Sequence record: NC_105513.1
Strand: one strand, 5' to 3'
Length of the DNA: 51,277 nucleotides
Source: a phage
Part shown: positions 1 to 51,277 of the stretch, one piece after another
Numbering within the stretch: position 1 is the stretch's first letter
Layout of the letters: each line of letters opens with the position of its first letter
Notes under the pieces: model-generated
The model's input: only the letters and a program-made list of their open reading frames with translations
Told to the model about the DNA's origin: nothing
Database searches by the model: none
Program-made: the position numbers and the translations under genes

Positions 1-31
1 CTTTTATTTCTCCTTTCGTTTCGGTGAAGTG

Positions 32-76
32 ATTATGCCAGGCTTTTACACCTGGCTTTTAACAAAAAGTGCTATT
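32..76 (-). promoter_or_regulatory. box-type promoter (box 57..76, -10 CATAAT 32..37)
   Basis: rc reads AATAGCACTTTTTGTTAAAA-N22-CATAAT; serves gene 50891..51277 across the junction. Confidence 0.6.
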
Positions 77-782
77 TTGCGTTTGCTTCGAAGACTGCGC
101 GAGCAAAACCGCGCGGAGTGAGGGAGCGGATCATCTTTGTGCGAGATGATTTTCCGCCAGTTTTGGCCCAGCCTGGATTATCTTTGTCATTCTCTTTCGG
201 CAGGATTAAAGCGCGCTGAGGAATAACAAATCCGTTTCCAGTCCAAAGGCATGTTTTCTTAAAGTAGCGATCCCGCGCCGGAATAATATCAGGAAAGTCG
301 GGATGTTTATCATCTTCCGGAAGATAGCCAGCATAATCGCACGGATGGAACGTATAATCAGGCTTGCGCCATAACGTTGACAGCTTGCCTACAGGATTCT
401 CTATCATGTACGGAACGCCGAAATAATCAGCAATTTGCGCCGCTATTTTGCAAGTGTCGGCGGCCTCATCCTGGAAAGAGGGATTCTCAAGGCGTTTTTT
501 GGACCAATGGCGAGATCCGCTATTTGCAAGGTCAGTGCACGGCGGAAATGCCATAATGAAATCAGGCTTGCCCCAATTTTCAAGTTTTGCGGTATATTTG
601 AATAGCTCATCAATCCACACATTAACGTAAAAAATATTATCATGGATTATGCGCACTGATTGGTAATCTCCATGATCTGCATCATCGTAATTAAAGCAAA
701 TGCATTTATATCCAGCATCAGCCCAATCTTTAACGGCTTTACCAGATCCATCAAACAAAGAGAATATTAAACCTTTATACAT
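72..782 (-). CDS. DNA (cytosine-5)-methyltransferase-like protein
   Basis: 236 aa; ordered motifs FSLFDGSG (FxGxG AdoMet site), FPPC (PC catalytic Cys), IENPVG (ENV); RBS GAGGTG upstream; stop TAG embedded in promoter box. Confidence 0.55.
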   Translation of the reverse strand: MYKGLIFSLFDGSGKAVKDWADAGYKCICFNYDDADHGDYQSVRIIHDNIFYVNVWIDELFKYTAKLENWGKPDFIMAFPPCTDLANSGSRHWSKKRLENPSFQDEAADTCKIAAQIADYFGVPYMIENPVGKLSTLWRKPDYTFHPCDYAGYLPEDDKHPDFPDIIPARDRYFKKTCLWTGNGFVIPQRALILPKENDKDNPGWAKTGGKSSRTKMIRSLTPRGFARAVFEANAK

Positions 783-791
783 TTCATCACC

Positions 792-1016
792 TCAAAACGG
801 AAAGCATCTAGGGCAGTTCGGATCAAAATTGCAACCACAATCATTAACAATCATGGTTGGATCTGCAAATGCAGCGCCGCATTCATGGTCCATATCCATT
901 TCACCCAACGCATCATCAAGCGTCCTGATTTTATATGCGACCTCAAGCGCGGCCTCTTTATTCAGTCCGGCATCTTCTGCTTTTTGCAGTCGCTCAAAAA
1001 AACCGTCTTGACTCAT
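792..1016 (-). CDS. hypothetical cysteine-rich small protein
   Basis: 74 aa ORF, RBS AAGGAG; C-terminal CGCNFDPNCPRC cluster. Confidence 0.5.
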   Translation of the reverse strand: MSQDGFFERLQKAEDAGLNKEAALEVAYKIRTLDDALGEMDMDHECGAAFADPTMIVNDCGCNFDPNCPRCFPF

Positions 1017-1126
1017 TTAATAAACTCCTTAACAACAGCAAGAATAATCACAAGCCCAGCAGTAAAAACAAGCAAACCGACAAGGCCAATCATAACACCA
1101 AATAAAATATCAAGCGCCTTAATCAT
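1013..1126 (-). CDS. putative small hydrophobic peptide (37 aa)
   Basis: MIKALDILFGVMIGLVGLLVFTAGLVIILAVVKEFIK read from reverse complement; single predicted TM helix; stop overlaps next ATG; below ORF-track length cutoff. Confidence 0.3.
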   Translation of the reverse strand: MIKALDILFGVMIGLVGLLVFTAGLVIILAVVKEFIK

Positions 1127-1137
1127 TTATTCACCAT

Positions 1138-1166
1138 TGATAAAATGGGAGGCGGCAACCTCCCAT
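1138..1166 (-). terminator. rho-independent terminator
   Basis: 8-bp stem ATGGGAGG/CCTCCCAT, 6-nt loop, U-run on minus strand. Confidence 0.45.
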
Positions 1167-1173
1167 TGATTAA

Positions 1174-1434
1174 TCATACAGCCTTCCAGCTTTCAATAAA
1201 CATGCTGTTTTCTTCCAGAAGTTTAATCAATTCTTCGCGCGTATATTTGCGGATTTTACTACCTGGATGTGAGCCAACAACAAACACACCTTTACCACTT
1301 GTGATGGTTAACTGGTTAATTCCGCAAGATTTATCCATTTTCACGGCGACGCGGTGATGTGCATCAACAGTGTGCATGATGTTAGTGACTTTAGCTTTCA
1401 TTATGCGATCCTCATTGTACTTAGTGTAGGACAT
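1174..1434 (-). CDS. hypothetical protein
   Basis: 86 aa ORF in early leftward block. Confidence 0.5.
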   Translation of the reverse strand: MSYTKYNEDRIMKAKVTNIMHTVDAHHRVAVKMDKSCGINQLTITSGKGVFVVGSHPGSKIRKYTREELIKLLEENSMFIESWKAV

Positions 1435-1439
1435 TATAT

Positions 1440-1673
1440 TTACTTCAAATTCTCGATCTTGTTATTGCCAATTGCAGAATGAACGCAACGCTCTTGCGTC
1501 TCCTTGTCGCCATGAACATCAATATAATAACCAGGTATGACAGTAAAAAACCAATTACCACGCCAGAAGAAATAAAGGCCATGCTTGCTTCCTTTCGCGC
1601 ATTTATTAGCATTTTTAGGTATTGGAAGTCCGTGTACTCTCCGCAATTCTACATTCTTGTTAAAATTTGGCAT
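1440..1673 (-). CDS. hypothetical protein
   Basis: 77 aa ORF, RBS GGAGG 7 nt upstream. Confidence 0.5.
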   Translation of the reverse strand: MPNFNKNVELRRVHGLPIPKNANKCAKGSKHGLYFFWRGNWFFTVIPGYYIDVHGDKETQERCVHSAIGNNKIENLK

Positions 1674-1867
1674 TACACAACCTCCATAAAAGTATTGAAT
1701 CCACGCAGTTTGAAAGCATTGCCATGCTTAACAACGTTCCATGTCAGGCCGGAGTGATACGCAACCATATCCTCAAGATCAATGGTGATGATAGCGCCTT
1801 TCTTAAAGATTCCTTTCTCGTGAGTGGTGTCACGCTGTACAACTTTAACGTCAACCTGTGTTTCCAT
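1673..1867 (-). CDS. hypothetical protein
   Basis: 64 aa ORF preceded by promoter box 1924..1943 and conserved leader GAGGATTTAAAAATG. Confidence 0.5.
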   Translation of the reverse strand: METQVDVKVVQRDTTHEKGIFKKGAIITIDLEDMVAYHSGLTWNVVKHGNAFKLRGFNTFMEVV

Positions 1868-1898
1868 TTTTAAATCCTCATTCGTTGTCGATGCGCAT

Positions 1899-1943
1899 AA
1901 TATACCAATCAGAGGCGCATCGTTTTTAACAAAAAGTGCTATT
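1899..1943 (-). promoter_or_regulatory. box-type promoter (box 1924..1943, -10 TATATT)
   Basis: box, 22-bp spacer, TATATT, then conserved leader CATCGACAACGAATGAGGA. Confidence 0.6.
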
Positions 1944-2218
1944 CAACAACAGATCCAGTTAAAGAGATAAGCTGCCTTGTGATCATACTGACGCGCAACA
2001 ACCGGAAGATTTTCACCGCTCTGATGACCGAAGCAGATCGGCAACTCACCCTCAAGAGAGCGGAAGCCGCCAAATTCAAGATCCCGCACTGGCTTTGAGC
2101 GCCACGCTTCAATAAATCCGCGTTCGTCACGCGTGATATAGTGGTATATGTTAGGGAGGGGCAATTGTACACCCTCAAAATCCACGGTATCGGTATAGCT
2201 GTAAAACTTAGAACTCAT
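1943..2218 (-). CDS. hypothetical protein
   Basis: 91 aa from Met MSSKFYSY; RBS GGAG; start overlaps stop of 2208..2360. Confidence 0.5.
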   Translation of the reverse strand: MSSKFYSYTDTVDFEGVQLPLPNIYHYITRDERGFIEAWRSKPVRDLEFGGFRSLEGELPICFGHQSGENLPVVARQYDHKAAYLFNWICC

Positions 2219-2360
2219 AGTCAACAACTCCAAATTCGTTAACGATTTGCGCCTTATAGAATCCGCCATTTTTCGCAAGGTTGTAGCAGGCCGCTACAGT
2301 TTCAAATTCTCGCACTTCCGGCTGGCTGTTTTCATGTTCCCAGGTAATCAGAGTAACCAT
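2208..2360 (-). CDS. hypothetical small protein (50 aa)
   Basis: MVTLITWEHENSQPEV... read from reverse complement; preceded by promoter box and conserved leader GAGGATTTGAAAATG. Confidence 0.45.
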   Translation of the reverse strand: MVTLITWEHENSQPEVREFETVAACYNLAKNGGFYKAQIVNEFGVVDYEF

Positions 2361-2393
2361 TTTCAAATCCTCGCATTCGTTGTCGATGTGTGT

Positions 2394-2438
2394 AATATAT
2401 CGGATTGCGAGGATTGAGTTTTAACAAAAAGTGCTATT
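2394..2438 (-). promoter_or_regulatory. box-type promoter (box 2419..2438, -10 TATATT)
   Basis: box, 22-bp spacer, TATATT, conserved leader. Confidence 0.6.
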
Positions 2439-2704
2439 TAGTCCAGGAATTCGATTTCGCGCTCGCCAGTTAACGGATCTTTAATCCAGAATCCGAGCGC
2501 CTCACCGTAAATACCGCCATAGAATCCAAGCGCCGACAGATCCTCACCTTTAACAAATACCAGATCCCCGCTACGGCTTACGTGAGATACGTTAACGATA
2601 ACCGGAAAGGTGCGATCCTTAAATGCAGGCCGCAGGGCGTAACATCCGTTATTGAGCAAACGTGCTTTGCGCTTAACTGGAATAGGTGCATTGATTCGCG
2701 CCAT
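2438..2704 (-). CDS. hypothetical protein
   Basis: 88 aa ORF; stop abuts promoter box 2419..2438. Confidence 0.5.
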   Translation of the reverse strand: MARINAPIPVKRKARLLNNGCYALRPAFKDRTFPVIVNVSHVSRSGDLVFVKGEDLSALGFYGGIYGEALGFWIKDPLTGEREIEFLD

Positions 2705-2717
2705 CTTTATTTCTCCT

Positions 2718-2963
2718 TCATTGTTGATCGTGTTTAACGGCCATCAGAACATCACAGGACTCGTTAATGAATTTAGCCATGCGTTTATCATCACCAACAG
2801 GTATTAGCGCGTTAAACTCGCGTTTGCTACTGAATACCGTCACTTTATGAAACGATGCGAACGGCATCGACGGGAACTCGACTGTTTGCGTCAAGATTCG
2901 CAATCCCATCTTTTTGGCCCTTATCTGGGCCTCAGCGAGTTCAAAATCCACTTCACTAATCAT
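2718..2963 (-). CDS. hypothetical protein
   Basis: 81 aa ORF, overlaps start of downstream gene by 4 nt. Confidence 0.5.
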   Translation of the reverse strand: MISEVDFELAEAQIRAKKMGLRILTQTVEFPSMPFASFHKVTVFSSKREFNALIPVGDDKRMAKFINESCDVLMAVKHDQQ

Positions 2964-3232
2964 TTCTTGATCTCCTCAGCAATAAACTTCAGGACTTTGC
3001 GCAAAAACACTTCATTATTGATGGTCGCTGGCAATTCTTCTTTTACTTCTTGCGGCAGGTAAACGTTGCCATGCCAGGTTAAGCAATCGTAGTTGATACG
3101 ATAAGAGCAAAGCCACTCGCAATCGTTATCCGCTTCCCAAATGCAGAGTTGCAGAACATCACCGAAATCCTCAACAGTCAGATCCAGACCGTGACGCTTT
3201 GCAAAGTTGAAAGTGGTTTTGCTGATGTTCAT
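2960..3232 (-). CDS. hypothetical protein
   Basis: 90 aa ORF, RBS AGGAG; first gene after promoter box 3296..3315. Confidence 0.55.
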   Translation of the reverse strand: MNISKTTFNFAKRHGLDLTVEDFGDVLQLCIWEADNDCEWLCSYRINYDCLTWHGNVYLPQEVKEELPATINNEVFLRKVLKFIAEEIKK

Positions 3233-3270
3233 TTGCTTTCTCCTGATGGGTATCTCGTTTCGATGTGTGC

Positions 3271-3315
3271 ATTATGCCGAATCCAGTCAGGCACGTTTTA
3301 ACAAAAAGTGCTATT
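3271..3315 (-). promoter_or_regulatory. box-type promoter (box 3296..3315, -10 CATAAT)
   Basis: box, 22-bp spacer, CATAAT, leader CACATCGAAACGAGA; first promoter of leftward early block. Confidence 0.6.
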
Positions 3316-3539
3316 TGCTTACTGGTCATTATTCCATCTATTCCATTAATCAGGAATAACAGGAATAACTCATTCGCGATCACCTGGATTGGGAGACTTT
3401 GAGTTTGGTCAATTTTAATCAAGTGATTAACTTTTTGTGTGGAGGGGATAGAGAAACGCTGCCCTCTTGCATCCTTTCCGACAATCCTGGCGCGCGCATC
3501 TGTTATTTCTGTTCCCCATGTTATCTCAAATAAGCCTCC

Positions 3540-3868
3540 GCACTTTTAGATAACAGAATCGGCGTTCATCAACAAAAAGAACAAAATAAAATTTATATAT
3601 ATACCCATAAAATCAATAAGTTAGTTATATATGTATTTATATTTGTTATTTACTGTTGAGCTTGTTCTATGGGTATATGGTGGAGTGGTATTGTTTGTGG
3701 TGATATGTATGTGTGATTGTATATTTTTTAATCAATGGTGATATGTGGTGATTTTTGTATGTATATATATAGGTATGGAGCAATCCTCCGTCAACCAAGT
3801 CAACAAGGTCATTTTTAAAAGAAAAACCAATGACTTAACTGAAGCATTTTGTTATCTTTAAACGCGCC
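3540..3868. repeat. AT/GT-rich non-coding region A, homologous to region B
   Basis: ORF-free; shares exact 16-mer AAATCAATAAGTTAGT (3610..3625) and about 55 bp of flanking similarity with 32755..32812; GGTGAT iteron-like repeats. Confidence 0.6.
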
Positions 3869-3904
3869 ACATGCCAAAAATTGTTATTAAAACACAAAAA
3901 TACA

Positions 3905-3933
3905 TTGACACGTATGAAAGGCAAGGCAATAAT
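3905..3933 (+). promoter_or_regulatory. sigma70-like promoter TTGACA-17-AATAAT
   Basis: canonical spacing, about 35 nt upstream of ATG 3970. Confidence 0.5.
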
Positions 3934-3969
3934 GCATCCAGTTTAAACGCAACAAAAGGAGTAGACGCC

Positions 3970-4455
3970 ATGAGCGAAGAAAATATTAGCACCATGTCGC
4001 GTAGTGAGTTCTGCGATATGCTTCGCAGCCTGGGCGCGGCAATTGGTAGCGGTGAGCGTAATGATGTATTCATGCCAGCACTTTTTTTGTGCGCTAACGT
4101 GGAGAACGGCGAAGCAATTACGGCATCGTACATGCGCCAAGTGGTCAACCGTGTGCCAGAAGTAAAGCAAAAAGGCGTGATCAGCATTAAGCGAAAGGTG
4201 ACTGATGAGGGTGATGGCTTTGTGTTTACGCTCACTGAAGCCAAAAGCAAGCCTCGCGTTCTGACTGGTGAAGAAATCGACGAGATCGCAGAAAAGCGCG
4301 CAGAGAAGGCGGTAAGCAAAATTCTTAATCACCTGGTAAACGTAATGCCAAATATCACAGACCTGGAAGGCGACAAACTTGCTGGGGCGTGTGAGGCTAT
4401 CGGGCGCTACCAGGATATGATTCGTAAACTCGCTGGAGGAAAAGAGGATGAATAA
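3970..4455 (+). CDS. hypothetical protein
   Basis: 161 aa from MSEENIST; RBS AAGGAG; downstream of TTGACA-17-AATAAT promoter. Confidence 0.6.
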   Translation: MSEENISTMSRSEFCDMLRSLGAAIGSGERNDVFMPALFLCANVENGEAITASYMRQVVNRVPEVKQKGVISIKRKVTDEGDGFVFTLTEAKSKPRVLTGEEIDEIAEKRAEKAVSKILNHLVNVMPNITDLEGDKLAGACEAIGRYQDMIRKLAGGKEDE

Positions 4456-4708
4456 GGCATTAATTGGAGTTTTGATTGCAATCGCTACCCTTACCGGATG
4501 CGAAAAGGCATCTGAATCAACAGTTGTCGTAGGAGTGGAGTCAGATTTTAAAGTCGGTCGCCTGTTTACTGTTGATGGATGCACTGCGTACCGATTCTAT
4601 GACAACGGTCGAGCAATCTATTACACCAATTGTAAGGGCGCAACGGATAGCACATACCGCAGCGGCAAAAACGTAATGCACCAACAAGTCACAACAGATA
4701 TTAAATAG
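4448..4708 (+). CDS. putative lipoprotein
   Basis: 86 aa; N-terminal signal peptide with lipobox LTGC (MNKALIGVLIAIATLTGCEK). Confidence 0.6.
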   Translation: MNKALIGVLIAIATLTGCEKASESTVVVGVESDFKVGRLFTVDGCTAYRFYDNGRAIYYTNCKGATDSTYRSGKNVMHQQVTTDIK

Positions 4709-4748
4709 CACTTTTTGTTAAAACTCGAAAACGATAACCAGGCATAAT
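4704..4748 (+). promoter_or_regulatory. box-type promoter (-10 CATAAT 4743..4748)
   Basis: AATAGCACTTTTTGTTAAAAC, stop TAG 4706..4708 inside box; 22-bp spacer. Confidence 0.6.
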
Positions 4749-4803
4749 AAATCACATAGGGCGGCACGGCGTCGCACAGTTAAACCAATCAGGAGAAAGC
4801 ACC

Positions 4804-5697
4804 ATGTTAAAACTTGCTGACATTAAATTCCCGATCACCTTCGAATCTCGCGGCATTGGTCATTACATTTTTACCGATGAAAAAACATGCCATAAGGTTG
4901 ATATGAATAGCGACAAACTAACCCCATCAACAATGGAGATTGAACACTTTATTGATGCACACAATACGCACTACAACGCACTTAAAGACTATGGCTATGC
5001 AATGCCAGGCTACACATGTTTGCACTACAAGCCATATAAGGGCCAGGTGTTACCAGTGCGCTCACCGGAACGCGCAGAGATTCCGATGGTCAATATGAAA
5101 ACCTGCGACTACAAAAAGCTGTGGTGCTTAAGTCTGGACAATATCAAGTATCCGATCACGTTCCACACGACTGGTAAGTCAACGATTCGCTACACATCGC
5201 GCGACAATGGCGTTTATAGCGATGGTACGAAATCAGGGTTGAAAGTTGATTTCTTTGTCAATGGTCACAACAAGTTCAATCCGCACAATGAAAAGGATAA
5301 GGTGTACTACGTGGAAGATATTACAAAACACTTGTTTGGAGAAACACCATTCGGCGGCGGTAAGACGTCAATTCAACAAATCATTGGCGAGGAGATCCAC
5401 AAGGCAGCCGTTGAAATGAAAGCGCCTGGAGGATGGCGTATTGATAAGAGCGCAATTGTCTATCAAGAAATAGTAACGCAGGGCGCAATTGAAGACATGC
5501 CACTTGCCGCCACGCTAAAAGGCGTCCAAATTGCGGATGGCACATGGTTTGAATTAACGGCAAAACCAAAGACTATCGAGATTCATGATGATGTTGTTAT
5601 TCTTCTGCTTCATTACGGTAGCGCAAAAAACCGTACCGTTGCGGGTGAGATTAGCATCAAGCGCGGAACGATGGTTAAGTGGAATGTCAAAGTGTAA
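4804..5697 (+). CDS. hypothetical protein with internal tandem duplication
   Basis: 297 aa; two homologous segments (LADIKFPITFESRGIGHY... and LDNIKYPITFHTTGKSTI...). Confidence 0.65.
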   Translation: MLKLADIKFPITFESRGIGHYIFTDEKTCHKVDMNSDKLTPSTMEIEHFIDAHNTHYNALKDYGYAMPGYTCLHYKPYKGQVLPVRSPERAEIPMVNMKTCDYKKLWCLSLDNIKYPITFHTTGKSTIRYTSRDNGVYSDGTKSGLKVDFFVNGHNKFNPHNEKDKVYYVEDITKHLFGETPFGGGKTSIQQIIGEEIHKAAVEMKAPGGWRIDKSAIVYQEIVTQGAIEDMPLAATLKGVQIADGTWFELTAKPKTIEIHDDVVILLLHYGSAKNRTVAGEISIKRGTMVKWNVKV

Positions 5698-5740
5698 ATA
5701 GCACGAATTGTTAAAACTCAAATGTGGGGCCAGGTATAAT
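5697..5740 (+). promoter_or_regulatory. box-type promoter (-10 TATAAT 5735..5740)
   Basis: AATAGCACGAATTGTTAAAAC; 21-bp spacer. Confidence 0.6.
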
Positions 5741-5770
5741 GGCCTCACTTTCAACGAAGGAGATAAAACG

Positions 5771-6208
5771 ATGTACATTAGCAAGAAGATGAAATGCGTT
5801 TCCGTTAATTATGGTTGTGCTGGAATGTTCAAGCCTGGCGAAATCTATACGGCGCAAAAACTGAAATCATCAACCGGATCCTTTTACGTGAGCAATAGTA
5901 AAGGGCATCGCATGTTCCTGAACGGTGGCGAAGGCACTAAGGTTATGGCGCACGCTATGGTGATTGCTGAATTTGAGGAAGTGAAAGATGGAACAAATAA
6001 GCGCGTTAAGCACAAGTTTATTGATAATCATGGCGATGCACTTGAGGTATATAAGTTCGGCGATCGCGTGTTTATTGATGGCACATTTGAAGGTGGACGC
6101 AGGCCGGATTTTAGATCGATACTCACCATTGACCAGGTGCGCAAGCTGGCGGATAAGTTAAATGATCTGGCAGATGAAATCGAATACAAGCAAATTCATT
6201 TTAATTGA
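5771..6208 (+). CDS. hypothetical protein
   Basis: 145 aa from MYISKKMK; RBS AAGGAG. Confidence 0.55.
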   Translation: MYISKKMKCVSVNYGCAGMFKPGEIYTAQKLKSSTGSFYVSNSKGHRMFLNGGEGTKVMAHAMVIAEFEEVKDGTNKRVKHKFIDNHGDALEVYKFGDRVFIDGTFEGGRRPDFRSILTIDQVRKLADKLNDLADEIEYKQIHFN

Positions 6209-6219
6209 TAGGTTTGATA

Positions 6220-6759
6220 ATGAAAAAATACGAATTTGAACTTTGGGGCAGCAAATACCATTTTTCCACGAGCAAGCCGATTGTTATCGTTGACCTGGAC
6301 GGAACGTTATCAGACGGAACGCATCGCTTACACCTGCTTCCGACAGAAGATTTGCACCTTACAGAAAGCTGGTCTGAGTTCAATAAGGCGGCTGTTGGCG
6401 ATTCGCCGATTAAGAGCACGGTTGCAGTGGTTAACGGTTTGTGGATGTCAGGATTTGCCATCGTTATCCTGACCGGACGTAGCGATGAAGTGATGGAGGA
6501 CACCTGCAAATGGATTAACGAAAACGGCATCAAGTACGATGCGTTAATCATGCGCCGCAAGGAAGACAACCGCAAAGACACAATCATTAAAGAAGAAGTC
6601 TTGCGCGCTATCGGCCTAGAAAACATCGTGTGCGCTTTTGATGATTCGCCGAACGTGGTTAAGCACTTCCGCAGCCTGGGAATCACAACCTATCAGGTCA
6701 CGGAATACGACAAGCCACATAATCATATCCAATCGCATGGCGTGGAGGAATTGAAATGA
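6220..6759 (+). CDS. HAD-superfamily phosphatase-like protein
   Basis: 179 aa; DxDGT nucleophile motif (IVIVDLDGTLSDG), later ILTGR and FDDSP motifs typical of HAD hydrolases. Confidence 0.6.
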   Translation: MKKYEFELWGSKYHFSTSKPIVIVDLDGTLSDGTHRLHLLPTEDLHLTESWSEFNKAAVGDSPIKSTVAVVNGLWMSGFAIVILTGRSDEVMEDTCKWINENGIKYDALIMRRKEDNRKDTIIKEEVLRAIGLENIVCAFDDSPNVVKHFRSLGITTYQVTEYDKPHNHIQSHGVEELK

Positions 6760-6917
6760 TCTGGTTACTTTTAATCTTTGTCACAAGTTACAATTCCGCC
6801 GCTATTGAATCGCAAGAGTTCCACGGCGAATCAAGATGCCAGGAAGCACGAAAACAAGTTGTTCTCCACATGTCAGATAGTGGGAAAGATGTAACAGCGC
6901 TATGCGTTCGTAAATAG
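6756..6917 (+). CDS. small membrane protein (MIWLL family, 53 aa)
   Basis: ATG overlaps upstream stop; hydrophobic N-terminus MIWLLLIFVTSY; stop TAG embedded in promoter box. Confidence 0.45.
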   Translation: MIWLLLIFVTSYNSAAIESQEFHGESRCQEARKQVVLHMSDSGKDVTALCVRK

Positions 6918-6957
6918 CACTTTTTGCAAAAACACATTATCGGGCTTGCGGTATAGT
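6913..6957 (+). promoter_or_regulatory. box-type promoter (-10 TATAGT 6952..6957)
   Basis: AATAGCACTTTTTGCAAAAAC; 21-bp spacer; conserved leader CCCATCGACAACAAGCGAGGA. Confidence 0.55.
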
Positions 6958-6988
6958 AAGCCCATCGACAACAAGCGAGGATTAAATC

Positions 6989-7253
6989 ATGGTTAATAAA
7001 GTTGAGTTTTTCAAAGCGGTAGACAAGATTGACGGCGCGCCAAGTTTCTTTGCTATCCATTCCATTGACGGCGAAAGACGTTGCATACAACGTGATTAGT
7101 CGAGACGGTATATCAAAACTTAGTGACCTGGTGGGTTATATTGTGGCAAACGGGAAATGTGCATGGCCCGATTCGCCACGAGAGCCGCGCCGCCGCGACA
7201 TGCAAAATCCAGTCCTGCTTTACACGCTGGTAATTGAAGGAGTCAACAAATGA
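6989..7253 (+). pseudogene. frameshifted or two-part ORF (hypothetical protein)
   Basis: ATG at 6989 with conserved leader and RBS GAGGA reads 36 codons to TAG 7097..7099; the +1 frame stays open to 7253 with no ATG of its own. Confidence 0.3.
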
Positions 7254-7435
7254 TTTGGTTACTTGTATTTTTGGTGGTTTTCTTTTATATTTCAGGCTTA
7301 TTCATCTTCCGTGCGCTGGTGAAAACATGCGATTGCACGGATAAAGATCATCCTCTTGTTCTGATGTTCTGGTTTGTGTGGTTTTGGGTTGCGCTTTATC
7401 AGATTGTACGGGATAAAAGCGGATTCAAGTGGTGA
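7250..7435 (+). CDS. small membrane protein (MIWLL family, 61 aa)
   Basis: Starts MIWLLVFLVVFFYISGLFIF; two hydrophobic segments; paralog of 6756..6917. Confidence 0.5.
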   Translation: MIWLLVFLVVFFYISGLFIFRALVKTCDCTDKDHPLVLMFWFVWFWVALYQIVRDKSGFKW

Positions 7436-7629
7436 TTCTTACTATAGCGCATTCACGCAGTGCGCTATGTTGAGATAACAACATGAGATCATGAAGATGC
7501 GAAACTTCGAAAAAATCGTATCCAAAAAGAAGCGATACAGCTACCACGAGCACCAAGAGATGAATCAACGCTATCGCAATAAGCGCCAGCGCAAAGGTAA
7601 ACATTCCGGTAAACATGGAGAAAATCAAT

Positions 7630-8220
7630 ATGAAACGCGACATTATCATTCTTAACGGACCGCCAGGAGTTGGCAAAGATACGCTTGCGGCATACTTAAC
7701 GGGTCATCGTTACGCAGCGGTTAAAGCGTCATTTAAACAGCCTATGTTCGATATTGCATTCTCCATGCTTGGCGTTTACCGATATGACGAGTTCATTGAT
7801 CTGTATAACGACCGTGAGCAGAAAGAAAAGCCTCAAGCAATCTTGCAAGGTAAGTCTCCGCGACAATTCATGATCTGGATTAGCGAAGAAGTCATGAAGC
7901 CAGCTTTTGGCGAGCAATATTTTGGGAATCGCATGGTTGAGCAAGTACACGAGATGTACAGAGATTTAGCTGTTGTAATTAGTGATGGCGGATTCCCTGA
8001 AGAAATCAAGCCGCTCGTTAAGGCAGGCCATGAAGTTCACATTTGCCGACTGCATCGCGAAGGATTCACGTTTGATGGCGATTCACGAAACTATATTGAC
8101 CTGAGCGGATACCATCACCGAGTCAAGCATTACGACTTCACAATGATTGATGGCGAGCCAGAAAAGACTGTTGACGAGATCATCAAAGCGGTGCAGTGGA
8201 AACACACAAAGATTGAATAG
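7630..8220 (+). CDS. P-loop nucleotide kinase-like protein
   Basis: 196 aa; Walker A ILNGPPGVGKDT near N-terminus; RBS GGAG. Confidence 0.6.
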   Translation: MKRDIIILNGPPGVGKDTLAAYLTGHRYAAVKASFKQPMFDIAFSMLGVYRYDEFIDLYNDREQKEKPQAILQGKSPRQFMIWISEEVMKPAFGEQYFGNRMVEQVHEMYRDLAVVISDGGFPEEIKPLVKAGHEVHICRLHREGFTFDGDSRNYIDLSGYHHRVKHYDFTMIDGEPEKTVDEIIKAVQWKHTKIE

Positions 8221-8260
8221 CACGAATTGCTAAAAGCGGGGCGCAATGCCTCGCTATAAT
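8216..8260 (+). promoter_or_regulatory. box-type promoter (-10 TATAAT 8255..8260)
   Basis: AATAGCACGAATTGCTAAAAG; 22-bp spacer. Confidence 0.6.
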
Positions 8261-8290
8261 GCAAACACCAATCAACGAGAGGAAATCATC

Positions 8291-8692
8291 ATGGTAGAGT
8301 TAAACGACATTCGCGTTGGAACAAAATTTCGCGTAACCTGGGCAGATGAATATTGCGGCGTTAGCAAGGGCCAGGTTGTTACTGTGGATAGTATTTATCG
8401 CGGATGCAGCAAAGACTTTCGCCGCCCACGCATCAAGAATGGCTATATCATTACTCGCCGTTTTGGATTTGATCATTATTGCGTAGTGGCGACTCAAGGA
8501 GTTTTGATTGAGCTTAAGCGAATCAGCGATCATCGCGGCTGTCATGTTAAGACAATGAAGACACCATCTCAGCGATCGCGATACGATGCGCGCAGGATGC
8601 GCAGGCTTGCACGAAACGCGATCAAGTTCAAAAAGCCTGGTGGTAACTTTTACCGAATGTACAAAGGGATTGCGCGAAATGCTGGAAAATAA
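8291..8692 (+). CDS. hypothetical protein (basic C-terminus)
   Basis: 133 aa from MVELNDIRVG; RBS GAGAGGAA. Confidence 0.55.
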   Translation: MVELNDIRVGTKFRVTWADEYCGVSKGQVVTVDSIYRGCSKDFRRPRIKNGYIITRRFGFDHYCVVATQGVLIELKRISDHRGCHVKTMKTPSQRSRYDARRMRRLARNAIKFKKPGGNFYRMYKGIARNAGK

Positions 8693-8791
8693 CAACAACG
8701 CAACCAATCCAAAGCCGCCATTTGATTTTCATGAAATCATGATTGTGTTATTCTTGATTCTCTTAGTTATTTATTCAGTGAGGGCCGCACT

Positions 8792-9055
8792 ATGGTTTTT
8801 AACGCACTAAAACGAATCTTTAAACCTGAATACCGGATCGTTGCTTGCACAGAATGCAAGATTTATTACCTGCAACGCCGCCGCGTTATTAGTGGGGATT
8901 GGGAATATCTGACGGATGATGCTTTCGGATTTTGGGCTATGGAGTTCAATAGCTACAGCGAAGCGCGTGAATACGCTAAAAAGTTGCACAAGTTCAGACC
9001 TTACAAGCTGCGTTTGCTGGTTGTCAAAAAATGCGATGTGTTGGATCACGAATGA
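8792..9055 (+). CDS. hypothetical protein
   Basis: 87 aa, RBS GAGGG; CTEC motif. Confidence 0.5.
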   Translation: MVFNALKRIFKPEYRIVACTECKIYYLQRRRVISGDWEYLTDDAFGFWAMEFNSYSEAREYAKKLHKFRPYKLRLLVVKKCDVLDHE

Positions 9056-9231
9056 AAAGAGTAATTATCATTTTTATTACCATTATCGCTGGTTGCTACC
9101 TGGCTTATAATTATAGCGGCATTGTTGAGTCAATCGGCGGGTTGATTATCTTCATGGCTGGCGGGTATGCTGGCTATTGTGATGGATTCGAAAACGGAAA
9201 GCGTTACATGCTGACCGGAAAAAAGAAGTAA
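9052..9231 (+). CDS. small membrane protein
   Basis: 59 aa from MKRVIIIFITIIAGCYLAY; ATG overlaps upstream stop. Confidence 0.5.
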   Translation: MKRVIIIFITIIAGCYLAYNYSGIVESIGGLIIFMAGGYAGYCDGFENGKRYMLTGKKK

Positions 9232-9273
9232 TGTTAACCGCGCCGCTCCGGTGGCGCTAAAAGGAGGAAGCAA

Positions 9274-9561
9274 ATGGCTAAAAGCAATCGTAAAATGTTG
9301 ATTAACGCATTCGAAAAGGCAGCGCTTGAGCGTGGCTGGAATGACTCATTTCACACAGCAAACTGTATCCGCCGTTACGGATTCAAGAATTGCCGCTCCT
9401 GGGCGCGTCAAATGGCTTCATGGTATGATCTTGATGCGCATTACCTTGATATGGATTGCGCCCTTGTTGAAATGATTGAGCAGGCCGCATTAGAGGATCG
9501 ACCATTAACGCAATCTGATTTTGACGATTTTGTGCGCGATGAAATTTATTATATGAGCTAA
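9274..9561 (+). CDS. hypothetical protein
   Basis: 95 aa, RBS AAGGAGGAAG; stop followed by promoter box. Confidence 0.55.
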   Translation: MAKSNRKMLINAFEKAALERGWNDSFHTANCIRRYGFKNCRSWARQMASWYDLDAHYLDMDCALVEMIEQAALEDRPLTQSDFDDFVRDEIYYMS

Positions 9562-9604
9562 TAGCACTTTTTGTTAAAACTTCCGCGAGGGCATTTGTTA
9601 AAGT
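9560..9604 (+). promoter_or_regulatory. box-type promoter (weak -10 TAAAGT)
   Basis: AATAGCACTTTTTGTTAAAAC; 22-bp spacer to TAAAGT. Confidence 0.45.
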
Positions 9605-9636
9605 GTCCTCATTGAAGCGAAATAGAGGAAAGCGCA

Positions 9637-9855
9637 ATGAAAATCAAGATTATAGACGTGAACAATGCCATTAGTGGTGACGAACTTACACTTGAGGAGT
9701 GCGGGATTGAGGTTGGCGATGTGTTCGAAGTTACCGGACAATATCGCGATGGAACTTTGAGCATTCAAGCGCCACGAGATACCGATGATGGTTGCATCAA
9801 GGCTGGCGATGAATTGAGCGTTAACGAAGGTGAATATGAGGTTGTAGAAGAATGA
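9637..9855 (+). CDS. hypothetical acidic protein
   Basis: 72 aa, RBS GAGGAA. Confidence 0.55.
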   Translation: MKIKIIDVNNAISGDELTLEECGIEVGDVFEVTGQYRDGTLSIQAPRDTDDGCIKAGDELSVNEGEYEVVEE

Positions 9856-10115
9856 TCACGATTAACCTGTCAGAGCAGCAAGCGCGCATTATGTTAGCGG
9901 CCTTTGGTTGGCGAGATGATGACGGTATTCAGGCAACGGTTAAAATCCCTGATACGGTAGCGCGTGAAGTTTTTAACCAGCTTGAACACGCATTTGTTCC
10001 TGTTGGCACTGATCAGGCAGAAACAGCGGCTTGGTTCGGAGAGAACGGATACAGAGATCAGCAAGTCGAAAACTGGAAGCGCAAAAACGAGACTGCGGAG
10101 GAGGCCGGATTATGA
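9852..10115 (+). CDS. hypothetical protein
   Basis: 87 aa, start overlaps upstream stop. Confidence 0.55.
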   Translation: MITINLSEQQARIMLAAFGWRDDDGIQATVKIPDTVAREVFNQLEHAFVPVGTDQAETAAWFGENGYRDQQVENWKRKNETAEEAGL

Positions 10116-10426
10116 TTTACATTCACTACTACCAGATCGGGACAAACGAAAACAAGCAGGAGCGCAGAGCAATTTGTGACACGCTCGACGATGCGAAAGC
10201 ACAGCAACGCGTTTTGGGTGGTGTAATTCAGGCTTTTGAGCCAGTGGAAGATATAGAGCACCGAGAGCATTTGAAAGAGATTGTTGTTGATGAAATTTCA
10301 TCACTAATCGACGACATGACAAATCACGGGCCTGGTTCTCCGTGGGAAGAAGCCGGATCGACGGAGTGGGATTGTGCTAAAGTTGCAACGCTTAACGAAT
10401 TTCGTGAGTTGCTAGACGATTTTTAA
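10112..10426 (+). CDS. hypothetical protein
   Basis: 104 aa from MIYIHYYQ, RBS GGAGGAGG. Confidence 0.55.
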   Translation: MIYIHYYQIGTNENKQERRAICDTLDDAKAQQRVLGGVIQAFEPVEDIEHREHLKEIVVDEISSLIDDMTNHGPGSPWEEAGSTEWDCAKVATLNEFRELLDDF

Positions 10427-10624
10427 TTAAAATTGAATGCCTCATACAGCGAACAGGACGCATTTTGACGAGGTATTTTTTATGTAAGGTGATTCAATGG
10501 GTAGCTATATAAAACCGTCGCAATGGTGCGCACAGAAGCAAGAGGAAGCATTAGAGCGCGGCAACAATGAAACAGCAATGCACTATTTCGAAATGTACAA
10601 CTTGTGGAAGGGTAGAGGTCTGTA

Positions 10625-10855
10625 ATGTTTGGAATGAACGAGGCACAATTCAACGCTGCAAAACGCCAGGCTAAGAAGTGCGGCGAGGCAATGAAGGCGG
10701 ATGTTGAAAAGCGCGGGAAGTATGTTGATGAAGTCATGAAGGGCATTATTGCCGAACATTATCAGCCAGTTGCGCCAATGCTGACAATTACCCAATTCAT
10801 CTGGTTGTGTGGTTATCTTCGTGGGAGATGGGGAAACGCATTTGACCGCGAATGA
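10625..10855 (+). CDS. hypothetical protein
   Basis: 76 aa ORF. Confidence 0.5.
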   Translation: MFGMNEAQFNAAKRQAKKCGEAMKADVEKRGKYVDEVMKGIIAEHYQPVAPMLTITQFIWLCGYLRGRWGNAFDRE

Positions 10856-10884
10856 TTGACAACGATTTCCTGATTGGTTAGCAT
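10856..10884 (+). promoter_or_regulatory. sigma70-like promoter TTGACA-17-TAGCAT
   Basis: in 164-bp ORF-free gap; followed by structured region and U-run. Confidence 0.35.
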
Positions 10885-11019
10885 ATTCAGCGTTTACATA
10901 AGAGCGGCATTAGTGCCGAACGGGTGGCGCGGTTGCCACGCAACAATGGCGATGTGCTGGAGGTTATTGCGATGCAATATAATCCGTAAGACGTATCGCC
11001 TTTTTTTATAGGTGAATAT

Positions 11020-11253
11020 ATGGAAAAGTACAAATTAACTTTCATGTTTAATAGCATGGTGATGAATCCCTTAAATGGTTACGCTTGCAATAGCTTTTCT
11101 GTTACCGTTAATGAGGATGAAATTGATGATGATGGAAAATTCATTCGAATTGGTGAATACTTGTACCCAGTGCACAATATCAATTGCATCAAACGCGAGA
11201 TCGTAAAAGATGAAGTACAAGGTAAGGTTGACGATCAGGCGAATGGGGCGTAA
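11020..11253 (+). CDS. hypothetical protein
   Basis: 77 aa ORF, RBS GGTGA. Confidence 0.5.
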   Translation: MEKYKLTFMFNSMVMNPLNGYACNSFSVTVNEDEIDDDGKFIRIGEYLYPVHNINCIKREIVKDEVQGKVDDQANGA

Positions 11254-11395
11254 TTGCTCGTCATGTAGACAAAGTTTTGAATGTGATGTTGAAGCGCGCG
11301 GAGAGCTTGAGGCAGCAGCAAGAGCAAAAGAGTTGTCCGGCGCTAATCAAGACACTCACCAGTTTTCAATAGATCTTGTAAGGAAAATGTCATGA
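11243..11395 (+). CDS. hypothetical zinc-ribbon-like small protein
   Basis: 50 aa from MGRNCSSCRQSFECD; overlaps preceding ORF, start uncertain. Confidence 0.35.
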   Translation: MGRNCSSCRQSFECDVEARGELEAAARAKELSGANQDTHQFSIDLVRKMS

Positions 11396-11631
11396 GTTCT
11401 GTAATTATTGGTTTGGTTGCTTTAATCATTGGTGTTCTAATCGGCTTTGTTGCTGTATCTTTCGTGGTGGCTGTTGGTGTTCGCTATAAGTCAAAAAAAG
11501 GTGAATTTGCTTTAGCGTTTTGGGATGAAGATCAGAAAGTTTGGCAGGTTCGCGGTCACTACTTATCAATCGGTGGCAGGATTCACAGCACTATGAAGAC
11601 AAATCCAGAAAAAGTAAAATACAAGTATTGA
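11392..11631 (+). CDS. hypothetical membrane protein
   Basis: 79 aa; N-terminal TM segment VIIGLVALIIGVLIGFVAVSFVVAV. Confidence 0.5.
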   Translation: MSSVIIGLVALIIGVLIGFVAVSFVVAVGVRYKSKKGEFALAFWDEDQKVWQVRGHYLSIGGRIHSTMKTNPEKVKYKY

Positions 11632-11638
11632 ACAACTA

Positions 11639-11661
11639 CCCGCCAAATGGCGGGTTTTTTA
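11639..11661 (+). terminator. rho-independent terminator
   Basis: CCCGCC-AAAT-GGCGGG then TTTTTT. Confidence 0.6.
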
Positions 11662-11683
11662 TTGCCTGCAATTTGTCTATAAT
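11655..11683 (+). promoter_or_regulatory. putative promoter with consensus -10 TATAAT (11678..11683)
   Basis: perfect -10 about 28 nt upstream of terminase small subunit ATG; -35 not convincing. Confidence 0.35.
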
Positions 11684-11711
11684 GATGCTTTGTTATAAAG
11701 GAGGGCGCATT

Positions 11712-12233
11712 ATGGCTAAAAACGTTGAGCCAGCAGTAAAGGCTTGCAATTTTAAAAAACTATATAATAAGCAATATGGCGATATAGCAAAAATGACAAA
11801 GGCGCACAAGTACACGCCGGAGCAGGTATTTGATCTGGCTGTTCGTTACTTTACGTGGGCTGAGGAAAACCATATACAGGCTGCGGAAACGGCATCCTTT
11901 CAGGGTGACGTATACGAAAGTAAGATTCACAAGCCGCGCGTGTTCACCTTAAATGGATTCCGCTTATTCGCTGGCCTTTCTGCCTCCGTACTTGAAAAAT
12001 GGCGACGTGAGCCAGGATTCAGCGATGTTATGGACTTTATCGACGGCGTTGTTTACGAGCAAAAATTCCAGCTTGCCGCAAACAATATTGTTAACGCTGG
12101 ATTCATTGGCAAAGAGATCGGCATTGAAAAGCCAGCTACCGTTACCATTGAGAATAACACAAGCGCCAGCGTTGACGCTGTAACGGCGGAGGAAGTAAAA
12201 GAGGCGGTAATTGACATTCTGGAGAAGATATAA
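11712..12233 (+). CDS. putative terminase small subunit
   Basis: 173 aa directly upstream of and overlapping the large terminase start; RBS AAGGAGGG; assigned by position only. Confidence 0.5.
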   Translation: MAKNVEPAVKACNFKKLYNKQYGDIAKMTKAHKYTPEQVFDLAVRYFTWAEENHIQAAETASFQGDVYESKIHKPRVFTLNGFRLFAGLSASVLEKWRREPGFSDVMDFIDGVVYEQKFQLAANNIVNAGFIGKEIGIEKPATVTIENNTSASVDAVTAEEVKEAVIDILEKI

Positions 12234-13801
12234 TGCTGATTTGGGAAGACTTAACAGCGGCGCAAAAACGCGCCGTTAAGGAAATGAGCGAATATTCATT
12301 CGAAAAGATGATCCGCATTTGGTTTCAACTTCTCCAGGGGCAAAGGTTTTTAGGAAACTGGCATTTCAGTTACCTATGCAGCGAAGTTGAAAAAATCATC
12401 AAAGGCGAGTCACAGAATGTAATTTTCAACATAACGCCAGGCAGTGGTAAAACAGAGATATTCTCGATCCACATGTCACCTTATGCGTCATTGAAAAGTA
12501 AGAAGGTGAGAAATCTTAATTTGTCGTTTAGTGATGGCCTTGTCCAGCAGAATAGCAACCGCATCAAAGAGATTATTGGTTCTCCAGAATGGCAGGAGCT
12601 ATGGCCTGGAAAGTTGGCAAAGGCGAGCGCAAAGGATTTGATTGTAACTGATGGCGGCAAGGTTAAATTACAAGTTAACTCGCGTTCTATCGGAGGTCAG
12701 GTTACTGGTCTGCGTGGTGGCTACATGGACGATGGTTTTACTGGTATGTTGGTTCTTGATGATCCAGACAAGCCGGATGACATGCTTTCTAAGGTGAAGC
12801 GCGAAGCCGGACACATGCGCCTAAAGAACACGGTGCGATCGCGTCGAATGAAGGACACCACGCCAATTGTGATGGTTCAGCAACGTCTACACGTCAATGA
12901 TTCAACATGGTTCATGACAAACGGCGGCATGGGCGGCATCAAGTTTAAGGTGGTTAGTATTCCGGCGCTCGTTACTAAGGAATATCGCGAAACGCTTCCT
13001 GATTGGTTAAAGCCTGAGTTTGATCGCGATGTTTTGTCCAGTAAGCCAGTGATGATTGATGGCGTTGCTCATTATTCATTCTGGCCTGCTAAGGAAAGCG
13101 CGGATGAATTGCTTGCGCTTCGCAATGCCGATCCGTACACGTTCGCTAGTCAGTATCAGCAACAGCCTGTTGCGCTTGGCGGTAACGTGTTTAAAACAGA
13201 GTGGTTTCAGTATTACGGAAGCAGCGAGAAATGCACGCTACCAAAACCGGATCGCTTTGAATATACATTTATCACGGTTGATACCGCGCAGAAAACAGGG
13301 GAGCTTAACGACTATTCCGTGATCTGTTATTGGGGGATGTATAAAGATCGTGTCTACTTCATTGATGGCGTTCGCGGGAAATGGGAAGCACCGGACCTTG
13401 AGACGAATTTTGTTGCATTCGTTAATCAGTGCTGGAAGCGCAATAAAGAATGCGGAACGTTGCGAAGGATTCATGTTGAAGATAAATCGTCTGGCACTGG
13501 ATTGATTCAGAGTGCGGCGAAAAAAATCATGATCAAGATCAATCCCGTTCAGCGCGATAAAGACAAGGTTACTCGTGCAATGGACGCAGCACCAGTAATG
13601 CGCGCCGGACGCGTGGCACTTCCAGAATCTCATTCTATGCTGGCTGAGATACTCGCTGAAGTTGCGGCGTTCACATTCGATGATTCGCATCCTCATGATG
13701 ATATTGTTGATAACATCATTGATGCGGTTAACATTGAAATGAACATGGCAGATGATCCGGTTGGAAGAATGAAAAAATTGGCAGGTTTGCGGAACAAATA
13801 G
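12233..13801 (+). CDS. terminase large subunit
   Basis: 522 aa; N-terminal ATPase with Walker A ITPGSGKTE and acidic Walker B LVLDDPDKPDD; C-terminal nuclease-like region; position before portal. Confidence 0.85.
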   Translation: MLIWEDLTAAQKRAVKEMSEYSFEKMIRIWFQLLQGQRFLGNWHFSYLCSEVEKIIKGESQNVIFNITPGSGKTEIFSIHMSPYASLKSKKVRNLNLSFSDGLVQQNSNRIKEIIGSPEWQELWPGKLAKASAKDLIVTDGGKVKLQVNSRSIGGQVTGLRGGYMDDGFTGMLVLDDPDKPDDMLSKVKREAGHMRLKNTVRSRRMKDTTPIVMVQQRLHVNDSTWFMTNGGMGGIKFKVVSIPALVTKEYRETLPDWLKPEFDRDVLSSKPVMIDGVAHYSFWPAKESADELLALRNADPYTFASQYQQQPVALGGNVFKTEWFQYYGSSEKCTLPKPDRFEYTFITVDTAQKTGELNDYSVICYWGMYKDRVYFIDGVRGKWEAPDLETNFVAFVNQCWKRNKECGTLRRIHVEDKSSGTGLIQSAAKKIMIKINPVQRDKDKVTRAMDAAPVMRAGRVALPESHSMLAEILAEVAAFTFDDSHPHDDIVDNIIDAVNIEMNMADDPVGRMKKLAGLRNK

Positions 13802-13817
13802 CACGAATCGACAAACC
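13797..13817 (+). promoter_or_regulatory. degenerate box copy without correctly spaced -10
   Basis: AATAGCACGAATCGACAAACC at terminase stop; followed by terminator, not a -10. Confidence 0.4.
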
Positions 13818-13831
13818 AATATATAATCAAA

Positions 13832-13856
13832 GGCTGGTAAATCCAGCCTTTTTTAT
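13832..13856 (+). terminator. rho-independent terminator between terminase and portal
   Basis: GGCTGG-TAAAT-CCAGCC then TTTTTTATT. Confidence 0.6.
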
Positions 13857-13869
13857 TGGAGGAAAGATA

Positions 13870-15150
13870 ATGAGTAAATCACGAATCGTTAAGGCTGATG
13901 GCTATAACGAGATCTTTAAAGGCGAGAATTGCAAATCGCGAGTAGAGCAACCATTCTACATGCAATCAATGCCATACAAGACACTTGCTGACTTTTACGA
14001 AAAAGACGGCCTGGCAAAAAGGGTTATTGACGTAGTACCAGAGGAAATGGTTTCCCCTGGCTTCACGGTTGACGGCGTGGCAGACGAGGCAGCATTCCGT
14101 TCTTTGTGGGATGAGAAGCGATTGAATGCAAAAATTATTGATGCGCTTTGCTGGTCGCGTTTGTTTGGTGGATCTGCAATCATTGCTCTTGTTCAGGATG
14201 GGCGAGCGCTCAAATCACCTGTAAAGCCTGGTGCCATGTTGGAGGATGTGCGAGTTTACGATCGCTATCAGATTCGCGTTGAAGCGCGCGAAACTAATCC
14301 CCGCAAGGTTCGCTATGGTGAGCCAGTGCTTTACACTGTAACGCCAGGCGGAGACTTGCCGGAATACCAGGTACACTACACGCGCGTTTGCATTATCGAC
14401 GGTGAGCGGATACCTAACGCAAAGCGACGCAGCAATGATGGCTGGGGTGAGTCAGTTCTTAACAAGCGACTTGTTGAGGCTATTGTTGATTATAACTATT
14501 GTGAAACATTGGCAACGCAATTATTGCGGCGTAAGCAACAGGCGGTATGGAAGGCTAAAGGACTCGCTGACTTGTGCGATGATGAGGAAGGTGTTAGCGC
14601 GGCACGCCTGAGACTTGCGCAGGTTGACGATGAGGGCGGCGTAGGCAAGGCCATTGGTATTGATGCTGAGGATGAGGAATATGATGTTCTTAACTCTGAC
14701 ATTAGCGGAGTTGATTCTTTTCTGGAAAAGAAAATGGATCGCATAGTTTCCCTTTCAGGTATTCATGAAATCATCCTGAAAAATAAAAACGTTGGCGGCG
14801 TTAGCGCAAGCCAAAACACGGCGCTTGAAACATTCTATAAACTTATTGAGCGAAAACGCGTTGAGGATTACAAACCTATCCTTGAATTTCTATTGCCGTT
14901 CATCATTAGTGAGCAGGAGTGGAGCATTGAGTTTTCACCTTTGAGCGTGCCTAGCGATAAAGATCAGGCTGAAATTCTGAATAAGAATATCGACTCAATC
15001 AGCAAGGCTATTGATGGTCAGTTCCTTGATGTTGAAGAAGCGCGAGACACGTTGCGAGCAATCGCCCCAAGCGTTAAACTAAAGGACACTAATAAAATCA
15101 AGCTGCCGGAGCCATCGGAGCCGGAGCCAGGCACGCAGGGGAATGAGTAA
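13870..15150 (+). CDS. portal protein
   Basis: 426 aa immediately after terminase, RBS GGAGGAAAG; size and position typical. Confidence 0.75.
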   Translation: MSKSRIVKADGYNEIFKGENCKSRVEQPFYMQSMPYKTLADFYEKDGLAKRVIDVVPEEMVSPGFTVDGVADEAAFRSLWDEKRLNAKIIDALCWSRLFGGSAIIALVQDGRALKSPVKPGAMLEDVRVYDRYQIRVEARETNPRKVRYGEPVLYTVTPGGDLPEYQVHYTRVCIIDGERIPNAKRRSNDGWGESVLNKRLVEAIVDYNYCETLATQLLRRKQQAVWKAKGLADLCDDEEGVSAARLRLAQVDDEGGVGKAIGIDAEDEEYDVLNSDISGVDSFLEKKMDRIVSLSGIHEIILKNKNVGGVSASQNTALETFYKLIERKRVEDYKPILEFLLPFIISEQEWSIEFSPLSVPSDKDQAEILNKNIDSISKAIDGQFLDVEEARDTLRAIAPSVKLKDTNKIKLPEPSEPEPGTQGNE

Positions 15151-15914
15151 TGAAAGTGAATGGCGTCGTTAAACAATGGCGCTTTCCTGAAGCAAGCGAG
15201 CGGCAATTTAGCCGCTCAATTCAGGAGGCAATTAGAGATCTTGTGGTTCTCATGCGCAAGCGTACAAAAGCGATGAAGTTTGACGCAACAGATAATGAGA
15301 TCAACAGCGCAGAAGATGAAATTAACAACTTGGCAACTGACCTTATAGCTGGCATTGTTTCCACTCTTCCTGCAATAGCGTTGACCATCTATAAATTCAA
15401 TGCGAAGCAGTTCATAAATGTTGCCAAGTCAACTGGCGGAAAGGATAACACGGCGGTAATTGTTTTGATCGCGGTTGGCGCTAACGCTAACGAGGAGTGG
15501 TATCAGACGCTTTACGGTCAATGGCACGGCCTTACAGAATCATCGCTAAGAAAGTTATTCACAAATATTGTGTCTGACTGGTCAACAAACATTCGCAATG
15601 CAAACTTTCGCGGAAGCAATGATAAACAGGTTAATGATCTTGCAGAAAAGAGATTTGCTGTTTATAGCTCCTGGGGTAAAACGAGATCAGAAAACATTAT
15701 CGGCGCGTGGAATAGTCGCCTGATGCGCCAGCGCCTTTATGATGCTAAGGTGACTCATTATTTCTGGCATGGAATGTTAGATGATAGAGAGCGCTTGCAG
15801 CATGTGTTATGGGAAGGTAAAAGAATAGCGCTTGATGCAATTCATGATTTCCCTGGTGAGCCGTGGGGTTGCCGTTGCTGGGCGATTCCAGATTGGAATA
15901 GTAAAGGAGAATAA
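15150..15914 (+). CDS. putative minor head / head morphogenesis protein
   Basis: 254 aa, start overlaps portal stop; assigned by gene order. Confidence 0.45.
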   Translation: MKVNGVVKQWRFPEASERQFSRSIQEAIRDLVVLMRKRTKAMKFDATDNEINSAEDEINNLATDLIAGIVSTLPAIALTIYKFNAKQFINVAKSTGGKDNTAVIVLIAVGANANEEWYQTLYGQWHGLTESSLRKLFTNIVSDWSTNIRNANFRGSNDKQVNDLAEKRFAVYSSWGKTRSENIIGAWNSRLMRQRLYDAKVTHYFWHGMLDDRERLQHVLWEGKRIALDAIHDFPGEPWGCRCWAIPDWNSKGE

Positions 15915-15917
15915 TTA

Positions 15918-17030
15918 ATGAAGGCAAAACAAAGATTTGATAGCGTCCAGGTTAAGGCGCATTTTGATGATAATGGCTTTTTAGTGGATCGCCCAATTGT
16001 GGCGCGAATTGGCTTGCAGGAGTACCGCACACCGTATGGAATCAGACGAGAGTTCCGTCCAGCGTCCGAGGTGTTCAAGGCTGATTCGCTTGCTACGTTC
16101 GCAGGCAAGCCGATCACTATCGGTCACGTCACAGTGACGCCAGATAATGCGGATCAGGTTGTTGTTGGTTCATGCGCTGGCGCTGGTGTTCCAAATGGGA
16201 TTGGCGTTGAAGTTCCGTTAAGCATTTACTCAAAGCGAGCAATTGAGAGCGCAAAAAAGAAAGACACGGCGGAAATTTCAGTTGGTTACACATCGGTTGA
16301 TATTGATAAGCCAGGGTGGGGTAATAATAAAACTGGTGATTACTTGTTTGAGGAAGACCTTAAGGAAGACTGGAAGCCTGATTCTCCTGATTGGGTTAAA
16401 TTTGACGCCATTCAGACGAATATTCGTGTTAATCACATTGCGCTCGTCTTTCGTGGTCGTGCTGGAATTGCCAAATTAAATCTTGATAGCGAACAGGATT
16501 TTCCGTATAGTGACGAGGTTTCAAATGACAAAGGAGATGAGGAAATGACAGTAAAAATCAAACTTGATGGCGCGGTAGAATTTGATGTTCCAAAGGCCGT
16601 TGCTGATCATATTGAGGCGTTAAAGGCAGATGCAAAAGCTGCAACCGAAAAAGCTGATGGCCTTGAGGCCGAGCGTGACGCCCTGAAAACTAAAGTCGAT
16701 GGCATTCCGGCGCAGATTGCAGAAGCTGTTAAGAAGGCAAAGACTGACGCAGAAGAACACGCCAAGCTGGTTGCAGATGCAACTGAAATTGGCATCAAGT
16801 GTGACGGATTGGACGCTAAAGCGATCAAGGTTGCTTACGTCAAAGAAGTCACTGGCGCTGATATTTCAGAAAAAGCAGATGCATATATTGAAACAGCTTT
16901 TGACCTTGCGAAGCAGTCTGATAAAATGGCGGCGCAGCGTAAATCTGTTAAGGGCGATTCTTTCGAATCTGGCAAGAGTGAAAAAACCGACTCCCTTGAT
17001 CCGACTGCGCGTTTGAAAAAACTTAAATAA
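15918..17030 (+). CDS. putative scaffold / prohead maturation protein
   Basis: 370 aa with charged, coiled-coil-like C-terminal half (KADAKAATEKADGLEAERDALKTKVDG...); position between portal and capsid. Confidence 0.45.
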   Translation: MKAKQRFDSVQVKAHFDDNGFLVDRPIVARIGLQEYRTPYGIRREFRPASEVFKADSLATFAGKPITIGHVTVTPDNADQVVVGSCAGAGVPNGIGVEVPLSIYSKRAIESAKKKDTAEISVGYTSVDIDKPGWGNNKTGDYLFEEDLKEDWKPDSPDWVKFDAIQTNIRVNHIALVFRGRAGIAKLNLDSEQDFPYSDEVSNDKGDEEMTVKIKLDGAVEFDVPKAVADHIEALKADAKAATEKADGLEAERDALKTKVDGIPAQIAEAVKKAKTDAEEHAKLVADATEIGIKCDGLDAKAIKVAYVKEVTGADISEKADAYIETAFDLAKQSDKMAAQRKSVKGDSFESGKSEKTDSLDPTARLKKLK

Positions 17031-17042
17031 GGAGAAATAAAC

Positions 17043-17555
17043 ATGGCTACAATTGGAGCAAGTTATTTTGCTGTAATGTCTCGTGCGTTACCTGGTCAGG
17101 TTTCTGACACTTCAGCTTATAATATTGATGGCGCTTGTGTTCTTGAGAATGCGGCAGGCAATCAGAATCAGTCTGTTTTTGTTGGTGTGGCGGTCCAGCA
17201 TGGCGGCGTTGATGCTATGGGCAATAAGCTAATTAAGCCGATGGCGGCAAGCGGCAAGGCTTACGGCGTTGCAATTCGATCTCACTTTCAGACAACTTCG
17301 TCTGACGGTCGAATGATTTATGAATCTGGCGGCGGAATCAACGTAATGACTGAGGGGCGTGTTTGGATGTTGGCTAAAGACGCTTCCGCTCCAGCGTTCG
17401 GCGCTACAATCAAACTTTCTGATGATGGTCAGGTTGATACCGCGTCTGGCACTATCGAAACAAACTGGATCGCGACTGGTGATTTCACCGAGTTTCAAGG
17501 CTTGAAGCTGGTAGAGGTTCAGGTGCAAAAAGTTCCGGCAGTTTCAGCAGGTTAA
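17043..17555 (+). CDS. putative head decoration / structural protein
   Basis: 170 aa, RBS AAGGAGAAA; paralogous to 17601..18035. Confidence 0.5.
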   Translation: MATIGASYFAVMSRALPGQVSDTSAYNIDGACVLENAAGNQNQSVFVGVAVQHGGVDAMGNKLIKPMAASGKAYGVAIRSHFQTTSSDGRMIYESGGGINVMTEGRVWMLAKDASAPAFGATIKLSDDGQVDTASGTIETNWIATGDFTEFQGLKLVEVQVQKVPAVSAG

Positions 17556-17562
17556 TAAATAT

Positions 17563-17586
17563 GGCGCTCACTGAGCGCCTTTTTTA
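17563..17586 (+). terminator. rho-independent terminator
   Basis: GGCGCTC-ACT-GAGCGCC then TTTTTTAT. Confidence 0.65.
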
Positions 17587-17600
17587 TATTTGGGGTTATC

Positions 17601-18035
17601 ATGAGTGATTATTCAGTCATTGTTGGCGCTGAGTCGCCAGGGTGCATGGTCGATTCTTCAATAATGGTGATTAACGGATCTTTCGTGTGCGGAGATGAAT
17701 TTATTGCGCCAGGTAAGATTGTGCGACTATCACATATAATAAATGGATACAAAATAGCAAGTGTTCATGGGGATCTTGTTATTGGCGTGGTAGTAAGGCC
17801 GCCGGACTCGTGCATATATGAGGAGGGTGATCCCGTTAATGTGGTTAGTAGAGGTAGTGTGTGGTGCTTAACTTCTGAGAGCGAAGCGCCAGAATATGGA
17901 GATAAAGTATTTGTAACGCAAGATGGAGATGCGGCATACAGTGAAGGCGACTTGCTGAGCGGTTGGATCTTTACTGGCGAACATGTAAAGGTTGATCATG
18001 ATTCATATATTGTCGGGGTAAGCATTAGCGCATAA
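17601..18035 (+). CDS. putative head structural protein (paralog of upstream gene)
   Basis: 144 aa; shares G-V-x-V..G.VW...A..G...DG pattern with 17043..17555. Confidence 0.5.
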   Translation: MSDYSVIVGAESPGCMVDSSIMVINGSFVCGDEFIAPGKIVRLSHIINGYKIASVHGDLVIGVVVRPPDSCIYEEGDPVNVVSRGSVWCLTSESEAPEYGDKVFVTQDGDAAYSEGDLLSGWIFTGEHVKVDHDSYIVGVSISA

Positions 18036-18054
18036 CACAAAATTATGTTGCACG

Positions 18055-18072
18055 TTTAACAAAAAATGCTAT
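18055..18072 (-). promoter_or_regulatory. orphan box copy, inverted relative to flanking genes
   Basis: TTTAACAAAAAATGCTAT about 50 bp upstream of major capsid ATG; no -10 at 21-22 bp on the minus strand. Confidence 0.4.
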
Positions 18073-18118
18073 CATTGTGGCGTTACATACTAACAGCCTT
18101 TATATATGGAGGAAGAAA

Positions 18119-19093
18119 ATGGAAAAAGAAAAATTTGATCAGCTAGATGCGGATATTGTTTCTAGCTATCTGGCTACTCGCGGCGTTAAGGGTGATGCTT
18201 CTGATATGGGTATCTGGACGGCGCAAGAGCTTCACAAGATCCGCTCAACTGCTTACGAGAAAGAATATCCGGCAGGTTCAGCGCTTCGTGTATTCCCTGT
18301 AACTAATGAGCTTTCTGATACTGATAAGACTTTTGAATATCAGATGTTTGACAAGGTTGGTTACGCAAAAATTATCGCTGATTACACCGACGATCTGCCG
18401 ACCGTTGACGCGCTGATGTCCAGCGAATTTGGTAAAGTGTTCCGCTTGGGTAACGCGTTCTTGATCTCCATTGACGAAATCAAGGCTGGTCAGCGCACTG
18501 GTAAGAGCCTTTCCACTCGCAAGGCAAACGCAGCGCAAAACGCTCATGATCAGGAAGTTAACCGCCTGGTGTTTAAGGGTTCAAAGCCGCATAAGATTCT
18601 TTCGGTGTTTGAGCACCCTAACCTGACAAAGATCGTGTCAACTGGCTGGTTAAGTGCTGATGAAAACACTAAGTTCCCGCAGGCGGCATCTGATGAACTG
18701 GAAAAGGCTATTGAAACAATTCAGACCATCACCAATGGTCAGCACCGAGCAACCAACATCCTGATTCCGCCGTCTATGCGCAAGGTTCTTTCCGTTCGAA
18801 TGGAAAACACCACTGAAAGTTATCTGGAATACTTCCAGAAACAAAACAGCGGAATCACCATTGACTCAATCGCAGAGCTTGAGGATATTGATGGCACAGG
18901 AACGAAAGGTTGCCTGGTATATGAGAAAGACCCGATGAACATGTCGATCGAAATTCCAGAAGCATTTAACATGCTTCCTGCGCAACCAAAAGATCTGCAT
19001 TTCAAAGTTCCATGTACTTCAAAATGTACTGGCCTGACGATTTACCGTCCGTTTACGCTAGTACTTATTACTGGCTTGAAAAAATCAGGTTAA
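18119..19093 (+). CDS. major capsid protein
   Basis: 324 aa from MEKEKFDQ, RBS GGAGGAAG; strong terminator downstream; position and size. Confidence 0.7.
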   Translation: MEKEKFDQLDADIVSSYLATRGVKGDASDMGIWTAQELHKIRSTAYEKEYPAGSALRVFPVTNELSDTDKTFEYQMFDKVGYAKIIADYTDDLPTVDALMSSEFGKVFRLGNAFLISIDEIKAGQRTGKSLSTRKANAAQNAHDQEVNRLVFKGSKPHKILSVFEHPNLTKIVSTGWLSADENTKFPQAASDELEKAIETIQTITNGQHRATNILIPPSMRKVLSVRMENTTESYLEYFQKQNSGITIDSIAELEDIDGTGTKGCLVYEKDPMNMSIEIPEAFNMLPAQPKDLHFKVPCTSKCTGLTIYRPFTLVLITGLKKSG

Positions 19094-19105
19094 TCGTATA
19101 ACATT

Positions 19106-19136
19106 GGGGAATCCTTAACTGGATTCCCTTTTTTAT
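19106..19136 (+). terminator. rho-independent terminator after major capsid gene
   Basis: GGGGAATCC-TTAACT-GGATTCCC then TTTTTT. Confidence 0.7.
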
Positions 19137-19149
19137 TGGAGGTTATGAA

Positions 19150-19422
19150 ATGGCTAAAGAAAAAACTGTAACGCTAAAGGTTTCCGGCGTGTGCCTTATC
19201 ATTGTTGATGGTGAGCATTATCATCCAGGCAAAGAGTTTGACGTAGAAGAATCAAAATTGAAAACAAGCGCGTTTGAATATCTAATTGCAAAAGGCGATC
19301 TGGAGGTTAAAGACAACTCCGCATTGAATGAAGAAATCAAACAGAGCGCAGCAAGCAAACGTAAAAAAGACCCGCGAGAGGGCAAGAGCAAAGCCGAACT
19401 TGAAGACGGCGGCATCTATTAA
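19150..19422 (+). CDS. hypothetical protein
   Basis: 90 aa ORF between two terminators. Confidence 0.5.
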   Translation: MAKEKTVTLKVSGVCLIIVDGEHYHPGKEFDVEESKLKTSAFEYLIAKGDLEVKDNSALNEEIKQSAASKRKKDPREGKSKAELEDGGIY

Positions 19423-19428
19423 TAAAGA

Positions 19429-19448
19429 GGGCGCTATAAGCGCCCTTT
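19429..19448 (+). terminator. possible terminator / stabilising hairpin
   Basis: GGGCGC-TATAA-GCGCCC then TTTGT, short U-run. Confidence 0.4.
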
Positions 19449-19469
19449 GTCATATCTGGAGGAAACACA

Positions 19470-19886
19470 ATGGTTGATGAATTTTTCACTGACGCAGAAA
19501 TCACGCAGCAAATCGTGAAATTAGCTCCACCGATGAAACAGATTGATCCAGATTTAATGGTGACATGGATTGATCTGGCAAAGGAATTTGTTTGCAAGAA
19601 GCGGTTTAAAGAATCATATCCAAAAGCGGTTGCTCTTTATACGTTGCACCTTATGACGCTTGATGGAGCCATGAAGCAAGAAGGGGAAAGCGTAGAAAGT
19701 TACTCGCGGCGAGTTGCGTCATTTTCCCTGACTGGTGAATTTAGCCAGACTTTTGATCGAGTGTCAGGCGACTCTGGCGGAAAAGAGATTAGACAAACTC
19801 CCTGGGGGAAAATGTACGAAACGCTAAATCGTAAGAAAGGCGGTGGATTTGGCCTTGTGACTGGATTTCGGAGGCGCTGCAAATGA
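19470..19886 (+). CDS. putative head-tail connector protein
   Basis: 138 aa, RBS GGAGGAAA; assigned by gene order. Confidence 0.4.
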
Positions 19887-20254
19887 ACTATAACGAGATC
19901 GCAAGAATGGCAACCGAAGGAATTAACTTCTTTAGTGATAGCAACGGTGAGTTTAAGTGCATAACGCAGCGTGGAAGCGTTGAAATCATTGGAGGCGAAG
20001 AAGTAGAAAAGCCAGAGATTAGTGTAATGATTAATGGTTTAATTCGATCCCCAAAAGTCCGAGAGGTTGACGGCGAGACAATACGAGTAACAGATAAGTT
20101 GGGAGTTTTTAACAATAAAGTTGAAATTAAGAACGGGTATCATATTGATGTTGATGGTGAATTATATGTTGTAGTTGAAGCAAGACCAATCAGGCAAACC
20201 AATGTCACTGTTGCTTATCGGCCTATTTTGAGAAGGATTTCTGTACATGGCTAA
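19883..20254 (+). CDS. putative head-tail joining protein
   Basis: 123 aa, overlapping starts; gene order. Confidence 0.4.
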
Positions 20255-20690
20255 AAACTACACGATAAGGGAATTTCACGGCAACATTGATGCGTGGATA
20301 AAAGCCGTTGATAGTGGACTAAAAGATTGCGTGGAGTTGTTCGCCGAAAAAGTACACACAGATTTGGTTAAGCGTTCTCCGGTAGATACTGGTCGTTACC
20401 GTGGAAACTGGCAGGTGACAGCAAATAAGCCGCCATTGTATGCGCTTAATCAGTACGATAAGCACGGAGACAAAACGATCGCGGAAGGAAAACGTGCCAT
20501 ATACGCAATATTACGAGGTGGCGGCGCAGTAAGAGCTATTTATTTTTCTAACATGCTTATTTATGCTAACGCGCTTGAGTACGGTCATTCAAAACAAGCG
20601 CCAGCGGGTGTGCTTGGTATTGTTGCCGTGAAATTGCGTTCATATATGGCTGAGGCAATAAAAGAGTCGAGGGCAAAAAATGCACTATGA
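20247..20690 (+). CDS. putative neck / tail component
   Basis: 147 aa; gene order. Confidence 0.4.
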   Translation: MAKNYTIREFHGNIDAWIKAVDSGLKDCVELFAEKVHTDLVKRSPVDTGRYRGNWQVTANKPPLYALNQYDKHGDKTIAEGKRAIYAILRGGGAVRAIYFSNMLIYANALEYGHSKQAPAGVLGIVAVKLRSYMAEAIKESRAKNAL

Positions 20691-21078
20691 ATTAATGCTA
20701 TCGGCGCGTAAGGCGCTGGCGACTGAATACGAAAGCAGATTCATGATCGCTTATGAAAACGTAGAGTTTACGCCACCTGGTGACGGTTCGCCGTGGTTGA
20801 AGTTTGACTATGCCGAAGTTAACACAGAATACTTGTCATTGGATCGAAAATGCGTTTCTTATATCGGAATGATTCAGGTTGGCATTGTGTTTCCACCAGG
20901 TTACGGAACTGACAGGCCGCGCGTTCTCGCTAAAGAGATTGCGCAATTCTTTTACGATGGTAAAATGCTGGAGCATGGTTATATATATGAGGGTGCAAGA
21001 GTTCACAAACCGCTCAAGAGTGAAAGCGGATGGCTTCTCCCTATAAGGTTTTATGTTCGAATTGAAACAAAGGAGTAA
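20680..21078 (+). CDS. putative tail completion protein
   Basis: 132 aa; gene order. Confidence 0.4.
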   Translation: MHYELMLSARKALATEYESRFMIAYENVEFTPPGDGSPWLKFDYAEVNTEYLSLDRKCVSYIGMIQVGIVFPPGYGTDRPRVLAKEIAQFFYDGKMLEHGYIYEGARVHKPLKSESGWLLPIRFYVRIETKE

Positions 21079-21083
21079 AAATT

Positions 21084-21746
21084 ATGCATTTACCAAATGG
21101 ATCGCAAATTTTCGTTGAGAGCAATCGCGGAAGCGAAATCCAAGCAACAGCAGTGTCAAACGCCAAAGATCCTGTTTTCACTGTTGCATCTGGCGGCACT
21201 GCGTACAAGAAAGGTGATTATGTGATCATCACTGCGTCTTCTTGGGGTAAGCTGATTGATCGTGTTATGCGTGTAAAGGCTAACGGTGAAGAAACAAGCG
21301 TGACTCTTGAAGGTGTAGATACTACTGATCAGAACGTTTTCCCGACTGGCGGTACTGCATCTTTTGCCAAAATTGATGCATGGACTGAGATCCCTTGCGT
21401 TCAAGATTTGTCGCAGGACGGCGGCGAACAGCAATACTACACTTATCAGTGTTTGGCAGACGATCAGGAACAGCAGTTACCTACCTATAAGAGCGCCGTT
21501 TCTCTTACCTACACTTTTGCGCACGAATACGATAACGCGATCTATCCGCTATTGCGTTCAGCAGATGAATCAGGCGAAGTAACCGCGCTTCGCATGTATG
21601 TACCAAAAGCAAAAGAGATGCGTTGCTGGGCTGGTGTCCTTTCGTTTAACGAAATCCCGAAGACCACAGTTAACGAAATGGAAACCGTTTCCCTATCTGT
21701 ATCCCTGAAAGGTCGATTCACCTTCCTACCTTCTCAAGTAGCATAA
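21084..21746 (+). CDS. major tail protein
   Basis: 220 aa, RBS AAGGAG; followed by strong terminator then chaperone and tape measure genes. Confidence 0.6.
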   Translation: MHLPNGSQIFVESNRGSEIQATAVSNAKDPVFTVASGGTAYKKGDYVIITASSWGKLIDRVMRVKANGEETSVTLEGVDTTDQNVFPTGGTASFAKIDAWTEIPCVQDLSQDGGEQQYYTYQCLADDQEQQLPTYKSAVSLTYTFAHEYDNAIYPLLRSADESGEVTALRMYVPKAKEMRCWAGVLSFNEIPKTTVNEMETVSLSVSLKGRFTFLPSQVA

Positions 21747-21752
21747 TCACAA

Positions 21753-21774
21753 GGGGCGTTGCGCCCCTTTTTTT
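21753..21774 (+). terminator. rho-independent terminator after major tail gene
   Basis: GGGGCG-TTG-CGCCCC then TTTTTTT. Confidence 0.7.
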
Positions 21775-21807
21775 GTTACTGTACAATCATGCTACACGAT
21801 TCATAAT
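21773..21807 (+). promoter_or_regulatory. putative promoter TTGTTA-N23-CATAAT
   Basis: immediately after major-tail terminator, upstream of chaperone gene. Confidence 0.4.
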
Positions 21808-21813
21808 CAATTC

Positions 21814-21832
21814 TTTTAACAAAAAGTGCTAT
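21814..21832 (-). promoter_or_regulatory. orphan box copy, inverted, abutting RBS of chaperone gene
   Basis: TTTTAACAAAAAGTGCTAT directly before CAAGGAGAAAGAAATG. Confidence 0.4.
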
Positions 21833-21845
21833 CAAGGAGAAAGAA

Positions 21846-22163
21846 ATGTCAAAAATGAAATTGACGATTGGGCCGCTTCCTGACTTTAAATTACCAGTGA
21901 AATTTGCAATGCCTAACGGAGAAGATCAAACAATTATCTTCACAGTTCGCCACCGCAAAACAAGTGAGATTCACGATCGCTACACGTCAGATACTCCAAT
22001 GAGCGATGTTGAAATGATCACCTTCCTTGCTTCCGGTTGGAATCTTGATGATGAATTTAACGAAGAAAATATTAAACAGCTTCTTGATTACTACCCAGCA
22101 ACAGCAATCGGATTAACTAGCGCATACATGAAAGCGCTTGCGGGGCAGCGAGTAAAAAACTAA
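21846..22163 (+). CDS. tail assembly chaperone (G-like)
   Basis: 105 aa; ends at slippery heptamer A_AAA_AAC 22154..22160 directly before TAA. Confidence 0.7.
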   Translation: MSKMKLTIGPLPDFKLPVKFAMPNGEDQTIIFTVRHRKTSEIHDRYTSDTPMSDVEMITFLASGWNLDDEFNEENIKQLLDYYPATAIGLTSAYMKALAGQRVKN

Positions 22164-22474
22164 AAAGGGCGGTTTACCTGTTTTATCAGAAACCGCCGAC
22201 AGATGCAGAGCTTGAGGCTGTTGGCCTTACAAGGGCAGACTATGAAGGAGAAGATCCGCCAGAGGTTATATTTGATGAAAGCATGATGCAATCATGGGAT
22301 ATATTTTGCGCAATGCAAACGCAATGGAGATGTTCTGGCGGTGGCGCTTACGGATTTGATTATAATGTCTTGCCTATGCTTTTTGAGATTTACAAGGTTG
22401 AGGATCGCGAGATGGCGCTAAACGACTTGCGAATCATGGAGCAAAAAGCACTTGAAATGATGCATTCAAAATAA
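21846..22474 (+). CDS. tail assembly chaperone -1 frameshift product (GT-like)
   Basis: -1 frame is open from the slippery site to 22474 (KKLKRAVYLFYQK...); stem-loop GGCGGTTT...AAACCGCC downstream of slip site. Confidence 0.55.
22154..22160 (+). other. programmed -1 ribosomal frameshift slippery heptamer A_AAA_AAC
   Basis: canonical X_XXY_YYZ in the zero frame, directly before stop; -1 frame open for 104 codons. Confidence 0.6.
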
Positions 22475-22496
22475 GCGCCTACGGGCGCTTTTTTAT
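22474..22496 (+). terminator. rho-independent terminator after GT frameshift ORF
   Basis: AGCGCC-TACG-GGCGCT then TTTTTT. Confidence 0.6.
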
Positions 22497-22513
22497 TACC
22501 TGGAGGATTAATA

Positions 22514-25186
22514 ATGTCAGAACAATACGCAGGCTTGACGCTTGGGGTTGACGTTTCTCAACTCAACAATGCTGTAAAGTCTTTGCAGCAATTCAAGAAG
22601 GCAAACGACGACGCAAAGGGAAGCATTGAGAGTTTTGTTGATTCAGAGGTTGTTGCAAGACAAAGAGCCAAACAACTGGCTGAGGAATTGGCAAAGCAGA
22701 AGCAAGAATTTAAAGCAATTCAGTCGGCAATAGATCCGACAGCAAGCAAAATGGATAAGTTGCGCCAGGCTGCGACACAGCTTGATGCGCTTTGGAAAAA
22801 AGGAATTGTTCCGGATGATACATTCTTTGAGTTAGGATCAATTCTTGAGACGCAGCAAAACAAACTGATCGCAACTAAAAAGGCGCTAACTGAAGAAGGC
22901 CGCGCGGCGCTTGAGGAAGCAAAAAACAAGGCAAGGGCAGAGGCTGAGGCAAGAAAGTTCATTGCGGCATTGCAGGCGCAAGCTGACGCAGCGGAAAAAA
23001 CAAAATCAGAGCTTGTCGAAATGAGAGCCGCACAACTTGGAGTTAGTGCAGAGGCAGCGCCATTTATTGCAAAAATGAAGGAGCAGGAAAAACAAGCCTC
23101 AAAACTTGGCGTTTCTATGGGGCAGTACAAGCAAGCAATGGCGCAATTGCCAATGCAGATCACTGACGTTGTTACTTCTCTTGCTTCAGGTATGCCAGTA
23201 TGGATGATCGCAATCCAGCAGGGGGGGCAAATCAAGGACTCATTCGGCGGTGTTGCTAATACGTTTAAAGCGCTAATGACATTTGTCACGCCGCTAAGTG
23301 TTGGCATGACGGCGCTGACTGGTGCGCTTGGTTATGCTGCATATAATGCATACAAAGCAAATGCGCAACTAAAGGAGATCACAAAAACCGTTCAGGAGGC
23401 AACTGGTCTTTCTGGTGATTTTGCGGAGCGTATTGCAACTGGAATCCAGGCGCTATCTGACAAGACAGGAGAGAGCGCAGACAATATCGCAAAGGCTTAC
23501 ATAAGCACGAAGGATGGAGCAAGCGAGGCTATACAAAAACTCGTCGATGTTGGTTTTACCTATGATGAAGCAAAGGCTAAGGTAAACGAATACAAAAACG
23601 CATCAAGTTTTGTAAGTCTTAACAATGAAATTGCTGATCACAAAAACAAAGTTCTTGAGCTTGGTGATTCATGGTATGCGGTCTTAAAAGCAAAACGTGA
23701 TTATGCTTCACCGTCCGGCGGGCTGTTGGGGAAAGAGCTTGGTTATGTGAATCCAATGCTGCAATTTGCGAAGAACACCTATGAGGATATAGGAAAGATC
23801 GTAAAAGATGCGAATAAGGATATGGCGGAACGAGCAGCACGCATCGACAGAGAAAACCTTTCATTAAACAGAGTTCGAGCGGCGCAAGAGGCTTTAAACA
23901 AAGCCATAGAGGATCAGAAGAACGTAGCAAGGACAGCAGACGAAGAGTTGAAAAAGCGCGCGGCTGAGAACGTGGAGTTCAGGCGAAAAGAGCTTGAAGA
24001 GGCGAAGAAGGCGCAGCAGCAAAAGGAGAAAGTTGGTGGAGTTGTAAAAGCACCAACAGAGCAGCTTGATAAGGAGCTATATGTTCTCAAGGCGCAACTT
24101 GAAACGCTGAAAGAGCACCGAACTGTAAATGATGTTATTTCACGCCAGAGGCAATCTTTGTGGAGCATTGAAAAGCAGATCCAGATCCTTGAGGAAGCGC
24201 AAAGTAAACGCAAGCTGACAAAAGCGGAACAGGCGTTACTAAACGAGCAAAAAGCAGTTATTGCTATGGCAAAAGAAAAGGCAGAGATAGGCGATCAGAT
24301 TGTTTTGCAACAGAGAAAGAACAAGCAATACCAGGAAGGGCTTAAATTCATTCAGCAAACATCAGATGCTATTGACGCTATGAACTTGCGACAGTCTGGA
24401 GCTACAGATCTGCAAATCCAGCGAGAGCTTGAGTTGAAGAAGTTGCGAACTGATTATGTTGCTGGCGGCGGTAGTATCGACGATGAAATTTATCAGCAGA
24501 TGGAAGCAAAGCTGAAGGAGTATTACGCCACTGAGGATCAGCTTAGAAATAACTGGATTGCAGGAGCAAAAAACGCATGGGAGGTTTACGGACAAGATGC
24601 AATGGATATGTACGGCAACGTGCAAGATATTGCAAGCGAGGCGCTCAACGGTCTAACCAACCAAATGGCTACATTCCTTGCAACAGGAAAGGCAAACTTT
24701 AAGAGCTTCGCAACGTCAATCATCCAAATGATTATCCAGATGATCACAAAGATGGTTATCTTTAATGCCATATCCGGTGCGATTGGCGGTGACACTTGGA
24801 CGATTGGAAGCCTTCTTAAAAATGTTGGATTTGCAACTGGTGGATACACTGGCGACGGCGGGAAGTATGAGCCAGCAGGTGTTGTTCATAAAGGCGAGTT
24901 TGTCATGACGAAGGAGGCCACGAAGCGGATCGGAGTTGGAAATCTTTACAAAATGATGCGCGGTTATGCAAATGGCGGCGTTGTTGGCGGCACTTCATAC
25001 ACTGGCGGCGGAGTTTCATCTGGAGCAACAAATCTTAATATTGGCGGGATCAGCGTTGATATTAACAACGGAAGCGATCCGAAAGGGTTGGAGACTGGCG
25101 TAAAAATGATTTTCACTGATATGATTAAGCGTTCCTGTACGCAGGGTGGGGAAGTTTACGAATTTGTTATGTCTAAGCGGGGGTGA
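22514..25186 (+). CDS. tail tape measure protein
   Basis: 890 aa, long alpha-helical charged N-terminal two-thirds, hydrophobic segment, Gly-rich C-terminus; position after G/GT. Confidence 0.85.
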
Positions 25187-25242
25187 TAGTGAAACTTGAG
25201 CAATTCAAATGGTGCACGCAAACGCAAGGAGGCGGCGGCACT

Positions 25243-25539
25243 ATGACCACATCAAATAACGACAGGGAAATCTCATTTGGTAATGGTTACACGCAGGTTG
25301 CGTCAGGAGGGTTTAACACGGTACGCAGGGAGTTTTCCATTGTCTATGTTGGCAAGGATTACAGAGACGTTGTTGACTTCCTGAATGGACACAGGCTGAA
25401 GCCGTTTTTATGGTTTATGCCTGACGGTCAACCTGGTCTATTCAGGGTAAAATCTGGTAGCGTTGGATTAACTCCAATATCAGCAACCGTTCAGGAAGTG
25501 AAAGCAACATTTACTGAGCAATTTACATCAATGCAATAA
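25243..25539 (+). CDS. minor tail protein (lambda M-like)
   Basis: 98 aa from MTTSNND, RBS AAGGAGG; position after tape measure. Confidence 0.6.
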   Translation: MTTSNNDREISFGNGYTQVASGGFNTVRREFSIVYVGKDYRDVVDFLNGHRLKPFLWFMPDGQPGLFRVKSGSVGLTPISATVQEVKATFTEQFTSMQ

Positions 25540-25542
25540 TTC

Positions 25543-25568
25543 AAGCCGCCTTTGTGCGGCTTTTTTAT
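25543..25568 (+). terminator. rho-independent terminator
   Basis: AAGCCGC-CTTTGT-GCGGCTT then TTTTATT. Confidence 0.6.
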
Positions 25569-25600
25569 TGATGATACAATGCACGAAAGGAGGTGCAATC

Positions 25601-26362
25601 ATGGCTAATGAAACAACAGGTCGCGCGGATCTTGAAAATTGTCTGCAAAGCCTTTACCCTGGCGAGATTATCACGCTAATTGAGATTGACGGCACAAAGT
25701 TTGGCGCAAACATTTACCGCATACACAATGAGAACATCTCATACACTGCGGAAGAATTATTGCAGGCGCGAGAAACTGGAGTTCTTCCGCCGAAAGAGAT
25801 TACATTCCGTGGCGAGGTTTACGGCGCGCGACCGTTTGGAATATCTGGAATCAACTTCACAAGCAACGGAAAGGCTGATAAGCCACAATTGATACTATCA
25901 AACCTTGATAGCCAGGTGAGCGCGATGATTCGCAACTTTAACGGCATGATGCAAGCTAAGGTTACAATCTGGATCACGCCAGCGGAATTAATGGGGAAAG
26001 ATGGCAGCATTAAAGATGGAGCCTCAAGAAAGCTGGTTTACTACATTGAGCGCCCAAGCCATTACAATAGAATGATGGCGAAATTTGACCTGACATCGCC
26101 TTATGATATGGATGGAATAATGATTCCTCCGCGAATAACTCAAAGCGTTTGTTATTGGGCGCAGCGTGGATGGTATAGAAGCGGAAAAGGTTGCGGATAC
26201 AATGGATCGCGAATGTTTGACAAAGACAACAATCCTATAACCGATCCATCTCAAGACTTTTGCGCCGGAACTGTAACGGCGTGCAAACTTCGTTTTGGTG
26301 CAGATAAGCAGCTTGATTTTGGCGGTGCACCAGTAGCAAGCCTGTTAAGGAGAAATCAGTGA
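25601..26362 (+). CDS. minor tail protein (lambda L-like)
   Basis: 253 aa from MANETTGR, RBS AAGGAGG; gene order. Confidence 0.65.
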   Translation: MANETTGRADLENCLQSLYPGEIITLIEIDGTKFGANIYRIHNENISYTAEELLQARETGVLPPKEITFRGEVYGARPFGISGINFTSNGKADKPQLILSNLDSQVSAMIRNFNGMMQAKVTIWITPAELMGKDGSIKDGASRKLVYYIERPSHYNRMMAKFDLTSPYDMDGIMIPPRITQSVCYWAQRGWYRSGKGCGYNGSRMFDKDNNPITDPSQDFCAGTVTACKLRFGADKQLDFGGAPVASLLRRNQ

Positions 26363-27093
26363 TGATTAGTGCAAAAATAAAACTTGAAATAATGCAGCAC
26401 GTAAAAGATGAATACCCGCGCGAGGCGTGCGGGGTTATCACTCAAAAATCACGCGTGCAAAAATACCACCGCATAACCAACGTGCATGATGATCCTGAAA
26501 ATCATTTTGAGATGAACGCAATTGAATACGTTGAGGCGTGTGAAAGTGGCGAGCTTATTGCTGTTGTGCATAGCCACACTGGAGACGGTGCAAGTACAAT
26601 TCCAAGCGCCCATGATACATGCATGTGTGATGAGATGGGTGTTTCATGGGTTATTGTGTCATGGCCAGAAGGTGATATGAGAATAATTGAGCCTGAATCT
26701 CGTCCTCTGATTGGTCGCCCGTGGTCGCTTGGGGCGTATGATTGCTGGGGGCTTATTATGGCATGGCACAAGCAACATGGCGTTATCCTGAATGATTTCA
26801 GGAAACCATATGAATGGTGGAAGCCTGAGCACGGCGAAAATCTTTACCAGGAAAATTATCTGAAAGAGGGTTTTGTTGAAACAGGAGAGACGCCAAAACC
26901 TGGTGATATGGTTATCTTTCAGCTTTCCGCGCCAGTGTGGAATCATGCAGGCATTTATCTTGGCAACAATCAATTGCTTCATCATGCCTTTGGCAAGTTG
27001 TCAAGGGTTGATTTGTATTCTGGATGGTATCAGGAACATGCAAAAATGGTTTGTAGACACAAGGATCTGAAATATGACTTTGAAGGTAATTAA
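26359..27093 (+). CDS. tail assembly protein (lambda K-like, MPN/JAB + NlpC/P60)
   Basis: 244 aa; JAB-like EACGVI...HSHT motif then NlpC/P60-like DCWGL Cys and downstream His. Confidence 0.8.
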   Translation: MMISAKIKLEIMQHVKDEYPREACGVITQKSRVQKYHRITNVHDDPENHFEMNAIEYVEACESGELIAVVHSHTGDGASTIPSAHDTCMCDEMGVSWVIVSWPEGDMRIIEPESRPLIGRPWSLGAYDCWGLIMAWHKQHGVILNDFRKPYEWWKPEHGENLYQENYLKEGFVETGETPKPGDMVIFQLSAPVWNHAGIYLGNNQLLHHAFGKLSRVDLYSGWYQEHAKMVCRHKDLKYDFEGN

Positions 27094-27670
27094 ATTATCT
27101 GGATCTTTAGGCCGAAGATTTGGAGTATTTCATAAGCTGGCTGTTGATTCATACCCCGAAGCAATACGCGCACTATCTTCGCAGGTGGAAGGATTCAAGG
27201 ACTACATGCAAAGCGAAGTAGGATCGCGAATGCGTTACGCTGTATTTGTTGACGGTAAGAATGTAGGACAGCACGATGAAAAAGCGTGGCAATGTGCAAA
27301 GGAAGTGAGGATTATTCCAATTCCAACAGGTTCAAAGTCTGGCGGGTTGTTTCAGGTTGTTCTTGGCGCGGTTATTATGGCGACTGCATTTTTCACTGGC
27401 GGCTCTTCACTTGCTTTGATGGGCGCTTTTGCATCTTCTGCTTTCATGATGGGTGGTGCTATGGTGCTTGGCGGAGTAATGCAAATGATTTCACCGCAGC
27501 AAGGCGGATCAAGATTGTCATCGCAGTCAGCAGAAAACAAACCGTCTTATGCTTTCGGTGGCGCTGTTAACACAACGGCAGCAGGATACCCAATACCATT
27601 GCCATACGGTCAAAGGACAGTCGGCGGAGCTATCTGGTCGGCTGGCAGCTATGCAGAGGACAAGGCTTAA
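27074..27670 (+). CDS. tail assembly protein (lambda I-like)
   Basis: 198 aa with hydrophobic Gly/Ala-rich C-terminal half; position between K-like and J-like. Confidence 0.65.
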   Translation: MTLKVIKLSGSLGRRFGVFHKLAVDSYPEAIRALSSQVEGFKDYMQSEVGSRMRYAVFVDGKNVGQHDEKAWQCAKEVRIIPIPTGSKSGGLFQVVLGAVIMATAFFTGGSSLALMGAFASSAFMMGGAMVLGGVMQMISPQQGGSRLSSQSAENKPSYAFGGAVNTTAAGYPIPLPYGQRTVGGAIWSAGSYAEDKA

Positions 27671-27679
27671 TATAAAAGA

Positions 27680-27705
27680 GTCGCGCGTTGCGCGGCTTTT
27701 TTTTT
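27680..27705 (+). terminator. rho-independent terminator before J-like gene
   Basis: GTCGCGC-GTT-GCGCGGC then nine T. Confidence 0.65.
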
Positions 27706-27727
27706 GCCCGTATAATTCAACAAATCA

Positions 27728-27735
27728 AATAGCAC
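27728..27735 (+). promoter_or_regulatory. half-box AATAGCAC 15 nt upstream of J-like ATG
   Basis: only the AATAGCAC half is present. Confidence 0.25.
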
Positions 27736-27750
27736 AAAAGGTGAAAAAGC

Positions 27751-30700
27751 ATGGCTGAAAATATGATAACGGGAAGTAAGGGCGGATCATCAAAACCTTA
27801 TGTTCCGAAAGAGATGGAAGATAACCTGATCTCAATCAACAAAATCAAAATTCTTCTTGCCGTTTCCGATGGCGAGTGCGATCCAGATTTTACACTTCGC
27901 GATCTGTATCTTGATGATGTTCCGGTAATTGCAGGCGACGGAACTGTTAACTACCAGGGTGTGAAAGCTGAATTTCGACCTGGAACGCAGACGCAAGATT
28001 ACATCCAGGGGTTTACTGACACATCAAGCGAAGTGACGCTGGCGCGTGACATTACGACAACAAATCCTTATGTAATTTCCGTAACCAACAAAACATTATC
28101 GGCTATCAGAATCAAAATGCTAATGCCAACAGGCATTAAGCAAGAGGATAACGGCGATCTTGTTGGCGTTAAGGTTACTTATGCTGTTGATATGGCTGTT
28201 GACGGAGACTCTTACAAAGAAGTATTGCGAGACACTATCGAAGGTAAAACGCGATCAGGTTACGACAGAAGCAGAAGGATTGACCTTCCGGCATTTAATG
28301 ATCGCGTATTACTTAGGGTTAGAAGGGTTACGGCAGACAGCACATCTTCTCGTGTTACTGATCTGATTAAACTACAAAGTTACGCTGAGGTTATTGATGC
28401 AAAATTCCGTTACCCTCTGACTGGTCTTGTATACGTTGAATTTGACAGTGAGTTGTTCCCTAACCAGATCCCTAACATTTCAATCAAGAAGAAATGGAAG
28501 TTGATTAATGTTCCGAGCAATTACGATCCGGTAATGCGAGAGTATCACGGTTCATGGGATGGTACGTTCAAAAAAGCGTGGTCGAACAATCCGGCGTGGG
28601 TACTTTATGACATTATCACAAACCAGCGATACGGATTAGATCAGAGAGAGCTTGGTGTGCAGGTTGACAAATGGAGTCTTTACGAAGCGGCGCAATACTG
28701 CGATCAGAAAGTGCCGGACGGAAAAGGCGGTACAGAGCCGCGTTATCTATGCGACGTTGTGATTCAAAGCCAGATTGAGGCTTATCAGCTTATTCGTGAT
28801 ATTTGCTCAATCTTCCGAGGAATGAGCTTTTGGAATGGAGAGAGCTTGTCAATCGTCATTGATAAGCCGCGCGATCCGTCGTACATCTTCACCAATGACA
28901 ACGTTGTTGATGGTGATTTTCAGTACACAACAGCAAGCGAAAAGAGCATGTACACGCAGTGCAACGTGACGTTCGACGACGAACAAAACATGTATCAACA
29001 GGACGTAGAGGGCGTATTCGACACCGAGGCTGCATTGCGCTTTGGATACAATCCGACAAGCATAACAGCGATCGGATGTACACGCAGGAGTGAGGCTAAT
29101 CGGCGCGGTCGATGGATACTAAAAACCAACTTGCGCAGCACTACGGTAAACTTTGCTACTGGACTGGAAGGAATGATCCCATCAATAGGTGATGTGATTG
29201 CTATTGCTGACAACTTTCACAGCAGCAACCTTAAATTAAACCTATCAGGGCGCGTGATGGAAGTTTCCGGCTTGCAGGTGTTCGTTCCGTTTAAGATTGA
29301 CGCGCGACCAGGTGATTTCATTATCATCAACAAACCGGACGGAAAGCCAGTTAAGCGCACAATCTCAAAAGTAAGCGGCGACGGAAAAACCATTGAACTA
29401 AACATTGGGTTTGGGTTTGAAGTTAAACCGGATACAGTTTTTGCAATCGACCGCACTGATATTGCATTGCAGCAATACGTTGTAACGAGTATCGGCAAAG
29501 GTGATGATGATGATGAATTTACATACTCCATCACGGCTGTTGAATATGACCCGAACAAATACGACGAGATTGATTACGGAGTAAACATTGACGACAGGCC
29601 AACTTCAATTGTCCAGCCTGACACAATGGCAGCACCGGAAAACGTGCAAATATCCTCATACTCGCGAATTGTCCAGGGTGCAAGCGTTGAAACAATGGTT
29701 GTGTCGTGGGATAAAGTACCTTACGCATCGCTGTATGAAATGCAATGGCGAAAAGGTGATGGAAACTGGCTGAATACACCACAGACCGCAAACAAAGAAA
29801 TTGAGGTTGAAGGTATTTATTCAGGAAACTACCAGGTAAGGGTTAGATCTGTTTCCGCTTCAGGTTCTACTTCTCCGTGGTCCAGAATTGTGACAGCATC
29901 ACTGACTGGTAAGGTAGGAGAGCCAGGCGCGCCAGTTAACTTAACAGCATCCGACAATGAAGTGTTTGGCATTCGTGTTAAGTGGGGGATGCCAGAAGGG
30001 AGCGGGGACACGGCATACATTGAGCTTCATCAGTCGCCGGATGGAACGGCTGAAAACTCAAGCCTGCTAACGCTGATCCCGTATCCACAATATGAATACT
30101 GGCACGGTACGCTTCCGGCTGGTCATGTTGTATGGTATCGGATCAGGAGCGTGGACAGGATCGGCAACGTTTCCGGTTGGACTGATTTTGTTAGAGGTAT
30201 GGCTTCAGATGATGTGGAGGCTGTTTTAGGAGATATTCTTGATAAGATTTTTGATACTGAAGCAGGTCAGGATCTTAAAGAGAACGCCATTGACAGTGCA
30301 AACAAGATAAAGGACCAGGCGCAAGCAATCATCCAGAATGCTCTTGCTAATGATGCTGATATTAAGTGGACGCGAGTACAAAACGGAAAGAGAAAGGCTG
30401 AATATGGTCACGCTCTTGAGCTTATCGCCACAGAGACTGAGGCGCGAGTTACGCAGATTGAAGAATTGAGGGCGTCAATCGACGAGGATATTGTTTCAAG
30501 CATAAAGACAGTGCAGGAGGCTATCGCCACAGAATCTGAAACGCGAGCAACTCAAATAAACGCTTTGGATTCAAAATTCACAACTGAAATTGACGGCGTA
30601 AAACGCAATACAGCAGCAAGCATTAATCAGGTGAATCAAACAATTGCCAATGAATCAGAGGCGCGAGCGCAGGCCGTTAACGCGCTTGATGCGAAGTTCA

Positions 30701-31329
30701 CAAAGGAGATCGAAGATTTAAACGGAGTCATTAAGACTGAGGTTGAGGCTAACATCTCTGAAGTGAAACAGGCTATCGCTAATGAGACAGAAGCAAGGGT
30801 GCAGGCTGACCAGGCTTTAACAGCTAAATTCGGAGACGTTGAATCTGCATTAGCTCAAAAACTTGATTCGTGGGCTGGCGTGTCATCTGTTGGTGCTAAA
30901 TACTCAATGAAATTGGGGTTAACATACAATGGGCAGAAGTACAGCGCAGGAATGGTAATGCAGCTTTCGCAGAGTTCATCCGGCCTTGTCTCGCAAATCT
31001 TGTTTGACGCGAACAGGTTCGCGATCATGACAAGTTCGACTGGCGGGGTGTATACATTGCCTTTCGTGGTGGAAAATAACCAGGTATTCATTAACAGCCT
31101 GTTAGTTAAAAACGGTTCAATTACAAATGCCATGATCGGTAATTATATTCAGTCGAATAACTTTGTTGCCAATCAGCAGGGTTGGAGGCTGGATAAAAAC
31201 GGCAGATTTGAGAACTACGGTTCTACGTCTGGAGAGGGGGCCATGAAGTTGACCAATGAAACGATAAGTGTACGAGATGCAAACGGGCGCTTGCGTGTTC
31301 AGATTGGTAGGCTTACTGGTACGTGGTAA
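27751..31329 (+). CDS. central tail fibre / host specificity protein (lambda J-like)
   Basis: 1192 aa; FN3-like segments; C-terminal repeated coiled-coil units; position after K/I. Confidence 0.85.
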   Translation: MAENMITGSKGGSSKPYVPKEMEDNLISINKIKILLAVSDGECDPDFTLRDLYLDDVPVIAGDGTVNYQGVKAEFRPGTQTQDYIQGFTDTSSEVTLARDITTTNPYVISVTNKTLSAIRIKMLMPTGIKQEDNGDLVGVKVTYAVDMAVDGDSYKEVLRDTIEGKTRSGYDRSRRIDLPAFNDRVLLRVRRVTADSTSSRVTDLIKLQSYAEVIDAKFRYPLTGLVYVEFDSELFPNQIPNISIKKKWKLINVPSNYDPVMREYHGSWDGTFKKAWSNNPAWVLYDIITNQRYGLDQRELGVQVDKWSLYEAAQYCDQKVPDGKGGTEPRYLCDVVIQSQIEAYQLIRDICSIFRGMSFWNGESLSIVIDKPRDPSYIFTNDNVVDGDFQYTTASEKSMYTQCNVTFDDEQNMYQQDVEGVFDTEAALRFGYNPTSITAIGCTRRSEANRRGRWILKTNLRSTTVNFATGLEGMIPSIGDVIAIADNFHSSNLKLNLSGRVMEVSGLQVFVPFKIDARPGDFIIINKPDGKPVKRTISKVSGDGKTIELNIGFGFEVKPDTVFAIDRTDIALQQYVVTSIGKGDDDDEFTYSITAVEYDPNKYDEIDYGVNIDDRPTSIVQPDTMAAPENVQISSYSRIVQGASVETMVVSWDKVPYASLYEMQWRKGDGNWLNTPQTANKEIEVEGIYSGNYQVRVRSVSASGSTSPWSRIVTASLTGKVGEPGAPVNLTASDNEVFGIRVKWGMPEGSGDTAYIELHQSPDGTAENSSLLTLIPYPQYEYWHGTLPAGHVVWYRIRSVDRIGNVSGWTDFVRGMASDDVEAVLGDILDKIFDTEAGQDLKENAIDSANKIKDQAQAIIQNALANDADIKWTRVQNGKRKAEYGHALELIATETEARVTQIEELRASIDEDIVSSIKTVQEAIATESETRATQINALDSKFTTEIDGVKRNTAASINQVNQTIANESEARAQAVNALDAKFTKEIEDLNGVIKTEVEANISEVKQAIANETEARVQADQALTAKFGDVESALAQKLDSWAGVSSVGAKYSMKLGLTYNGQKYSAGMVMQLSQSSSGLVSQILFDANRFAIMTSSTGGVYTLPFVVENNQVFINSLLVKNGSITNAMIGNYIQSNNFVANQQGWRLDKNGRFENYGSTSGEGAMKLTNETISVRDANGRLRVQIGRLTGTW
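30420..30840 (+). repeat. imperfect tandem repeats in C-terminal region of J-like gene
   Basis: four units starting about 30424, 30523, 30643, 30775 encoding IA-x-E-(T/S)-E-(A/T)-R...NALD-x-KFT-x-EI. Confidence 0.6.
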
Positions 31330-31336
31330 AATCAAA

Positions 31337-31360
31337 GCGGGGCGTTTGCCCCGCATTTAT
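31337..31360 (+). terminator. possible terminator after J-like gene
   Basis: GCGGGGC-GTTT-GCCCCGC then ATTTAT. Confidence 0.45.
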
Positions 31361-31372
31361 GGAGGTTTAATA

Positions 31373-31678
31373 ATGGCTGAATATGGGATCTCAACTTGGG
31401 ATGCAAACGGGAAGTATAACAACTACGGAATCAAGCCAGTTTCCGTTGTTGGTGTCATTAGCCTTGCCGCTGGTCAGACAAGCGGATCGTGGAGCTTTAG
31501 CATTCCAAGTGGTTTTAAGGTTGGGTATGTTGTTTCACTTGATGAAGGTGCCAGGGGAGTTGGAAGGGAAATAGTAGCATCTGGAAACACAATAAGAATT
31601 AGTCCTACATCGTCGGTTGGTGCAAATAGATATTCTTCTTCAAAGTGCGAGTTAGTTGTTTTTCTTGAGAGGGTTTAA
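31373..31678 (+). CDS. hypothetical tail-fibre-associated protein (MAEYG family)
   Basis: 101 aa, RBS GGAGG; begins MAEYGISTWDANGK. Confidence 0.5.
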   Translation: MAEYGISTWDANGKYNNYGIKPVSVVGVISLAAGQTSGSWSFSIPSGFKVGYVVSLDEGARGVGREIVASGNTIRISPTSSVGANRYSSSKCELVVFLERV

Positions 31679-31679
31679 A

Positions 31680-32318
31680 ATGGCTGAGTATGGAGCAATG
31701 TTATCTTTATCAAATGGGAATCCATTTGTCACACCAAAATCAACGCCATTTTGCTTATATGGCAAGTACACTTATTCATCTTCAGGTACTTCTGCCTATC
31801 ATAGTGCAAGCGCAAATATACCAGTAAACCAATCTTATCCATGCATGGCATTTATAAAAACAACAAACACACAGCAGCCAACTGCATTAATAGCTTACAG
31901 GAATGGTGGCAACATTTATGTAAACGGAGGAAATCCATATGGTCAATCATTTACAATGACTGTTTATATATTTGCCATATTCCCTCAAACTCTACCCAAA
32001 TATGGTATGGCTATATGGGATGCAAGCGGCAAGTTGGTTTTAACTAATGAAAGCAGGGTGCTAACAGATCTTGTTACAATTGGTACTCCTGGTTCTTCAG
32101 GTGGAACGAATATAGATCAAACGTTATCTGGTTCTTATGCCGTTTGCCCTTCAAGGCTTGGTGCGGTTATAGGTATGGGCGCTTCTGATATATATACATC
32201 ATGCAGGTATAATGGTTCAAGCACAAGGATAGGTGCAGCAAGGACAACGCCAGGAACAGGTTCTATAACAAATAACGGAAATTCAATAATTGCAATAAAG
32301 ACTGATATTTACGACTAA
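31680..32318 (+). CDS. hypothetical tail-fibre-associated protein (MAEYG family)
   Basis: 212 aa; begins MAEYG and has internal KYGMAIWDASGK repeat of the neighbour's N-terminus; Gly/Ser/Thr/Asn-rich. Confidence 0.5.
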   Translation: MAEYGAMLSLSNGNPFVTPKSTPFCLYGKYTYSSSGTSAYHSASANIPVNQSYPCMAFIKTTNTQQPTALIAYRNGGNIYVNGGNPYGQSFTMTVYIFAIFPQTLPKYGMAIWDASGKLVLTNESRVLTDLVTIGTPGSSGGTNIDQTLSGSYAVCPSRLGAVIGMGASDIYTSCRYNGSSTRIGAARTTPGTGSITNNGNSIIAIKTDIYD

Positions 32319-32320
32319 TG

Positions 32321-32348
32321 AAAAGGGGCTTTCGCCCCTTTATTTTTA
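32321..32348. terminator. bidirectional terminator between convergent genes
   Basis: AAAAGGGGC-TTTC-GCCCCTTTATTTTT, A-run and T-run on either side. Confidence 0.65.
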
Positions 32349-32349
32349 T

Positions 32350-32577
32350 TCACAGACTGCAATCAGCGTTTTTAAAGTTATCAATACTTACCCACTGAAA
32401 ATTAAACGGATAGCCAGCCTTAACAAGAGTGCGGTCGCCAACTCGTTTCACTCCGAAAATAGCAACTGAATACTGCATTCCGCTATTTTCATAAATAGCC
32501 GTGCATTCACGTTTAGGCATATTTGCACATCCAGTCAGTGCAACGGCTGCAATCAAAACGGCGATTAACTTTTTCAT
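32350..32577 (-). CDS. lipoprotein, possible Cor-like superinfection exclusion protein
   Basis: 75 aa; signal peptide with lipobox LTGC; RBS AAGGAG; own promoter box 32634..32651; convergent with tail fibre genes. Confidence 0.55.
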   Translation of the reverse strand: MKKLIAVLIAAVALTGCANMPKRECTAIYENSGMQYSVAIFGVKRVGDRTLVKAGYPFNFQWVSIDNFKNADCSL

Positions 32578-32607
32578 TTTGTGTCTCCTTAGTTGTTATT
32601 GGTTGCA

Positions 32608-32651
32608 ACTATACACGATCTTGCGGTGGGCGTTTAGCAAAAAGTGCTATT
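32608..32651 (-). promoter_or_regulatory. box-type promoter (box 32634..32651, -10 TATAGT)
   Basis: rc AATAGCACTTTTTGCTAAA-N22-TATAGT upstream of lipoprotein gene. Confidence 0.55.
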
Positions 32652-32699
32652 CTTGTTCTTTTTGTTATCCGGTGTTCTCAAATCTGCGGAGTCTTAAAT

Positions 32700-33076
32700 T
32701 TAGCTCAAAAAGTGAACAACAATAGAGCGCAATACATACAGATAAATATATACATACATATAAATCAATAAGTTAGTAGTATATATATTCATGTTTGTTC
32801 TTTATTGTTATCTATGTTTTGTGTGATTTTGTGCGTCTGGTGATTTTTCTGTGATTATGCATGTGTCAGTGGTTATGTGTGTCTATATATCTATATCCGG
32901 CGCAAATGAGGGAACAAGAGAACAAAAAGACAACAAAGGTATTTATCAATCACTTACATGTGAATTTTGTTATCCAATTCTCCTAGAACGTTGTTAGAAC
33001 AGAAAAAACAAAATAACTGTTGACTAAACGCATTAAATAGCTAAAATGCAGGCATACCAACCAACGAGGGCAAATC
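32700..33076. repeat. AT/GT-rich non-coding region B, homologous to region A
   Basis: ORF-free; 16-mer AAATCAATAAGTTAGT at 32762..32777; GTGTGATT and GGTGATTTTT segments shared with region A. Confidence 0.6.
33020..33047 (+). promoter_or_regulatory. sigma70-like promoter TTGACT-16-TAAAAT
   Basis: about 30 nt upstream of exonuclease ATG 33077. Confidence 0.5.
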
Positions 33077-34138
33077 ATGAATAAGTTTATGGCGTACACC
33101 AGCGAAGAAATGAGTAACGAGCTTTATCACGATCCAGAAGCGTGGACGGCTGATTATGTTAGCGGTTCAAGCCTGGCAGAGATTTACAGCACATGCCCGG
33201 CAGCGTGGAAGTTCAAGCCGCGTGATGACAAGAGCAAGGCGCTAGTTTTCGGTACGCAGTCGCATACCAACTTTGAAAGCAAGGAGCTTTTCGAAAAAAC
33301 CTATCGCCGTGCGCCAGCACCAGAAGAATTTAAGGATCTGATAACCAGCCAAACGGCGCTTGCTGCAAAGCTGAAATCATTTGGACTGAAAGGTACAACC
33401 GGAAAGACTTATCCCGAACTTATAAAAATGATGGTTGACTGCGGAGAAGACCTTAACGTCATGTGGTTAATCGACATGATCGCAGAAAGTCAGGCCAGGG
33501 CCGATGGGGTTCAGTTAATCGAGGCTAAAGATTACGATTCTTGCGTGGCAATGCGCCAGGTTCTGGAATCAATACCGGAACATAACGCATGTATGAATAG
33601 CAAGACGGCACAACGTGAATTATCGTTGTTCGGTGAAATTAACGGCGTAAAAGTCAAAGTGCGATGCGATCACGTTGACGTAACAAAGAACGTCACCGCA
33701 ACGCTTATTGATGGTTACGATGAAAAAGGTCAGCCAATTTGCCGCGATATTATTTATCCAGAGGCCATTGTGATCACAGACTACAAAACCACAATGAGCG
33801 CGAATCCGGCTGAGTTTATGCGCCTGGCTTACAATCACGGCTATTATTTGAAAATGGCGTTGCAATGTGATTTATTCAGAAAAGCGTATCCAGAAGAAAA
33901 GCGACCTATAGTTGTTCGACTGTTAGCGCAAGAGAAGAAAGAGCCTTATTTGCCGTTGGCTTTCCGCATGAACAGCGAGCAATTGAAGATCGGGCGCATT
34001 CAGTACATGAGCGTAATTAACCAGTTTGCCATGTGCCAGCAACATGACGTTTGGCCTTCGTATTCAAACGGCGAGCCGGAGGTTTGCCTTGATACTCCTG
34101 ATTGGGTGCGACGCCAGTTTAAGCAATATCTTATTTAA
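33077..34138 (+). CDS. putative recombination exonuclease (PD-(D/E)XK family)
   Basis: 353 aa; RCDHVD ... ITDYKTT nuclease-like motifs; precedes annealase-like and SSB genes. Confidence 0.55.
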   Translation: MNKFMAYTSEEMSNELYHDPEAWTADYVSGSSLAEIYSTCPAAWKFKPRDDKSKALVFGTQSHTNFESKELFEKTYRRAPAPEEFKDLITSQTALAAKLKSFGLKGTTGKTYPELIKMMVDCGEDLNVMWLIDMIAESQARADGVQLIEAKDYDSCVAMRQVLESIPEHNACMNSKTAQRELSLFGEINGVKVKVRCDHVDVTKNVTATLIDGYDEKGQPICRDIIYPEAIVITDYKTTMSANPAEFMRLAYNHGYYLKMALQCDLFRKAYPEEKRPIVVRLLAQEKKEPYLPLAFRMNSEQLKIGRIQYMSVINQFAMCQQHDVWPSYSNGEPEVCLDTPDWVRRQFKQYLI

Positions 34139-34219
34139 ACAGCACAAATAGCTAAACAAATGAAAAATGCGGTGTTATAATTCACCGCATAAGTTAACAA
34201 CAAGAGTAAGGAAATAAAC

Positions 34220-34498
34220 ATGGAAAACAAACAAGTGTCAGAGGTAGCAGTTCATATCAATAATTTTGCAACTGGCATGGCTATGTTGCTTCGTGATTTT
34301 GTTGCGCCGCTTGATCCAACGGCAGGCGCAGAAGAAATGGAGTACATCAGAAAAGTAATGGATGCAGTCGATAACGTCGTACTTGTTGCAACAATGAGCG
34401 AAGACAACGAGGAAGCAATCAAGGCGGTAAAAGAAAGCTCTGATCGCATGATGGAAAGTCTGATTAAATTACACACCAAAGAAGAAACAAAACATTAA
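34220..34498 (+). CDS. hypothetical acidic protein
   Basis: 92 aa, RBS AAGGAAA. Confidence 0.5.
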   Translation: MENKQVSEVAVHINNFATGMAMLLRDFVAPLDPTAGAEEMEYIRKVMDAVDNVVLVATMSEDNEEAIKAVKESSDRMMESLIKLHTKEETKH

Positions 34499-34543
34499 CA
34501 GCAATAAGGCGGCGAAAGCCGCCATTAATTACGGGAATTAATC

Positions 34544-35200
34544 ATGAAACTATCAGAGCAATTCGACAAGGTTTTACCAGCACTGCATAAGGCGCGTAGT
34601 TTGTTTGTAAAGGTGAAGAAGGATAAGCAAAATACGCACCTTAAAAACCGTTACGCAACGCTTGATGCCGTACTTGATGCAATCACTCCAGCATTGAATG
34701 ATAACGAGCTAATGTTGATGCAGGACATGATTGAAAGCGAACAACCAAACAGAATCAAGGTTGAGACAACAGTTCTTCATGTTTCCGGTCAGTGGGTGAA
34801 ATTTTACGCAGAACTACCAATCGTTAAAAACGATCCTCAAGGTGTCGGATCCGCATTCACATACGCTCGTCGTTATGCAGCCGCAGCTGCATTTGGCTTA
34901 AGCCAGGCAGACGATGACGCGCAGATTGCCGTTAAATCTGCAAACGACTGGAAGCGTGACATTGAGAAATGCGAAAGCGTAAACGAATTACAAGAAGTGC
35001 TCAAATCAGCATGGAAGGCAAGCGATCCGGCAAGCAAGCAGGTAATTAAAGAGCATTACGAAAAACGAAAAGCAGAGCTTGAGATCGGAAAAGCACGAGG
35101 ATTTAATCCAGCGCAACCAAAACAAAATCTTGCCGCTCAAGACGTTGACACAAAAAACGACGAGCAAGTAAAATCACAAAGTATCACTGATTTTGAATAA
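34544..35200 (+). CDS. putative single-strand annealing protein (Erf-like)
   Basis: 218 aa; position between exonuclease and SSB; [14 protein letters not shown] and [15 protein letters not shown] segments. Confidence 0.5.
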
Positions 35201-35207
35201 TTGACAT

Positions 35208-35230
35208 GGGGCGCTTGCGCCCCTTTCTTA
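35208..35230 (+). terminator. possible terminator / attenuator before ssb
   Basis: GGGGCGC...GCGCCCC then TTTCTT. Confidence 0.45.
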
Positions 35231-35244
35231 CAGGAGTATAAAAC

Positions 35245-35697
35245 ATGCATATTATTACTGGTGAGATCCGAAAAGAGCCGCGGGTAAAGCAAATGCCTAA
35301 CGGCAGCACGCTTTATGTGGTTGAACTTTCAGAGCGATACAAAGATAAAGATGGAAACTGGCAATATACAAACTACAGTTTCTTTTTTAATGCTAAAACA
35401 GAAGGTCTTAAGGGTTGGTATGATGAGGCATTCCAGGTTGGCAAGGTTATTTCTGTATCTTGCGACACGCTGCGCATTGAAACGCGTGAATATAACGGAA
35501 AGATGTATTCAAGTTTAATGCCAGGAGGATTTGCAAATCTTATCTTCAGTCAGCGCGGGGAAAGCCAGCAACAATATCAGCAGCGAACGCAAGGAGGATG
35601 GGGCCAACCACAACAACAGAATCAACCGCAACAACCGCAACAGCCAAGACAAAGCAATCAGCCTCCTATGGACTTTGACGACGACATTCCTTTCTGA
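35245..35697 (+). CDS. ssb: single-stranded DNA-binding protein
   Basis: 150 aa; OB-fold-like N-terminus, Gln/Pro-rich linker and acidic tail ending DFDDDIPF. Confidence 0.85.
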   Translation: MHIITGEIRKEPRVKQMPNGSTLYVVELSERYKDKDGNWQYTNYSFFFNAKTEGLKGWYDEAFQVGKVISVSCDTLRIETREYNGKMYSSLMPGGFANLIFSQRGESQQQYQQRTQGGWGQPQQQNQPQQPQQPRQSNQPPMDFDDDIPF

Positions 35698-35704
35698 TCA
35701 ACAA

Positions 35705-35726
35705 AGGGGCACTACGCCCCTTTTTC
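35705..35726. terminator. bidirectional terminator between ssb and convergent gene
   Basis: AGGGGC-ACTAC-GCCCCT then TTTTTC; A-run upstream. Confidence 0.6.
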
Positions 35727-35969
35727 ACTTTCAGCCATCCCAAGCACGGCAATCACCTTAACAGCAATTCTCTTTGCAAGTTCAGTTTGATGAGCGTTAA
35801 GTTTTCCAGTGGTCATTATTGACAACATTCCGCTCATACTTCCAAGACCGTTAAAATCTGACATTGCCGATTTCATTATTGATATTGGCGAATGACCTTC
35901 ATCAGCTATTGTGTGCGCTCTCTCTGACAGGTCTTTAACTACCTGATCAATTCCTTCACTTTTCGTCAT
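35712..35969 (-). CDS. hypothetical protein
   Basis: 85 aa ORF; stop lies inside bidirectional terminator. Confidence 0.4.
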   Translation of the reverse strand: MTKSEGIDQVVKDLSERAHTIADEGHSPISIMKSAMSDFNGLGSMSGMLSIMTTGKLNAHQTELAKRIAVKVIAVLGMAESEKGA

Positions 35970-36447
35970 TTGCTTTTCCTTCAGGAGTTGATTGCTGTTC
36001 TGGCATTACAGGCCACGGGCTAATTGATTCCCTTTCTGCTACTGGCTTTTCAGGCTCAATTCCTAAAAACTTTCCTACAAACTCACCAACAAAATTTGAG
36101 CTATCGCTTACATAAACATGCATCCTGTCTAGATCTGCAACCGTAACGCTATTTGGTGCGATCATGATCCTCTGTTGGTGAAAACCGATATACATCACAT
36201 TAGCCGGACGCTCAAGAGTCCCCATATTTGGCGCAATTACGCCCATTATCCAACAATAATGAATGTTGCCATCAAGCGGCTCACATCCAGCGTTAAGCCA
36301 GTTTACTTTCTGGTGAGGAAACGCCATCGATGAATCAGTAGCATCACGCCGTAACGACCATTTAACGCCGCCAATCTCAATGATTTGTTTCGGCCTCATC
36401 CCGTTGAATTGAGTCACGCCAGCGCCATTTTGATTAATGTTTTGCAT
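35956..36447 (-). CDS. hypothetical protein
   Basis: 163 aa ORF. Confidence 0.5.
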   Translation of the reverse strand: MQNINQNGAGVTQFNGMRPKQIIEIGGVKWSLRRDATDSSMAFPHQKVNWLNAGCEPLDGNIHYCWIMGVIAPNMGTLERPANVMYIGFHQQRIMIAPNSVTVADLDRMHVYVSDSSNFVGEFVGKFLGIEPEKPVAERESISPWPVMPEQQSTPEGKANDEK

Positions 36448-36461
36448 ATCGGTTAACCTTT

Positions 36462-36785
36462 TTACATTGATTTCATTTTACGCAATGCGCAGATACAAGC
36501 GGCAGCAAGATCGGTTAATTCTTTCTCAATGCCATGATGCGAGCCGTCTGCCTTTTCGGTCATTAGCTCTTTGTATTCCATTTCTACAATCGACATTAAG
36601 CCGCCTGGCTTGTCAATGTGCGCGTCCCAGGTTTTAGGATGGTGCTTAGTTCTTTCAATAACACTTCCCATAACTGAATCATGTTCATGATCTCGATCAT
36701 AATCTCCATCATTGTCCTTTCCTCCAATTACTACTCGCGGCAAATGCACGCGAGGTAAATGATAGCCAGCGACACGAATTTTCAT
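36462..36785 (-). CDS. hypothetical protein, possibly MazG-like nucleotide pyrophosphohydrolase
   Basis: 107 aa; helical segment with spaced acidic residues (VEMEYKELMTE ... IEKELTDLAAA); weak. Confidence 0.4.
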   Translation of the reverse strand: MKIRVAGYHLPRVHLPRVVIGGKDNDGDYDRDHEHDSVMGSVIERTKHHPKTWDAHIDKPGGLMSIVEMEYKELMTEKADGSHHGIEKELTDLAAACICALRKMKSM

Positions 36786-36796
36786 GAGTATATCCC

Positions 36797-36824
36797 CTTA
36801 TAAAAAAGCGCCCCGAAAGGCGCT
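36797..36824 (-). terminator. rho-independent terminator after glycine-rich gene
   Basis: AAGCGCC-CCGAAA-GGCGCTT; on minus strand followed by TTTTTTAT. Confidence 0.6.
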
Positions 36825-36831
36825 TGATTTA

Positions 36832-37536
36832 TTAGCAACCGCAGCAGCCAGTCGGCGGAGTCGCCGGAGTAGGCAACTTGAAGTTTACCAGTTGCTCGAC
36901 CTGGTTGATTTTGCAATTCAGTGCGGCGGTCTGGTTTGCCTGAGAAAGAGCAAAACGAGCCTCCTGCAACTGAGCTTTCATATCACAAATCAGAACAGCC
37001 TGAGAATCAGCGAACTGTTGACGAATCAGATCTCGCGTTGCATTGCCTTGTCGCTCAATATTCAGGTTTGTCTCACAGCAACATCTCTCCGCTGCAATCT
37101 GTGCCTGATAGGAACGCTCAAGAGCATTAACATCAGCAGCATTAATCGCAGCAACTGTCTGGTTAGTACCGCTAACAATCGCGGTATTCAGTCCGGCGAA
37201 ACCTTGCACCGATGCAAGCAGGTTTTGCGTATTCTGGCTGGTAATGCCGTTAAAGGTTGATGCGGCGGAGCGCTCAACGGCAAGGTTTGTGGAGTTTTGG
37301 CCTTGCAGAGTTTGCAGCCCCAGGTTGTTTACGCCTGTCTGGATGTTATTAATACCATCAAGAACAGCGTTAGCACCGACAGCAACAGCCGCACCATCAC
37401 CACCATAACCACCACGACCATTAAAGCCGTTACCAAACCATGACCCAATCAGGCCGCCAACAGCACCGCCAAGTCCAGCCGCGCCAGCTTCGCCACCAAA
37501 ACCACCACCAGTAGGGAGTAAAGTCATATCCGACAT
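36832..37536 (-). CDS. glycine-rich protein of unknown function
   Basis: 234 aa from MSDMTLLPTGGG (RBS AAGAGGAA); Gly-rich N-terminus, Gln/Asn-rich helical middle, C-terminus PTGCCGC; terminators on both sides. Confidence 0.55.
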   Translation of the reverse strand: MSDMTLLPTGGGFGGEAGAAGLGGAVGGLIGSWFGNGFNGRGGYGGDGAAVAVGANAVLDGINNIQTGVNNLGLQTLQGQNSTNLAVERSAASTFNGITSQNTQNLLASVQGFAGLNTAIVSGTNQTVAAINAADVNALERSYQAQIAAERCCCETNLNIERQGNATRDLIRQQFADSQAVLICDMKAQLQEARFALSQANQTAALNCKINQVEQLVNFKLPTPATPPTGCCGC

Positions 37537-37670
37537 AGTAAATTCCTCTTTGACGTTAAAAAATATTAAAAAAGTTTGTAACACTCTCGTTACGACAAAG
37601 AGTATGCGCCTAACTGTCAGGAATAGATATAAAACATTTGTAAGCGATATGTCAGCAAATGGCATAAAGA

Positions 37671-37700
37671 CGAAAAAAGGCGCAGCCTAAGCCGCGCCTT
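37671..37700 (-). terminator. rho-independent terminator after tail fibre gene
   Basis: minus strand AAGGCGCGGC-TTAG-GCTGCGCCTT then TTTTTCG. Confidence 0.65.
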
Positions 37701-37714
37701 GTGATTATTTTTTG

Positions 37715-40111
37715 TTAACTCTCAAGAGTTGTTGGCTTGTTGATCAATGCAGAAACAGCCGCTTTTAACTCCTCTATTTCTTCTCTCATTGATTTCAAGT
37801 CTTCTTCTTGCTCCTTACATACCTGAAGTAAATATGCTGAAATTGCTGAGTAATCAACTTGTAAAAATTCAGCTTTACCTATTAACTCACTTCCGTCTTT
37901 CGTCGGCCCTTGAAGATAATCATAATCCTCAAAAGTGCTAACAGCTTCAGGAATAACTCCTTGAACTTCTTGTGCTATAACTCCAACATGACGAGATCCA
38001 TCTTTCTTAAGTGTGTATGAATACCCACACAGTTTACTAAGTCCATCCCTTGCATTCTTAAGTGGTTTTATATCTTCCTTAAGATTTACATCCGATCCCT
38101 GGTTGAAAGCGCTTGCGTTTACAGGTCCGTTAACCTGAAGATGCTTTGTGTTATTTGAGTTTAATTGCGCATAAAAAACCCACCCAGGGCCATTATCGAA
38201 ACCACACTCAATAACCGACAATCGATCTGACCCATTACCCCACAATTTGAAGGTTGCAGGGTGTGACGAGTTGCCGTCGTTCAGCATTTTGAAATACTTT
38301 CCGCTCGGACGGTCGATCTCTAAACTTGCGGCCTGGACGTATGCCTTGCCCGCAAAATTCTTTGTACCAAGCACAACGCCGTCTGTGATCAGATCAACCT
38401 TAGACGATGTAACATCGTTCAGGAATAGCGCGTTCGCCCCAGTGTCCTTCCCTAAAAACCAAAGACGCGTGCCTGCTGAGTTGTACCCTGTTACGTGCAG
38501 TGGTTGGTTGTTTGTTGACGTTGTTCCGTCGATCCGGAAGCCACCATTAGCGGTTGTAACTTTAATGCTGGGTACGGTCATAGCAAATGTGCCACTGGCT
38601 GCAAGGCCATTATAGGCAATCAGCTTGTTGTCATATGCAAGCTCACCATTGTCCCTTAATTGCAAGAATTTATTAGATGCCGAGTTGGAAACAGAAACAT
38701 CATTAGGCCAGGTGCGAAGAACTGCGCGCTTTTCGTCCCCTCTAGCCTCCACCGAAGAACCAGCGACCACCCCAGAAAAAGTCGGCGACGACCCCGCGTT
38801 ATACAGTTCGTACCACTGCGACCATGGGCCAGTCGTCGCGTTGCCTAGCCATCGAATCCAACGCCGCCCGTTGCCGTAGGCGGTGTACGTCTGTACGCAA
38901 CTCTTCGGATCGTTAGCACCGGATCTTTGCACCAGTAAACAACCCGCCATGTTAATAGGATAGTTACGCTCTGGGGTGGCGTTAGCCGACATGGACTGAT
39001 AATAAAATCCAGCCTTATCACCCTGAAGGATGTTAAGGTCTTCGCTAACCAACGTTGCCCGTCGCTCATGCATGACCTGAAGGTTGGCGCGCGCTCCCTG
39101 GTCGTTCGATGCGCCTGTCCCGCCGTCCCCGATCGCCACGTCACCGTTAGCACCCAGCTTCGCCAGTTCAATGGCGCCAACACTTCCCGACGCACCGTTG
39201 ATCGCGTTGTTGTTCCCCGAGAAAACTTTAACGCGCGAGGTTTGCCAATCAACGTTGATTGCAAAGAATGTATCCCCCGCGCCTCCACATACGCCAGGTC
39301 CGTATCTGAAAGGGGTCATCTCACCCGATGGGAACTGCGAAATATCATCGACGCGCCAGAATCCTCCTTTGACCGTATCGCGCAACCGCTTGAGCATATC
39401 CCTTACGCCAGTCGGTGCCGGTAATGTTACGCCAGCATACGGCACTCTATTTTGAGCTTCTGAGCTTTCAGCAGCAGCCGCTGCGCGATCAGCCTCTGTT
39501 TTAGCCTTGTTCGCACTGTTTGCAGCATTAGTTTCAGATGTTTTGGCGTTTGTCTCAGAAGTCTTCGCGGCACTAGCCGAGTTAGCAGCATTAGTTTCCG
39601 ATGTTTTAGCCGCATTCTTACTTGCATTAGCTGCATTTTCAGATGCTTTGGCATTAGTTTCCGATGTTTTAGCGTTTGTCTCAGAAGTCTTCGCAGCGCT
39701 GGCGCTTTGTTTTGCTGATTCAGCGCCTTGCTTGACTTGATTTACAAGATCCTTCAATCCTTCAAGATCGAAATCTCTAAAAAATTCAAGTGCGTCAGCG
39801 ATCTCTGTTTCTTTGCTTTGATAGTAACGCAATGTTTCAGCTACATCTTGAGCAAGACCATCAACAGTTATTGAGTCATGAAGTAAGATCGCGTAATTTG
39901 AACGGGCAACTACCGCGCCACCAGTTGTAATTGCACGAATGCTTGTATCGTTAATAACTTCAGTTATCACGGCAATCTGCAACGGCTGAGTTAAAAATAC
40001 AATAGTTGCACCAGGGCGAATGAGCGTTAGTTGCTCTCGCCATTTTGTGTCGTATCCAGTGATATAACCTTGCGCGTCCATTGACGCTTGTCCTGTTCTG
40101 TAAATTGCCAT
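37715..40111 (-). CDS. L-shaped (side) tail fibre, T5 pb1-like, with C-terminal intramolecular chaperone domain
   Basis: 798 aa from MAIYRTGQ (RBS GGAGAAA); AAKTSETNA-type repeats as in T5 pb1; C-terminal segment resembling S74 self-cleaving chaperone domain. Confidence 0.8.
39480..39720 (-). repeat. in-frame tandem repeats (about 62-bp period) inside tail fibre gene
   Basis: GCATTAGTTTC(A/C)GATGTTTT(G/A)GC recurs at about 39527, 39589, 39651; encodes AAKTSETNA-type repeats. Confidence 0.7.
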
Positions 40112-40169
40112 GCGCTTTCTCCAATGTTGCATGTTAATGTCAATGAAGATAATAGCATTTGCTAAGGCC

Positions 40170-40193
40170 AAAAAAAACCCCGCAATGCGGGGT
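40170..40193 (-). terminator. rho-independent terminator after primase-like gene
   Basis: ACCCCGC-AAT-GCGGGGT; minus strand followed by eight U. Confidence 0.65.
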
Positions 40194-40209
40194 AAAGTAG
40201 CAGTGACAT

Positions 40210-41142
40210 TTAGAGAATTGATTCAGGTTTGAAAACCTTCCTCTCTATCCCTTGCCTGTAATTATCATTAATCGGCATCATAATTTCAAGACCTCTTTCC
40301 TCTGCGGCAATGATAGCGTCACGATCTGTGCTCTTACAGACAACTCGCATTCTTCTGTTGCCTTTATACCTGTAAGCAACAATCTCAATGTTAGTCGCAT
40401 CAAAGCAGGCCCAAACCTCTTGACCAGTTGCAAGGTGAATATGTTGCGCATCAATCCAGTCAACGCAAAGATAGATAGTCTTATCTGTGCTTCCTGTTCT
40501 CACAACCGACCCGCGCGTGTAATCCTTAGCGAGAAAAGATTTATTTCCTTCTTCATCAATGAAAAGCACATTGCACATTTCATCATCAATCTCATCTGAG
40601 TGTACCAGGTGACACGGTAGCGCGTGAATGTATCGACCATCTTTAACGCCGCATTCATAATAACCATCTTCAGGCGGATATATCCCTTCATATGTACTTA
40701 ACGGCGTGCGATCAAATTTTAGTGTTTTTGACATAACGCGCTCGCAGCATTCATGGCTTGCCTGCTTCCCAAACGAATAACCAGAATCACGAGATACTCG
40801 CTTATTTGCCTTGATCCTATAGTCCTGCGGAACTTTTCCAAGAAAGCGGCCCAAAATATTGATCACTTCGCTGTAAGGTTCTCCGGTTAGCTTCATGATC
40901 CAACCAATTCCAGTATCGTTTCCGCACACATTGCAGATAGCGCCGCCGTCGCCTTTTTTATCTCCAAGTTTATCAGTCCATCTAAAGCGATCCTTTCCGC
41001 CGCAGTGTGGGCAAGATTGATGCTTGCCGTTAAAAACTTCATTTGGAAGACCGCAAATACTTTGTAGCGCCTCACGCCATAATCCCTGCATATATGGGAG
41101 AACATCTTCCTTTTGATAAACCATAAAGTTTTCGTTATTCAT
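40210..41142 (-). CDS. putative DNA primase (zinc-ribbon, Toprim-like)
   Basis: 310 aa from [10 protein letters not shown] (RBS GAGGTG); CPHCGG...CNVCG zinc ribbon; acidic C-terminal domain. Confidence 0.5.
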
Positions 41143-41198
41143 ATGCACCTCAAACAAAAAAGCCTGACAGATGATAACATCATGCCAGGCATTGGTTT

Positions 41199-41672
41199 TT
41201 AGCAATTAGTGCTTTCAGGTTTATACAGGAATCCTCCAGGCTCATAATCTGACATTCTTACCACTCGCAACATTTCGCGCTTATCACATCTCTTTGTGAG
41301 CGGTTTGCCATTGGAATCAAATCGCAGATCTGGACGACAGAATGATGCGCGATAGCCTTGACATCCATATTTTTTGTAATCGTTATGCACCTTTTGAGCG
41401 CCAGCGGCTGAAATCATACCGCGAACGCGCCACTGATTTACAGTTTGCTGGCTAACGTTAAGACGCTTTGCCATTGCTGACACGCTGCCGTAATACTCAA
41501 TAAGAATGTCAAGCCGTGCTTTTAGTCCGGCGCGCACTTCATCTTTTAAAACATAGTATCCTGTAGGGCGCTTGCGCTTTTTCTTATCTTTACCCCGTCG
41601 AGTTCCGTTATTGCCATTGATTGTGCGTTTGTCAATCTTACCAGTTGATACTGCGATTCGCTGTTCTTTCAT
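41199..41672 (-). CDS. putative DNA-binding protein
   Basis: 157 aa; basic N-terminus (KDKKKRKRP) and helix-turn-helix-like LNVSQQTVNQWRVRG. Confidence 0.45.
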   Translation of the reverse strand: MKEQRIAVSTGKIDKRTINGNNGTRRGKDKKKRKRPTGYYVLKDEVRAGLKARLDILIEYYGSVSAMAKRLNVSQQTVNQWRVRGMISAAGAQKVHNDYKKYGCQGYRASFCRPDLRFDSNGKPLTKRCDKREMLRVVRMSDYEPGGFLYKPESTNC

Positions 41673-41684
41673 TATTCATTCTCC

Positions 41685-41728
41685 AATAGCATTTTTTGTT
41701 AAACGATGATTTAATGATTGTGTATTAT
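41685..41728 (+). promoter_or_regulatory. box-type promoter (-10 TATTAT 41723..41728)
   Basis: AATAGCATTTTTTGTTAAAC; 21-bp spacer; upstream of helicase gene. Confidence 0.55.
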
Positions 41729-41761
41729 ACACGCCAAATGGCATTACTCAAAGGTTTTAGA

Positions 41762-43801
41762 ATGATTCCAAACATTGAAAAGCAAATATCAGCACTTGGT
41801 GAGGCGGTAATTAAATCCATTCAGGAGCGATTCACTGTTGGCGATATTGTGCCTTACCCTTACCAGTGCGTTGCATACGCTGAGATCGCAAAGCGTATGA
41901 AAAATTATGAGCATCCATTCTTTGTTAAAGCGTCCGTATCGGCTGGCAAAACATTGATGTTTGCAATGGTTGCTCACCAGTGCCGGAAAATGGGCTTGAA
42001 AATGATGGTACTTGCTCGCCAGGCTGAGATTGTGGATCAGGATTCTGAAGAGATAACAAATCTTGGTGTGCCGAACTCCATCTATTGTGCAGGACTGAAG
42101 ACAAAAAGCGCATACTTTCCGATCGTTGTTGGCTCTGAGGGAACTGTAGTTAATGGACTGTTTAAAGCGCTTGGCGACTATGTTCCGCACGTTATCGGGA
42201 TTGACGAGTGTCACCAGGTGGATTGGGAAGACCTTGCCGACGCAATAGAGAAAGACGAATCATTTTTACAAATGACGACGAAGAAAGGCGAAAAAGTACC
42301 AAATCCAGATTATGACATAACTAGCGATAACGAATGCGAAGAGTTTCTGATTGGTGAGGATGGATTGCCAATGGAGGGAACAGGCCGCACACAATACACT
42401 GTCATTATCATGGAAATGATGCGCCGCTGCCGGAAAACATATGGTCATGAACTGCGCATCTTTGGTATGACTGGATCAGAGTTTCGCGGCGTGGTTCCGA
42501 TCCTTGTCGAAGATAAAAAGCAGAAAGGATTCTGGCGCGAACAGGTTACTAATATTGACACCAACTACCTGATCAAATTCGGTTCTGTTGTGCCAACAAA
42601 TTTTGGCGACGTTGGCGATCTAGGGTATGACCTTTCAGAGTTTGAGGCATCCAGTGAGGATGGCGTTGCAGACTTTGACGCTAAAACGCTTCGCAGGATG
42701 GAACAAAAAATTCATGAAGAAGCGACCATGACAAAGCGCATCATGGCGAAAGTTCACGAGATCTGTAAAAACCGTAACGGCGTACTTGTTACATGTGCAG
42801 GAGAAAGGCATTGCAAAGAGGCAGCGGCAGCTTTGCCACCTGGAACGACTTACAGGATCATTACTGGTAAGACTGGCGACAACCAGCGCAAGGAGTGGTT
42901 GAAGGAAGCATACGAGGGGAAGGTAAAATACATCTTCCAGGTTCAGGCGCTAACAACTGGCGTTAACGTGCCGTTTTGGGATACGTCGGTTATATTGCGT
43001 AAGATTGGATCTCTTACGTTGCTGATTCAGCTTTTAGGGCGCGGAATGCGACTACTTAAGAAGTGGCATAAGGAGCAAGGATTCCAGAAAGATGATCATC
43101 TCGTCATGGATTTTTCAGGAACGATGGACGAGCTAGGGGAGCTTTATTTTGATCCGATACTGGAACAGGCGCAGCACCAGAAGCGATTCAGAAATGGTAA
43201 AGATCCGAAGCCTTGTCCTATTTGCGGAACTCTTAACAGCTATTATGCTCGTCGCTGTATGCACGTAGACGAAGACGGCAACAGATGCGAGTGGTTCTTT
43301 AAATTCAGGACATGTGACGATCAGGTTGACCCACGCACTAAAAAGATTATTCAGCGCGGTTGTGGAACGAAAAATGATATTGCGGCCAGGGTATGCAGAC
43401 ATTGCGACATGTCATTGATTGACCCTAACGAGAAGTTAAGCGGAAAGCACTACACAAAAAACGACTGGTTCCAGGTGCAATCTTTCTCGGTTGACATGAC
43501 GAAAAACCAGAAAGGGATAATATTTAATTATGAGCTTTCCGATGGCATAGACACTTTCAGGGCGAGAGAGATATTTTTCCCTGAATCTGAGAGCCAAATT
43601 TGCCGCGCAAAATGGCGAAGCGTTGCTCTTAAGCACATACCAGATCGCCGCGTTGCTGGCATGGTGGCGAGCTATCGTAATGCACGAAAAATAATGCAAT
43701 ATGTTAATCACATTATGCCGCCATCGCGTGTGACTCACCGCAAGACTAGCAAGGGCGAAGATAATTTGTACAAGAAGGAATTTAATTATGGCAATGACTG
43801 A
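41762..43801 (+). CDS. ATP-dependent helicase (superfamily 2) with C-terminal zinc fingers
   Basis: 679 aa from MIPNIEKQ; Walker A SAGKTLMF, DECH box IGIDECHQV; C-terminal CPICG...C...C clusters. Confidence 0.8.
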   Translation: MIPNIEKQISALGEAVIKSIQERFTVGDIVPYPYQCVAYAEIAKRMKNYEHPFFVKASVSAGKTLMFAMVAHQCRKMGLKMMVLARQAEIVDQDSEEITNLGVPNSIYCAGLKTKSAYFPIVVGSEGTVVNGLFKALGDYVPHVIGIDECHQVDWEDLADAIEKDESFLQMTTKKGEKVPNPDYDITSDNECEEFLIGEDGLPMEGTGRTQYTVIIMEMMRRCRKTYGHELRIFGMTGSEFRGVVPILVEDKKQKGFWREQVTNIDTNYLIKFGSVVPTNFGDVGDLGYDLSEFEASSEDGVADFDAKTLRRMEQKIHEEATMTKRIMAKVHEICKNRNGVLVTCAGERHCKEAAAALPPGTTYRIITGKTGDNQRKEWLKEAYEGKVKYIFQVQALTTGVNVPFWDTSVILRKIGSLTLLIQLLGRGMRLLKKWHKEQGFQKDDHLVMDFSGTMDELGELYFDPILEQAQHQKRFRNGKDPKPCPICGTLNSYYARRCMHVDEDGNRCEWFFKFRTCDDQVDPRTKKIIQRGCGTKNDIAARVCRHCDMSLIDPNEKLSGKHYTKNDWFQVQSFSVDMTKNQKGIIFNYELSDGIDTFRAREIFFPESESQICRAKWRSVALKHIPDRRVAGMVASYRNARKIMQYVNHIMPPSRVTHRKTSKGEDNLYKKEFNYGND

Positions 43802-44207
43802 TAAAGGCGATTATCTGGAGTTTTACGAAAGAGATCCGACAGATACTCTGAAAGAGGAATCGCACCAGATCGGGGCGTTTCAATGGGTAACTTATGCTCA
43901 TCCTGAATTACTGGCATGGCATACGAAAAACGAGGGCGATAAGGGAATCGCCACCGCAATGATGGATCAGCAAGCCGGACTAGTTAAGGGTGTAAGTGAT
44001 TTTATCATCCTGATTGGATTAAAAGGCCGTTACCCGTTCGCGGCAATAGAGATGAAGCGCGTCAATAAGTCCGGCAAGGGGAAGGCTTCACCAGTCAGCA
44101 AGGATCAAAAAGCCTTCTTGCGCCGTGTGCGTGAGCTTGGCGGATTCGCTGCCGTAACATACGGATATAAGCAATTCATGATCGCTGTAGAATACATGAT
44201 GAAATAG
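43788..44207 (+). CDS. putative VRR-NUC domain nuclease
   Basis: 139 aa; GVSDFIILIG ... AAIEMKR resembles PD-(D/E)XK VRR-NUC core; adjacent to helicase. Confidence 0.5.
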   Translation: MAMTDKGDYLEFYERDPTDTLKEESHQIGAFQWVTYAHPELLAWHTKNEGDKGIATAMMDQQAGLVKGVSDFIILIGLKGRYPFAAIEMKRVNKSGKGKASPVSKDQKAFLRRVRELGGFAAVTYGYKQFMIAVEYMMK

Positions 44208-44247
44208 CACTTTTTGTTAAAACTGGCGCGAAGGATTGCGCCATAAT
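44203..44247 (+). promoter_or_regulatory. box-type promoter (-10 CATAAT 44242..44247)
   Basis: stop TAG 44205..44207 inside box; inverted repeat in spacer; upstream of dam. Confidence 0.6.
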
Positions 44248-44281
44248 AACACCAGTTCAACAAGCAACAGGTAATTAAGAA

Positions 44282-44983
44282 ATGAGTAAAGAAACTGAAG
44301 TGACATTTGAACAAATAGAACGAGAAACATTCATTGGCAATGCTCTTGCTACTGGAGGCCATTACCAGGCCGTTAAACCAAATCAATATTATAAAGTCAC
44401 TGGCAACCGCTATAACGGCAGCAATACGCCGGACGTTGTGCGAGATTTGTGGTCTACGCCGTCTGAGCTTGTCGCATGGATGGAAATCGAATACGGTGAT
44501 TATGACATCGACGCGGCGGCAAGCAAAGAAAATGCTGTATGTGAAAAATTCTACAGCAAGGAAACAAATTGCTTAAAGCGTTGGTGGGGTAGTAATAAGC
44601 ATATATGGCTGAATCCGCCGTACAGCAATATAACGCCTTTCGTTAAGAAAGCGATTGAGCAAATGGAGCACAATAACCAGATCGACATTCTGTTACCTTG
44701 CGACACATCGACAGGATGGTTTTATGAGGCACAGCAGAAAGCAGCGGAAATCATCTGGATCACTGGCGAAGTTTACCAGGAGGGCGGAACAGAATATTCC
44801 CGAACAGGACGCCTTGCGTTTACCTCGGCCCTTACAGGTAAACCAGTACAGGGAAACAACAAAGGCAGCGTTATTTTCATCATGCGAGAACTGAAAGAAG
44901 GTGAGAAGCAGAAAACGCGATACGTTAAAATCAGCGACATTTGCCCTTCGGTGGCAGACCGTCGCGCACGGAAACGGAGCTAA
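44282..44983 (+). CDS. dam: DNA N6-adenine methyltransferase (phage Dam-like)
   Basis: 233 aa; YDIDAAAS and NPPY catalytic motifs. Confidence 0.8.
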   Translation: MSKETEVTFEQIERETFIGNALATGGHYQAVKPNQYYKVTGNRYNGSNTPDVVRDLWSTPSELVAWMEIEYGDYDIDAAASKENAVCEKFYSKETNCLKRWWGSNKHIWLNPPYSNITPFVKKAIEQMEHNNQIDILLPCDTSTGWFYEAQQKAAEIIWITGEVYQEGGTEYSRTGRLAFTSALTGKPVQGNNKGSVIFIMRELKEGEKQKTRYVKISDICPSVADRRARKRS

Positions 44984-44987
44984 AGCC

Positions 44988-45245
44988 ATGCAAAAAGAAA
45001 GAAGCATTTATTTAAATGAAACTGGAAAGTGGTTGTTATTTCGCGCTATGGTATGCGATGCACTTGATAAAAACCCTAACGTGAAAAAGATGATTGATTG
45101 CGATCCGTGGGAATTTTCAAGCGCATTAGACATGAGCTTTGAGGAGATCAAAAAACTCCCGCTTGAAAAATGGAACGAGCAAATCAGAAATGACATGCAA
45201 GAATTTGTCGATTCGTGGAATTTTCAGCACGGAATAATCCACTAA
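44988..45245 (+). CDS. hypothetical protein
   Basis: 85 aa from MQKERSIY, RBS GGAG. Confidence 0.5.
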   Translation: MQKERSIYLNETGKWLLFRAMVCDALDKNPNVKKMIDCDPWEFSSALDMSFEEIKKLPLEKWNEQIRNDMQEFVDSWNFQHGIIH

Positions 45246-45288
45246 TAGCACTTTTTGTTAAAACGCCCGACCTTGTGTCGGGCATAAT
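45244..45288 (+). promoter_or_regulatory. box-type promoter (-10 CATAAT 45283..45288)
   Basis: 22-bp spacer containing inverted repeat GCCCGA...TCGGGC. Confidence 0.6.
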
Positions 45289-45320
45289 TATTTCATCAAA
45301 ACGAACAAGAGGAAAACAAA

Positions 45321-45500
45321 ATGGTTGTTTACGATCCACGCGCTTTTAAAATTGCTCAAGAAGTTTCACGCGAATCTGTTGCTGGCGGTTCGGTTAACGG
45401 CTATCAGTTTGATTGGTCGGCAGCAATGACCTTGCTTAAGGTTGCATATGGTCACGCGCCAATTGAAACAGCGGAGGCATATTATAAGCATGAAGGTTGA
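45321..45500 (+). CDS. hypothetical small protein (59 aa)
   Basis: MVVYDPRAFKIAQEV...; RBS AAGAGGAAAA; below ORF-track cutoff. Confidence 0.4.
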   Translation: MVVYDPRAFKIAQEVSRESVAGGSVNGYQFDWSAAMTLLKVAYGHAPIETAEAYYKHEG

Positions 45501-45732
45501 ACAAGGTAGGCAGGCTGTATGGGATCACGCAAAGGAATGCGGGATCGCAGAAGACATAGCCAGGATAGCGAAATATTTTGATATTGCTGACATAAGCATT
45601 ATCAGCGGCGACAAAATGACATTTCTCAATGAGCGACCGCGCAAAATGCATCGAGTACCTGCAATACCAACAAAGATTGATTTCAAAGAGGCTATGGCGA
45701 AAATTCGCGAGCCGCGCAAATACTACAAATGA
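45490..45732 (+). CDS. hypothetical protein
   Basis: 80 aa from MKVEQGRQ; RBS GGAGG. Confidence 0.45.
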   Translation: MKVEQGRQAVWDHAKECGIAEDIARIAKYFDIADISIISGDKMTFLNERPRKMHRVPAIPTKIDFKEAMAKIREPRKYYK

Positions 45733-45830
45733 GGATTATTATCATGTGGCGTTTGTTACTTTTGCCCTTACCTGTTATGATGGTGATCTCTATTGTATAT
45801 GTTGTCATAATGAGATAAGGAGAATTTTTG

Positions 45831-46946
45831 ATGAAGCAAATCAAAATCACAGATGAACAATTTATCAATGAGCGCAAGCAGGGAAAGACATATAAGCAGA
45901 TCGCTAGTGAGTATGGCATGAACGTTCGCAGCATTGAGCGACGCGCGGCACGATTAGCAAAGCAGGGTAAAGTTACAACCATCGGATCACCTGGTTTTGG
46001 TGTTACTGGAGAATCAAAGCTAATTGATAAAGATGGCAATGTGGTTATGACATGGATTAAGACAAGCAAAGACCGCGAACAGTTAGAAGCATTAATGCAG
46101 GCCGCTATGGATGCATTTAGCGAAGAAGTTCCGCGACTTGATCCGCAGCCAGAATCACAAAAGGATTATAGCGAGACGTTATCACTGTATCCGATCTTTG
46201 ACATGCACTTGGGCGCAATGGCGCATAAGCATGAATGCGGCGAGAATTGGGATACAGCAACAGCAGAGCGCGTAATGAATAATTTCATTGATTATTCCAT
46301 CCAGTGCGCGCCGGATAGTGAAAAAGCTGTTTTGCTGATTGGTGGTGATATGCTTCACAGCGACGGACTGGAAGCGGTGACACCTGCAAGCGGTCACGTA
46401 TTAGATCAAGATAGTCGATACGCAAAACTTGTTTATGTTGCCATCCGGTCAGTGCGTCGAGCAATCACAAAGCTGTTATCAAAACACAAAAACGTCGAGA
46501 TTCAGATTATTGAAGGAAACCACGACCAAAGCGGCATGATCTGGTTGCGCGCAGCAATGGCGGCAGCGTATGAGAATGAGCCGCGAGTGCATGTTGATGT
46601 GTCTCCGCGAGTGGTTCATCACACACAATATGGCAAAACATTCCTGGCATACCATCATGGGCACACTATCCGCAAGCCTGAAACATTGCTCATGATGTGT
46701 GCGGCAGACTGGCGCGAAGACTTCGGAAATTCAAAAATGATGTATGCTCACGTAGGGCACTGGCATCATCAGACAGTAACTGAAACAAGTCTGGGCATTG
46801 TTGAAGTGCATAGCACTATGGCGGCAAAAGATGCATATGCGGCGCGCGGTGGATGGCGTTCTCGTCGCCGTGCGGCTGTTATTGTTTATGATAAAGAATA
46901 CGGAGAAGTAGGTCGATTTATGCATTATCCAGAAATGGCTGGTTGA
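45831..46946 (+). CDS. calcineurin-like metallophosphoesterase with N-terminal HTH-like extension
   Basis: 372 aa; ordered MPP motifs FDMH, GGDMLHSDG, EGNHD, YHHGH, GHWHH; N-terminal YKQIASEYGMNVRSIERRAARL. Confidence 0.6.
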   Translation: MKQIKITDEQFINERKQGKTYKQIASEYGMNVRSIERRAARLAKQGKVTTIGSPGFGVTGESKLIDKDGNVVMTWIKTSKDREQLEALMQAAMDAFSEEVPRLDPQPESQKDYSETLSLYPIFDMHLGAMAHKHECGENWDTATAERVMNNFIDYSIQCAPDSEKAVLLIGGDMLHSDGLEAVTPASGHVLDQDSRYAKLVYVAIRSVRRAITKLLSKHKNVEIQIIEGNHDQSGMIWLRAAMAAAYENEPRVHVDVSPRVVHHTQYGKTFLAYHHGHTIRKPETLLMMCAADWREDFGNSKMMYAHVGHWHHQTVTETSLGIVEVHSTMAAKDAYAARGGWRSRRRAAVIVYDKEYGEVGRFMHYPEMAG

Positions 46947-46989
46947 ACTTTTAATCATTAAAATATAAATATAAATCATCAATTTAATT

Positions 46990-47020
46990 GGGCGTGGCAT
47001 TTTGCTTCGCCCTTTTTTTA
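46990..47020 (+). terminator. possible terminator before lysis cassette
   Basis: GGGCG...CGCCC with 13-nt loop then TTTTTTT. Confidence 0.45.
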
Positions 47021-47092
47021 TTCCTTTTTGTGCGTTCAATGGTTAGGATACAATCAATTAATTGTTGACTTTTATATACAGGAGATCTAATC

Positions 47093-47308
47093 ATGAAAGA
47101 TTTTTTAAACGCTGCAACTTCCGGCACTGGCGGCGCGTCAATCACTGGCGCGGTAACTGGTCAAACAACTATTGCAATAGCCAGCTTCGTTTTGATGGCT
47201 GCATTTGGTATGTGGGGCGCTTATCTTCGCTGGCGTGATAGTAAGGCGCTACGTAACGCGCTTGAATGCGGTGATATTAAGAAAGCTATTGAGATCAGAG
47301 GTAAATAA
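47093..47308 (+). CDS. holin
   Basis: 71 aa, hydrophobic core [29 protein letters not shown] and charged C-terminus; first gene of lysis cassette. Confidence 0.6.
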
Positions 47309-47796
47309 TGAGTATAAAACAAAGAGTGACCGCTGCGGCTTTTGGCGTTGCTCTTGCTCTTACTTCTCCATTGCTGGAGGAAATAGAAGGAGTAAAATAT
47401 AAGCCGTACAAAGATATTGCTGGAATATGGACGGTTTGCGCCGGAATAACTGGACCTGACGTAATACCAGGTAAAACGTACACACAGAGAGAGTGCGATG
47501 CGCTACTGGCAAAGCATATCAAGATCGCAAAGGATGAAGTTGATAAGCGCGTGAAGGTTGATATTCCTGATACAATGCGCGCGGCAATGTATTCATTCAC
47601 ATACAATGCTGGCACTGGTGCTTTTAGAAATTCAACCATGCTTAAGCTGATTAATAACGGTCGTTATATGGAAGCGTGCGATCAGTTATGGCGATGGACA
47701 AAATACACCAATCCAAAAACAGGAAAGAAAGAAACGTCTAAAGGACTGCGAAACCGCCGCGCTGTGGAATTTAAATATTGCATTAAGGATCTGTAA
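47308..47796 (+). CDS. endolysin (phage lysozyme, GH24-like)
   Basis: 162 aa; E-x8-D-x5-T triad context ([16 protein letters not shown]); N-terminal hydrophobic stretch suggests signal-anchor-release type. Confidence 0.8.
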
Positions 47797-47798
47797 TT

Positions 47799-48197
47799 AT
47801 GAGAAAGTTATCAATAATCGCAATCGCTGTTATTTTGTCTGGATGTTCAAGCGTTATGCCACTGACCGGATTAATCGGTAGTAAGCCGGAAATCACAGCA
47901 CAGGCAGGAGCGGAGAACGTAAAGCAGACCGTTGGCGTTACCGCAAAGCAGGACACCAGCACAAAACAGGAAACTACAATAAATGAATCTGCGGTTGATA
48001 AGGTGGACAATTCCAGCAAGAAGGATTTTACTACGTCAACCATTCAGGCTAACACCATCAAGGCTGATAAAATCCAGGTCGTGCAAGGTGGGCAAAGGAA
48101 GTGGTACGATCCTATAATCTATTGCGCGGCAATTTTTAGTGGTCTTTTGTCAATGCTTTACTTTTCCTACCGCAAAGGCAACAAAAAGGAGGCTTAA
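47799..48197 (+). CDS. unimolecular spanin (T1 gp11-like)
   Basis: 132 aa; N-terminal lipobox LSGC plus C-terminal TM helix IIYCAAIFSGLLSMLYFSY. Confidence 0.65.
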   Translation: MRKLSIIAIAVILSGCSSVMPLTGLIGSKPEITAQAGAENVKQTVGVTAKQDTSTKQETTINESAVDKVDNSSKKDFTTSTIQANTIKADKIQVVQGGQRKWYDPIIYCAAIFSGLLSMLYFSYRKGNKKEA

Positions 48198-48213
48198 CGC
48201 CTCCTTTGTTTTA
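48182..48213. terminator. bidirectional terminator after spanin gene
   Basis: GGAGGC-TTAAC-GCCTCC then TTTGTTTTA; spanin stop inside loop. Confidence 0.65.
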
Positions 48214-48432
48214 TAGTGAATCCATCAAATCTTGAAAGCTGTTTCCGCTATAATCATTCTCGACAAGAATGTAAGCACCTTTCTTCTTTATATCCCATAA
48301 CATTTCATTGTATTCGTAACGATTTATTTCAAACGTGCTACCATCTTCTCTTGTCGCAGTTCCTTTGTCGTTGAAAACATCAAAAGTTACATTGATGATT
48401 TTTGTTTCTTTCTTTGTTACTTTGATAGCCAT
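48211..48432 (-). CDS. hypothetical protein
   Basis: 73 aa from MAIKVTKK; start chosen because conserved leader GAGGATTTTAAAAATG precedes it. Confidence 0.5.
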   Translation of the reverse strand: MAIKVTKKETKIINVTFDVFNDKGTATREDGSTFEINRYEYNEMLWDIKKKGAYILVENDYSGNSFQDLMDSL

Positions 48433-48465
48433 TTTTAAAATCCTCATATTCGCTTCGATGAAACA

Positions 48466-48510
48466 AATATACCCGATACGAGATCAGGTGTTTTAACAAA
48501 AAGTGCTATT
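48466..48510 (-). promoter_or_regulatory. box-type promoter (box 48491..48510, -10 TATATT)
   Basis: 22-bp spacer; conserved leader CATCGAAGCGAATATGAGGA. Confidence 0.6.
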
Positions 48511-48700
48511 CAATACGCTTTACAGTAACCAACAAAACTCCGTCCTCATCACACAAATTATGCTCTGATATATCAAACGCTCGCATGTCAGAATGAATGA
48601 GCGTTAACATTGCGTGCATGAAGTCGTCATGTGAGATTGAACTTACGGCGCAGAACTTCAATATTTTGTCTATTAGCATTTGACGTAAACAATTCTTCAT
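48506..48700 (-). CDS. hypothetical protein (start uncertain)
   Basis: ORF overlaps 48627..49019 in another frame; stop TAG embedded in promoter box. Confidence 0.35.
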   Translation of the reverse strand: MKNCLRQMLIDKILKFCAVSSISHDDFMHAMLTLIHSDMRAFDISEHNLCDEDGVLLVTVKRIE

Positions 48701-49019
48701 CGCTCATTTCTCCGATCCGTAAAGCATCTCTTACCCATTCGTTTTGCATACCTTCCAGGCTGTAAAGTTCAAACGAGAAAGGGCGATTTGCTGATCCTTT
48801 CTTACACCAGAACTTTCCACCAACTCCATCAAGATAACCAGCGGTCATCATTCTTGCGCAAAATTCTTTTGAAACGGCACTTGCAAACATCCTCGGAGTA
48901 AATCCTGCGGCCCTTGCGAGCCGCTCACATTCTCTGTGCTGAAAGATAAATTTTGCTATATGTTGACGTGTAAACCATTCGAATGACTCACACCATCGAT
49001 ACAGATCCAGAAGAAACAT
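48627..49019 (-). CDS. hypothetical protein
   Basis: 130 aa ORF downstream of the large ATPase gene. Confidence 0.45.
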   Translation of the reverse strand: MFLLDLYRWCESFEWFTRQHIAKFIFQHRECERLARAAGFTPRMFASAVSKEFCARMMTAGYLDGVGGKFWCKKGSANRPFSFELYSLEGMQNEWVRDALRIGEMSDEELFTSNANRQNIEVLRRKFNLT

Positions 49020-49021
49020 AA

Positions 49022-50605
49022 TTACCCCAGCAATGTTGGATTTACAAAAACAACGCCATTAATCACACAAATATAATTTCTTTCTTCAAGCATCGGCAGC
49101 AGTTGCGTTTCCATACGCTTCATTACGCCAGCCTGGCCAACAAACGGCTTAACTTTTCGTGCAGCCTCATATATGGCGCGCACATTCAAGATCCCCTTGT
49201 TAGCCTTACCGTGTCGAGTGATGATCTCGATTAGTTTACCCATTTCAGCATCATCACCAGCATAGCCAGAAGCGTTGGCGGCGCTAATGTATGTTTTGCT
49301 CAACTCGCTAAACATCAGCAGTGCTTCCTGAACGGTTTCAACCTCAATCTCTTTCGACTTTTGAGGGTATCCGCCAGGATTAAACCAATTGCGGATAGTG
49401 TGCAAAACCGAAGCAATCCTGATCACCTGCTTATCCATTTTGCCAAGCGCACCGCGCAGCATTGTATGCGAATACTTTCCGCCATCGGCAAGGTGCGGTT
49501 CCATCTCCTGACGAGCCATGTTAAGAACTCGCATTGCGGATTTGCTGATCTTAAGCTGGATGTTCGATTCACTCATGATGTTATGGATCAGCTTGAAATA
49601 TTGGCTTTTCAGTTCTCCATCAACAGGTTCATAAGTAGAATCACCGTTATCATCAACAAACTTTCTACGGCCTAAAAATGATTCCTCACGCACAAGCAAA
49701 TAACGCTCACTTACACCGATACCGCGCGATCCTGCATCCATGATGGCATTGATTGTTTCATCCTGGGCAATTACCGCCATACAGCCAAGAGCTTTAAAAC
49801 TCATATTGTTGTCAGCGTTTGCGCGAGCTATAGAAACATGACCGTGATCCCATGCTTTTAATACAAGTTCGCTGTTGGTTTTACGTTCGCTATTGGCATA
49901 TGTCAGACCTAAAAGGCTGTTAATACTTGTTGCCTCGTCTGAAATCACAGCAAAGTTACCCTGGCGATTGTTGATTCTTGCAAGTCCTTCCGGCGTTGTG
50001 TCGGACACAGGGAAAACGATGTCACACATCTTTTCCAGTTTTTCTTCCAGATCTTCTTTCTCCTGGTACAGAGATTCCATATCAGCGCCGGAGCGCTCGC
50101 TTTTCATCTCTTTTGCAAGACCTGCCAACTTTGCCTGAATCTTTTTTCTTTCCTTCTTTCGCTGTTCATTAATTCTTTCCACTTCAGCAACCATAGGAGC
50201 AAGTGCCAGGCTGTTAACGGCAGATTTACCAGTTGATGGAGGCTGGCTTGTGACAACGTAAAGAGCGGTTGGTTGATCCGTTCCGTGATACTCAACCGTG
50301 AAGCGTCCAAGCATTGCAGCAGACACGCAGCCGATAAAATGCATATATGCCGATGATTCAGGGAACTGAACTGATCGAGCAATGTTGCGCGCCAACTTAC
50401 CAACAACATCAATATCATTGCCAAGAGAAATTACAGGGTAGCGATCGTTTCCGTTATTAACATCATTAACCTCACCCCAAAAGCTGGACGATTGACGGTA
50501 TCCGTTTGCCTGAATGGACACGCGCACAGGAGACAATCCTTGTGCATCAGCTAATTCGATAATTTGTTTTGGTGTTAGTTTATTGGTTTCAAACGAAAAA
50601 TTCAT
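49022..50605 (-). CDS. putative P-loop ATPase (replication-associated?)
   Basis: 527 aa from MNFSFETNK (RBS AAGGAG); deviant Walker A SQPPSTGKS and Walker B-like FAVISDEA. Confidence 0.55.
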   Translation of the reverse strand: MNFSFETNKLTPKQIIELADAQGLSPVRVSIQANGYRQSSSFWGEVNDVNNGNDRYPVISLGNDIDVVGKLARNIARSVQFPESSAYMHFIGCVSAAMLGRFTVEYHGTDQPTALYVVTSQPPSTGKSAVNSLALAPMVAEVERINEQRKKERKKIQAKLAGLAKEMKSERSGADMESLYQEKEDLEEKLEKMCDIVFPVSDTTPEGLARINNRQGNFAVISDEATSINSLLGLTYANSERKTNSELVLKAWDHGHVSIARANADNNMSFKALGCMAVIAQDETINAIMDAGSRGIGVSERYLLVREESFLGRRKFVDDNGDSTYEPVDGELKSQYFKLIHNIMSESNIQLKISKSAMRVLNMARQEMEPHLADGGKYSHTMLRGALGKMDKQVIRIASVLHTIRNWFNPGGYPQKSKEIEVETVQEALLMFSELSKTYISAANASGYAGDDAEMGKLIEIITRHGKANKGILNVRAIYEAARKVKPFVGQAGVMKRMETQLLPMLEERNYICVINGVVFVNPTLLG

Positions 50606-50632
50606 TGGTGATAACTCCTTTTTGATGCGGCA

Positions 50633-50677
50633 ATAATACCGCACCAATGCTACCCGCATTTAACAAAAAATGCTATT
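50633..50677 (-). promoter_or_regulatory. box-type promoter (box 50659..50677, -10 TATTAT)
   Basis: 22-bp spacer; leader CATCAAAAAGGAG; upstream of ATPase gene. Confidence 0.6.
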
Positions 50678-50894
50678 TGATCCGCTCTATGCTAACTAAG
50701 ATTTTTTCTGGTTCCTTTGCACTATGGCAATGCGCGGTTACAGAATCAACAAAATCAAAGTAAAGTGATTTGTGATATGAGAATCCAATCAGCCACCCAA
50801 CCATCGTTTTCTTTATTGGCCTGACTATATCGCCAGGCTTAAAGGTTTTTGTTGCCGAATAAGTCACCTTATAGCGATATTCAGTCTTGATCAC
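50673..50894 (-). CDS. hypothetical protein
   Basis: 73 aa ORF; stop TAG embedded in promoter box. Confidence 0.5.
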   Translation of the reverse strand: MIKTEYRYKVTYSATKTFKPGDIVRPIKKTMVGWLIGFSYHKSLYFDFVDSVTAHCHSAKEPEKILVSIERIK

Positions 50895-51277
50895 TTATAC
50901 ATAGCCTCAAACAAATGACAGCCACCAGCGGAAAATCCTACTTCTTCGCGGTATAGCGTCCAGCGGTCGCCAGCTTCATCAAAAACATAACCAGCAACAG
51001 CACCAAGAGCGCGACCTTGCTCAATCTGGTAACGCTTTCCTTCTTTGAAATGTTTTTTGCACGGGATCTTGTGATCTACAAAGGTGCATTTAATTGTTTT
51101 TGTCTTGATATGACGATAGTCAGACTCAACAGCGTTTTGCCACTTGCTACCCTTTGTAATGCTCTTTACCTGGAATTGCTCCAACTCGATCACATCATCG
51201 CTACCAGCAATTTTTTCGTATACAACTTTATAACGACCGTTCATCAAAACGTTGGTTTTATTGCAGATAACTTTCAT
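50891..51277 (-). CDS. hypothetical protein
   Basis: 128 aa; ATG is the last 3 bases of the window; its RBS AGGAG and promoter lie at window positions 1..76. Confidence 0.55.
   Translation of the reverse strand: MKVICNKTNVLMNGRYKVVYEKIAGSDDVIELEQFQVKSITKGSKWQNAVESDYRHIKTKTIKCTFVDHKIPCKKHFKEGKRYQIEQGRALGAVAGYVFDEAGDRWTLYREEVGFSAGGCHLFEAMYK

Follow-up and report, generated by a model that had tools for sequence, protein, structure and literature searches.

A Pnkp-type phosphatase gene and its linkage to a deoxynucleoside monophosphate kinase gene in a T1-like coliphage

The window analysed here, all 51,277 nucleotides of sequence record NC_105513.1, is the complete genome of a T1-like coliphage (Drexlerviridae, Hanrivervirus), and phage JLBYU09 is 99.9% identical to it over the 3 kb tested. 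The locus of interest carries a HAD phosphatase gene and a P-loop kinase gene on the same strand, with 870 nt and four small ORFs between them (Table 1). This agrees with the first-pass annotation, made from the letters of the sequence, which had described separate genes 0.9 kb apart with a MIWLL island between. Both motifs that it had reported, a DxDGT nucleophile motif in the first protein and an N-terminal Walker A sequence in the second, were located. Since each protein has hundreds to thousands of homologues and the predicted kinase model is confident (pLDDT 92), the motifs are not chance matches. The first small ORF opens the variable island, its start overlapping the phosphatase stop codon (ATGA), and two of the four spacer ORFs begin with MIWLL. 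Family searches gave no informative match for the second small ORF. A scan of the spacer for promoters and terminators found nothing above shuffled expectation.

Table 1. Positions in the window of the phosphatase and kinase genes, the ORFs between them and an exonuclease gene
Feature	Position	Strand	Remarks
HAD phosphatase ORF	6220..6759	+	ATG start, 179 aa, without kinase domain
HAD motif I, DLDGT	6292..6306	+	Read directly from the sequence
Small ORF, 53 aa, MIWLLLIF...	6756..6917	+	phrog_5579, E 1.4e-9
Small island ORF, 62 aa as annotated in JLBYU09	7065..7253	+	
Small hydrophobic ORF, 61 aa, MIWLLVFLV...	7250..7435	+	phrog_9755, E 1.7e-27
Small basic ORF, 54 aa	7491..7655	+	phrog_8176, E 1.7e-5; overlaps kinase gene start
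Deoxynucleoside monophosphate kinase (DNK), T4 gp1-like family	7630..8220	+	196 aa
Kinase alternative start	7615	+	201 aa
Walker A / P-loop, GPPGVGKDT	7657..7683	+	GKDT form common to T4 gp1
Calcineurin-fold 'DNA repair exonuclease'	45828..46946	+	phrog_704, E 1.9e-151

The P-loop protein is a T4 gp1-like dNMP kinase and not a polynucleotide kinase. HMM assignment of both proteins, which had been proposed as a check, placed it in phrog_139 (E 6.7e-51) and the HAD protein in PF25109. Most kinase homologues start at the MKRD methionine (position 7630). Searches of the PDB with the kinase, both as a single sequence and as a profile, gave P-loop matches only, so that its placement required a fold search. 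The profile match is significant and the fold is gp1-like, as in phage dNMP kinases. By hhalign, 73 columns aligned with T4 gp1, taking in GKDT, DR and LNGKSP; with T4 Pnkp, the P-loop alone aligned. The residues R62 and R78, which correspond to the dNMP-phosphate ligands R68 and R132 of T4 gp1, are invariant in the family, as are GKDT and the pair D119 and E125 (D175 and E181 in T4), the equivalences past column 73 of the alignment being assigned by eye from motif positions. On the same kinds of evidence, alignment and motif positions, K36 appears to be the equivalent of T4 K37, displaced by roughly one turn of helix. The GKDT P-loop, DR and LNGKSP-R are common to this kinase, T4 gp1 (PDB 1DEK) and the phage DNKs T5 Dnk, R1DNK and KarlJaspers DNK. 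Unlike T4 gp1, the kinase is short (196 vs 241 aa, without gp1 residues of about 96-131), has an extra invariant Arg in its DSR lid motif, and carries an invariant Gly, in a DGGF motif, in place of Arg177. We also considered P. putida PP_1964, a gp1-like protein with proven TMPK function that keeps the R177 equivalent, and rejected it as support because it is not a close relative: a genome scan found six bacterial or MAG loci, P. putida not among them.

The function of such kinases has already been published, and the activity predicted here derives from two relatives. The KarlJaspers DNK, 98% identical to the window kinase, triggers the Kongming defence, and the trigger needs dNMP kinase activity. 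The DNK of phage Rao1 (R1DNK), with 47% identity, phosphorylates dAMP, dGMP, dCMP and dTMP in vitro; the K15A change at its equivalent P-loop lysine abolishes the Kongming trigger, and removing dnk from Rao1 brought no apparent loss of fitness under laboratory conditions. A dNMP kinase, one half of the outcome that had been set in advance against end healing by the pair, is thus indicated by an orthologue in vivo and by a relative in vitro.

Judged by sequence, catalytic residues and fold, the HAD protein is predicted to be a stand-alone phosphatase domain of the Pnkp type. Pfam PF25109 (HAD_PNKP) matched it at 80 bits against a cut-off of 27.6, and hhalign aligned it with T4 Pnkp at a probability of 96% (E 5e-9). 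Its D25 (nucleophile) and D27 (general acid/base) align with T4 Pnkp D165 and D167, and the conserved pairs extend to R36=R176, T85=S211, R87=R213, K124=K258 and D141/D142=D277/D278, which makes it a DxDxT acylphosphatase domain with the full catalytic set. The roles of D165, D167, S211, K258 and D278 in T4 Pnkp are described in PMC3592404, as is the hydrolysis of the mononucleotide 3'-TMP by the T4 phosphatase. An insert of about 14 residues follows motif I and is absent from T4 Pnkp. In the AF2 model, the segment with this insert (residues 30-56), a possible cap over the active site, has a pLDDT below 50. The protein is identical to KarlJaspers bas06_0071. Most of the annotated records seen label it "polynucleotide kinase", which is wrong because it has no kinase domain.

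The resemblance to T4 Pnkp that the first-pass annotation had pointed out therefore holds for the phosphatase and fails for the neighbouring kinase. T4 Pnkp (PseT; PDB 1LTQ, 5UJ0) has an AAA_33-like P-loop 5'-OH kinase domain of the Pnk type, whereas none is present anywhere in the window, and the kinase next to the HAD gene belongs to a different P-loop family. T4 Pnkp also has an RNA ligase partner. No ligase-like sequence was found in the 51-kb window by tblastn with five RNA/DNA ligase queries (E >0.06 each), which extends to the whole window the earlier remark that none was recognised nearby, and the annotation of KarlJaspers, a phage of the same genus, lists none over the first 50 kb of its 51.5-kb record. 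Thus, of the companions of a bifunctional Pnkp, the Pnk-type 5'-kinase is absent from the window and the partner RNA/DNA ligase from the window and that part of KarlJaspers. The window also lacks a tRNA gene. The idea of a T4-type end-healing pair split over two genes does not hold as it was put, in view of the P-loop-only match to T4 Pnkp, the dNMP kinase relatives and the absence of a ligase.

The two genes nevertheless do not look like chance neighbours. Of 80 kinase-carrying IMG/VR loci, 70 have the HAD gene on the same strand and upstream of the kinase gene, and none shows the opposite order. The two genes abut or overlap, with a gap of at most 5 nt, in 24 of these loci; they are 50-110 nt apart in nine and 484-2073 nt apart in the other 37; the order is thus retained across spacers of -3 to 2073 nt. 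Start and stop codons of the two genes overlap in several genera, and in Klebsiella phage Sushi the overlap is 4 bp. Furthermore, two divergent metagenomic representatives, with 47% mutual identity, are single-chain fusions of the form HAD_PNKP-linker-kinase with a common conserved linker motif, GPELHG, and one of them is encoded identically on three contigs from at least two separate sequencing runs. In the fusions the phosphatase domain precedes the kinase domain, whereas T4 Pnkp has the opposite order. The conserved order, the frequent overlap and the natural fusions argue that the HAD and kinase genes are functionally linked. The earlier alternative of two unrelated nucleotide-metabolism enzymes does not fit as it was put either. 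We regard the linkage and fusion of this HAD with a dNMP kinase as modestly new. The 0.87-kb MIWLL island is best explained as lineage-specific filling of a variable, insertion-prone HAD-kinase junction and not as a functional separation. In Shfl1/SH6-like phages, a single tblastn match across both genes suggested a read-through or recently split fusion; this was rejected because the 109-nt spacer, once translated, proved to contain four in-frame stops.

Apart from one fusion lineage, the linkage is limited to Drexlerviridae-like phages, so shared ancestry inflates the synteny count. A kinase lies nearby in one of 60 metagenomic loci with this type of HAD, many of them on short contigs, and kinase homologues in other families occur without this HAD. 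In 10 long metagenomic loci with a stand-alone HAD, the neighbours carry no informative Pfam domains.

The surroundings of the pair were compared among lineages. A phrog_704 exonuclease adjoins the fusion gene in the metagenomic locus L088 and the HAD-kinase pair in Sushi, the latter in the same arrangement as in Rao1, where the exonuclease gp56 directly precedes the HAD (gp57) and DNK (gp58) genes. The window exonuclease is 58% identical to Rao1 gp56 and lies about 10.5 kb from the pair when the distance is taken across the window ends. In Vequintavirus, an NT5C-type HAD deoxyribonucleotidase comes after the kinase, with ThyA and RNR next; in Autographiviridae, an exonuclease, endonuclease VII and a metallophosphoesterase precede it; and in some relatives an ATP-dependent DNA ligase and a metallophosphoesterase adjoin it. 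No polymerase or ribonucleotide reductase is annotated in the phage, which relies on host replication. T1 and TLS break down the DNA of the host and use its nucleotides again (PMC11447400), and the enzymes of this reuse step in T1-like phages are still to be identified according to the TLS re-annotation paper.

The HAD protein also has a remote homologue of proven function, T5 Dmp, a deoxynucleoside-5'-monophosphatase (5'-dNMPase) of family PF26880 and an anti-Kongming factor. Both fall in phrog_415 (E 3.6e-57 for Dmp and 7e-66 for the HAD), and profile-profile hhalign of the two families gave a probability of 91% over 143 columns; by plain HMMER the Dmp-family HMM scored the HAD at E 0.15, which is not significant, and identity is 20%. 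The "polynucleotide kinase" label hides this PHROG shared with the T5 5'-deoxynucleotidase. The two proteins have in common DLDGT-x5-HR and, behind motif I, inserts of comparable length, and both co-occur with a phage dNMP kinase. In its C-terminal half, however, the HAD resembles Pnkp instead, and in plain sequence and fold it is closer to the Pnkp phosphatases than to T5 Dmp. Pnkp phosphatases act on polynucleotide ends.

Given these observations, we propose that the HAD and the kinase form a conserved phosphatase-plus-dNMP-kinase module for nucleotide salvage in T1-like phages, a reading to which we give about an even chance. The module would act on the deoxynucleotide pool freed by phage degradation of the host chromosome. 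Kinases of this family turn 5'-dNMPs into dNDPs, from which host Ndk produces dNTPs. The HAD enzyme, probably through aspartyl-phosphate chemistry of the Pnkp type, would serve the same pathway. In the form that we favour, it would strip 3'-phosphates from 3'-dNMPs, 3',5'-bisphosphates or short DNA fragments, and the treated breakdown products could then serve as substrates for the kinase and for nucleases. The source of such 3'-phosphorylated deoxynucleotides is hypothetical because the known DNases of E. coli and its phages mostly leave 5'-phosphates. A less likely variant is that the HAD selectively removes particular 5'-dNMPs. Weighing against the salvage proposal are the closeness of the HAD to phosphatases of polynucleotide ends, the narrow spread of the linkage, the lack of an apparent cost of dnk deletion in Rao1, and the invariant Gly where T4 gp1 has Arg177.

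An extension of this proposal, which we consider unlikely, is that the HAD-DNK pair and its fusions represent a previously unrecognised bifunctional nucleotide-processing enzyme, in which a Pnkp-type phosphatase and a gp1-type kinase would have been joined independently of T4 Pnkp. Such an enzyme might turn products of host-DNA breakdown, either 3'-phosphorylated deoxynucleotides or short fragments, straight into dNDPs, or it might edit the dNMP pool (dIMP, m6-dAMP) monitored by nucleotide-sensing defences of bacteria. If the second version were true, the Kongming-triggering kinase would have in the phosphatase a counter-defence partner of a new class.

Few coliphages and Klebsiella phages are isolated as often as Drexlerviridae. 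Being genetically coupled, and sometimes fused, to that kinase, the HAD phosphatase is an obvious candidate controller of a dNMP pool needed by both phage replication and host immunity, and knowledge of its substrate would reveal how host DNA is reused by T1-like phages.

We weighed whether the HAD alone heals nucleic-acid ends as a polynucleotide 3'-phosphatase. Yeast Tpp1 and plant (Arabidopsis) ZDP are stand-alone Pnkp-type DNA 3'-phosphatases without an attached 5'-kinase; both are eukaryotic DNA-repair proteins, and ZDP carries zinc fingers. The HAD would be like them in being a Pnkp-type domain that stands alone, with a putative DNA-end activity. With such an enzyme, 3'-OH termini would be regenerated on nicked RNA or on the DNA of phage or host, LigA or other host enzymes would finish the repair, and the adjacent dNMP kinase would serve replication independently or with only a loose connection. 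The hhalign match to T4 Pnkp, the score well above the PF25109 cut-off and the complete catalytic set, including the equivalents of R176 and R213, are consistent with this role, as is the DNA ligase found with a metallophosphoesterase beside the kinase in some relatives. Some close HAD homologues also have a C-terminal zinc-ribbon-like extension (CxxxC...CxxC), which might bind nucleic acid. However, the window lacks the Pnk-type 5'-kinase, ligase and tRNA gene, the motif I insert is shared with the mononucleotidase T5 Dmp and not with Pnkp, and in every lineage the genes nearby serve replication or nucleotide metabolism, not RNA repair. Fusion to a proven dNMP kinase would also be hard to explain if the substrates were unrelated. 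We consider end healing by the HAD alone unlikely.

Counter-defence of the Dmp kind appears less probable again. Here, the HAD would dephosphorylate 5'-dNMPs such as dAMP, dIMP or m6-dAMP and so prevent nucleotide-sensing defences, Kongming for example, from being fed by the phage dNMP kinase and by the breakdown of host DNA, which would account for the joint occurrence of kinase and phosphatase. Zeng et al. report that Dmp blocks Kongming through dAMP depletion and that Dmps co-occur with DNKs, and m6-dAMP from host DNA degradation is sensed by another defence system. The shared PHROG, the profile-profile match and the NT5C-type HAD directly downstream of the Vequintavirus kinase point in the same direction. 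Rao1, however, is a Kongming-sensitive model phage although its HAD, 58% identical to the window HAD, is encoded directly upstream of its DNK; dAMP rises in Rao1 infection, and rescue needs T5 Dmp supplied in trans. These data suggest that the T1-type HAD does not remove dAMP efficiently. The argument from Rao1 is tempered by Bas26, which is also Kongming-sensitive despite a functional Dmp.

Finally, the HAD and the kinase could be independent neighbours, inherited jointly in the Drexlerviridae backbone with no common pathway and fused by rare accident, as the many stand-alone metagenomic HADs, the kinases without this HAD outside Drexlerviridae and the four ORFs between the genes in the window would allow, but we consider this very unlikely in view of the order kept over such variable spacers, the overlapping start and stop codons, and a fusion retained with its GPELHG linker in two divergent proteins.

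The window holds the whole genome of a T1-like siphovirus. Over the 3 kb tested, Escherichia phage JLBYU09 (Drexlerviridae, Tempevirinae, Hanrivervirus) was 99.9% identical to it, and pSf-1, egaa, KarlJaspers and others were 92-94% identical. For KarlJaspers, a phage of the same genus, the first 50 kb of the 51.5-kb record carry no annotated DNA polymerase, ribonucleotide reductase or ligase. The first-pass annotation had reported a DxDGT HAD motif and an N-terminal Walker A motif in two separate genes about 0.9 kb apart, with the MIWLL island between them and no ligase nearby. Both ORFs are real and both motifs were read from the sequence, as listed in the table. The spacer is 870 nt long and holds four small ORFs, the first of which overlaps the HAD stop codon (ATGA) and two of which begin with MIWLL. 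The absence of a ligase extends to the whole genome: neither ligase-like sequence nor tRNA genes were found in the 51,277-base window. The two MIWLL ORFs, both small and hydrophobic, belong to different PHROGs (6756-6917, phrog 5579; 7250-7435, phrog 9755). The window also encodes a Dam-like N6-adenine methyltransferase (44282-44983, Pfam PF05869) and, by JLBYU09 and KarlJaspers orthology, a Dcm-like cytosine methyltransferase (72-782).

Coordinates of the HAD phosphatase, the kinase and the phrog_704 gene in the window
Feature	Position	Strand	Remark
HAD ORF	6220-6759	+	179 aa
DLDGT motif of HAD	6292-6306	+	read from sequence
Kinase ORF	7630-8220	+	196 aa; 201 aa if alternative ATG at 7615
GPPGVGKDT of kinase	7657-7683	+	read from sequence
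phrog_704 calcineurin-fold "DNA repair exonuclease"	45828-46946		

Many phages have annotated genes of both kinds, and the function of the kinase was published in 2024-25. The profile assignment of the window kinase was phrog_139 (dNMP kinase; E 6.7e-51), and no Pfam family reached its cut-off. The AF2 model was confident (pLDDT 92). Using hhalign, 73 columns were aligned with T4 gp1, including GKDT, DR and LNGKSP; with T4 Pnkp, the T4 polynucleotide kinase-phosphatase, the P-loop alone was aligned. We compared residues with the ligand list of 1DEK (T4 gp1) (PMC10653934). The equivalents of R68, R132, D175 and E181 are kept in the kinase family, whereas R177 is replaced by an invariant Gly (DGGF) and an additional invariant Arg lies in a DSR motif; equivalences outside the hhalign block were assigned visually, using the positions of the motifs. 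Zeng et al. report that phage dNMP kinases (DNKs) trigger the Kongming defence, that R1DNK of phage Rao1 phosphorylates dAMP, dGMP, dCMP and dTMP in vitro, and that its K15A variant no longer triggers Kongming (bioRxiv 10.1101/2024.12.20.629578). The KarlJaspers DNK (QXV82329.1), which they tested, is 98% identical to the window kinase, and R1DNK is 47% identical with motifs in common. Given these published experiments, the class is settled: by analogy with close relatives, which supply the experimental proof, the window kinase is a dNMP kinase.

The profile assignment of the HAD protein was HAD_PNKP (Pfam PF25109; 80 bits, cut-off 27.6) and phrog_415 (E 7e-66). Its nearest solved structures by sequence are Capnocytophaga Pnkp1 (4XRP) and T4 Pnkp. 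The catalytic roles of D165, D167, S211, K258 and D278 of T4 Pnkp are established (PMC3592404), and in our alignment all catalytic residues are kept (D25=D165, D27=D167, R36=R176, T85=S211, R87=R213, K124=K258, D141/D142=D277/D278). Judged by profile and residues, the protein belongs with the Pnkp-type phosphatases. A kinase domain is missing, so its common database name, "polynucleotide kinase", is wrong. Relative to T4 Pnkp, the HAD has about 14 extra residues after motif I (HRLHLLPTEDLHLTESWSEFN), across which the AF2 model is of low confidence. T5 Dmp, a characterised deoxynucleoside-5'-monophosphatase, has an insert of similar length at the same place and also falls in phrog_415 (E 3.6e-57). 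In plain HMMER searches T4 Pnkp was linked to the HAD (5e-8), whereas Dmp was not (0.15-0.98). Profile-profile comparison aligned the T1-type HAD with the Dmp family over 143 columns (probability 91%, E 1e-6) and with T4 Pnkp over the C-terminal 87 columns (probability 96%, E 5e-9), and puts it between the Pnkp phosphatases and Dmp, a placement that seems to be new. It also seems new that phrog_415, named "polynucleotide kinase", is a mix of stand-alone phosphatases and one 5'-nucleotidase. Among the matches listed, that label stands on the HAD gene in most Drexlerviridae records; the family so labelled includes HAD phosphatases without a kinase as well as the T5 5'-deoxynucleotidase.

Linkage of the two genes was assessed in the best 80 IMG/VR loci with the kinase. 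The HAD gene lies upstream on the same strand in 70, all Drexlerviridae-like and thus not independent observations, and the reverse order never occurs; the other ten lack a HAD gene, one of them as an artefact of the contig end. The HAD stop codon is at most 5 nt from the kinase in 24 of these loci; the distance is 50-110 nt in another 9, 684-2073 nt in 35 and 484 nt in the last 2, one of which is apparently the T1 contig itself. Klebsiella phage Sushi has a 4-bp overlap between the two genes, and Rao1 a spacing of 49 nt. A kinase-family search of 1.84 billion representatives gave 4,175 members, the best 150 of which included two HAD_PNKP-linker-kinase fusions (P0257, 403 aa; P0262, 461 aa). 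These are 47% identical and have a GPELHG linker motif in common. P0257 is identical on three contigs; the two listed come from different sequencing runs, and the gene lies in a phage contig of about 60 kb. The HAD and kinase genes are linked, and the conserved order and the natural fusions make the proposal that they encode unrelated enzymes unlikely. Both the quantified linkage and the fusions seem to be new. Given the variable spacing, the kept order and the fusions, the junction between the two partner genes varies greatly, the MIWLL island being one of its states, and a spacer of -3 to 2073 nt among relatives marks an insertion hot spot. A HAD of the window type is absent near the kinase homologues of Chaseviridae, Autographiviridae, Vequintavirinae and Kuravirus. 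Of 60 HAD-anchored metagenomic loci, 55 had a stand-alone HAD, one had the kinase downstream, three had T4-type Pnk-HAD fusions and one a HAD-AAA_33 protein. A metagenomic protein (L159 5995-7023) joins an N-terminal HAD_PNKP to a C-terminal AAA_33 (Pnk-type) kinase, a Pnkp with the T4 domain order reversed.

The surrounding genes indicate a link with nucleotide and DNA metabolism. A phrog_704 gene directly precedes HAD-DNK in Sushi and Rao1 and directly follows a HAD-kinase fusion gene in locus L088. In the window it lies immediately ahead of the lysis cassette, the site that holds the HAD-kinase pair in Webervirus and Rao1, which suggests that the pair was relocated in Hanrivervirus. Pfam gave nothing at E <= 0.001 for the window phrog_704 protein; an N-terminal helix-turn-helix (sigma-70 region 4) match was seen in the Sushi orthologue only. 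In Autographiviridae the kinase comes last, after exonuclease, endonuclease VII and metallophosphoesterase genes in that order. A group of ~44-kb siphoviruses has an exonuclease and then a metallophosphoesterase ahead of the kinase and an ATP-dependent DNA ligase behind it. One such contig without HAD (L040 7496-11523) has a 5'-3' exonuclease-like gene, a phrog_221 metallophosphoesterase, and a kinase whose stop abuts the start of the ATP-dependent DNA ligase. In Chaseviridae the kinase is flanked by DNA ligase and dUTPase. In Vequintavirus, genes for an NT5C-type HAD deoxyribonucleotidase, ThyA and RNR follow the kinase in that order; here a dNMP kinase and a HAD nucleotidase have been paired independently. 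In two Vequintavirus-like loci (L092 6606-7199; L093 6584-7198), the NT5C-type 5'(3')-deoxyribonucleotidase directly follows the kinase, with thymidylate synthase and RNR next; its score exceeds the Pfam cut-off in L092 but falls slightly short of it in L093. Directly upstream of kinase homologues lie a DUF7768 protein in Vibrio phage Vc1 (L085 7657-8013) and a SLOG/YAcAr-family protein in Kuravirus SGF2 (L094 5588-5980).

In T1 and TLS the host chromosome is degraded and its nucleotides are reused (PMC11447400), and a 2026 paper proposed a nucleotide-supply role for the "PNK" and dNMP kinase found after an exonuclease in many Drexlerviridae (PMC13164509). We favour a nucleotide-salvage module, in which the phosphatase would clear 3'-phosphates from host-DNA breakdown products, or trim those products in another way, and the kinase would then pass them on to Ndk. 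This reading is based on the fusions and synteny, the exonuclease neighbour, the Dmp-like insert and the fact that T4 Pnkp itself acts as a mononucleotidase on 3'-TMP (PMC3592404). Since the closest relatives of the HAD act on nucleic-acid ends, a stand-alone polynucleotide 3'-end repair enzyme is still a serious rival. A purely Dmp-like 5'-dAMPase or anti-Kongming factor is weakened by Rao1, which has the HAD beside its DNK but is still Kongming-sensitive; dAMP accumulates, and rescue takes T5 Dmp in trans. The suggested end-healing pair, T4 Pnkp split into two genes, is not supported: the kinase is of the wrong family, a ligase is absent, and the domains of the fusions stand in the reverse order.

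Five HAD homologues (P0121, P0123, P0130, P0147 and P0237; 71-97% identical) carry one or two C-terminal in-frame add-ons, a zinc-ribbon-like segment of ~27 aa (CxxxC...CxxC) and/or a domain of ~57 aa, neither of which is present in the window HAD. In these homologues a terminal motif of the type GVE(E/S)(L/I)K repeats behind every module, a pattern resembling insertion of small modules immediately ahead of the HAD stop codon.

Follow-up and report, generated by a model that had tools for sequence, protein, structure and literature searches.

The window, by which we mean the whole stretch of DNA analyzed, comprises 51,277 nt of sequence record NC_105513.1. The phage belongs to Hanrivervirus (Drexlerviridae, Tempevirinae), T1-like siphoviruses with genomes of ∼50 kb; region 10400-11500 is 100% identical to that of Escherichia phage JLBYU09 and 92-99% identical to that of many Hanrivervirus genomes. 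In the curated BASEL annotation of the close relative KarlJaspers, the genes form a single rightward array that runs from ∼25 small early genes to terS, terL, and the portal, head and tail genes. The locus of interest is a gap at the point in this co-directional array where the small early genes end and those for packaging and structure begin. An earlier note on this DNA gave the gap as 164 bp long and free of ORFs, and suggested that it encodes a small RNA, a structured 5′ leader for the gene at 11020, or a terminator with an incidental promoter. The length is correct, as the gap covers 10856-11019 and the next ATG is at 11020. The gene upstream encodes a 76-aa homologue of T1p59 (phrog_303) with no assigned function, and T1p59-like genes are present in 834 phage records. 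Downstream are genes for a 77-aa protein, a 61-aa CxxC protein and a 79-aa membrane protein (DUF7299), followed by terS and terL. The first protein gene 3′ of the gap varies from phage to phage, and almost all annotations of relatives mark the gap as non-coding. About 20 GenBank records named 'UNVERIFIED Campylobacter phage' (MG0656xx, for example our L013 and L015) are near-identical here to E. coli Hanrivervirus, which probably reflects a mislabeled host or contamination of the isolates. The features of the locus are as follows.

10853-10855, + strand: stop codon (TGA) of the T1p59-like gene
10856-11019: intergenic gap, 164 nt
10856..10861, + strand: −35 hexamer TTGACA, directly after the T1p59-like stop codon; invariant in the 15-phage alignment A1
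10870..10878, + strand: conserved spacer motif CTGATTGGT (CTGAYYGG in other genera); positions T46-G52 invariant in A1
10879..10884, + strand: −10 hexamer TAGCAT, 17 nt from the −35 hexamer
10890..11007, + strand: predicted primary transcript of ∼118 nt, from the geometry of promoter and terminator
10891..10904, + strand: unpaired 5′ motif CGTTTACATAAGAG (family consensus CGTnnACAnAAGAG; core also given as CGUuuACAuAAGAG), always ∼6 nt past the −10 hexamer
10905..10918, + strand: hairpin H1, CGGCA-TTAG-TGCCG, −5.7 kcal/mol
10919..10923, + strand: linker AACGG (AACGn), mean column identity 0.90; A31 and A32 invariant
10924..10939, + strand: hairpin H2, GTGGC-GCGGTT-GCCAC, 5-bp stem and conserved loop beginning GCG, −8.8 kcal/mol
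10940..10947, + strand: A-rich linker GCAACAAT, mean column identity 0.98 over 10942-10947
10948..11000, + strand: hairpin H3 (terminator stem), GGCGATGTGC…GACGTATCGCC, −19 kcal/mol, z = −3.1
10965..10979, + strand: apical nested hairpin TATTGC-GAT-GCAATA in H3 (alignment A1)
11001..11007, + strand: U-run (T7) of the intrinsic terminator
11010..11022, + strand: Shine-Dalgarno (SD) sequence AGGTGA and ATG of the next gene (11020..11253), beginning 3 nt past the U-run
11638..11660, + strand: second strong intrinsic terminator (stem-loop also given as 11638-11655), between the three small genes and terS, −13.8 kcal/mol, z = −4.3

Promoter and predicted structure of the leader

The promoter TTGACA-17-TAGCAT begins right after the stop codon that ends at 10855, where the earlier note had placed it. 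It matches the consensus at 10 of 12 positions and has the near-consensus hexamers and the spacer of 16-18 nt that define a sigma-70 promoter. Both hexamers are invariant in the 15 phages, from three genera, of alignment A1. In all other genera examined TTGAC occurs at the same position with unchanged promoter geometry, so that the promoter has the same site and distance in Hanrivervirus, Warwickvirus, Henuseptimavirus, Tlsvirus, Changchunvirus, Webervirus, Kyungwonvirus, Tunavirus and Rogunavirus. The spacer is conserved as well: the motif CTGATTGG is invariant in the 15 phages of three genera, with the variants CTGACCGGG in Webervirus and CTGACTGGT in loci L058, L117 and L121. Since promoter spacers are normally not conserved, the motif at 10870..10878 may be a protein-binding site. 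The surrounding region 9000-13000 shows no enrichment of promoter-like sites (5 found, 6.7 expected). The leader promoter is near consensus and differs in type from the ∼17 repeat-associated promoters of this phage, described below, and unmodified host polymerase should therefore initiate from it. The TLS promoters P01 and P51, in the accessible part of Table S1 of the TLS study, do not include it, and the TLS re-annotation gives only three sigma-70 promoters and poses the role of regulatory repeats as an unanswered question.

We placed the transcript start 6-8 nt past the −10 hexamer and the end in the U-run. The predicted RNA begins with the unpaired motif, of which A8, C9, A13, G14 and A15 are invariant in 28 diverse leaders, and continues with H1, the AACGn linker, H2 and the A-rich linker to H3. 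The palindrome TATTGC-GAT-GCAATA nested inside GGCGAT…ATCGCC and followed by T7, as reported in the earlier note, corresponds to the apex and outer stem of H3. The outer stem has 9 bp (10948-10956 with 10992-11000), and H3 contains an invariant string CCGTAAGACG at 10984-10993 (CCGUAAGAC). With its stable G+C-rich stem-loop and directly adjoining U-run, this structure has the hallmarks of an intrinsic terminator. The apical hairpin is part of an insertion of ∼17 nt that occurs only in the closest relatives of this phage and in Warwickvirus, where it reads TTTTGC-AAT-GCAAAA, a compensatory change. In locus L092 a different hairpin is inserted at the same site, showing that the apex is variable. 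Folding the single sequence of the whole 123 nt gave an unremarkable score (z = −1.14), and only the terminator hairpin stands out.

Conservation and covariation in T1-like phages

We aligned 28 diverse leaders with MAFFT, blind to structure, and scored covariation in the H1 and H2 helices. In this alignment 91% of the cells pair, and nine of the 10 pairs have double substitutions. The covariation score was 0.68, compared with 0.23 for shuffled alignments (0/500 reached 0.68) and at most 0.13 for controls in which the partners were slid by 1-3 columns, and RNAalifold independently predicted both helices. In H1 four pairs covary, and the stem occurs in about seven mutually compensating versions (CGGC/GCCG, CAGC/GCTG, GCTC/GAGC, GCCC/GGGT, GCGC/GCGC, GCCA/TGGC and, in Webervirus, GCGG/CCGC). 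H2 is paired in 97.9% of the cells, with double changes at four of its five pairs and 10 stem versions. The outer stem of H3 covaries too (one pair occurs as AU, CG or GC and its neighbor as UA or CG), and all three stems stay paired despite many double substitutions. G·U pairs outnumber A·C pairs by 11:3 in H1/H2 and by 23:0 in H3. This excess identifies the + strand as the one that folds as RNA, and the leader promoter would transcribe that strand.

Sequence conservation agrees with this picture, and the possibility that the region is not conserved, which would have counted against a functional RNA in the earlier note, does not apply. Mean column identity is 0.89 in the promoter and 0.90-0.98 in the linkers; the upstream gene reaches 0.75 at its third codon positions, and the downstream gene 0.43. 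The gap is as well conserved as the surrounding coding sequence. The family-wide unit consists of TTGACn-17-TAnnnT, ∼6 nt, CGTnnACAnAAGAG, a 4-bp H1, AACGn, and a 5-bp H2 with a loop starting GCG. It was found after the T1p59-like gene and ahead of the terS cluster in at least nine genera, among them Tlsvirus, Changchunvirus, Webervirus, Kyungwonvirus, Henuseptimavirus, Tunavirus (including T1 itself) and Rogunavirus. Of 98 loci that matched the pattern in IMG/VR, ∼72 are distinct leaders of this type. On its own genome our covariance model, R1, scored 72.4 bits at the leader and 9.1 bits at the next best site, indicating a single copy; scores in relatives were 63 bits (CS01) and 43 bits (Shfl1/T1).

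The element is specific to Drexlerviridae. Searching 596 Gb of bacterial genomes with the DNA pattern gave 46 matches, none of them in enterobacteria, with R1 scores of 12-21 bits. Five IMG/VR loci outside Drexlerviridae (L075, L084, L103, L059 and L107), found in unrelated Firmicute-like contexts, scored 11-20 bits; because this is the range of the bacterial controls and far below that of the members, we regard these matches as chance. In two groups of Firmicute-like IMG/VR loci (L084/L083/L102 and L075/L036), CGTAAACAAAAGAG and then a hairpin come directly behind perfect TTGACA-TGnTATAAT promoters, and the R1 scores of these loci are no different from those of chance pattern matches. Searches by blastn found no homologue of the element in E. 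coli genomes, and the Rfam covariance models gave no match within 10856-11019, even at E values up to 10.

The earlier note's description of the gap as ORF-free holds in the sense that matters for function and not to the letter: the gap has a 45-aa ORF with a TTG start (10874..11011, + strand) and a 56-aa ORF (10887..11057, − strand), neither of which is kept in relatives. Indeed, no ORF is conserved, most leaders lack any ORF of at least 12 aa, and the leaders differ by indels of 2 and 17 nt. A 32-aa ORF that could start at GTG 10913 behind the SD-like AAGAG is not conserved either. The element is thus a structured RNA rather than a protein gene or a symmetric DNA site. As a single sequence the gap is near chance; because relatives keep the promoter hexamers and maintain pairing through compensatory changes, we conclude that it holds a real, unannotated structured RNA element, conserved across T1-like phages ahead of the packaging genes. 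The suggestion of a terminator with an incidental promoter can be dismissed, as the promoter keeps its place and distance in nine genera and two hairpins downstream of it covary.

The 3′ end of the leader is variable. In Hanrivervirus and Warwickvirus a run of 4-8 U after H3 makes a good intrinsic terminator. Henuseptimavirus-like and other (class-A) lineages keep H3 and the invariant CCGUAAGAC with a broken U-run (for example, CUUCUUUCC or GUUUUAAC). Tlsvirus (including TLS), Changchunvirus and Tunavirus/T1 have no U-run and no terminator, and the RNA continues into the SD sequence and ATG of the next gene; these leaders have other hairpins instead, the last of which is a covarying stem with the loop …CCGUAA. 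Webervirus has a short GC hairpin with a variable U-run directly after H1. Three relatives have a tRNA gene between the last hairpin of the leader and the next gene, in the place of that gene's SD sequence:

JK06 (L029), 1403-1478: tRNA Arg-CCU
L121 (IMG/VR), 1198-1275: tRNA Arg-UCU
LF82-11 (L134), 751-838: tRNA Ser-GCU

In these relatives the leader promoter would drive tRNA-mRNA co-transcripts. The invariant part of the element is therefore the promoter and the 5′ module (the unpaired motif, H1, the linker and H2), and its 3′ neighborhood is an insertion hot spot that the leader promoter would serve. ARAGORN found no tRNA in the window and no tRNA-like structure in the leaders of relatives, and the real tRNA genes lie only downstream, in some of them.

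The string CCGUAA is present near the 3′ end of every leader type, and lies within H3 (10984-10993) in this phage. In L027, L031, L132, L029 and L121 a covarying stem of 4-5 bp lies ∼10 nt upstream of the SD sequence, and CCGUAA provides the 3′ side of its loop of 8-10 nt. A similar string, CGUAAAC or CGUGAAC, occurs at the 5′ end of the transcript, and the two may be sites for one binding factor. The CCGUAA loop loosely resembles the anticodon loop of tRNA-Thr (CGU/GGU); we considered tRNA mimicry and rejected it, as the look of an anticodon arm is insufficient.

Possible roles of the leader RNA

In this phage the SD sequence of the next gene begins 3 nt past the U-run; therefore, no promoter fits between the terminator and the gene, and promoter-like matches further downstream are at or below chance level. 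With no promoter after H3, transcription of the three small genes, terS and terL must pass H3. At least 8 more strong + strand terminators follow (in a second count, the one before terS and at least six beyond it), and most of them lie directly before an SD sequence and ATG; transcription into terS must also pass the terminator in front of it. Repeat-associated promoters, such as those at 13796 and 27727, may serve the structural genes further on, and hence genome-wide processive antitermination is not required.

We interpret the element, with a probability of about 0.5, as the leader RNA at the promoter-proximal end of a transcription unit that runs through three small genes into the packaging genes, terS and terL, of this T1-like phage. 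Host RNA polymerase would start at the near-consensus sigma-70 promoter, transcribe the 5′ module with the unpaired CGUuuACAuAAGAG, H1, AACG and H2 with its GCG… loop, and then meet H3 and U7, an intrinsic terminator 3 nt before the next ribosome-binding site. By default H3 would stop transcripts from the leader promoter, giving the ∼118-nt RNA, and would also stop early transcripts that come from further upstream. The genes beyond H3 would then be expressed only by read-through, and the conserved 5′ module, possibly with the spacer, would be the cis signal that sets or regulates this read-through, either by binding a phage or host factor or by acting directly on the polymerase. The mechanism would be attenuation or antitermination. 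In general terms the element would serve as a 5′ leader placed where the early genes give way to the packaging genes, with the terminated RNA as the default product in this phage. Its most likely role is to control transcription into the packaging genes, and it probably does not act as an independent regulatory small RNA. Of the possibilities raised earlier, the structured 5′ leader for the gene at 11020 fits the family-wide data best, since several genera continue without a terminator into an SD sequence or a tRNA gene; because the 3′ end is not fixed across genera, the shared function would be that of a leader and not of a terminated small RNA.

The candidate small RNA of the earlier note survives as a predicted terminated transcript of ∼118 nt in this phage, and gained no support as a trans-acting regulator. 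Phages do encode trans-acting small RNAs, and one that pairs with mRNAs of the host or the phage, perhaps aided by Hfq or ProQ, would account for the strong promoter and strong U7 terminator found here and for the conserved unpaired stretches (the 5′ motif and the AAC-rich linker). We nevertheless consider this unlikely: many genera that keep the 5′ module have lost the terminator or let it decay, so a discrete transcript is not predicted in all members, and no small RNA family in Rfam matches. When searched against the phage genome, the 5′ motif gave a best non-self duplex of −15.2 kcal/mol compared with a mean best of −17.2 kcal/mol for shuffled sequences, and no phage target scored above shuffled seeds. 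As the terminator is strong in this phage, a stable free RNA with a function of its own could still form. Simple punctuation of the gene array is a less probable explanation. Here H3 would end the upstream early operon, the promoter would restart transcription through a leaky terminator, and H1 and H2 would only stabilize or fold the 5′ end of the mRNA, for example as a 'stabilizer' with the SD-like AAGAG. Terminators directly before the next SD sequence do recur in the genome (13829, 17563 and 19106), and the 5′ motif includes an SD-like AAGAG(G). However, punctuation leaves the conserved H2 loop (GCG…), the invariant CCGUAAGAC in H3 and the conserved promoter spacer unexplained, and the hairpins lie away from the extreme 5′ end, unlike classical 5′ stabilizers. 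A DNA-level signal, such as a packaging site or replication origin, or a small protein gene would fit the proximity to terS and the mechanical ORFs of 45 and 56 aa; both are very hard to reconcile with the strand-asymmetric G·U excess, which indicates RNA, and with indels that are not multiples of 3 and the lack of a conserved ORF. Moreover, the TLS study puts a P22-like pac candidate elsewhere.

How the leader might act can be judged by comparison with known systems. It resembles lambda PR′-6S-tR′ in having a constitutive host-type promoter that gives a short, non-coding and intrinsically terminated transcript just upstream of late genes that need read-through. The promoter spacer is conserved here, and the Q-binding element of lambda lies in the spacer. 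We looked for a −10-like pause element with A at position 2 and T at position 6 within the first ∼25 transcribed bases and found no such sigma-dependent element: the conserved ACAnAAGAG gives only CATAAG, CAAAAG or CACAAG, which end in G and lack the last-position T. In further contrast to lambda, the hairpins of this RNA are under selection, which the 6S RNA does not need, and there is no sequence or Rfam similarity. Neither Pfam and PHROGs scans of 10 neighboring and regulatory proteins nor the BASEL annotation of KarlJaspers revealed an antiterminator-like protein, be it of the Q family or an arginine-rich protein like N. The nut sites and rrn leaders (boxA/boxB, with N and Nus factors) share with our element a promoter-proximal hairpin with a conserved loop and single-stranded flanks upstream of terminators, but the H2 loop (GCGRUW) is not like the GNRA-like boxB pentaloop. 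On the minus strand, 10894-10904 (ACATAAGAGCG on the + strand) reads CGCTCTTATGT and includes a perfect boxA of the lambda type, CGCTCTTA (CGCUCUUA-like); this boxA is on the non-transcribed strand only and in Hanrivervirus and Warwickvirus only, and we take it to be a coincidence. Attenuator leaders (BglG/RAT-type or riboswitch) are likewise structured 5′ UTRs in which a terminator lies immediately ahead of the first gene. They differ in that no alternative, antiterminator pairing that competes with H3 is conserved here, the terminator is absent in several genera, and no Rfam cis-regulatory family matches. In Webervirus GGCGGTAA resembles the RfaH ops element GGCGGTAG; judged by eye, it is without the required G8/T11, and we rejected it.

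The put RNAs of HK022 provide the model for a mechanism that needs no protein, in which H1 and H2 would stay on the polymerase and make it resist H3 and later terminators, while early transcripts from upstream would be halted at H3. Like putL and putR, the leader begins at the transcript 5′ end and has two stem-loops; a terminator follows immediately, then at least 8 more in the same direction, and such a mechanism would explain why selection acts on RNA structure and not just on DNA sequence. We hold it to be rather improbable. The hairpins are 14-16 nt long with stems of 4-5 bp, compared with ∼30 nt or more for each of the long put stems, and there is one copy in the genome instead of a second as in putL/putR. 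We rejected homology to put, as R1 found nothing in HK022 (at most 5 bits) and Rfam gave no match. Furthermore, a constitutive antiterminator behind a constitutive promoter would give no temporal control, and the later structural genes may have their own promoters. A broader proposal is that H1/H2 form a previously unknown promoter-proximal antiterminator RNA that acts at H3 and at the terminators further along the packaging and structural genes, working alone as put does or serving as the loading site for an unrecognized small phage protein; it is only slightly easier to accept and remains speculative.

We found no description of the leader RNA, which is absent from Rfam and unannotated in all records examined, and a search for literature on small RNAs or transcriptomes of T1-like phages yielded nothing relevant. 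It appears to represent a new RNA family. Its general kind is familiar, namely a leader close to its promoter that carries a terminator and precedes late genes; its architecture matches no characterized system. The locus bears on how T1-like phages time gene expression with the host polymerase alone. It offers a family-wide, covariation-supported RNA exactly at the boundary between early and packaging genes, a concrete, mutable target for studying the entry of transcription into terS and terL, and it marks a hot spot for inserted extra genes and tRNAs. If an antiterminator RNA were confirmed, the very short list of such RNAs would gain a new class, and it would represent the missing early-to-late switch of the T1-like family, licensing polymerase past H3 and later terminators.

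Repeats and recurring junctions in the window

The window contains ∼18 copies of a 21/22-nt Drexlerviridae repeat (AAATAGCACTTTTTGTTAAAAC), at or near ∼58, 1925, 2420, 3297, 4700, 5693, 6909, 8212, 9556, 13796, 18055, 21815, 27727, 32633, 41681, 44199, 45240, 48492 and 50659. The repeat was already reported for TLS and T1, with no function assigned to it (PMC11447400). Most copies are part of a unit of ∼70 nt that consists of the repeat, ∼17 nt, gG(C/T)ATAAT, ∼6 nt and CATCGACAACGAA. The unit looks like a promoter without a −35 hexamer, with a conserved early transcribed sequence, and points in the same direction as the flanking genes. Three copies (18055, 21815 and 32633) have the opposite orientation and lie within the rightward structural operon, where reversed copies directly precede the major capsid gene (18077) and the tape-measure chaperone gene (21846). 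In these the repeat would be transcribed as a 5′ UTR rather than sit upstream of a −10 hexamer, and one regulator may have opposite effects on early and late genes.

Between structural genes a terminator hairpin, T-run, SD sequence and ATG recur in similar sequence (…CCTTTTTTATTGGAGG…ATG) at 13829-13875, 17563-17606 and 19106-19155, and these junctions share the architecture of the 3′ end of the leader. At 13796-13851 a repeat-type promoter appears to overlap the terminator. A different set of imperfect direct repeats (GCATTAGTTTCAGATGTTTTGGC…), spaced by 21, 42 or 63 nt, is located at 39525-39703 inside the minus-strand ORF 37715..40171. They would encode 7-residue repeats in the 818-aa product, and the ORF lies, judged by position, roughly at the place of the lateral tail fiber gene of KarlJaspers.

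Follow-up and report, generated by a model that had tools for sequence, protein, structure and literature searches.

Two inverted copies of a family-wide phage repeat box lie in predicted promoter contexts of late genes in a T1-like phage

Introduction

Why would copies of a promoter-associated repeat stand directly before late structural genes, pointing the other way? The question is raised by sequence record NC_105513.1, a stretch of 51,277 nucleotides (the window) from a T1-like phage (Drexlerviridae, Hanrivervirus). An earlier note had reported two such copies, at 18055..18072 and at about 21814, as lacking promoter context, and offered three possible roles: an antisense promoter, the binding site of an early-to-late switch factor, or a decaying relic. 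Both copies are real (TTTAACAAAAAATGCTAT at 18055..18072 and TTTAACAAAAAGTGCTAT at 21815..21832), and both do point opposite to their flanking genes, which lie on the plus strand while the boxes lie on the minus strand.

The box is the already published 21-nt repeat aaATAGCACnnnTTGnTAAAA of phage TLS, a direct repeat reported in TLS, T1, Rtp and Rogue1 (German, Kropinski et al. 2024, PMC11447400). According to the same study, the repeats are intergenic, fall into TTT, GAA and AAA subtypes, and are oriented along the direction of transcription at ~76 nt before start codons; their function was left open, with UP elements as one suggestion and a likeness to the stoperators of mycobacteriophage L5 also proposed (PMC11447400). 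An inverted copy is present there without discussion: DR7 of TLS (negative strand, 15044..15024), which is orthologous to the 18055 copy. The half-box that precedes the J-like gene (see below) has its TLS orthologue in DR8, and TLS, unlike the window, has no chaperone box copy. New with respect to PMC11447400 are the fixed 20-nt distance between box and -10, the overlap with the capsid promoter, and the putative antisense promoter at the chaperone gene. Our literature search for transcripts, start sites or factor binding in T1-like phages found no such data.

Results

Standard boxes have the geometry of activator-dependent promoters

With up to three mismatches allowed, the box motif has 16 matches in the window against 0.28 expected by chance, and when the GAA variant is counted too the number of copies is 20. 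Seventeen of these are standard copies, relative to which the 18055 and 21815 copies are inverted; the standard boxes begin at or just past the upstream stop codon, and none in the sense orientation occurs from 9561 to 32633, the late region. Against the consensus ATAGCAC-N3-TTG-N-TAAA(A), the 21815 copy matches at 18 of 18 positions and the 18055 copy at 17 of 18, its single mismatch (C7-to-T) being a variant found in 59 of 363 box contexts.

A good -10 element lies exactly 20 nt downstream of the box, on one strand only, in 230 of the 363 distinct contexts, and 20 nt is also the modal spacing of the standard copies. This fixed distance places the centre of the box near -42, with standard copies spanning -50 to -33. 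No -35 hexamer is present at the standard box promoters, a TGn motif occurs in 119 of 223, and about half of the promoters have neither. As far as can be read from sequence, a box near -42 without a -35 hexamer is the geometry of an activator-dependent promoter.

Several known elements were compared with the box and rejected. The TTGnTA of the box cannot serve as a true -35, as this would leave 22 nt between it and the -10, and the resemblance to sigma-54 promoters (TAGCAC-N3-TTGC versus TGGCAC-N5-TTGC) fails on AG instead of GG and on a spacing 2 nt too short. Sites of IHF, CRP, Fis, DnaA and LexA gave no convincing match in an informal by-eye comparison. In the GAA type the TAGCA-N5-TGCTA core forms a perfect inverted repeat, and in the TTT type four of five positions match; given that the box works in one orientation at standard promoters, this weak palindrome, TAGCA-N5-TG(C/T)TA, fails to establish binding by a symmetric dimer.

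The capsid copy is part of a predicted sense promoter

The elements around the first copy are the following:

18048..18053, plus strand: -35 hexamer TTGCAC of the predicted capsid promoter (TTGnnn in 62 of 63 distinct relatives)
18055..18072, minus strand: inverted T-type box, ATAGCATTTTTTGTTAAA on the minus strand, filling the spacer of the capsid promoter from about -27 to -10
18067..18075, plus strand: extended -10 TGcTATCAT (TG in 63 of 63 and TATnnT in 61 of 63 distinct relatives)
18079..18101, plus strand: bulged hairpin (GGCGTT...AACAGCC, then TTT) lying past the -10 and ahead of the ribosome-binding site, read from the sequence
18119..19093, plus strand: major capsid protein gene, starting at ATG 18119 and not at GTG 18077

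The copy stops 46 nt short of the capsid ATG. Its ATAGCA end, TGCTAT on the plus strand, supplies both the TG and the TAT of the -10, and a 16-nt spacer separates the latter from the -35. The whole (TTGCAC, 16 nt, TGcTATCAT) fits a sigma-70 promoter with an extended -10, an arrangement that holds down to 53% capsid identity with TTGACG, TTGCAC, TTGAAC and TTGACC as -35 variants, and the GenBank record of T1 annotates the orthologous TTGACG...TATTAT as a promoter. A generic promoter scan misses the one in the window because TTGCAC scores only 3/6. We therefore predict that the capsid gene has a family-wide sense promoter whose spacer and TGn/TAT part are formed by the 18055 copy.

An antisense promoter here was considered and rejected: at the standard offset the hexamer is TATGCG, the mean -10 score over 40 distinct relatives is -3.1, and nearly all relatives have TAnnn followed by G, C or A. 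The earlier statement that no -10 exists on the strand served thus stands for 18055, and with it the antisense role falls for this copy.

Upstream of the capsid gene, a box with at most one mismatch is found in 37 of 63 distinct relatives, while among 30 distant relatives in which standard boxes are retained, 18 have 4 or 5 mismatches at this copy. Information content is 1.43 bits at positions that belong only to the box and the spacer, 1.38 at the -35 hexamer and 0.6 in the flanks. Moreover, the spacer varies in the ways that standard boxes tolerate, up to full replacement by the GAA type.

The predicted transcription start, near 18082, falls within the 5' arm of the leader hairpin, whose arms differ in sequence among relatives with their complementarity kept. 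The orthologous hairpin is annotated as a terminator in TLS and T1; it is weak in the window.

The chaperone copy has the architecture of an antisense box promoter

At the second copy, the elements are packed between two tail genes:

21751..21776, plus strand: intrinsic terminator after the major tail protein (tail tube) gene
21782..21787, plus strand: sense -10 TACAAT of the predicted chaperone promoter, behind the terminator
21789..21794, minus strand: antisense -10 TAGCAT, set exactly 20 nt off the box; the sense -10 is 1 nt away
21815..21832, minus strand: perfect T-type box, ATAGCACTTTTTGTTAAA on the minus strand, ending 13 nt before the start codon
21846..22163, plus strand: tail assembly (tape measure) chaperone gene

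Past the box come caAGGAG and then the ATG at 21846. The box adjoins the ribosome-binding site and corresponds to about +21 to +38 of the predicted sense transcript; in T1, box and ribosome-binding site are 9 nt apart. On the sense strand, TAnAAT, TAATAT or CATAAT follows the terminator in most relatives, boxed or box-less, with detection of this -10 failing for ~6 of 51 relatives.

The copy is missing in 33 of 50 distinct relatives, and relatives either have or lack the module in one piece of some 30 to 45 nt. On the antisense strand, TAnnnT is found at 20 nt in all 17 distinct boxed sequences, including T1 (TAAGAT), across ~10 different spacer sequences that are 20 nt long in every case, and at the equivalent position in none of the 33 box-less relatives. 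This architecture supports reading the 21815 copy as a complete standard box promoter that points antisense. The earlier note had seen no -10 here, where TAGCAT lies at 21794..21789; its suggestion of an antisense promoter gains ground at this site, with box, 20-nt spacer and TAnnnT conserved as a unit, and contradicts its own premise because the -10 is present. Its claim that the copies occur without promoter context does not survive at either locus, as both lie within conserved sense-strand promoter contexts that it had missed. Neither copy can be essential, considering that they are absent or degenerate in many relatives.

The block-wise presence or absence of the chaperone module and the degeneration of the capsid copy in one clade are what would be expected of neutral leftovers, that is, of promoter cassettes that went in the wrong way round and are now under drift. 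The match counts argue otherwise, being 18/18 for both T1 sites and, for the window, 18/18 at 21815 and 17/18 at 18055, and so do wholly diverged spacers and flanks around a 20-nt distance and a TAnnnT that are kept through ~10 spacer variants. We consider drift a most improbable account; the decaying relic of the earlier note is likewise abandoned, since T1, from a different subfamily, has complete or near-complete box matches for both copies between diverged flanks.

It could also be that the box acts purely in cis, with no dedicated factor, being recognised by host polymerase itself as an UP-like or upstream element. On this view, the capsid copy would be a good spacer with an extended -10 co-opted from the box, and the chaperone copy an antisense promoter that yields antisense RNA against the tail genes or the terminator. 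This would agree with the TGn and TAT that the box provides at the capsid gene, with the conserved antisense -10 at the chaperone gene, and with a clade that keeps the capsid promoter elements yet loses box identity. By eye, CTTTTTGTTAAA also agrees with the UP-element core consensus TWTTTTNNNAAA at 11/12, and UP elements were proposed by the TLS authors (PMC11447400). However, standard promoters have the AAA ~8 bp nearer the -10 than true UP elements do, the invariant ATAGCAC does not resemble an UP element, and roughly half of the standard promoters are without -35 and TGn alike. At the capsid gene, spacer-only positions conserved like the -35 and varying within the box's own repertoire are unexpected of an ordinary spacer. 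Identity with UP elements is also at odds with position: standard copies lie at -50 to -33 with no -35 hexamer downstream, and the two late copies at -27 to -10 (capsid) and +21 to +38 (chaperone) relative to the sense promoters. Taken together, we regard a purely cis-acting box as unlikely, while giving it real weight.

Boxes overlap or follow the -10 at further late genes

Two more late genes have degenerate copies, both in the forward orientation:

13798..13854 (with downstream elements), plus strand: degenerate GAA-type box ATAGCACGAATCGACAAA before the portal gene, with the terminase stop TAG inside
27711..27716, plus strand: TATAAT behind a terminator, before the J-like tail tip gene, then degenerate box ATAGCACAAAAGGTGAAAAAG at 27729..27749

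At the portal locus, TATAAT (13822..13827) lies 6 nt past the box and is followed by a hairpin with a T-run (13832..13854) and the ATG at 13870; the box is perfect at this position in relatives L002, L007, L027 and L028. The half-box that had been noted 15 nt before the J-like ATG (27751) is indeed there, as AATAGCAC at 27728..27735. The right half of the J-like box contains the ribosome-binding site of the gene, and A[TC]AGCACAAAAGGTTAAAA is kept before it at J identities of at least 65%, and also in T1 and TLS. Like the portal copy, the J-like copy and one at the small terminase gene of T1 overlap or come after the sense -10.

A Cro-like protein is the candidate factor

One further box is shared by the helicase gene and the gene of a putative regulator:

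41199..41672, minus strand: gene of a helix-turn-helix protein of Cro/C2-like type, 157 residues long and our candidate for the factor that binds the box
41686..41703, plus strand: box common to two overlapping divergent promoters, helicase and regulator
41724..41751, minus strand: regulator promoter of sigma-70 type (TTGAGT, 16 nt, TATAAT)

For the helicase promoter, with its -10 TATTAT at 41723..41728, the box is the standard upstream element; for the regulator, it falls at about +15 to +32 of the gene's own transcript, and in every relative examined it lies between the TATAAT and the ribosome-binding site of the regulator. The orthologues of the regulator promoter are annotated as promoters in T1 (36483..36511) and TLS (P57), and it is one of only three consensus host promoters that the authors found in TLS (PMC11447400).

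The protein is conserved across the family, has a domain that is Cro-like by sequence and by fold, with matches to Cro/YdaS-type families, and carries extra conserved N- and C-terminal regions. We infer that it is the most likely box factor, as a candidate, against which count additional helix-turn-helix proteins annotated in T1. The box is unchanged even in Vibrio phage Vc1, in Citrobacter phage HCF1 and alongside a 46%-identical regulator homologue; because of this invariance across the family, covariation with the regulator is precluded.

The leaders of the chaperone and regulator genes hold inverted copies, those of the J-like and T1 terminase genes forward ones, and both bear on an action at the RNA level, in which inverted leader boxes would pair with box RNA on read-through early transcripts and control translation or cleavage. 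Boxes at upstream stop codons would indeed be transcribed by read-through, unless the hairpins noted there terminate, and the ribosome-binding site lies within a few nt of the inverted box at the chaperone and regulator genes. Nevertheless, the capsid copy lies upstream of its own predicted start, the forward copies are not complementary, and the 9-nt gap in T1 loosens the link with the ribosome-binding site. RNA structure in the chaperone, regulator and capsid leaders was not significant (leader z-scores of -0.25 and -0.92), and Rfam families gave no match anywhere in the window. We judge such pairing very unlikely.

Discussion

On our best reading, both copies belong to the Drexlerviridae promoter-box family as functional elements and stand at internal late promoters. 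Of the three roles first suggested, the site of an early-to-late switch factor seems to fit their positions best, because late boxes lie in the spacer of, next to or downstream of the sense -10, and early/middle boxes near -42. As the best explanation, which we advance tentatively and put slightly short of an even chance, one box-recognising factor would activate the early/middle promoters and hold down the internal late ones; architecture and conservation are observed, while promoter activity, the identity of the factor, the direction of regulation and the timing are inferred. At the capsid gene, a factor bound at about -27 to -10 would shut out RNA polymerase. At the chaperone gene, polymerase recruited to the antisense promoter would block use of the sense promoter, the two -10s being 1 nt apart, and the box would additionally stand in the path of sense transcripts. 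Thus, as long as the early/middle box programme is on, the internal capsid and tail promoters would be held down. Counting against a late-promoter repressor, a mechanism of relief is needed.

To our knowledge, T1 is a classic phage without its own polymerase or sigma factor. We can imagine, with rather low confidence, that the temporal programme of its family is run by host polymerase, one box and a single Cro-like protein, with release by titration. The protein, made from one of a handful of consensus-like host promoters, would turn on the ~17 promoters with a box near -42 and hold down the portal, capsid, chaperone and tail tip promoters via copies that overlap or follow the -10, including a dedicated antisense promoter, while limiting its own synthesis; replicating genomes would then titrate the self-limited protein and late genes would be released.

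The contrast between late and early box placement would turn a repeat left unexplained in 2024 into a testable circuit with a named candidate regulator, one that predicts specific start sites and would be family-wide in scope, reaching from phages of Escherichia to one of Vibrio. Even if the circuit fails, the 18055 copy would be part of a capsid promoter and the 21815 copy an antisense promoter module.

Parts of this arrangement are familiar. Phage lambda cI at OR2 (PRM/PR) and the C proteins of restriction-modification systems are helix-turn-helix proteins that activate one promoter from near -42, repress an overlapping or divergent promoter from the same or neighbouring sites, and control their own gene. 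The box resembles these in its centre near -42, in the overlapping divergent helicase and regulator promoters and in the Cro-like fold of the candidate; the overlap with a core or own promoter typical of Cro/CI operators is seen at the capsid gene (-27 to -10) and at the regulator. It differs in that the phage is virulent, with ~20 dispersed sites versus one operator cluster, that the box is functionally asymmetric, and that the protein has extra N- and C-terminal regions, its binding being putative.

In phage T4, the MotA box replaces the -35 at a fixed distance from a host-type -10, serving one temporal class in one orientation. The middle promoters of T4 share with the present ones a phage box in place of the -35, a fixed distance to a host-type -10, a single working orientation and, on our reading, service to a whole temporal class. 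Unlike this box near -42, the MotA box is centred near -30, and the single regulator candidate tested matched Cro/YdaS-type families and not MotA or AsiA. We know of no MotA boxes inside late promoters.

The stoperators of L5 have one orientation relative to transcription and only repress. The box is like them in its many dispersed copies, some within transcribed leaders where a bound protein might block elongation, and unlike them in that leader copies occur in both orientations and most copies lie upstream of a -10 at a fixed distance.

Box copies and the standard promoter layout

In the window, the 18-mer core of the repeat (the box) has 16 matches at ≤3 mismatches, where chance would give 0.28, and the copies number 20 once the GAA subtype is included. 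Seventeen copies, read ATAGCAC..TAAA, have a common order of upstream stop codon, box, ~20-nt spacer, TATAAT-like hexamer, cAtcgAAacgAA leader, ribosome-binding site and ATG. An earlier note had reported two inverted copies and a half-box before the J-like gene. Both copies were found as described, at 18055..18072 (before the major capsid gene) and 21815..21832 (before the tail assembly chaperone gene), oriented against the flanking late genes and opposite to the 17 standard copies, and the half-box is present at 27728..27735. The element was published as a 21-nt direct repeat, aaATAGCACnnnTTGnTAAAA, with 21 copies in phage TLS and further copies in T1, Rtp and Rogue1, placed ~76 nt ahead of start codons "in the direction of transcription"; its function was left open, with roles as a stoperator, an enhancer site or a UP element proposed (German, Kropinski and colleagues 2024, PMC11447400). 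The TLS table of that study has DR7 on the negative strand, adjoining terminator T35 (PMC11447400). By our comparison, DR7 and DR8 are orthologous to the 18055 copy and the half-box, respectively. The literature searched gave no transcript or binding data on T1-like phages.

The window, T1 and ~120 related loci yielded 363 distinct box contexts. In 230 of these, a good -10 follows the 18-mer at exactly 20 nt; the distance is 19 nt in 34 and 22 nt in 29, and the opposite strand has no such spacing peak. By its placement, the box is therefore an orientation-specific promoter element at a fixed distance. Standard box promoters have no -35 hexamer, its expected position being occupied by AAAACN, and 119 of 223 contexts have TGn ahead of the -10. 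Counting from a -10 hexamer at -12 to -7, the box occupies -50 to -33 with its centre at ~-42, a geometry expected where a promoter depends on an activator. In the GAA type, the core TAGCA-N5-TG(C/T)TA forms a perfect inverted repeat, and in the TTT type 4/5 positions match; because the box is functionally asymmetric, this lends weak support to a dimeric binder.

Family-wide, most standard box promoters have the conserved cAtcgAAacgAA leader ~6 nt after the -10 (e.g., 45263..45300, 48440..48491 and 8235..8270); a common 5' UTR signal acting in translation, stability or processing is one possible role. The 20-nt spacers after nine boxes (58, 5698, 6914, 8217, 9561, 44204, 45245, 48492 and 50659) are G+C-rich (56% versus 44% for the window) and often form hairpins of variable sequence, either enclosing the -10 or just upstream of it, with a mean folding energy of -6.6 versus -3.2 kcal/mol in shuffled sequence. 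These may be overlapping terminator-promoter modules insulating each early gene.

The chaperone copy and a predicted antisense promoter module

Two features adjoin the chaperone copy:

21751..21776, terminator of the tail-tube gene, followed by the sense -10
21794..21789, minus strand, antisense -10 TAGCAT, 20 nt from the chaperone box

The earlier statement that the chaperone copy has no -10 was mistaken, as TAGCAT lies exactly 20 nt away on the strand of the box. A minus-strand TAnnnT is found at this distance in 17/17 distinct boxed sequences, including the window and T1, and at the equivalent place in 0/33 box-less relatives. The boxed sites comprise ~10 unrelated spacer sequences, every one of 20 nt. 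As the hexamer is held at a fixed distance in all boxed sequences and in none of the box-less ones, the copy is, on comparative grounds, a predicted complete standard promoter module facing antisense. TGn ahead of the antisense -10 is usual in relatives and absent in the window. For the chaperone gene, the window has TACAAT as its sense -10; most relatives, boxed or box-less, have TAAAAT, TAGAAT, TAATAT or CATAAT there. The sense and antisense -10 hexamers lie 1 nt apart, therefore simultaneous occupancy of both predicted promoters is impossible. The predicted antisense transcript directly enters the complement of the terminator hairpin and has no open reading frame.

The capsid copy and the predicted capsid promoter

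The capsid copy was compared across 63 distinct upstream regions, with capsid identity ranging from 99% to 53%. On the sense strand, these have the order TTGnnn, 1 nt, inverted box and remainder of the -10, which in the window corresponds to:

18048..18075, plus strand, predicted capsid sense promoter conserved in relatives: TTGCAC (18048..18053), 16-nt spacer, TGcTATCAT (18067..18075)

The TG is conserved in 63/63, TTGnnn in 62/63 and TATnnT in 61/63 distinct regions; the -35 hexamer is preceded by a conserved A-tract, ACAAAAA, and the orthologous TTGACGCTTTAACAAAAAGTGCTATTAT is annotated as a promoter in the T1 GenBank record. No conserved antisense -10 was found for the 18055 copy among relatives.

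The main rival explanation is that the box acts solely in cis. This would account for the antisense promoter at the chaperone gene as well as for the contribution of the box to the TGn/TAT of the capsid -10, but it leaves unexplained why box identity is kept at positions lying only in the capsid spacer. There, the information per position is 1.43 bits, compared with 1.38 in the -35 hexamer and 0.6 in the flanks, and the changes observed are the variants permitted in the box itself, one clade having switched entirely to a GAA-type box. In the clade of ~55% capsid identity, box identity has decayed to cTTAACGATTCGTGATAT in most members, and these retain the capsid promoter elements and standard boxes elsewhere in their genomes. 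A reading of the boxes as neutral relics is disfavoured, and RNA-level pairing of the inverted boxes is unlikely.

In the JLBYU09 record, the capsid gene begins at GTG 18077 (338 residues), a codon that would precede the predicted transcription start. ATG 18119 (324 residues) is favoured by the ribosome-binding site, by the relatives and by the annotations of G29-2 and T1. Both capsid and portal genes have the order promoter, terminator-like hairpin with T-run and ribosome-binding site (window 13822..13854 and 18070..18101; T1 15062..15121). The hairpins start 2 to 4 nt past the -10, with the predicted transcription start inside the 5' arm, and transcripts begun within them could escape a terminator that stops upstream read-through.

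Other late-gene boxes and the Cro-like candidate regulator

The late genes occupy the plus strand from ~10 kb to 32 kb, and no standard sense-oriented box was found inside this region of the window. Besides the capsid and chaperone copies, boxes at the portal gene, the J-like gene and the T1 small terminase gene also overlap or come after the sense -10. The J-like gene has a degenerate forward box in its leader and the T1 small terminase gene a forward box in its leader. At the portal gene, a forward box absent from the earlier list ends 6 nt ahead of TATAAT and includes the TAG stop codon of the large terminase:

13798..13815, plus strand, degenerate forward box of the portal gene, with a perfect copy in four relatives

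Several further boxes supply or adjoin an upstream stop codon.

The predicted helicase promoter (-10 at 41723..41728) has the box at 41686..41703 as its standard element. On the opposite strand, a consensus-like promoter, TTGAGT-16-TATAAT (41751..41724), reads across this box to the ribosome-binding site of a gene for a 157-residue protein, the putative regulator. All relatives examined keep this layout, T1, Vibrio phage Vc1 and Citrobacter phage HCF1 among them; the regulator promoter is independently listed in the T1 and TLS annotations, and TLS has only three consensus promoters, this one included. The protein has a Cro/YdaS-type helix-turn-helix domain, and its structural model (mean pLDDT 85) best matches Xfaso1 Cro, the N15 Cro-operator complex and restriction-modification controller proteins. 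It occurs only in T1-like contigs of ~50 kb. Conservation is highest (residues 14-53 and 106-122) not in the helix-turn-helix domain but in a basic N-terminal segment with the sequence DKRTxNGNNGTRRGKDKKxRKR, modelled as disordered, and in the C-terminal motif GYRASFCRPDLRFDxNGKP; these may form an arm that binds DNA or a surface that contacts polymerase. The regulator is the leading candidate for the box factor and appears to control its own gene.

A possible box circuit

The comparisons establish, at the sequence level, the architecture and conservation of the box. From position alone, a factor that recognises the box, by itself or in a complex with polymerase, would activate ~17 early and middle promoters, and the same factor would interfere with internal late promoters, by direct occlusion at the capsid gene and by promoter competition plus a roadblock at the chaperone gene. 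Such a circuit, which rests entirely on inference, resembles a familiar kind in which a phage operator/promoter box gives activation and repression alike, and through it the temporal control of T1 could be put to the test. While the box element and the capsid promoter annotation were already known, the rules by which copies are placed, the predicted antisense module, the fixed ~-42 geometry and the proposed link to the regulator are new.

The window and its relatives

Sequence comparison of 17000..22500 gave 100% identity to Escherichia phage JLBYU09 and ~97% to other Hanrivervirus phages (Drexlerviridae, subfamily Tempevirinae). The window (51,277 bases) exceeds JLBYU09 by ~2.3 kb, and the coordinate offset between the two rises by ~1.6 kb from the late genes to the regulator gene. 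At 37715..40171, the window has a single 818-residue ORF where the JLBYU09 record has short tail-fibre fragments. In addition, ~430 nt between the cor-like and recE-like genes (32650..33076) are non-coding and A+T-rich, with TATATA and TGTGTG runs, and close with a consensus-like promoter, TTGACT-16-TAAAAT (33020..33047); this stretch could be a replication origin or control region.

Follow-up and report, generated by a model that had tools for sequence, protein, structure and literature searches.

Very probable programmed −1 ribosomal frameshifting between the tail chaperone frames of a T1-like siphophage

Two tail assembly chaperones, a short one and a longer fusion, are very probably made from overlapping reading frames of this siphophage by programmed −1 ribosomal frameshifting. 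The phage is a T1-like coliphage (Drexlerviridae, Tempevirinae, Hanrivervirus), analyzed here over a stretch of 51,277 nucleotides (NC_105513.1, hereafter the window) that shares 100% identity with Escherichia phage JLBYU09 at positions 21000–23000 and 99.8% across ~95% of the first 50 kb. Most ribosomes would synthesize a 105-aa chaperone and halt at the TAA at 22161; a small fraction would slip back one base on the heptamer A_AAA_AAC (tRNA-Lys re-pairing from AAA to AAA, tRNA-Asn from AAC to AAA), restart at CTA (22160) and add 104 “T” residues of the DUF1799 type, yielding a 209-aa (24 kDa) fusion that joins ...QRVKN to LKRAVY.... A stem-loop 7 nt 3′ of the heptamer probably pauses the ribosome over it, raising the frequency of slipping in this clade. 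On the model of lambda gpG/gpGT, we expect the tape measure protein to be coated by the short form, with the T domain of the rare long form recruiting the tube protein, such that the ratio set by frameshifting would control tail assembly. We infer the slip itself, its frequency, its stimulation by the hairpin and the functions of both proteins; for no T1-like phage did the searchable literature offer direct experimental evidence of the fusion protein.

The initial annotation had placed the two reading frames in a tail module, an assignment that is borne out by their neighbors, the pair being situated between a Phage_tail_3 tube gene and a TMP_2/Tape_meas_lam_C tape measure gene (gene order: tube, Phage_TAC_4 chaperone, DUF1799, tape measure; all features on the plus strand unless a Pfam match only is given). 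A Phage_tail_terminator_5 match (Pfam, 20680–21078, E = 6.3e-21) lies upstream of the major tail (tube) protein gene, which is the 5′ neighbor of the pair (ORF at 21084–21746; Phage_tail_3, E = 1.5e-64). The tube gene is followed by a terminator-like GC hairpin with a T-run (21751–21769), a site with which annotated terminators in phages T1 and Sazh coincide. Just 5′ of the Shine–Dalgarno (SD) sequence of the chaperone gene, at 21814–21832, is one copy of the T1-type dispersed asymmetric repeat TTTTAACAAAAAGTGCTAT; the window contains 16 copies where 0.06 would be expected, and the repeat has been described for Stevie and T1 (PMC4319613).

The G-like tail assembly (tape measure) chaperone gene itself (21846–22163, 105 aa, computed mass 11.96 kDa) is preceded by the SD sequence AAGGAG (21834–21839, 6-nt spacer to the ATG at 21846), and its product matches Phage_TAC_4 (PF08748) over residues 1–105 (E = 2.9e-31; 108.7 bits, against a Pfam cutoff of 21.1). 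The T-like −1 frame segment (22160–22474, 104 codons and a TAA) matches DUF1799 (PF08809; E = 6.8e-13; 49.1 bits, cutoff 26), and together the two thus pass the Pfam gathering thresholds of a chaperone pair of the T1/TLS TfmA–TfmB type. A second terminator-like hairpin with a T-run (22473–22490) is found between the T stop and the tape measure gene, at a place equivalent to that of an annotated terminator in T1 and Sazh. The tape measure gene (22514–25186; TMP_2, E = 2.3e-35; Tape_meas_lam_C, E = 6.5e-22) is the 3′ neighbor, with a Phage_min_tail match (Pfam, E = 9.7e-19) at 25183–25539 beyond it.

The slip site and its conservation

Codons counted from the ATG at 21846 (gta at 22152, aaa at 22155, aac at 22158, taa at 22161) place the heptamer A_AAA_AAC at 22154–22160, in X_XXY_YYZ register at the tail end of G and immediately before the TAA, in agreement with the initial annotation. 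The 3′ end of the gene reads gcg ggg cag cga gta aaa aac TAA, with the product ending ...AGQRVKN; the zero-frame stop (22161–22163) abuts the heptamer, its surroundings being read as cTA-Aaa (Leu-Lys) in the −1 frame. On retranslation, the −1 frame gave the same 104 sense codons up to 22474 that had been claimed for it (from the CTA at 22160, with its TAA at 22472–22474), and in the 5′ direction it is open only as far as 22121 (TAG at 22118–22120). The predicted GT fusion, join(21846..22160, 22160..22474), would comprise 209 aa with a computed mass of 24.09 kDa.

The heptamer by itself is not significant, since A_AAA_AAC occurs 22 times in the window and 21.8 copies are expected; it is the combination of heptamer and long −1 extension that is unusual. 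Within ORFs of at least 80 aa in the window we counted 57 in-register X_XXY_YYZ heptamers, with a median −1 extension of 7 codons, and just three of these extended at least 50 codons beyond the zero-frame stop. The other two of these three, T_TTA_AAA near 13190 and A_AAA_AAA near 996, were rejected because their host ORFs are spurious, one lying inside the 522-aa gene at 12233–13801 and one running antisense to minus-strand ORFs. A search for an upstream SD-like enhancer found only a weak GGGG at 22142–22145 and none conserved across 66 sequence contexts, in which the Gly codon at this place varies between GGG, GGC, GGT and GGA (entropy 1.98 bits). An Rfam scan of positions 21700–22600 at E ≤ 10 gave sub-threshold chance matches only, with no frameshift-element family among them.

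Comparison with about 90 related loci (66 distinct 105-nt contexts, out of 86 loci, for the analysis of slip-site selection) shows nucleotide-level selection on the heptamer. At the third position of G codon −3, where the heptamer begins, A is found in all 66 contexts (0 bits), whereas the twelve G-frame third positions 5′ of the heptamer have entropies of 1.09–1.98 bits; we ascribe this to selection on the heptamer because the A is invariant even though the codon switches between Val (45) and Ala (21). G codon −2 is AAA in 59 contexts and AAG in seven, and G codon −1 ends in C in 65 of the 66.

Among 74 IMG/VR loci, AAAAAAC followed directly by a stop is present in 64, of which 62 have TAA, as in the window, and two have TGA. 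The remaining junctions are AAAGGTC + TAA (5/74, Rogunavirinae, reading gcA_AAG_gtc with A_AAG kept), GGGAAAC + TGA (1/74, the remote relative L095) and TAAAAAC + TAA, with a run of five A residues (4/74); in addition, the GenBank locus of the Warwickvirus phage Jahat has A_AAG_GGT + TAA. Judged by their sequence, the A_AAG_GGT and gcA_AAG_gtc variants would still be shift-prone. The four A5 loci are probably errors of sequencing or assembly: L061 and L094 contain further ORF breaks, while in L056 the C-terminus of G differs and the N-terminus of the tape measure is repeated four-fold.

These variants bear on a second way in which the two frames could be joined, namely transcriptional slippage, whereby RNA polymerase would add one A in the A6 run (22154–22159) and the junction would read ...VKKLKR. 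The homopolymeric run that this requires is present, and the A5 loci indicate that it is indel-prone, at least in sequencing; yet relatives with AAAGGTC, AAAGGGT or GGGAAAC sites keep G and a −1 T without any long homopolymer, the heptamer never departs from the X_XXY_YYZ register of ribosomal slippage, and the A5 variants accompany other ORF-breaking errors. Appreciable slippage by E. coli RNA polymerase, moreover, needs runs of about nine or more, longer than A6. We regard polymerase slippage as highly improbable and favor ribosomal slippage, because only a ribosomal slip explains the AAAGGTC, AAAGGGT and GGGAAAC sites.

Three more distant loci extend the comparison. L095 (T 39% identical to that of the window) has G_GGA_AAC + TGA and a hairpin of −19.9 kcal/mol after a 7-nt spacer; L096 (T 49% identical over residues 48–104) has A_AAA_AAC + TGA and a hairpin after a 6-nt spacer, the folded 62-nt segment reaching −21.8 kcal/mol; and L097 (T 31% identical) has an in-register A_AAA_AAG 12 codons 5′ of the stop, with an 8-bp stem 14 nt downstream. 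All three heptamers are in register and each is accompanied by an unrelated 3′ hairpin. By these alignments, conservation of the slip site and of the −1 ORF extends throughout Drexlerviridae and to remote relatives. Taken together, the loci form a natural slip-site series (A_AAA_AAC, A_AAG_GGT, A_AAG, G_GGA_AAC and A_AAA_AAG, with and without a hairpin).

Translation of the −1 frame

The principal alternative to recoding is that T is a separate gene started at the ATG at 22283 (63 aa, 7.5 kDa; 22283–22474, plus strand, the C-terminal part of T), with the heptamer and hairpin incidental. Most GenBank records carry this ORF or a similarly short separate CDS, JLBYU09, Henu8, pSf-1, KarlJaspers and T1 among them; the ATG (T codon 42, the first in-frame start) is kept in 16 of 17 sampled relatives, and the chance-level count of the heptamer in the window is likewise compatible with such a reading. 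The initial annotation had named translation from this ATG only as the outcome that would speak against a frameshift, an outcome that is contradicted by the coding pattern, the start of the conserved peptide and the absence of an SD sequence, as follows.

In 17 non-redundant Drexlerviridae sequences (65–80% nucleotide identity), the peptide LKRAV opens the T product at the first codon past the slip site without exception and in a gapless alignment. Over T codons 2–41, which lie 5′ of the ATG at 22283, pairwise differences per site amount to 0.229 at first, 0.162 at second and 0.555 at third codon positions, a concentration at position 3 that is typical of a translated frame. This pattern among relatives shows the −1 frame to be coding from the slip site onward, 41 codons ahead of the proposed start.

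Profile matches place the boundary similarly. The Pfam alignment to DUF1799 begins at T residue 22, 5′ of the ATG, and a PHROG profile reaches upstream of it as well: the G-like chaperone gene matches PHROG 569/17368, of which PHROG 17368 is one profile of 213 positions, aligned with G at positions 1–107 and with the −1 ORF at 109–211. Because this single profile matches both ORFs end to end, PHROG 17368 is, on the evidence of the alignment, a family built from fused products. A sequence search of the PDB with the 209-aa fusion returned no meaningful match.

The ATG at 22283 is also poorly equipped as a start. Its sole SD-like sequence, AGAGG, is 17 nt upstream and there is none at 5–10 nt, unlike the G and tape measure genes, which have AAGGAG/GGAGG 6–7 nt from their starts. 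The ATG is missing in LF82-11, and the starts annotated for the downstream ORF in other relatives are differing and arbitrary, varying with the annotator. The invariance of the first heptamer A despite an amino-acid change argues in the same direction. An independent T gene is therefore very hard to reconcile with these observations, and the 63-aa ORF is most likely an annotation artifact, to judge by the comparisons above; an extra, independently initiated short T product may be made beside the fusion.

The downstream hairpin and the mode of slippage

The stem-loop 3′ of the heptamer consists of an 8-bp stem, GGCGGTTT at 22168–22175 pairing with AAACCGCC at 22190–22197 (plus strand), and an inner stem of 3 bp (22178–22180/22187–22189), separated from the heptamer by a spacer of 7 nt. 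The initial annotation had described a stem-loop at 22168–22198 at a plausible stimulatory distance; the structure and its spacing stand, with its 3′ end corrected by one base to 22197. The predicted minimum free energy (MFE) is −15.1 kcal/mol (z = −2.05 against dinucleotide shuffles), and the hairpin is retained in both the MFE and the centroid folds of a 201-nt context.

Because the stem lies in sequence that is coding only in the T frame, its dependence on the encoded peptide could be assessed by resampling synonymous codons according to the codon usage of the window, keeping the peptide constant. None of 3000 such versions reached −15.1 kcal/mol (null −5.5 ± 2.7), and the corresponding fractions for other hairpin-bearing lineages, T1-type ones included, were 0.0003 (L015), 0 (L013 and L059), 0.01 (L095) and 0.019 (L021); hairpin-less lineages displayed no excess folding in this comparison. 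One of the relatives (L026) encodes the identical peptide RAVYLFYQKPPTDA without a hairpin, its fold reaching only −2.7 kcal/mol. Since the same peptide can thus be encoded without the fold (0/3000; L026), the hairpin is probably no mere by-product of the protein.

Tempevirinae and Tunavirinae, T1 included, possess the hairpin, with energies of about −13 to −20 kcal/mol, but it is weak or absent in Braunvirinae, Rogunavirinae, Kyungwonvirus and some Tempevirinae-like contigs. In LF82-11 (L021) another hairpin occupies this place, its stem differing from that of L065 by a compensatory change (GGGCA/TGCCC vs GGGCG/CGCCC); across 52 distinct sequences, pair covariation was 0.119, no better than the 0.120 obtained with the partners slid by −1. 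The resampling and the unrelated hairpins at this place in L021, L095 and L096 speak for selection on the structure, the covariation count and the clades that lack it against. On balance the hairpin is probably selected in the clade of the window and dispensable in other clades, and it is probably a clade-specific frameshift stimulator rather than a universal one. A possible pseudoknot noticed by eye (loop CUGU with a downstream ACAG) was dropped, the partner alternating between ACAG and ACTG in relatives.

Given that the hairpin is not shared by all clades, a further reading accepts the fusion and replaces the hairpin-paused tandem slip by a single-tRNA slip with an abutting stop (“shifty stop”), in which either peptidyl-tRNA-Asn moves from AAC to AAA with TAA in the A site, or tRNA-Lys shifts on A_AAA ahead of AAC decoding. 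The stop codons of relatives make this worth considering: TAA or TGA directly follows the heptamer site in 66/66 distinct Drexlerviridae contexts and also in L095 and L096, and T codon 1 is drawn from stop-creating Leu codons only (CTA 63, CTG 2 and TTA 1 of the 66), CTT never being used there although it is the commonest Leu codon in the genome (261/775). Several hairpin-less clades retain heptamer and stop, and the Rogunavirinae keep A_AAG only. Set against this, the stem would be just 4 nt away with TAA in the A site, whereas a 7-nt hairpin spacing fits AAC in the A site, as is generally the case for −1 signals; the stop may persist only because G would otherwise be extended by 40 codons in the zero frame; and in L097 the heptamer lies 12 codons ahead of the stop, so that adjacency is not obligatory. 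On balance we consider the single-tRNA slip possible but unlikely. A related proposal, which we offer tentatively and would not ourselves bet on, is that the conserved unit comprises one or more shift-prone A_AAR codons and the abutting stop, with the hairpin an optional element that clades gain or lose in adjusting their G:GT ratio; were this true, lineages with the same peptide, with and without a hairpin (the window and L026), would differ in efficiency or compensate elsewhere.

For the tandem slip that we prefer, the identity of the heptamer suggests a modest yield. A_AAA_AAC is far less shift-prone in E. coli than A_AAA_AAG (PMC5009743), and for this reason its slip efficiency could be very low; such low shift-proneness suits a product needed at a low ratio.

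Known frameshift systems and annotation

The nearest counterparts are in sister phages. At the homologous site, phage TLS (NC_009540) has a two-piece joined CDS, tfmS, alongside tfmA and tfmB, and Citrobacter phage Sazh (NC_048065) has one labeled “Tape measure chaperone frameshift product”. The genes of TLS and Sazh, and ST40/ST39 of T1, are homologous Drexlerviridae genes in the same position between tube and tape measure; they share with the window the junction gtAAAAAACTAA and the GGCGGTTT...AAACCGCC hairpin, at a nucleotide identity of only 73–74% over G–T. A frameshift has been noted in genome announcements of the T1-like phages Stevie, Skenny and Solomon (PMC4319613, PMC6763657, PMC8407766). 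The site is thus already known, being annotated in TLS and Sazh and mentioned in these announcements.

Tail assembly chaperone frameshifting of the G/GT type in tailed phages is a class reportedly set out by Xu, Hendrix and Duda in 2004, and the −1 shift that yields lambda gpG and gpGT is said to have been described by Levin in 1993 and by Xu, Hendrix and Duda in 2004, 2013 and 2014. The window shares with this class two ORFs between the tube and tape measure genes, a −1 overlap (from 22121) without a credible start of its own, an in-register X_XXY_YYZ heptamer inside the overlap (22154–22160), and conservation in diverged relatives together with selection on the slip site. As for the hairpin-stimulated class (dnaX/IS911 type), the window has a stem-loop within 5–9 nt past the heptamer (7 nt) and lacks the upstream SD-like enhancer.

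Lambda itself resembles the window in that a pair of chaperone ORFs separates the major tail gene from the tape measure gene, the second in the −1 frame with a canonical heptamer near the end of the first, and in the expectation of a low-level fusion that sets the G:GT ratio. The lambda heptamer is G_GGA_AAG rather than A_AAA_AAC, and the G and T proteins of lambda belong, as we assume, to the Pfam families Phage_TAC_2 and Phage_tail_T. In the window, unlike lambda, the stop abuts the heptamer, a probably selected hairpin follows, and the families are Phage_TAC_4 and DUF1799. The biology of lambda G/GT has been reviewed, with a G:GT ratio of about 30:1, and G_GGA_AAG is listed among the heptamers that are shift-prone in E. 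coli (PMC5009743).

Neither part of the pair matched lambda G/T or any other TAC/T family in Pfam at E ≤ 0.1, and NCBIfam gave no match for the G part or the −1 part. Because both kinds of match are lacking at these thresholds, we place the pair outside the lambda sequence families; it would be a functional analogue of lambda gpG/gpT and at most a distant relative. The lambda-like G/GT mechanism claimed in the initial annotation is supported in each element that the sequences could address: by position, by the Phage_TAC_4/DUF1799 pair, by conservation and by the joined CDSs of TLS and Sazh. The phage is T1-like and not lambdoid, however, and the Pfam families are other ones.

The identical heptamer serves as a natural −1 site in E. 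coli in IS1 insA-insB′, which we take to be the A_AAA_AAC_1 cluster; the stop of IS1, unlike that of the window, is not next to the heptamer. The cluster (of E. coli IS elements) has been called “a proven case of frameshifting” (Sharma et al, 2014; PMC4066793), and IS1 further differs from the window in encoding a transposase and in having no established downstream stimulator (PMC4066793). E. coli dnaX (A_AAA_AAG) resembles the window in its A-rich heptamer, in a stable stem-loop ~6–7 nt on and in the production of two isoforms from one gene. It has an upstream SD-like enhancer, and its shifted frame ends almost at once, whereas that of the window adds a domain. A further difference is the far more efficient AAG A-site codon of dnaX (PMC5009743).

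The main value of the site is for annotation, the biology adding little in that the T1 group would use the same strategy of short and long chaperones as lambda. The correct annotation is join(21846..22160, 22160..22474), in place of the 63-aa ORF or of arbitrary starts; unlike TLS and Sazh, the nearest record (JLBYU09) and the T1 reference leave the fusion unannotated, and many other Drexlerviridae entries likewise do not have the 209-aa joined product. RefSeq names both chaperone ORFs “tail length tape measure protein”. The series of slip-site variants, some with a hairpin and some lacking one, would lend itself to studying the tuning of a low-efficiency frameshift by phages. According to a recent report, the bacterial immune sensor Avs17 targets the N-terminal chaperone core, which is common to the short and the long isoform (PMC13581612).

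Natural variants of the G–T junction

The slippery site joining the tail assembly chaperone gene G to its −1 frame extension T, A_AAA_AAC before TAA in the window, exists in several natural variants among the related loci. The junction reads gcA_AAG_gtc-TAA in Rogunavirinae (L008, L016, L083, L089, L092 and L093), such that the slippery part comprises the A_AAG tetramer only, and A_AAG_GGT-TAA in Jahat (Warwickvirus, L009); A_AAA_AAC is retained in L084, which is closely related to the Rogunavirinae type.

Four IMG/VR contigs (L056, L057, L061 and L094) carry a run of five rather than six adenines near locus position 695, which would set T in the +1/−2 frame relative to G. These shortened runs are probably homopolymer or assembly errors. 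Further broken ORFs are present in L061 and L094, and the N-terminus of the tape measure is duplicated four-fold in L056, but the L057 run is found without any other visible defect.

Chaperone genes in public records

Many public records present the T segment as an independent ORF of 55–103 aa with differing starts (separate in OK272487, MN055691, NC_021331, MZ501090 and NC_005833; the ORF from ATG 22283 spans window 22283–22474), and in RefSeq the two chaperone ORFs bear the same name, “tail length tape measure protein”. Among the records inspected, a joined frameshift CDS is present only in TLS and Sazh. Chaperone genes of T1-like coliphage type, with 73–77% identity to the window, also occur in records named for Campylobacter phages (e.g., MG065687, MG065673 and MG065643) or Streptococcus phages (e.g., MBBL140, OR786094), which suggests mislabeled hosts or contaminating T1-like phages.

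Terminator-like hairpins and a dispersed repeat

The G–T cistron is flanked on either side by a terminator-like GC hairpin and T-run (21751–21769 and 22473–22490), equivalent in position to terminators annotated in both T1 and Sazh; transcription of the chaperone pair may thus be insulated or attenuated in comparison with that of the tube and tape measure genes. An asymmetric 19-nt motif, TTTTAACAAAAAGTGCTAT, has one of its copies after the tube-gene terminator and ahead of the chaperone gene SD; it is found 16 times in the window (0.06 expected by chance), on the plus strand at 57, 1924, 2419, 3296, 18054, 21814, 32632, 48491 and 50658, and on the minus strand at 4705, 5698, 6914, 9561, 41686, 44204 and 45245. 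The motif agrees with a 22-bp repeat of Stevie and T1, the role of which is given as unknown (PMC4319613).

Closest relative and a tandem repeat

The window (1–51277; 51,277 nt) matches JLBYU09 (OK272487; 48,988 nt) at 99.8% identity, with coverage by matches of only 94–96%; given this coverage and the difference in length, it is a very close relative in which ~2 kb of the sequence is additional or has been replaced. An imperfect tandem repeat at 39525–39703, with GCATTAGTTTCAGATGTTTTGGC-like units and copy spacings in multiples of 21 nt, probably represents a repetitive peptide inside a gene.

Follow-up and report, generated by a model that had tools for sequence, protein, structure and literature searches.

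A gene pair behind the gpJ central tail fibre of a Hanrivervirus probably encodes a FhuA-specific receptor-binding head in two polypeptides

Introduction

What do the two short genes lying between the central tail fibre gene and a convergent lipoprotein gene of a T1-like phage encode, and how are they related to each other and to the fibre? We addressed this question in a stretch of phage DNA of 51,277 nucleotides (NC_105513.1), hereafter the window, in which the two genes are designated ORF A and ORF B. An earlier reading of the letters alone (the sequence-only reading) had taken them for paralogues placed where receptor-binding or fibre-accessory genes are expected, and had seen in their duplication and divergence a sign of host-range adaptation.

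The locus itself is already known: it is the FhuA allele of the "bona fide RBP locus" after gpJ, whose alleles match the receptor (PMC8594841; bioRxiv 10.64898/2026.04.02.716166), and the cassette made of cor plus two genes tracks FhuA use (PMC13164509). The FhuA-type locus is described by Wietzorrek 2006 (as cited), Maffei 2021 and the KanT1 report of 2026; accounts of the locus and its link to FhuA date back to 2006, with fuller ones in 2021-2026, and the discovery value of the present work is modest in this respect. The KanT1 authors obtained no Foldseek or HHpred match for the proteins of this locus (PMC13164509), and four RBP families were termed unrelated in a 2026 preprint (bioRxiv 10.64898/2026.04.02.716166). 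In the literature on the locus, we did not find stated a link of B to a solved RBP, a three-module reading of the split genes or a role for the motif that they share. This cassette decides which outer-membrane protein is used by T1-like phages, Dhillonvirus and many lambda-like phages. In most records, the products of its two genes still bear the label "membrane proteins" or "hypothetical", and correcting this annotation is the first practical use of the analysis.

Results

The genes behind gpJ

By sequence comparison and taxonomy, the DNA belongs to a T1-like phage of Hanrivervirus, a genus of the Drexlerviridae. Over the 1.35 kb surrounding ORFs A and B, Escherichia phage JLBYU09 is 100% identical; Henu8, herni, egaa and further Hanriverviruses reach 92-97%. 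The upstream gene, previously called J-like, is indeed a J homologue, and the convergent downstream gene, previously called Cor-like, has the family match and lipobox of a Cor-type lipoprotein (Table 1). In gpJ, PF09327 covers residues 1034-1166 (Pfam), and the protein ends right after this fibre domain without an extra C-terminal domain. ORF A matched phrog_557 (E 2.9e-30) and ORF B phrog_425 (E 7.6e-69). A gene pair of about 100 plus 210-230 aa after gpJ, the family matches and the adjacent cor gene make the locus a member of the FhuA-type cassette.

Table 1. Features of the gpJ-A-B-cor region, in positions of the window (residues of B for its modules).
Feature	Position	Strand	Basis or remark
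gpJ-like central tail fibre	27751-31329	+	PF24801, PF13550, PF09327; phrog_31; 1,192 aa
gpJ C-terminal tip, presumed docking site of A/B	31189..31329	+	two copies of the hairpin-type motif: GWRLDKNGRF, ISVRDANGRLRV
GC-rich stem-loop between gpJ and A, 7 G-C pairs	31337..31354		folding energy
GGAGG ribosome-binding site, 3' of the stem-loop and before A	31361-31365		
ORF A	31373..31678	+	101 aa; stop TAA 31676-31678; phrog_557 (phi80 gp22 / T1 Orf32 / HK022 p24 family)
ORF B	31680..32318	+	212 aa; stop 32316-32318; phrog_425 (T1 Orf31 / HK022 p25 family)
Modules of B (predicted model)	residues about 1-105 and 106-212		beta-sandwiches, hairpin motif before each
Bidirectional intrinsic terminator, common to the A-B transcript and convergent cor	32322..32341		z -3.8, both strands
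Cor-type superinfection-exclusion lipoprotein	32350..32577	-	75 aa; phrog_1119, E 5.3e-29; lipobox LTGC; LPAM_1

The stem-loop between gpJ and A (-16.5 kcal/mol, z -1.35) was no better than shuffled sequences. It may act as a partial terminator that lowers the expression of A and B relative to gpJ; T1 carries an annotated rho-independent terminator at the equivalent position, and in HK75 the stem-loop is absent and J and A abut. A single nucleotide separates the stop of A from the start of B, which suggests translational coupling, and relatives checked show either 1 nt or an overlap. The variable cassette described below has its right-hand breakpoint at the terminator behind B.

Three observations on the surroundings and records of this region are reported here for themselves. 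The intergenic stretch from cor to a recE-like exonuclease gene (32700-32900) is very AT-rich, with runs of ATATAC/ATACAT-type repeats, and could serve as a promoter or regulatory region where the tail and recombination modules meet. Between the exonuclease and Erf genes lies an ORF of 92 aa (34220-34498), whose homologue in the RefSeq record of Henu8 is named "tail length tape measure protein", almost certainly a mis-annotation. Thirteen unannotated GenBank records that bear the name "Campylobacter phage" (MG0656xx) and give Campylobacter jejuni as host match this region of an E. coli Hanrivervirus at 96-97% identity; they look like mislabelled or contaminant T1-like coliphages.

A hairpin motif shared by A, B and the gpJ tip

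The description of the motif in the sequence-only reading proved accurate, coordinates included. Both ORFs begin with MAEYG, 13 of the 15 nucleotides of these codons being identical, and both contain (I/T)WDA(N/S)GK, as S-TWDANGK at residues 7-14 of A and as KYGMA-IWDASGK at residues 106-118 of B (IWDASGK from 112); a looser form stands at the start of B (MAEYGAMLSLSNGNPF). The richness in Gly, Ser, Thr and Asn also held, with a G+S+T+N fraction of 0.38 in A and 0.41 in B, versus 0.28 in gpJ. The exact MAEYG start is not kept in relatives, which begin with MAYGI and MSYGA (T1) or MAYGF and MADYGI (Klebsiella phage Sushi).

BLASTP of A against B found nothing beyond the motif (A1-14 vs B105-118, E 5e-4; A1-14 vs B1-14, E 0.21). 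In profile-profile comparison, A scored 34.1 with the C-terminal half of B (12.0 +/- 2.4 in 100 column shuffles) and 29.1 with its N-terminal half (11.3 +/- 2.6 in 100 column shuffles), the motif raising these scores 7-9 standard deviations over the column-shuffled controls. The clear common element of A and B is a hairpin motif some 14 residues long, and this sharing exceeds chance. The pattern [WRFYL]D[AKS][NSD]G[KRN] occurs five times in the 34,226 aa of six-frame ORFs, and four of these matches fall within 31189-32016 (about 830 nt): two at the C-terminal end of gpJ, one in A and one in B. Within each family, the motif comprises the best-conserved residues: G5 is invariant and W9, D10 and G13 are at least 90% conserved in 97 A homologues, while G109 and W113 are invariant in 89 B homologues. 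The A-family HMM was matched, via the motif, by 23 of the 89 B homologues (best E 1.4e-4).

Two old families rather than a recent duplication

Beyond the motif, the claim that A and B are paralogues could be upheld only in part. The two share the motif, and some 80 columns of A and of the N-terminal half of B are colinear (prob 60%, E 8.7e-5), but whole-length paralogy is weakly supported, the similarity of the remainder being marginal or absent. With the motif removed (first 16 residues), A scored 20.3 with the N-terminal half of B, against 10.3 +/- 2.5 and a maximum of 20.3 in 100 shuffles; profile-profile comparison found no similarity between A so trimmed and the C-terminal half of B, nor between the two halves of B. 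A search of 1.84 billion representative proteins with the A-family profile retrieved some 60 standalone proteins of about 100 aa and some repetitive large proteins, with neither a member of the B family nor an A-B fusion among them.

The pair is not a recent duplication, a reading at odds with its distribution. A and B are two old, distinct families whose fixed pairing recurs in about 345-351 records of phages that belong to several families; a common origin of A and B, if any, predates all carriers. The word "paralogous" may still apply in a deeper sense, as repeated modules. Duplication and divergence as a route of host-range adaptation was not borne out, the two families being old, distinct and always paired in these records.

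Distribution and synteny of the pair

The tblastn searches detected B in 351 phage records and A in 345, or about one fifth of the 1,721 records with a gpJ homologue. The taxa are split almost identically for the two proteins, with some 178 Escherichia, 111 Klebsiella and 22 "Enterobacteria" lambdoids among them. The pair stands behind gpJ in T1, phi80, HK022-like phages, Dhillonvirus and Klebsiella Webervirus. The synteny across relatives called for by the sequence-only reading was indeed found, J-A-B being kept in T1, HK75, Klebsiella phage Sushi, Serratia phage ZDD2 and JakobBernoulli. T1 has the order Orf33-32-31 with terminators annotated at both of the same places and a convergent cor; HK75 has a pair like HK022 p24/p25 with cor on the same strand; in Sushi and ZDD2 the pair stands directly behind gpJ without an adjoining cor.

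The window is thus a member of the T1/phi80/HK022 type of locus and a distinct allele within its genus, with no essential difference from it. A shares 62% identity with T1 Orf32 (global alignment) and 72% with phi80 gp22; for B, the values are about 56-62% with T1 Orf31 and 67% with the HK75 protein. The pair follows gpJ directly, the Cor lipoprotein is the same and the terminators are placed as in T1. In the cryo-EM study of T1, the C-terminus of gpJ is unresolved, and nothing is said on Orf31/32.

Two genomes at the margin of this distribution are worth describing. Klebsiella phage MMBB (Webervirus, MT894005.1, 48578-48753) has a gpJ of about 1,267 aa that ends 175 bp from a convergent depolymerase gene, with no A/B pair and no room for one behind the longer J, from which it would follow that some Weberviruses replace the cassette by a C-terminal extension of J; the virion proteomics of MMBB accordingly has no bearing on A and B. 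In one bacterial contig, an ORF of 139 aa runs without a frame change from a gpJ C-terminus (...VGRLTGCSD) into the start of an A homologue (MAYGIQTWDASGK...), where it is interrupted. A decaying prophage is the probable source, and the case shows how close the reading frames of J and A are in lambdoid phages.

The predicted fold of B and the Oekolampad RBP

With an alignment of 89 sequences, AlphaFold2 predicted B to be an all-beta protein of two sandwiches (pLDDT 91.9, pTM 0.88), least confident at residues 1-20 and 101-130; without the alignment the pLDDT fell to 38 and the prediction was unusable. The fold of this predicted model matches the solved LptD-binding RBP of phage Oekolampad (PDB 9RPT). 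At the sequence level, B matched phrog_1265 (E 2.1e-5, B 38-194 on profile positions 154-303 of 332), as did 7 of the 89 B homologues (best E 5.6e-7). The Oekolampad RBP (RBP_Oeko, 321 aa) is a full-length member of phrog_1265 (E 2e-122) and also belongs to PF20051 (DUF6453). The match of B to phrog_1265 is partial only and does not amount to full-length membership; no Pfam family was found for A or B at E<=1, so neither belongs to PF20051. With hhalign, the alignment of the B family to that of DUF6453 was not significant (prob about 1%).

Other structural searches were less informative. Foldseek of B against the PDB gave nothing at E<=0.001, and its top match, the three-module C-terminal domain of PCSK9 (E about 0.02), was not relied on. 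Against BFVD, 18 matches were obtained (E 1e-7 to 1e-3, TM 0.4-0.6), all to uncharacterised phage proteins of 200-555 aa and none of them informative on function. Phmmer and hmmsearch of A, B and their profiles against the PDB sequences found nothing meaningful.

From the register of the phrog_1265 alignment, residue 1 of B falls at about residue 113-117 of RBP_Oeko; together with the fold match, this register makes residues of about 115-321 in the 321-aa RBP the counterpart of B. The product of the preceding gene, A (101 aa), stands in the place of residues 1-112, and A plus B amount to 313 aa versus 321. With A in the place of the first module, the FhuA-type head would be a split, two-polypeptide version of a three-module RBP: where the Oekolampad type has one chain of about 320 aa with a hairpin at the head of each of its three modules, two polypeptides are encoded here. 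At the profile level, A and the first module of RBP_Oeko showed no significant similarity (prob 1%), and the three modules of RBP_Oeko, compared with each other, with A and with both halves of B, gave no significant score beyond the motif.

The hairpin pattern offers a further point of comparison. RBP_Oeko carries the pattern G-hydrophobic-x-hydrophobic-x-D/N-x-x-G three times, at residue 3 (AGILIDYNDGRP), about residue 122 (AGLLVANSTDFTAI) and about residue 215 (GTGITMTNNQNQVTF). In its cryo-EM structure, the tail-proximal part is very poorly ordered, residues 1-25, 113-142 and 206-234 having been modelled without density (PMC12685063). These segments are exactly the three that bear the motif and correspond, in the register given above, to A 1-25, B 1-25 and B about 103-130; this agreement suggests that the shared motif marks the tail-proximal face of the head.

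The two loci are alike in their position after gpJ and beside a small lipoprotein gene (Rtp45-type, in the Oekolampad / Rtp44 family). They differ in that the Oekolampad RBP is one chain of 321 aa versus 101 + 212 aa here, is encoded on the opposite strand, has LptD as its receptor, goes with a different gpJ tip sequence and shares no Pfam-level membership with A or B. We regard B as a distant homologue of this single-chain RBP, the link being weak at the sequence level and missed by Foldseek. Such weakness agrees with the absence of Foldseek or HHpred matches noted by the KanT1 authors and with the preprint's view of the four RBP families as unrelated.

Conservation of the gpJ tip and of the pair

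The last 60 aa of gpJ are 68-87% identical in T1, HK75, Sushi, FritzSarasin and JakobBernoulli, the Enterobacteriaceae carriers of A and B that were checked, all of which have one type of tip. Identity drops to 41% in Oekolampad, an LptD-type phage whose tip is of another type, and to 37% in ZDD2, a distant Serratia phage. Relative to T1, identity is 83% in the last 60 aa of gpJ and 88% in residues 1-27 of A, compared with 62% over the whole of A, 50% in the N-terminal half of B and 73% in its C-terminal half.

In Warwickvirus FritzSarasin (bas04_0023-0025), an A-like protein of 92 aa (phrog_557, E 4e-20), a B-like protein of 204 aa (phrog_425, E 3e-49) and a Cor-like lipoprotein of 89 aa accompany a gpJ with the same type of tip, and the hairpin motif is kept (YGYAIYDDRGRE; HGIAFYNAHGEM). 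Unlike in the window, the cassette is inverted, with the cor-like, A-like and B-like genes opposite to the gpJ strand (MZ501069.1), and A and B are only 33% and 28% identical to those of the window. A has thus diverged as much as B, with the gpJ tip still 77% identical, and so does not behave as a simple conserved adaptor. According to the literature, this Warwickvirus cassette is probably specific to BtuB rather than FhuA. The KanT1 paper calls the A-like gene absent from such phages; the phrog_557 profile nevertheless finds it in FritzSarasin, at the E value given above.

A variable cassette between conserved flanks

Compared with the congeneric JakobBernoulli, DNA identity is 49-75% in A-B, 78-93% in the last 400 nt of gpJ and 90-97% from about 32300 rightwards (cor, the intergenic region and recE); for the proteins, identity is 96% in Cor, 72% in A and 63% in B. 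This low identity between conserved flanks points to A-B as an island of recombination or diversification, in agreement with published descriptions of the locus (PMC8594841; bioRxiv 10.64898/2026.04.02.716166). Of the proposed host-range adaptation, the part that stands is the hypervariability of the A-B cassette, and the part left unsupported is duplication as its driver.

A second divergent segment relative to JakobBernoulli lies in the coiled-coil part of gpJ (30300-30800), with 57-67% aligned identity in 30300-30599 and 10-25% in 30600-30799. It lies within alpha-helical repeats (ETEARVTQIE / ESETRATQIN / ESEARAQAVN), which suggests variation in the length or repeats of the fibre shaft.

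Discussion

A receptor-binding head docked by hairpins

Taken together, we consider it likely that A and B form a FhuA-specific receptor-binding head on gpJ, in a split three-module form docked by hairpins. The placement among receptor-binding or fibre-accessory genes advanced by the sequence-only reading is indeed supported by the position behind gpJ, the match of the predicted fold of B to a solved RBP, the J-A-B synteny and the literature. In the mechanism that we propose, the head would be attached non-covalently to the distal end of the central fibre, a gpJ trimer. A would provide the first module, a structural role suggested by its register and motif, and B the second and third modules; B would be the FhuA-binding protein, FhuA being its presumed target. 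Each module would open with a short beta-hairpin, (Y/W)G-x-x-x-(W)-D-A-x-G-K, and the three hairpins (A 1-25, B 1-25 and B about 103-130) may fit one asymmetric head onto the three-fold tip of gpJ. The gpJ tip, which ends in two hairpins of the same type, would be their partner, and the variable loops of the sandwiches would contact FhuA at the far end. Cor would be the matching superinfection-exclusion lipoprotein, cognate to the FhuA-type cassette. The drop in conservation from the gpJ tip and the hairpin of A to the bodies of the sandwiches is consistent with such docking.

A similar logic exists in T5. As cited for that phage (PDB 8A8C, 8A60), pb5 is a monomeric FhuA-binding RBP attached non-covalently to the central fibre, its tail-proximal part being disordered in the complex, and Llp is an early lipoprotein that binds FhuA from the periplasm and excludes superinfection. 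Unlike A and B, pb5 consists of one far larger polypeptide (585 aa is the minimum length of an "RBP" in the set of Lewis et al.), and its gene lies in another part of the genome; no sequence match of A or B to pb5 was obtained.

Alternative readings

According to a first alternative, B alone would be the virion RBP, and A a chaperone or attachment factor for B or the gpJ tip, absent from the particle or sub-stoichiometric in it. Such a role would suit a small protein of 101 aa encoded directly after the fibre gene, translationally coupled to B and devoid of a profile link to the first module of the single-chain RBP. However, A has no Pfam match to any tail-fibre assembly family, its PHROG matches being its own family and unknowns; it bears the hairpin motif of both B modules and of the three RBP_Oeko modules, is colinear with the N-terminal half of B over some 80 columns with the score reported above, and completes with B a length of 313 aa in register with the 321-aa RBP. 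We therefore hold this alternative to be rather unlikely.

It could also be that gpJ itself binds FhuA, with a minor or unrelated role for A and B, as was assumed for JLBYU41, a FhuA-dependent Hanrivervirus for which Lewis et al. took the 1,192-aa protein (gpJ) as the RBP (PMC10373560); in lambda and the TolC-type phages, it is indeed the C-terminal domain of J that binds the receptor. Here, however, gpJ has no C-terminal domain beyond PF09327, and its tip shares 77% identity with a Warwickvirus tip, although no Warwickvirus isolate of Lewis et al. uses FhuA as its sole receptor. Moreover, two independent surveys found receptor specificity to follow the locus downstream (PMC8594841; bioRxiv 10.64898/2026.04.02.716166), and we judge this reading very improbable.

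Equally little credit can be given to A and B as membrane or envelope proteins working with Cor in superinfection exclusion, which the PHROG category labels and the constant neighbourhood with cor in FhuA phages might evoke: neither protein has a signal peptide, a lipobox or a hydrophobic span (maximum Kyte-Doolittle mean over 19 residues, 1.05 in A and 0.93 in B), Sushi and ZDD2 keep the pair directly behind gpJ with no cor adjoining, A and B lie on the gpJ strand behind the tail genes with cor on the other strand, and the modelled fold of B matches a solved RBP. Finally, recently duplicated paralogues acting as alternative or redundant adhesins, whose duplication itself would widen host range, are scarcely credible despite the identical MAEYG starts and the shared WDAxGK, given that the two families are old and always paired, that their similarity beyond the motif is marginal or absent, that relatives do not have the exact MAEYG start in common and that A consists of one module and B of two.

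A possible superfamily and its consequences

Returning to the docked, split head as the preferred reading, a wider proposal can be put forward more tentatively: the FhuA-type and probably the BtuB-type pairs, together with the single-chain LptD RBPs, could form one superfamily in which hairpins dock a monomeric head on three gpJ chains. We see this as possible but somewhat doubtful. If true, it would resolve how a trimeric fibre can be matched to a monomeric barrel receptor of different symmetry, overturn the current view of these RBP families as unrelated and provide a rule for swapping heads.

From an applied point of view, the link of B to a solved RBP and the three-hairpin docking hypothesis would make head-swapping and receptor prediction more rational. 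The docking hypothesis also suggests where preferences for FhuA loops are really encoded. Differing dependencies on these loops have been reported for JLBYU41, T1 and others, and they may reside in A-B rather than, as had been assumed, in gpJ.

Structures already deposited may be relevant to this question. The PDB entries 23gd_D, 25vf_A and 9ze4_N correspond to a 1,148-aa "J-like tail tip protein gp24", an F2-pyocin fibre and a fragment of J described as "central straight fibre". The first has the length and name of the gpJ of Oekolampad (bas18_0024); the F2-pyocin fibre aligns with the gpJ of the window over residues 5-1154 (E 1e-219), and the J fragment over residues 916-1188. These structures may already show how heads are attached to the tips of J.

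Follow-up and report, generated by a model that had tools for sequence, protein, structure and literature searches.

The open reading frame at positions 32350 to 32577 (minus strand) of the phage sequence NC_105513.1 is cor, a gene of a T1-like coliphage, and probably encodes a small outer-membrane lipoprotein that would jam the receptor FhuA from the periplasm; a probability of about 0.8 is given to this functional statement as a whole. In essence the window, the whole stretch of 51,277 nucleotides that was analyzed, is a T1-like phage genome of the Hanrivervirus type (Drexlerviridae, Tempevirinae). Its identity to Escherichia phage JLBYU09 lies at 99.8-100%, and Henu8, herni and further phages match it at 95-97%. 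The gene is already known, as it is annotated as cor in near-identical public genomes, and its detection here is a re-discovery. The discovery value is accordingly small, cor being a textbook case within a curated family.

The coding sequence and its immediate signals are as follows.

32350..32577, minus strand: cor coding sequence, 75 amino acids plus stop (from the ORF list, family models and dN/dS)
32527..32577, minus strand: lipoprotein signal peptide, residues 1-16 plus the Cys17 codon (32527..32529), with lipobox L-T-G-C
32585..32590, minus strand: Shine-Dalgarno element AAGGAG, 7 nt 5' of the cor ATG (from the sequence)

The product, read from an ATG start over 75 codons, is MKKLIAVLIAAVALTGCANMPKRECTAIYENSGMQYSVAIFGVKRVGDRTLVKAGYPFNFQWVSIDNFKNADCSL. 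Its N-terminus, as read from the sequence, begins with MKK (two lysines), continues with a hydrophobic core of 10 residues and ends in the lipobox L-T-G-C, whose cysteine is Cys17; the layout is MKK-LIAVLIAAVA-LTG ahead of C17, that is MKKLIAVLIAAVA-LTG-C17. The first-pass annotation, which had described a 75-aa lipoprotein with lipobox LTGC on the opposite strand at this position, is thereby borne out by the sequence. The mature part comprises 59 residues and carries two further cysteines, C25 and C73. Under the E. coli +2 sorting rule, Asp at position +2 leads to retention of a lipoprotein in the inner membrane. The residue at +2 after Cys17 in Cor is Ala, and therefore the protein should reach the outer membrane via Lol transfer.

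The gene shows the marks of purifying selection. Pairwise Nei-Gojobori comparisons with Henu8, herni, PeterMerian and W011D gave dN/dS values of 0.04-0.10 at dS of 0.13-1.1, and the comparison with PeterMerian counted 23.5 synonymous against 5.5 non-synonymous differences. The AAGGAG element is kept in Henu8, herni and PeterMerian. Because of the dN/dS of 0.04-0.10, together with hundreds of homologues, a chance reading frame is excluded, and by these sequence measures cor is a real gene under purifying selection. Two plus-strand ORFs lying over cor, at 32501..32725 and 32523..32771, were rejected as spurious since the substitution pattern matches the minus-strand frame of cor.

Membership of this reading frame in the Cor family is close to certain. 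NCBIfam NF047972, an equivalog model named lamb_exclu_cor (phage exclusion lipoprotein Cor), recognizes the protein at 70.3 bits, its cut-off being 31, with residues 1-73 aligned to model positions 1-76 of 78. PHROG 1119, the Cor superinfection exclusion protein, matches at E=5.3e-29, residues 1-74 covering its positions 1-75 of 78. The protein shares 100% of its residues with the one annotated in JLBYU09 as "putative super infection exclusion protein"; it is 97% identical to Henu8 gp45, annotated as Cor superinfection exclusion protein, and 93% identical to PeterMerian Cor (bas05_0025). Identity to T1 Cor is 56% (E 8e-19), and to the experimentally characterized Cor proteins it is 37% for phi80, 34% for HK022 and 34% for N15, all with E about 1e-6. 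These full-length matches to curated models and to named Cor proteins, along with a T1-like gene order, uphold the earlier proposal of a Cor-type factor. Pfam holds no model for Cor, and all Pfam matches of the protein were sub-threshold, namely LPAM_1 at 19.6 bits (cut-off 20), DUF6491 and Phage_lipoprotein PF24052 (E=0.05).

The family is widespread. The Cor protein was found by tblastn in 242 phage records, and a profile built on a nine-sequence alignment matched 272 protein clusters, a good many of which belong to enterobacterial prophages and carry the name "phage exclusion lipoprotein Cor"; an earlier word-indexed protein search had returned only 6 close relatives. Across 71 Cor homologues C17, C25, C73, G55 and P57 are invariant, and G16, G33, V38, G42, A54, Y56, F58, V63 and F68 are nearly so. 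The motif AGYPF stands out among these positions, with A54, Y56 and F58 each at least 90% conserved in the same 71 homologues. The Cor proteins of JLBYU09, Henu8, PeterMerian and T1 all have 75 residues and the same lipobox and cysteines as the protein in the window, and those of JLBYU09 and Henu8 differ from it in nothing of substance. The Cor proteins of phi80, N15, HK022 and mEp167, which are listed together as experimentally characterized, FhuA-inactivating Cor proteins of temperate phages, share the family NF047972, the size and the cysteines. In phi80, HK022 and N15 the AGYPF motif is kept, its G, Y, P and F being invariant in the nine-sequence alignment, whereas overall identity falls to 34-37% and three residues are deleted after the lipobox region.

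The genomic position of cor gives a second line of evidence, which bears on the receptor. Three tail genes precede it.

27751..31329, plus strand: cassette gene 1, J-like tail tip protein of 1192 aa (Pfam FNIII-A_GpJ, Phage-tail_3 and Phage_Tail_Tip; annotation of relatives)
31373..31678, plus strand: cassette gene 2, phrog_557 protein of 101 aa (PHROG 557, E=7.6e-30)
31680..32318, plus strand: cassette gene 3, phrog_425 protein of 212 aa (PHROG 425, E=8.7e-69)

All three are on the plus strand with cor convergent to them, and the placement right after the tail genes claimed for it is thus confirmed. The phrog_425 protein is a candidate component of the receptor-binding module. The order J, phrog_557, phrog_425, cor was also found in T1, PeterMerian, W011D, herni, YD-2008.s, phi80, HK022 and N15. 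Among these, cor is convergent to the cassette in T1, PeterMerian, W011D, herni and the Dhillonvirus YD-2008.s, and co-directional with it in phi80, HK022 and N15. Beyond cor the window has a 500-bp non-coding gap followed by the recombination genes exoVIII-erf-ssb, and T1 and other Drexlerviridae likewise have a convergent cor between the cassette and this block; in YD-2008.s it is a tail fiber gene, not the recombination block, that lies beyond cor. The cor genes of lambdoid phages and N15, by contrast, are prophage morons that run with the tail genes, while the cor of the window is convergent, belongs to a virulent phage and carries a phage-specific box.

The cassette proteins were compared with their orthologues in PeterMerian, T1, phi80, HK022 and N15. 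The phrog_557 protein is 58-71% identical to these and the phrog_425 protein 50-68%, and against PeterMerian the two proteins reach only 50-58%. Both are closer to phi80/HK022 (71% for phrog_557; 61-68% for phrog_425) than to T1 (61% and 56%), whereas Cor shows the reverse, with 56% identity to T1 and 37% to phi80. This pattern of phi80/HK022-like partners beside a T1-like Cor indicates, at the level of sequence, a mosaic exchange inside the J, 557, 425 and cor cassette. As a further observation, the proteins of 31373..31678 and 31680..32318 each start with MAEYG, and a motif YG(I/M)xxWDAxGK recurs within the latter at residues about 116-127.

Expression of cor appears to be governed by two elements that flank the gene. 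The first is a 17-nt box, TAGCACTTTTTGYTAAA, that recurs throughout the window, and the second is a hairpin between cor and the tail genes.

32608..32649, minus strand: putative cor promoter, with an exact box TAGCACTTTTTGCTAAA at 32633..32649 and, given as 21 nt from it, a -10-like TATAGT at 32608..32613
58..74, 1925..1941, 2420..2436, 3297..3313, 18055..18071, 21815..21831, 32633..32649, 48492..48508 and 50659..50675, minus strand: box copies
4706..4722, 6915..6931, 9562..9578, 41687..41703, 44205..44221 and 45246..45262, plus strand: box copies
32322..32341, both strands: putative bidirectional intrinsic terminator, hairpin GGGGC-TTTC-GCCCC (from a terminator scan), between the stops of 31680..32318 and cor

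The box was detected by k-mer counting alone. At no more than one mismatch it occurs 15 times in the window and 0 times in 100 shuffles. On the coding strand, each copy precedes a start codon by 85-100 nt, and a TATAAT-like hexamer about 25 nt 3' of the box is followed by a ribosome-binding site and ATG. The stretch after each copy is variable, and a short inverted repeat is often present there. Many copies share a conserved leader, CATCGA(C/A)AACGA, which is missing from the copy at cor. Within the box, TTGYTA (TTGTTA) stands 21-22 nt from the -10, and the canonical sigma-70 geometry is absent. A generic sigma-70 scan found no minus-strand promoter upstream of cor, because of this spacing. 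At cor, five Tempevirinae phages keep both the box and the -10 while the spacer bases differ, a footprint pattern that supports function. We infer from the sequence that the box at cor acts as a promoter, and the recurrent element may represent a phage-specific or activator-dependent promoter class driving small accessory genes. The TAGCACTTTTTG box was absent from T1 and YD-2008.s in the regions upstream of cor, the parts of both genomes that were examined, and the upstream regulatory region of T1 cor accordingly differs from that of the window.

The hairpin folds with -14.0 and -15.4 kcal/mol on the two strands (z -3.7 and -3.6) and is followed by U-runs in both directions, being flanked by A- and T-runs. 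Compensatory stem changes keep it in W011D, T1 and YD-2008.s. Bidirectional terminator is a fair description of such an element on the sequence features just given. The box promoter and the shared bidirectional terminator that the first-pass annotation had placed around the gene are therefore both present as sequence elements.

An AlphaFold2 model was computed on the alignment of homologues. With a mean pLDDT of 87.5, it shows a signal helix and a small five-stranded beta domain. A Foldseek search of this model against the PDB ranked T5 Llp, in the FhuA-Llp crystal structure (8a60_B), at the top, with probability 1.00, TM 0.51/0.61 and rmsd 2.8 A over 59 columns at a weak E=0.074, and Tudor/chromo-like small barrels came close behind. 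Against predicted viral structures a "super-infection exclusion protein" of T1-like origin came first (E=5e-8), and T5-like lipoproteins or "receptor-blocking protein" ranked 2-4 in BFVD. Llp is also the top sequence match to Cor in the PDB, marginally so by phmmer (E=0.044) and by profile (E=0.038, 8a60_B). Alignment of the Cor profile with Llp by hhalign gave a probability of 87% and E=4e-6, to which the signal peptide contributed in part. The comparison with Llp, which had been suggested together with that to Cor, thus yields a similarity that is remote but consistent in sequence and fold.

Like the predicted Cor product, T5 Llp is a small lipoprotein of the outer membrane; its mature part has about 60 residues and a cysteine pair at equivalent positions. 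C25 and C73 of Cor (mature positions 9 and 57) align with Cys11 and Cys58 of Llp, which form a disulfide (PMC9586334). By analogy, mature Cor probably contains a C25-C73 disulfide. The two proteins differ in that identity is about 20% with E of 0.04-0.07, Llp falls outside the Cor family model, and llp adjoins the pb5 RBP gene in a genome architecture other than that around cor. The predicted folds of Cor and Llp have been reported to be the same (bioRxiv 10.64898/2026.03.26.714494; PMC13164509), and a structure prediction of KanT1 Cor together with FhuA has been published (PMC13164509). Llp binds the periplasmic face and the plug of FhuA, and the loops EL7 and EL8 are folded inward so that the receptor-binding protein is blocked (PMC9586334); the presumed common target of Llp and Cor is FhuA, with a periplasmic jam by reverse allostery (PMC9586334). 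The 2026 bioRxiv preprint (10.64898/2026.03.26.714494) calls the molecular mechanism of Cor not yet elucidated. The reference list of PMC13164509 includes Arguijo-Hernandez et al.

FhuA is the likely target of Cor in the NC_105513.1 phage, since the cassette is tied to FhuA users, the receptor of PeterMerian is FhuA, and the phrog_557 and phrog_425 proteins have the identities given above. The cassette downstream of J has been reported in the FhuA-dependent phages T1, phi80, HK022, N15 and ES18, and within the BASEL set the full cassette of phrog_557, phrog_425 and cor occurs in FhuA users only (PMC13164509). Matching of alleles to receptors at the cassette loci fits the link to FhuA (PMC8594841), and the terminal receptor of PeterMerian was experimentally determined to be FhuA (BASEL supplementary table). 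A search of the literature found no published receptor for JLBYU09. In phi80, N15 and HK022, Cor inactivates FhuA, reduces ferrichrome uptake and protects against colicin M (PMC3594210). By its cor cassette, the NC_105513.1 phage most likely uses FhuA.

For the Cor of the window we infer lipidation, outer-membrane location, FhuA as the target, an allosteric mechanism, the timing of expression and exclusion, and the following course of events is proposed. cor would be transcribed alone from its box-type promoter, opposed to the tail operon, and its transcript would stop at the hairpin common to that operon. Sec would export pre-Cor, Cys17 would be lipid-modified and signal peptidase II would cleave, leaving mature Cor in the inner leaflet of the outer membrane. 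The 59-residue mature protein, with its small beta-sheet fold and presumed C25-C73 disulfide, would bind TonB-dependent FhuA at its plug and on the periplasmic side. This binding would shape the extracellular loops of FhuA such that phage receptor-binding proteins cannot attach, as shown for T5 Llp. Infected cells and lysis debris would then no longer adsorb the NC_105513.1 phage or other FhuA-dependent phages (T1, T5, phi80), and uptake of ferrichrome, albomycin and colicin M would be impaired. Infected cells should thus turn refractory to other FhuA-dependent phages, a point of relevance to phage cocktails. The Cor proteins tested by experiment are only 34-37% identical to that of the window, and the proposed mechanism is extrapolated from T5 Llp.

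The same molecular action could serve another end, with the main benefit being that progeny are spared inactivation on FhuA debris, rather than that competitors are excluded. The gene set of the window is that of a virulent T1-like phage, the ORFs inspected showing neither an integrase nor a repressor, and exclusion factors are described as keeping progeny from adsorbing unproductively to infected cells and to fragments left after lysis (PMC13164509, PMC12685063). A benefit of this kind has also been proposed for T5 Llp. However, this account is compatible with the molecular mechanism set out above, as both benefits follow from one receptor block, and as a separate explanation it is judged unlikely.

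A Cor-family lipoprotein might instead block a receptor other than FhuA, e.g. the TonB-dependent BtuB. On this account the Cor/Llp fold has acquired new targets in other phages. Cor-like proteins are present in the BtuB-dependent Markadamsvirinae and in one Tempevirinae species (PMC13164509), and the viral Foldseek matches include the BtuB-type "receptor-blocking protein" of phiR2-01 as well as T5-like lipoproteins. Rtp45 of phage Rtp, a related member of the Drexlerviridae, is a superinfection exclusion factor of similar genomic logic, a small periplasmic lipoprotein encoded at the RBP locus that alters the extracellular loops of its own receptor (PMC12685063); it acts on LptDE, its target LptD not being a TonB-dependent transporter, and the searches run detected no sequence relationship between it and the Cor of the window. 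Against a target other than FhuA, the window holds the full cassette that the BASEL set shows in FhuA users only (PMC13164509), the 93%-identical Cor belongs to the experimentally FhuA-dependent PeterMerian, and the nearest characterized homologues, those of T1, phi80, HK022 and N15, all come from FhuA phages. A non-FhuA target is on balance very improbable, and FhuA is retained.

The Tempevirinae or T1-type Cor may yet differ mechanistically from Llp and from lambdoid Cor, and its non-canonical box could act as a specific switch to early expression in a virulent phage. Other outer-membrane proteins or the phrog_557 and phrog_425 products could be needed, for example, or more than one TonB-dependent transporter could be blocked. 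Such a difference is conceivable because Cor is only 34-37% identical to the tested lambdoid proteins and its cassette partners are phi80/HK022-like, and it is given only a slim chance.

Three further features of the window bear on the remaining explanation and on a second lipoprotein that had been pointed out.

4448..4708, plus strand: second lipoprotein, 86 aa, lipobox LTGC (DUF4884 / PHROG 6360)
47308..47796, plus strand: endolysin-like ORF whose N-terminus has a hydrophobic segment of SAR type
47799..48197, plus strand: third lipoprotein, 132 aa, lipobox LSGC, with a C-terminal hydrophobic stretch

The C-terminal hydrophobic stretch of the third lipoprotein is probably a membrane anchor, and from its sequence the protein looks like a T1-type unimolecular spanin. 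That cor itself encodes a lysis-related or unrelated small lipoprotein (e.g. o-spanin-like), or is a non-functional chance ORF, can be dismissed: its product is indeed a small lipoprotein with only sub-threshold Pfam matches, but a separate spanin-type lipoprotein directly follows the endolysin-like gene, and cor lies 15 kb off in the tail/RBP cassette, with strong matches to curated Cor models and the low dN/dS given above. A spanin identity for cor was rejected on its location in the tail/RBP cassette and not in the lysis cassette, where 47799..48197 is the spanin-type candidate.

The second lipoprotein at 4448..4708, which the first-pass annotation had mentioned beside cor, exists with its lipobox, whereas kinship to Cor/Llp does not hold. 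Its residues C45 and C62 are invariant. The family occurs in Drexlerviridae of any receptor, namely FhuA (PeterMerian), BtuB (tonnikala, counted as BtuB type as the closest relative listed for the BtuB-dependent FritzSarasin) and LptD (JeanPiccard), and also in Pseudomonas, Xanthomonas and Erwinia phages. An AF2 model of the protein (all-beta, pLDDT 70.5) gave no Llp-like or otherwise meaningful match in the PDB. As a DUF4884 protein with no Llp match and a distribution independent of receptor type, it was rejected as a second Cor/Llp-type factor.

The gap at 32578..33076 between cor and exoVIII has an AT-rich core at about 32730..32800 with ATAC/ATAT-type runs, and the corresponding place in T1 is likewise AT-rich (L002 2750..2840). 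An Rfam search at the gathering threshold returned no RNA family anywhere in the window, including this 500-bp gap beside cor. The gap may serve as a site of replication or recombination, or may hold divergent regulatory elements. Lastly, about 18 unannotated MG0656xx "Campylobacter phage" records, with Campylobacter jejuni as the stated host, are 95-97% identical to the phage of the window across the cor region, and these are probably coliphage contaminants or mislabelled entries.
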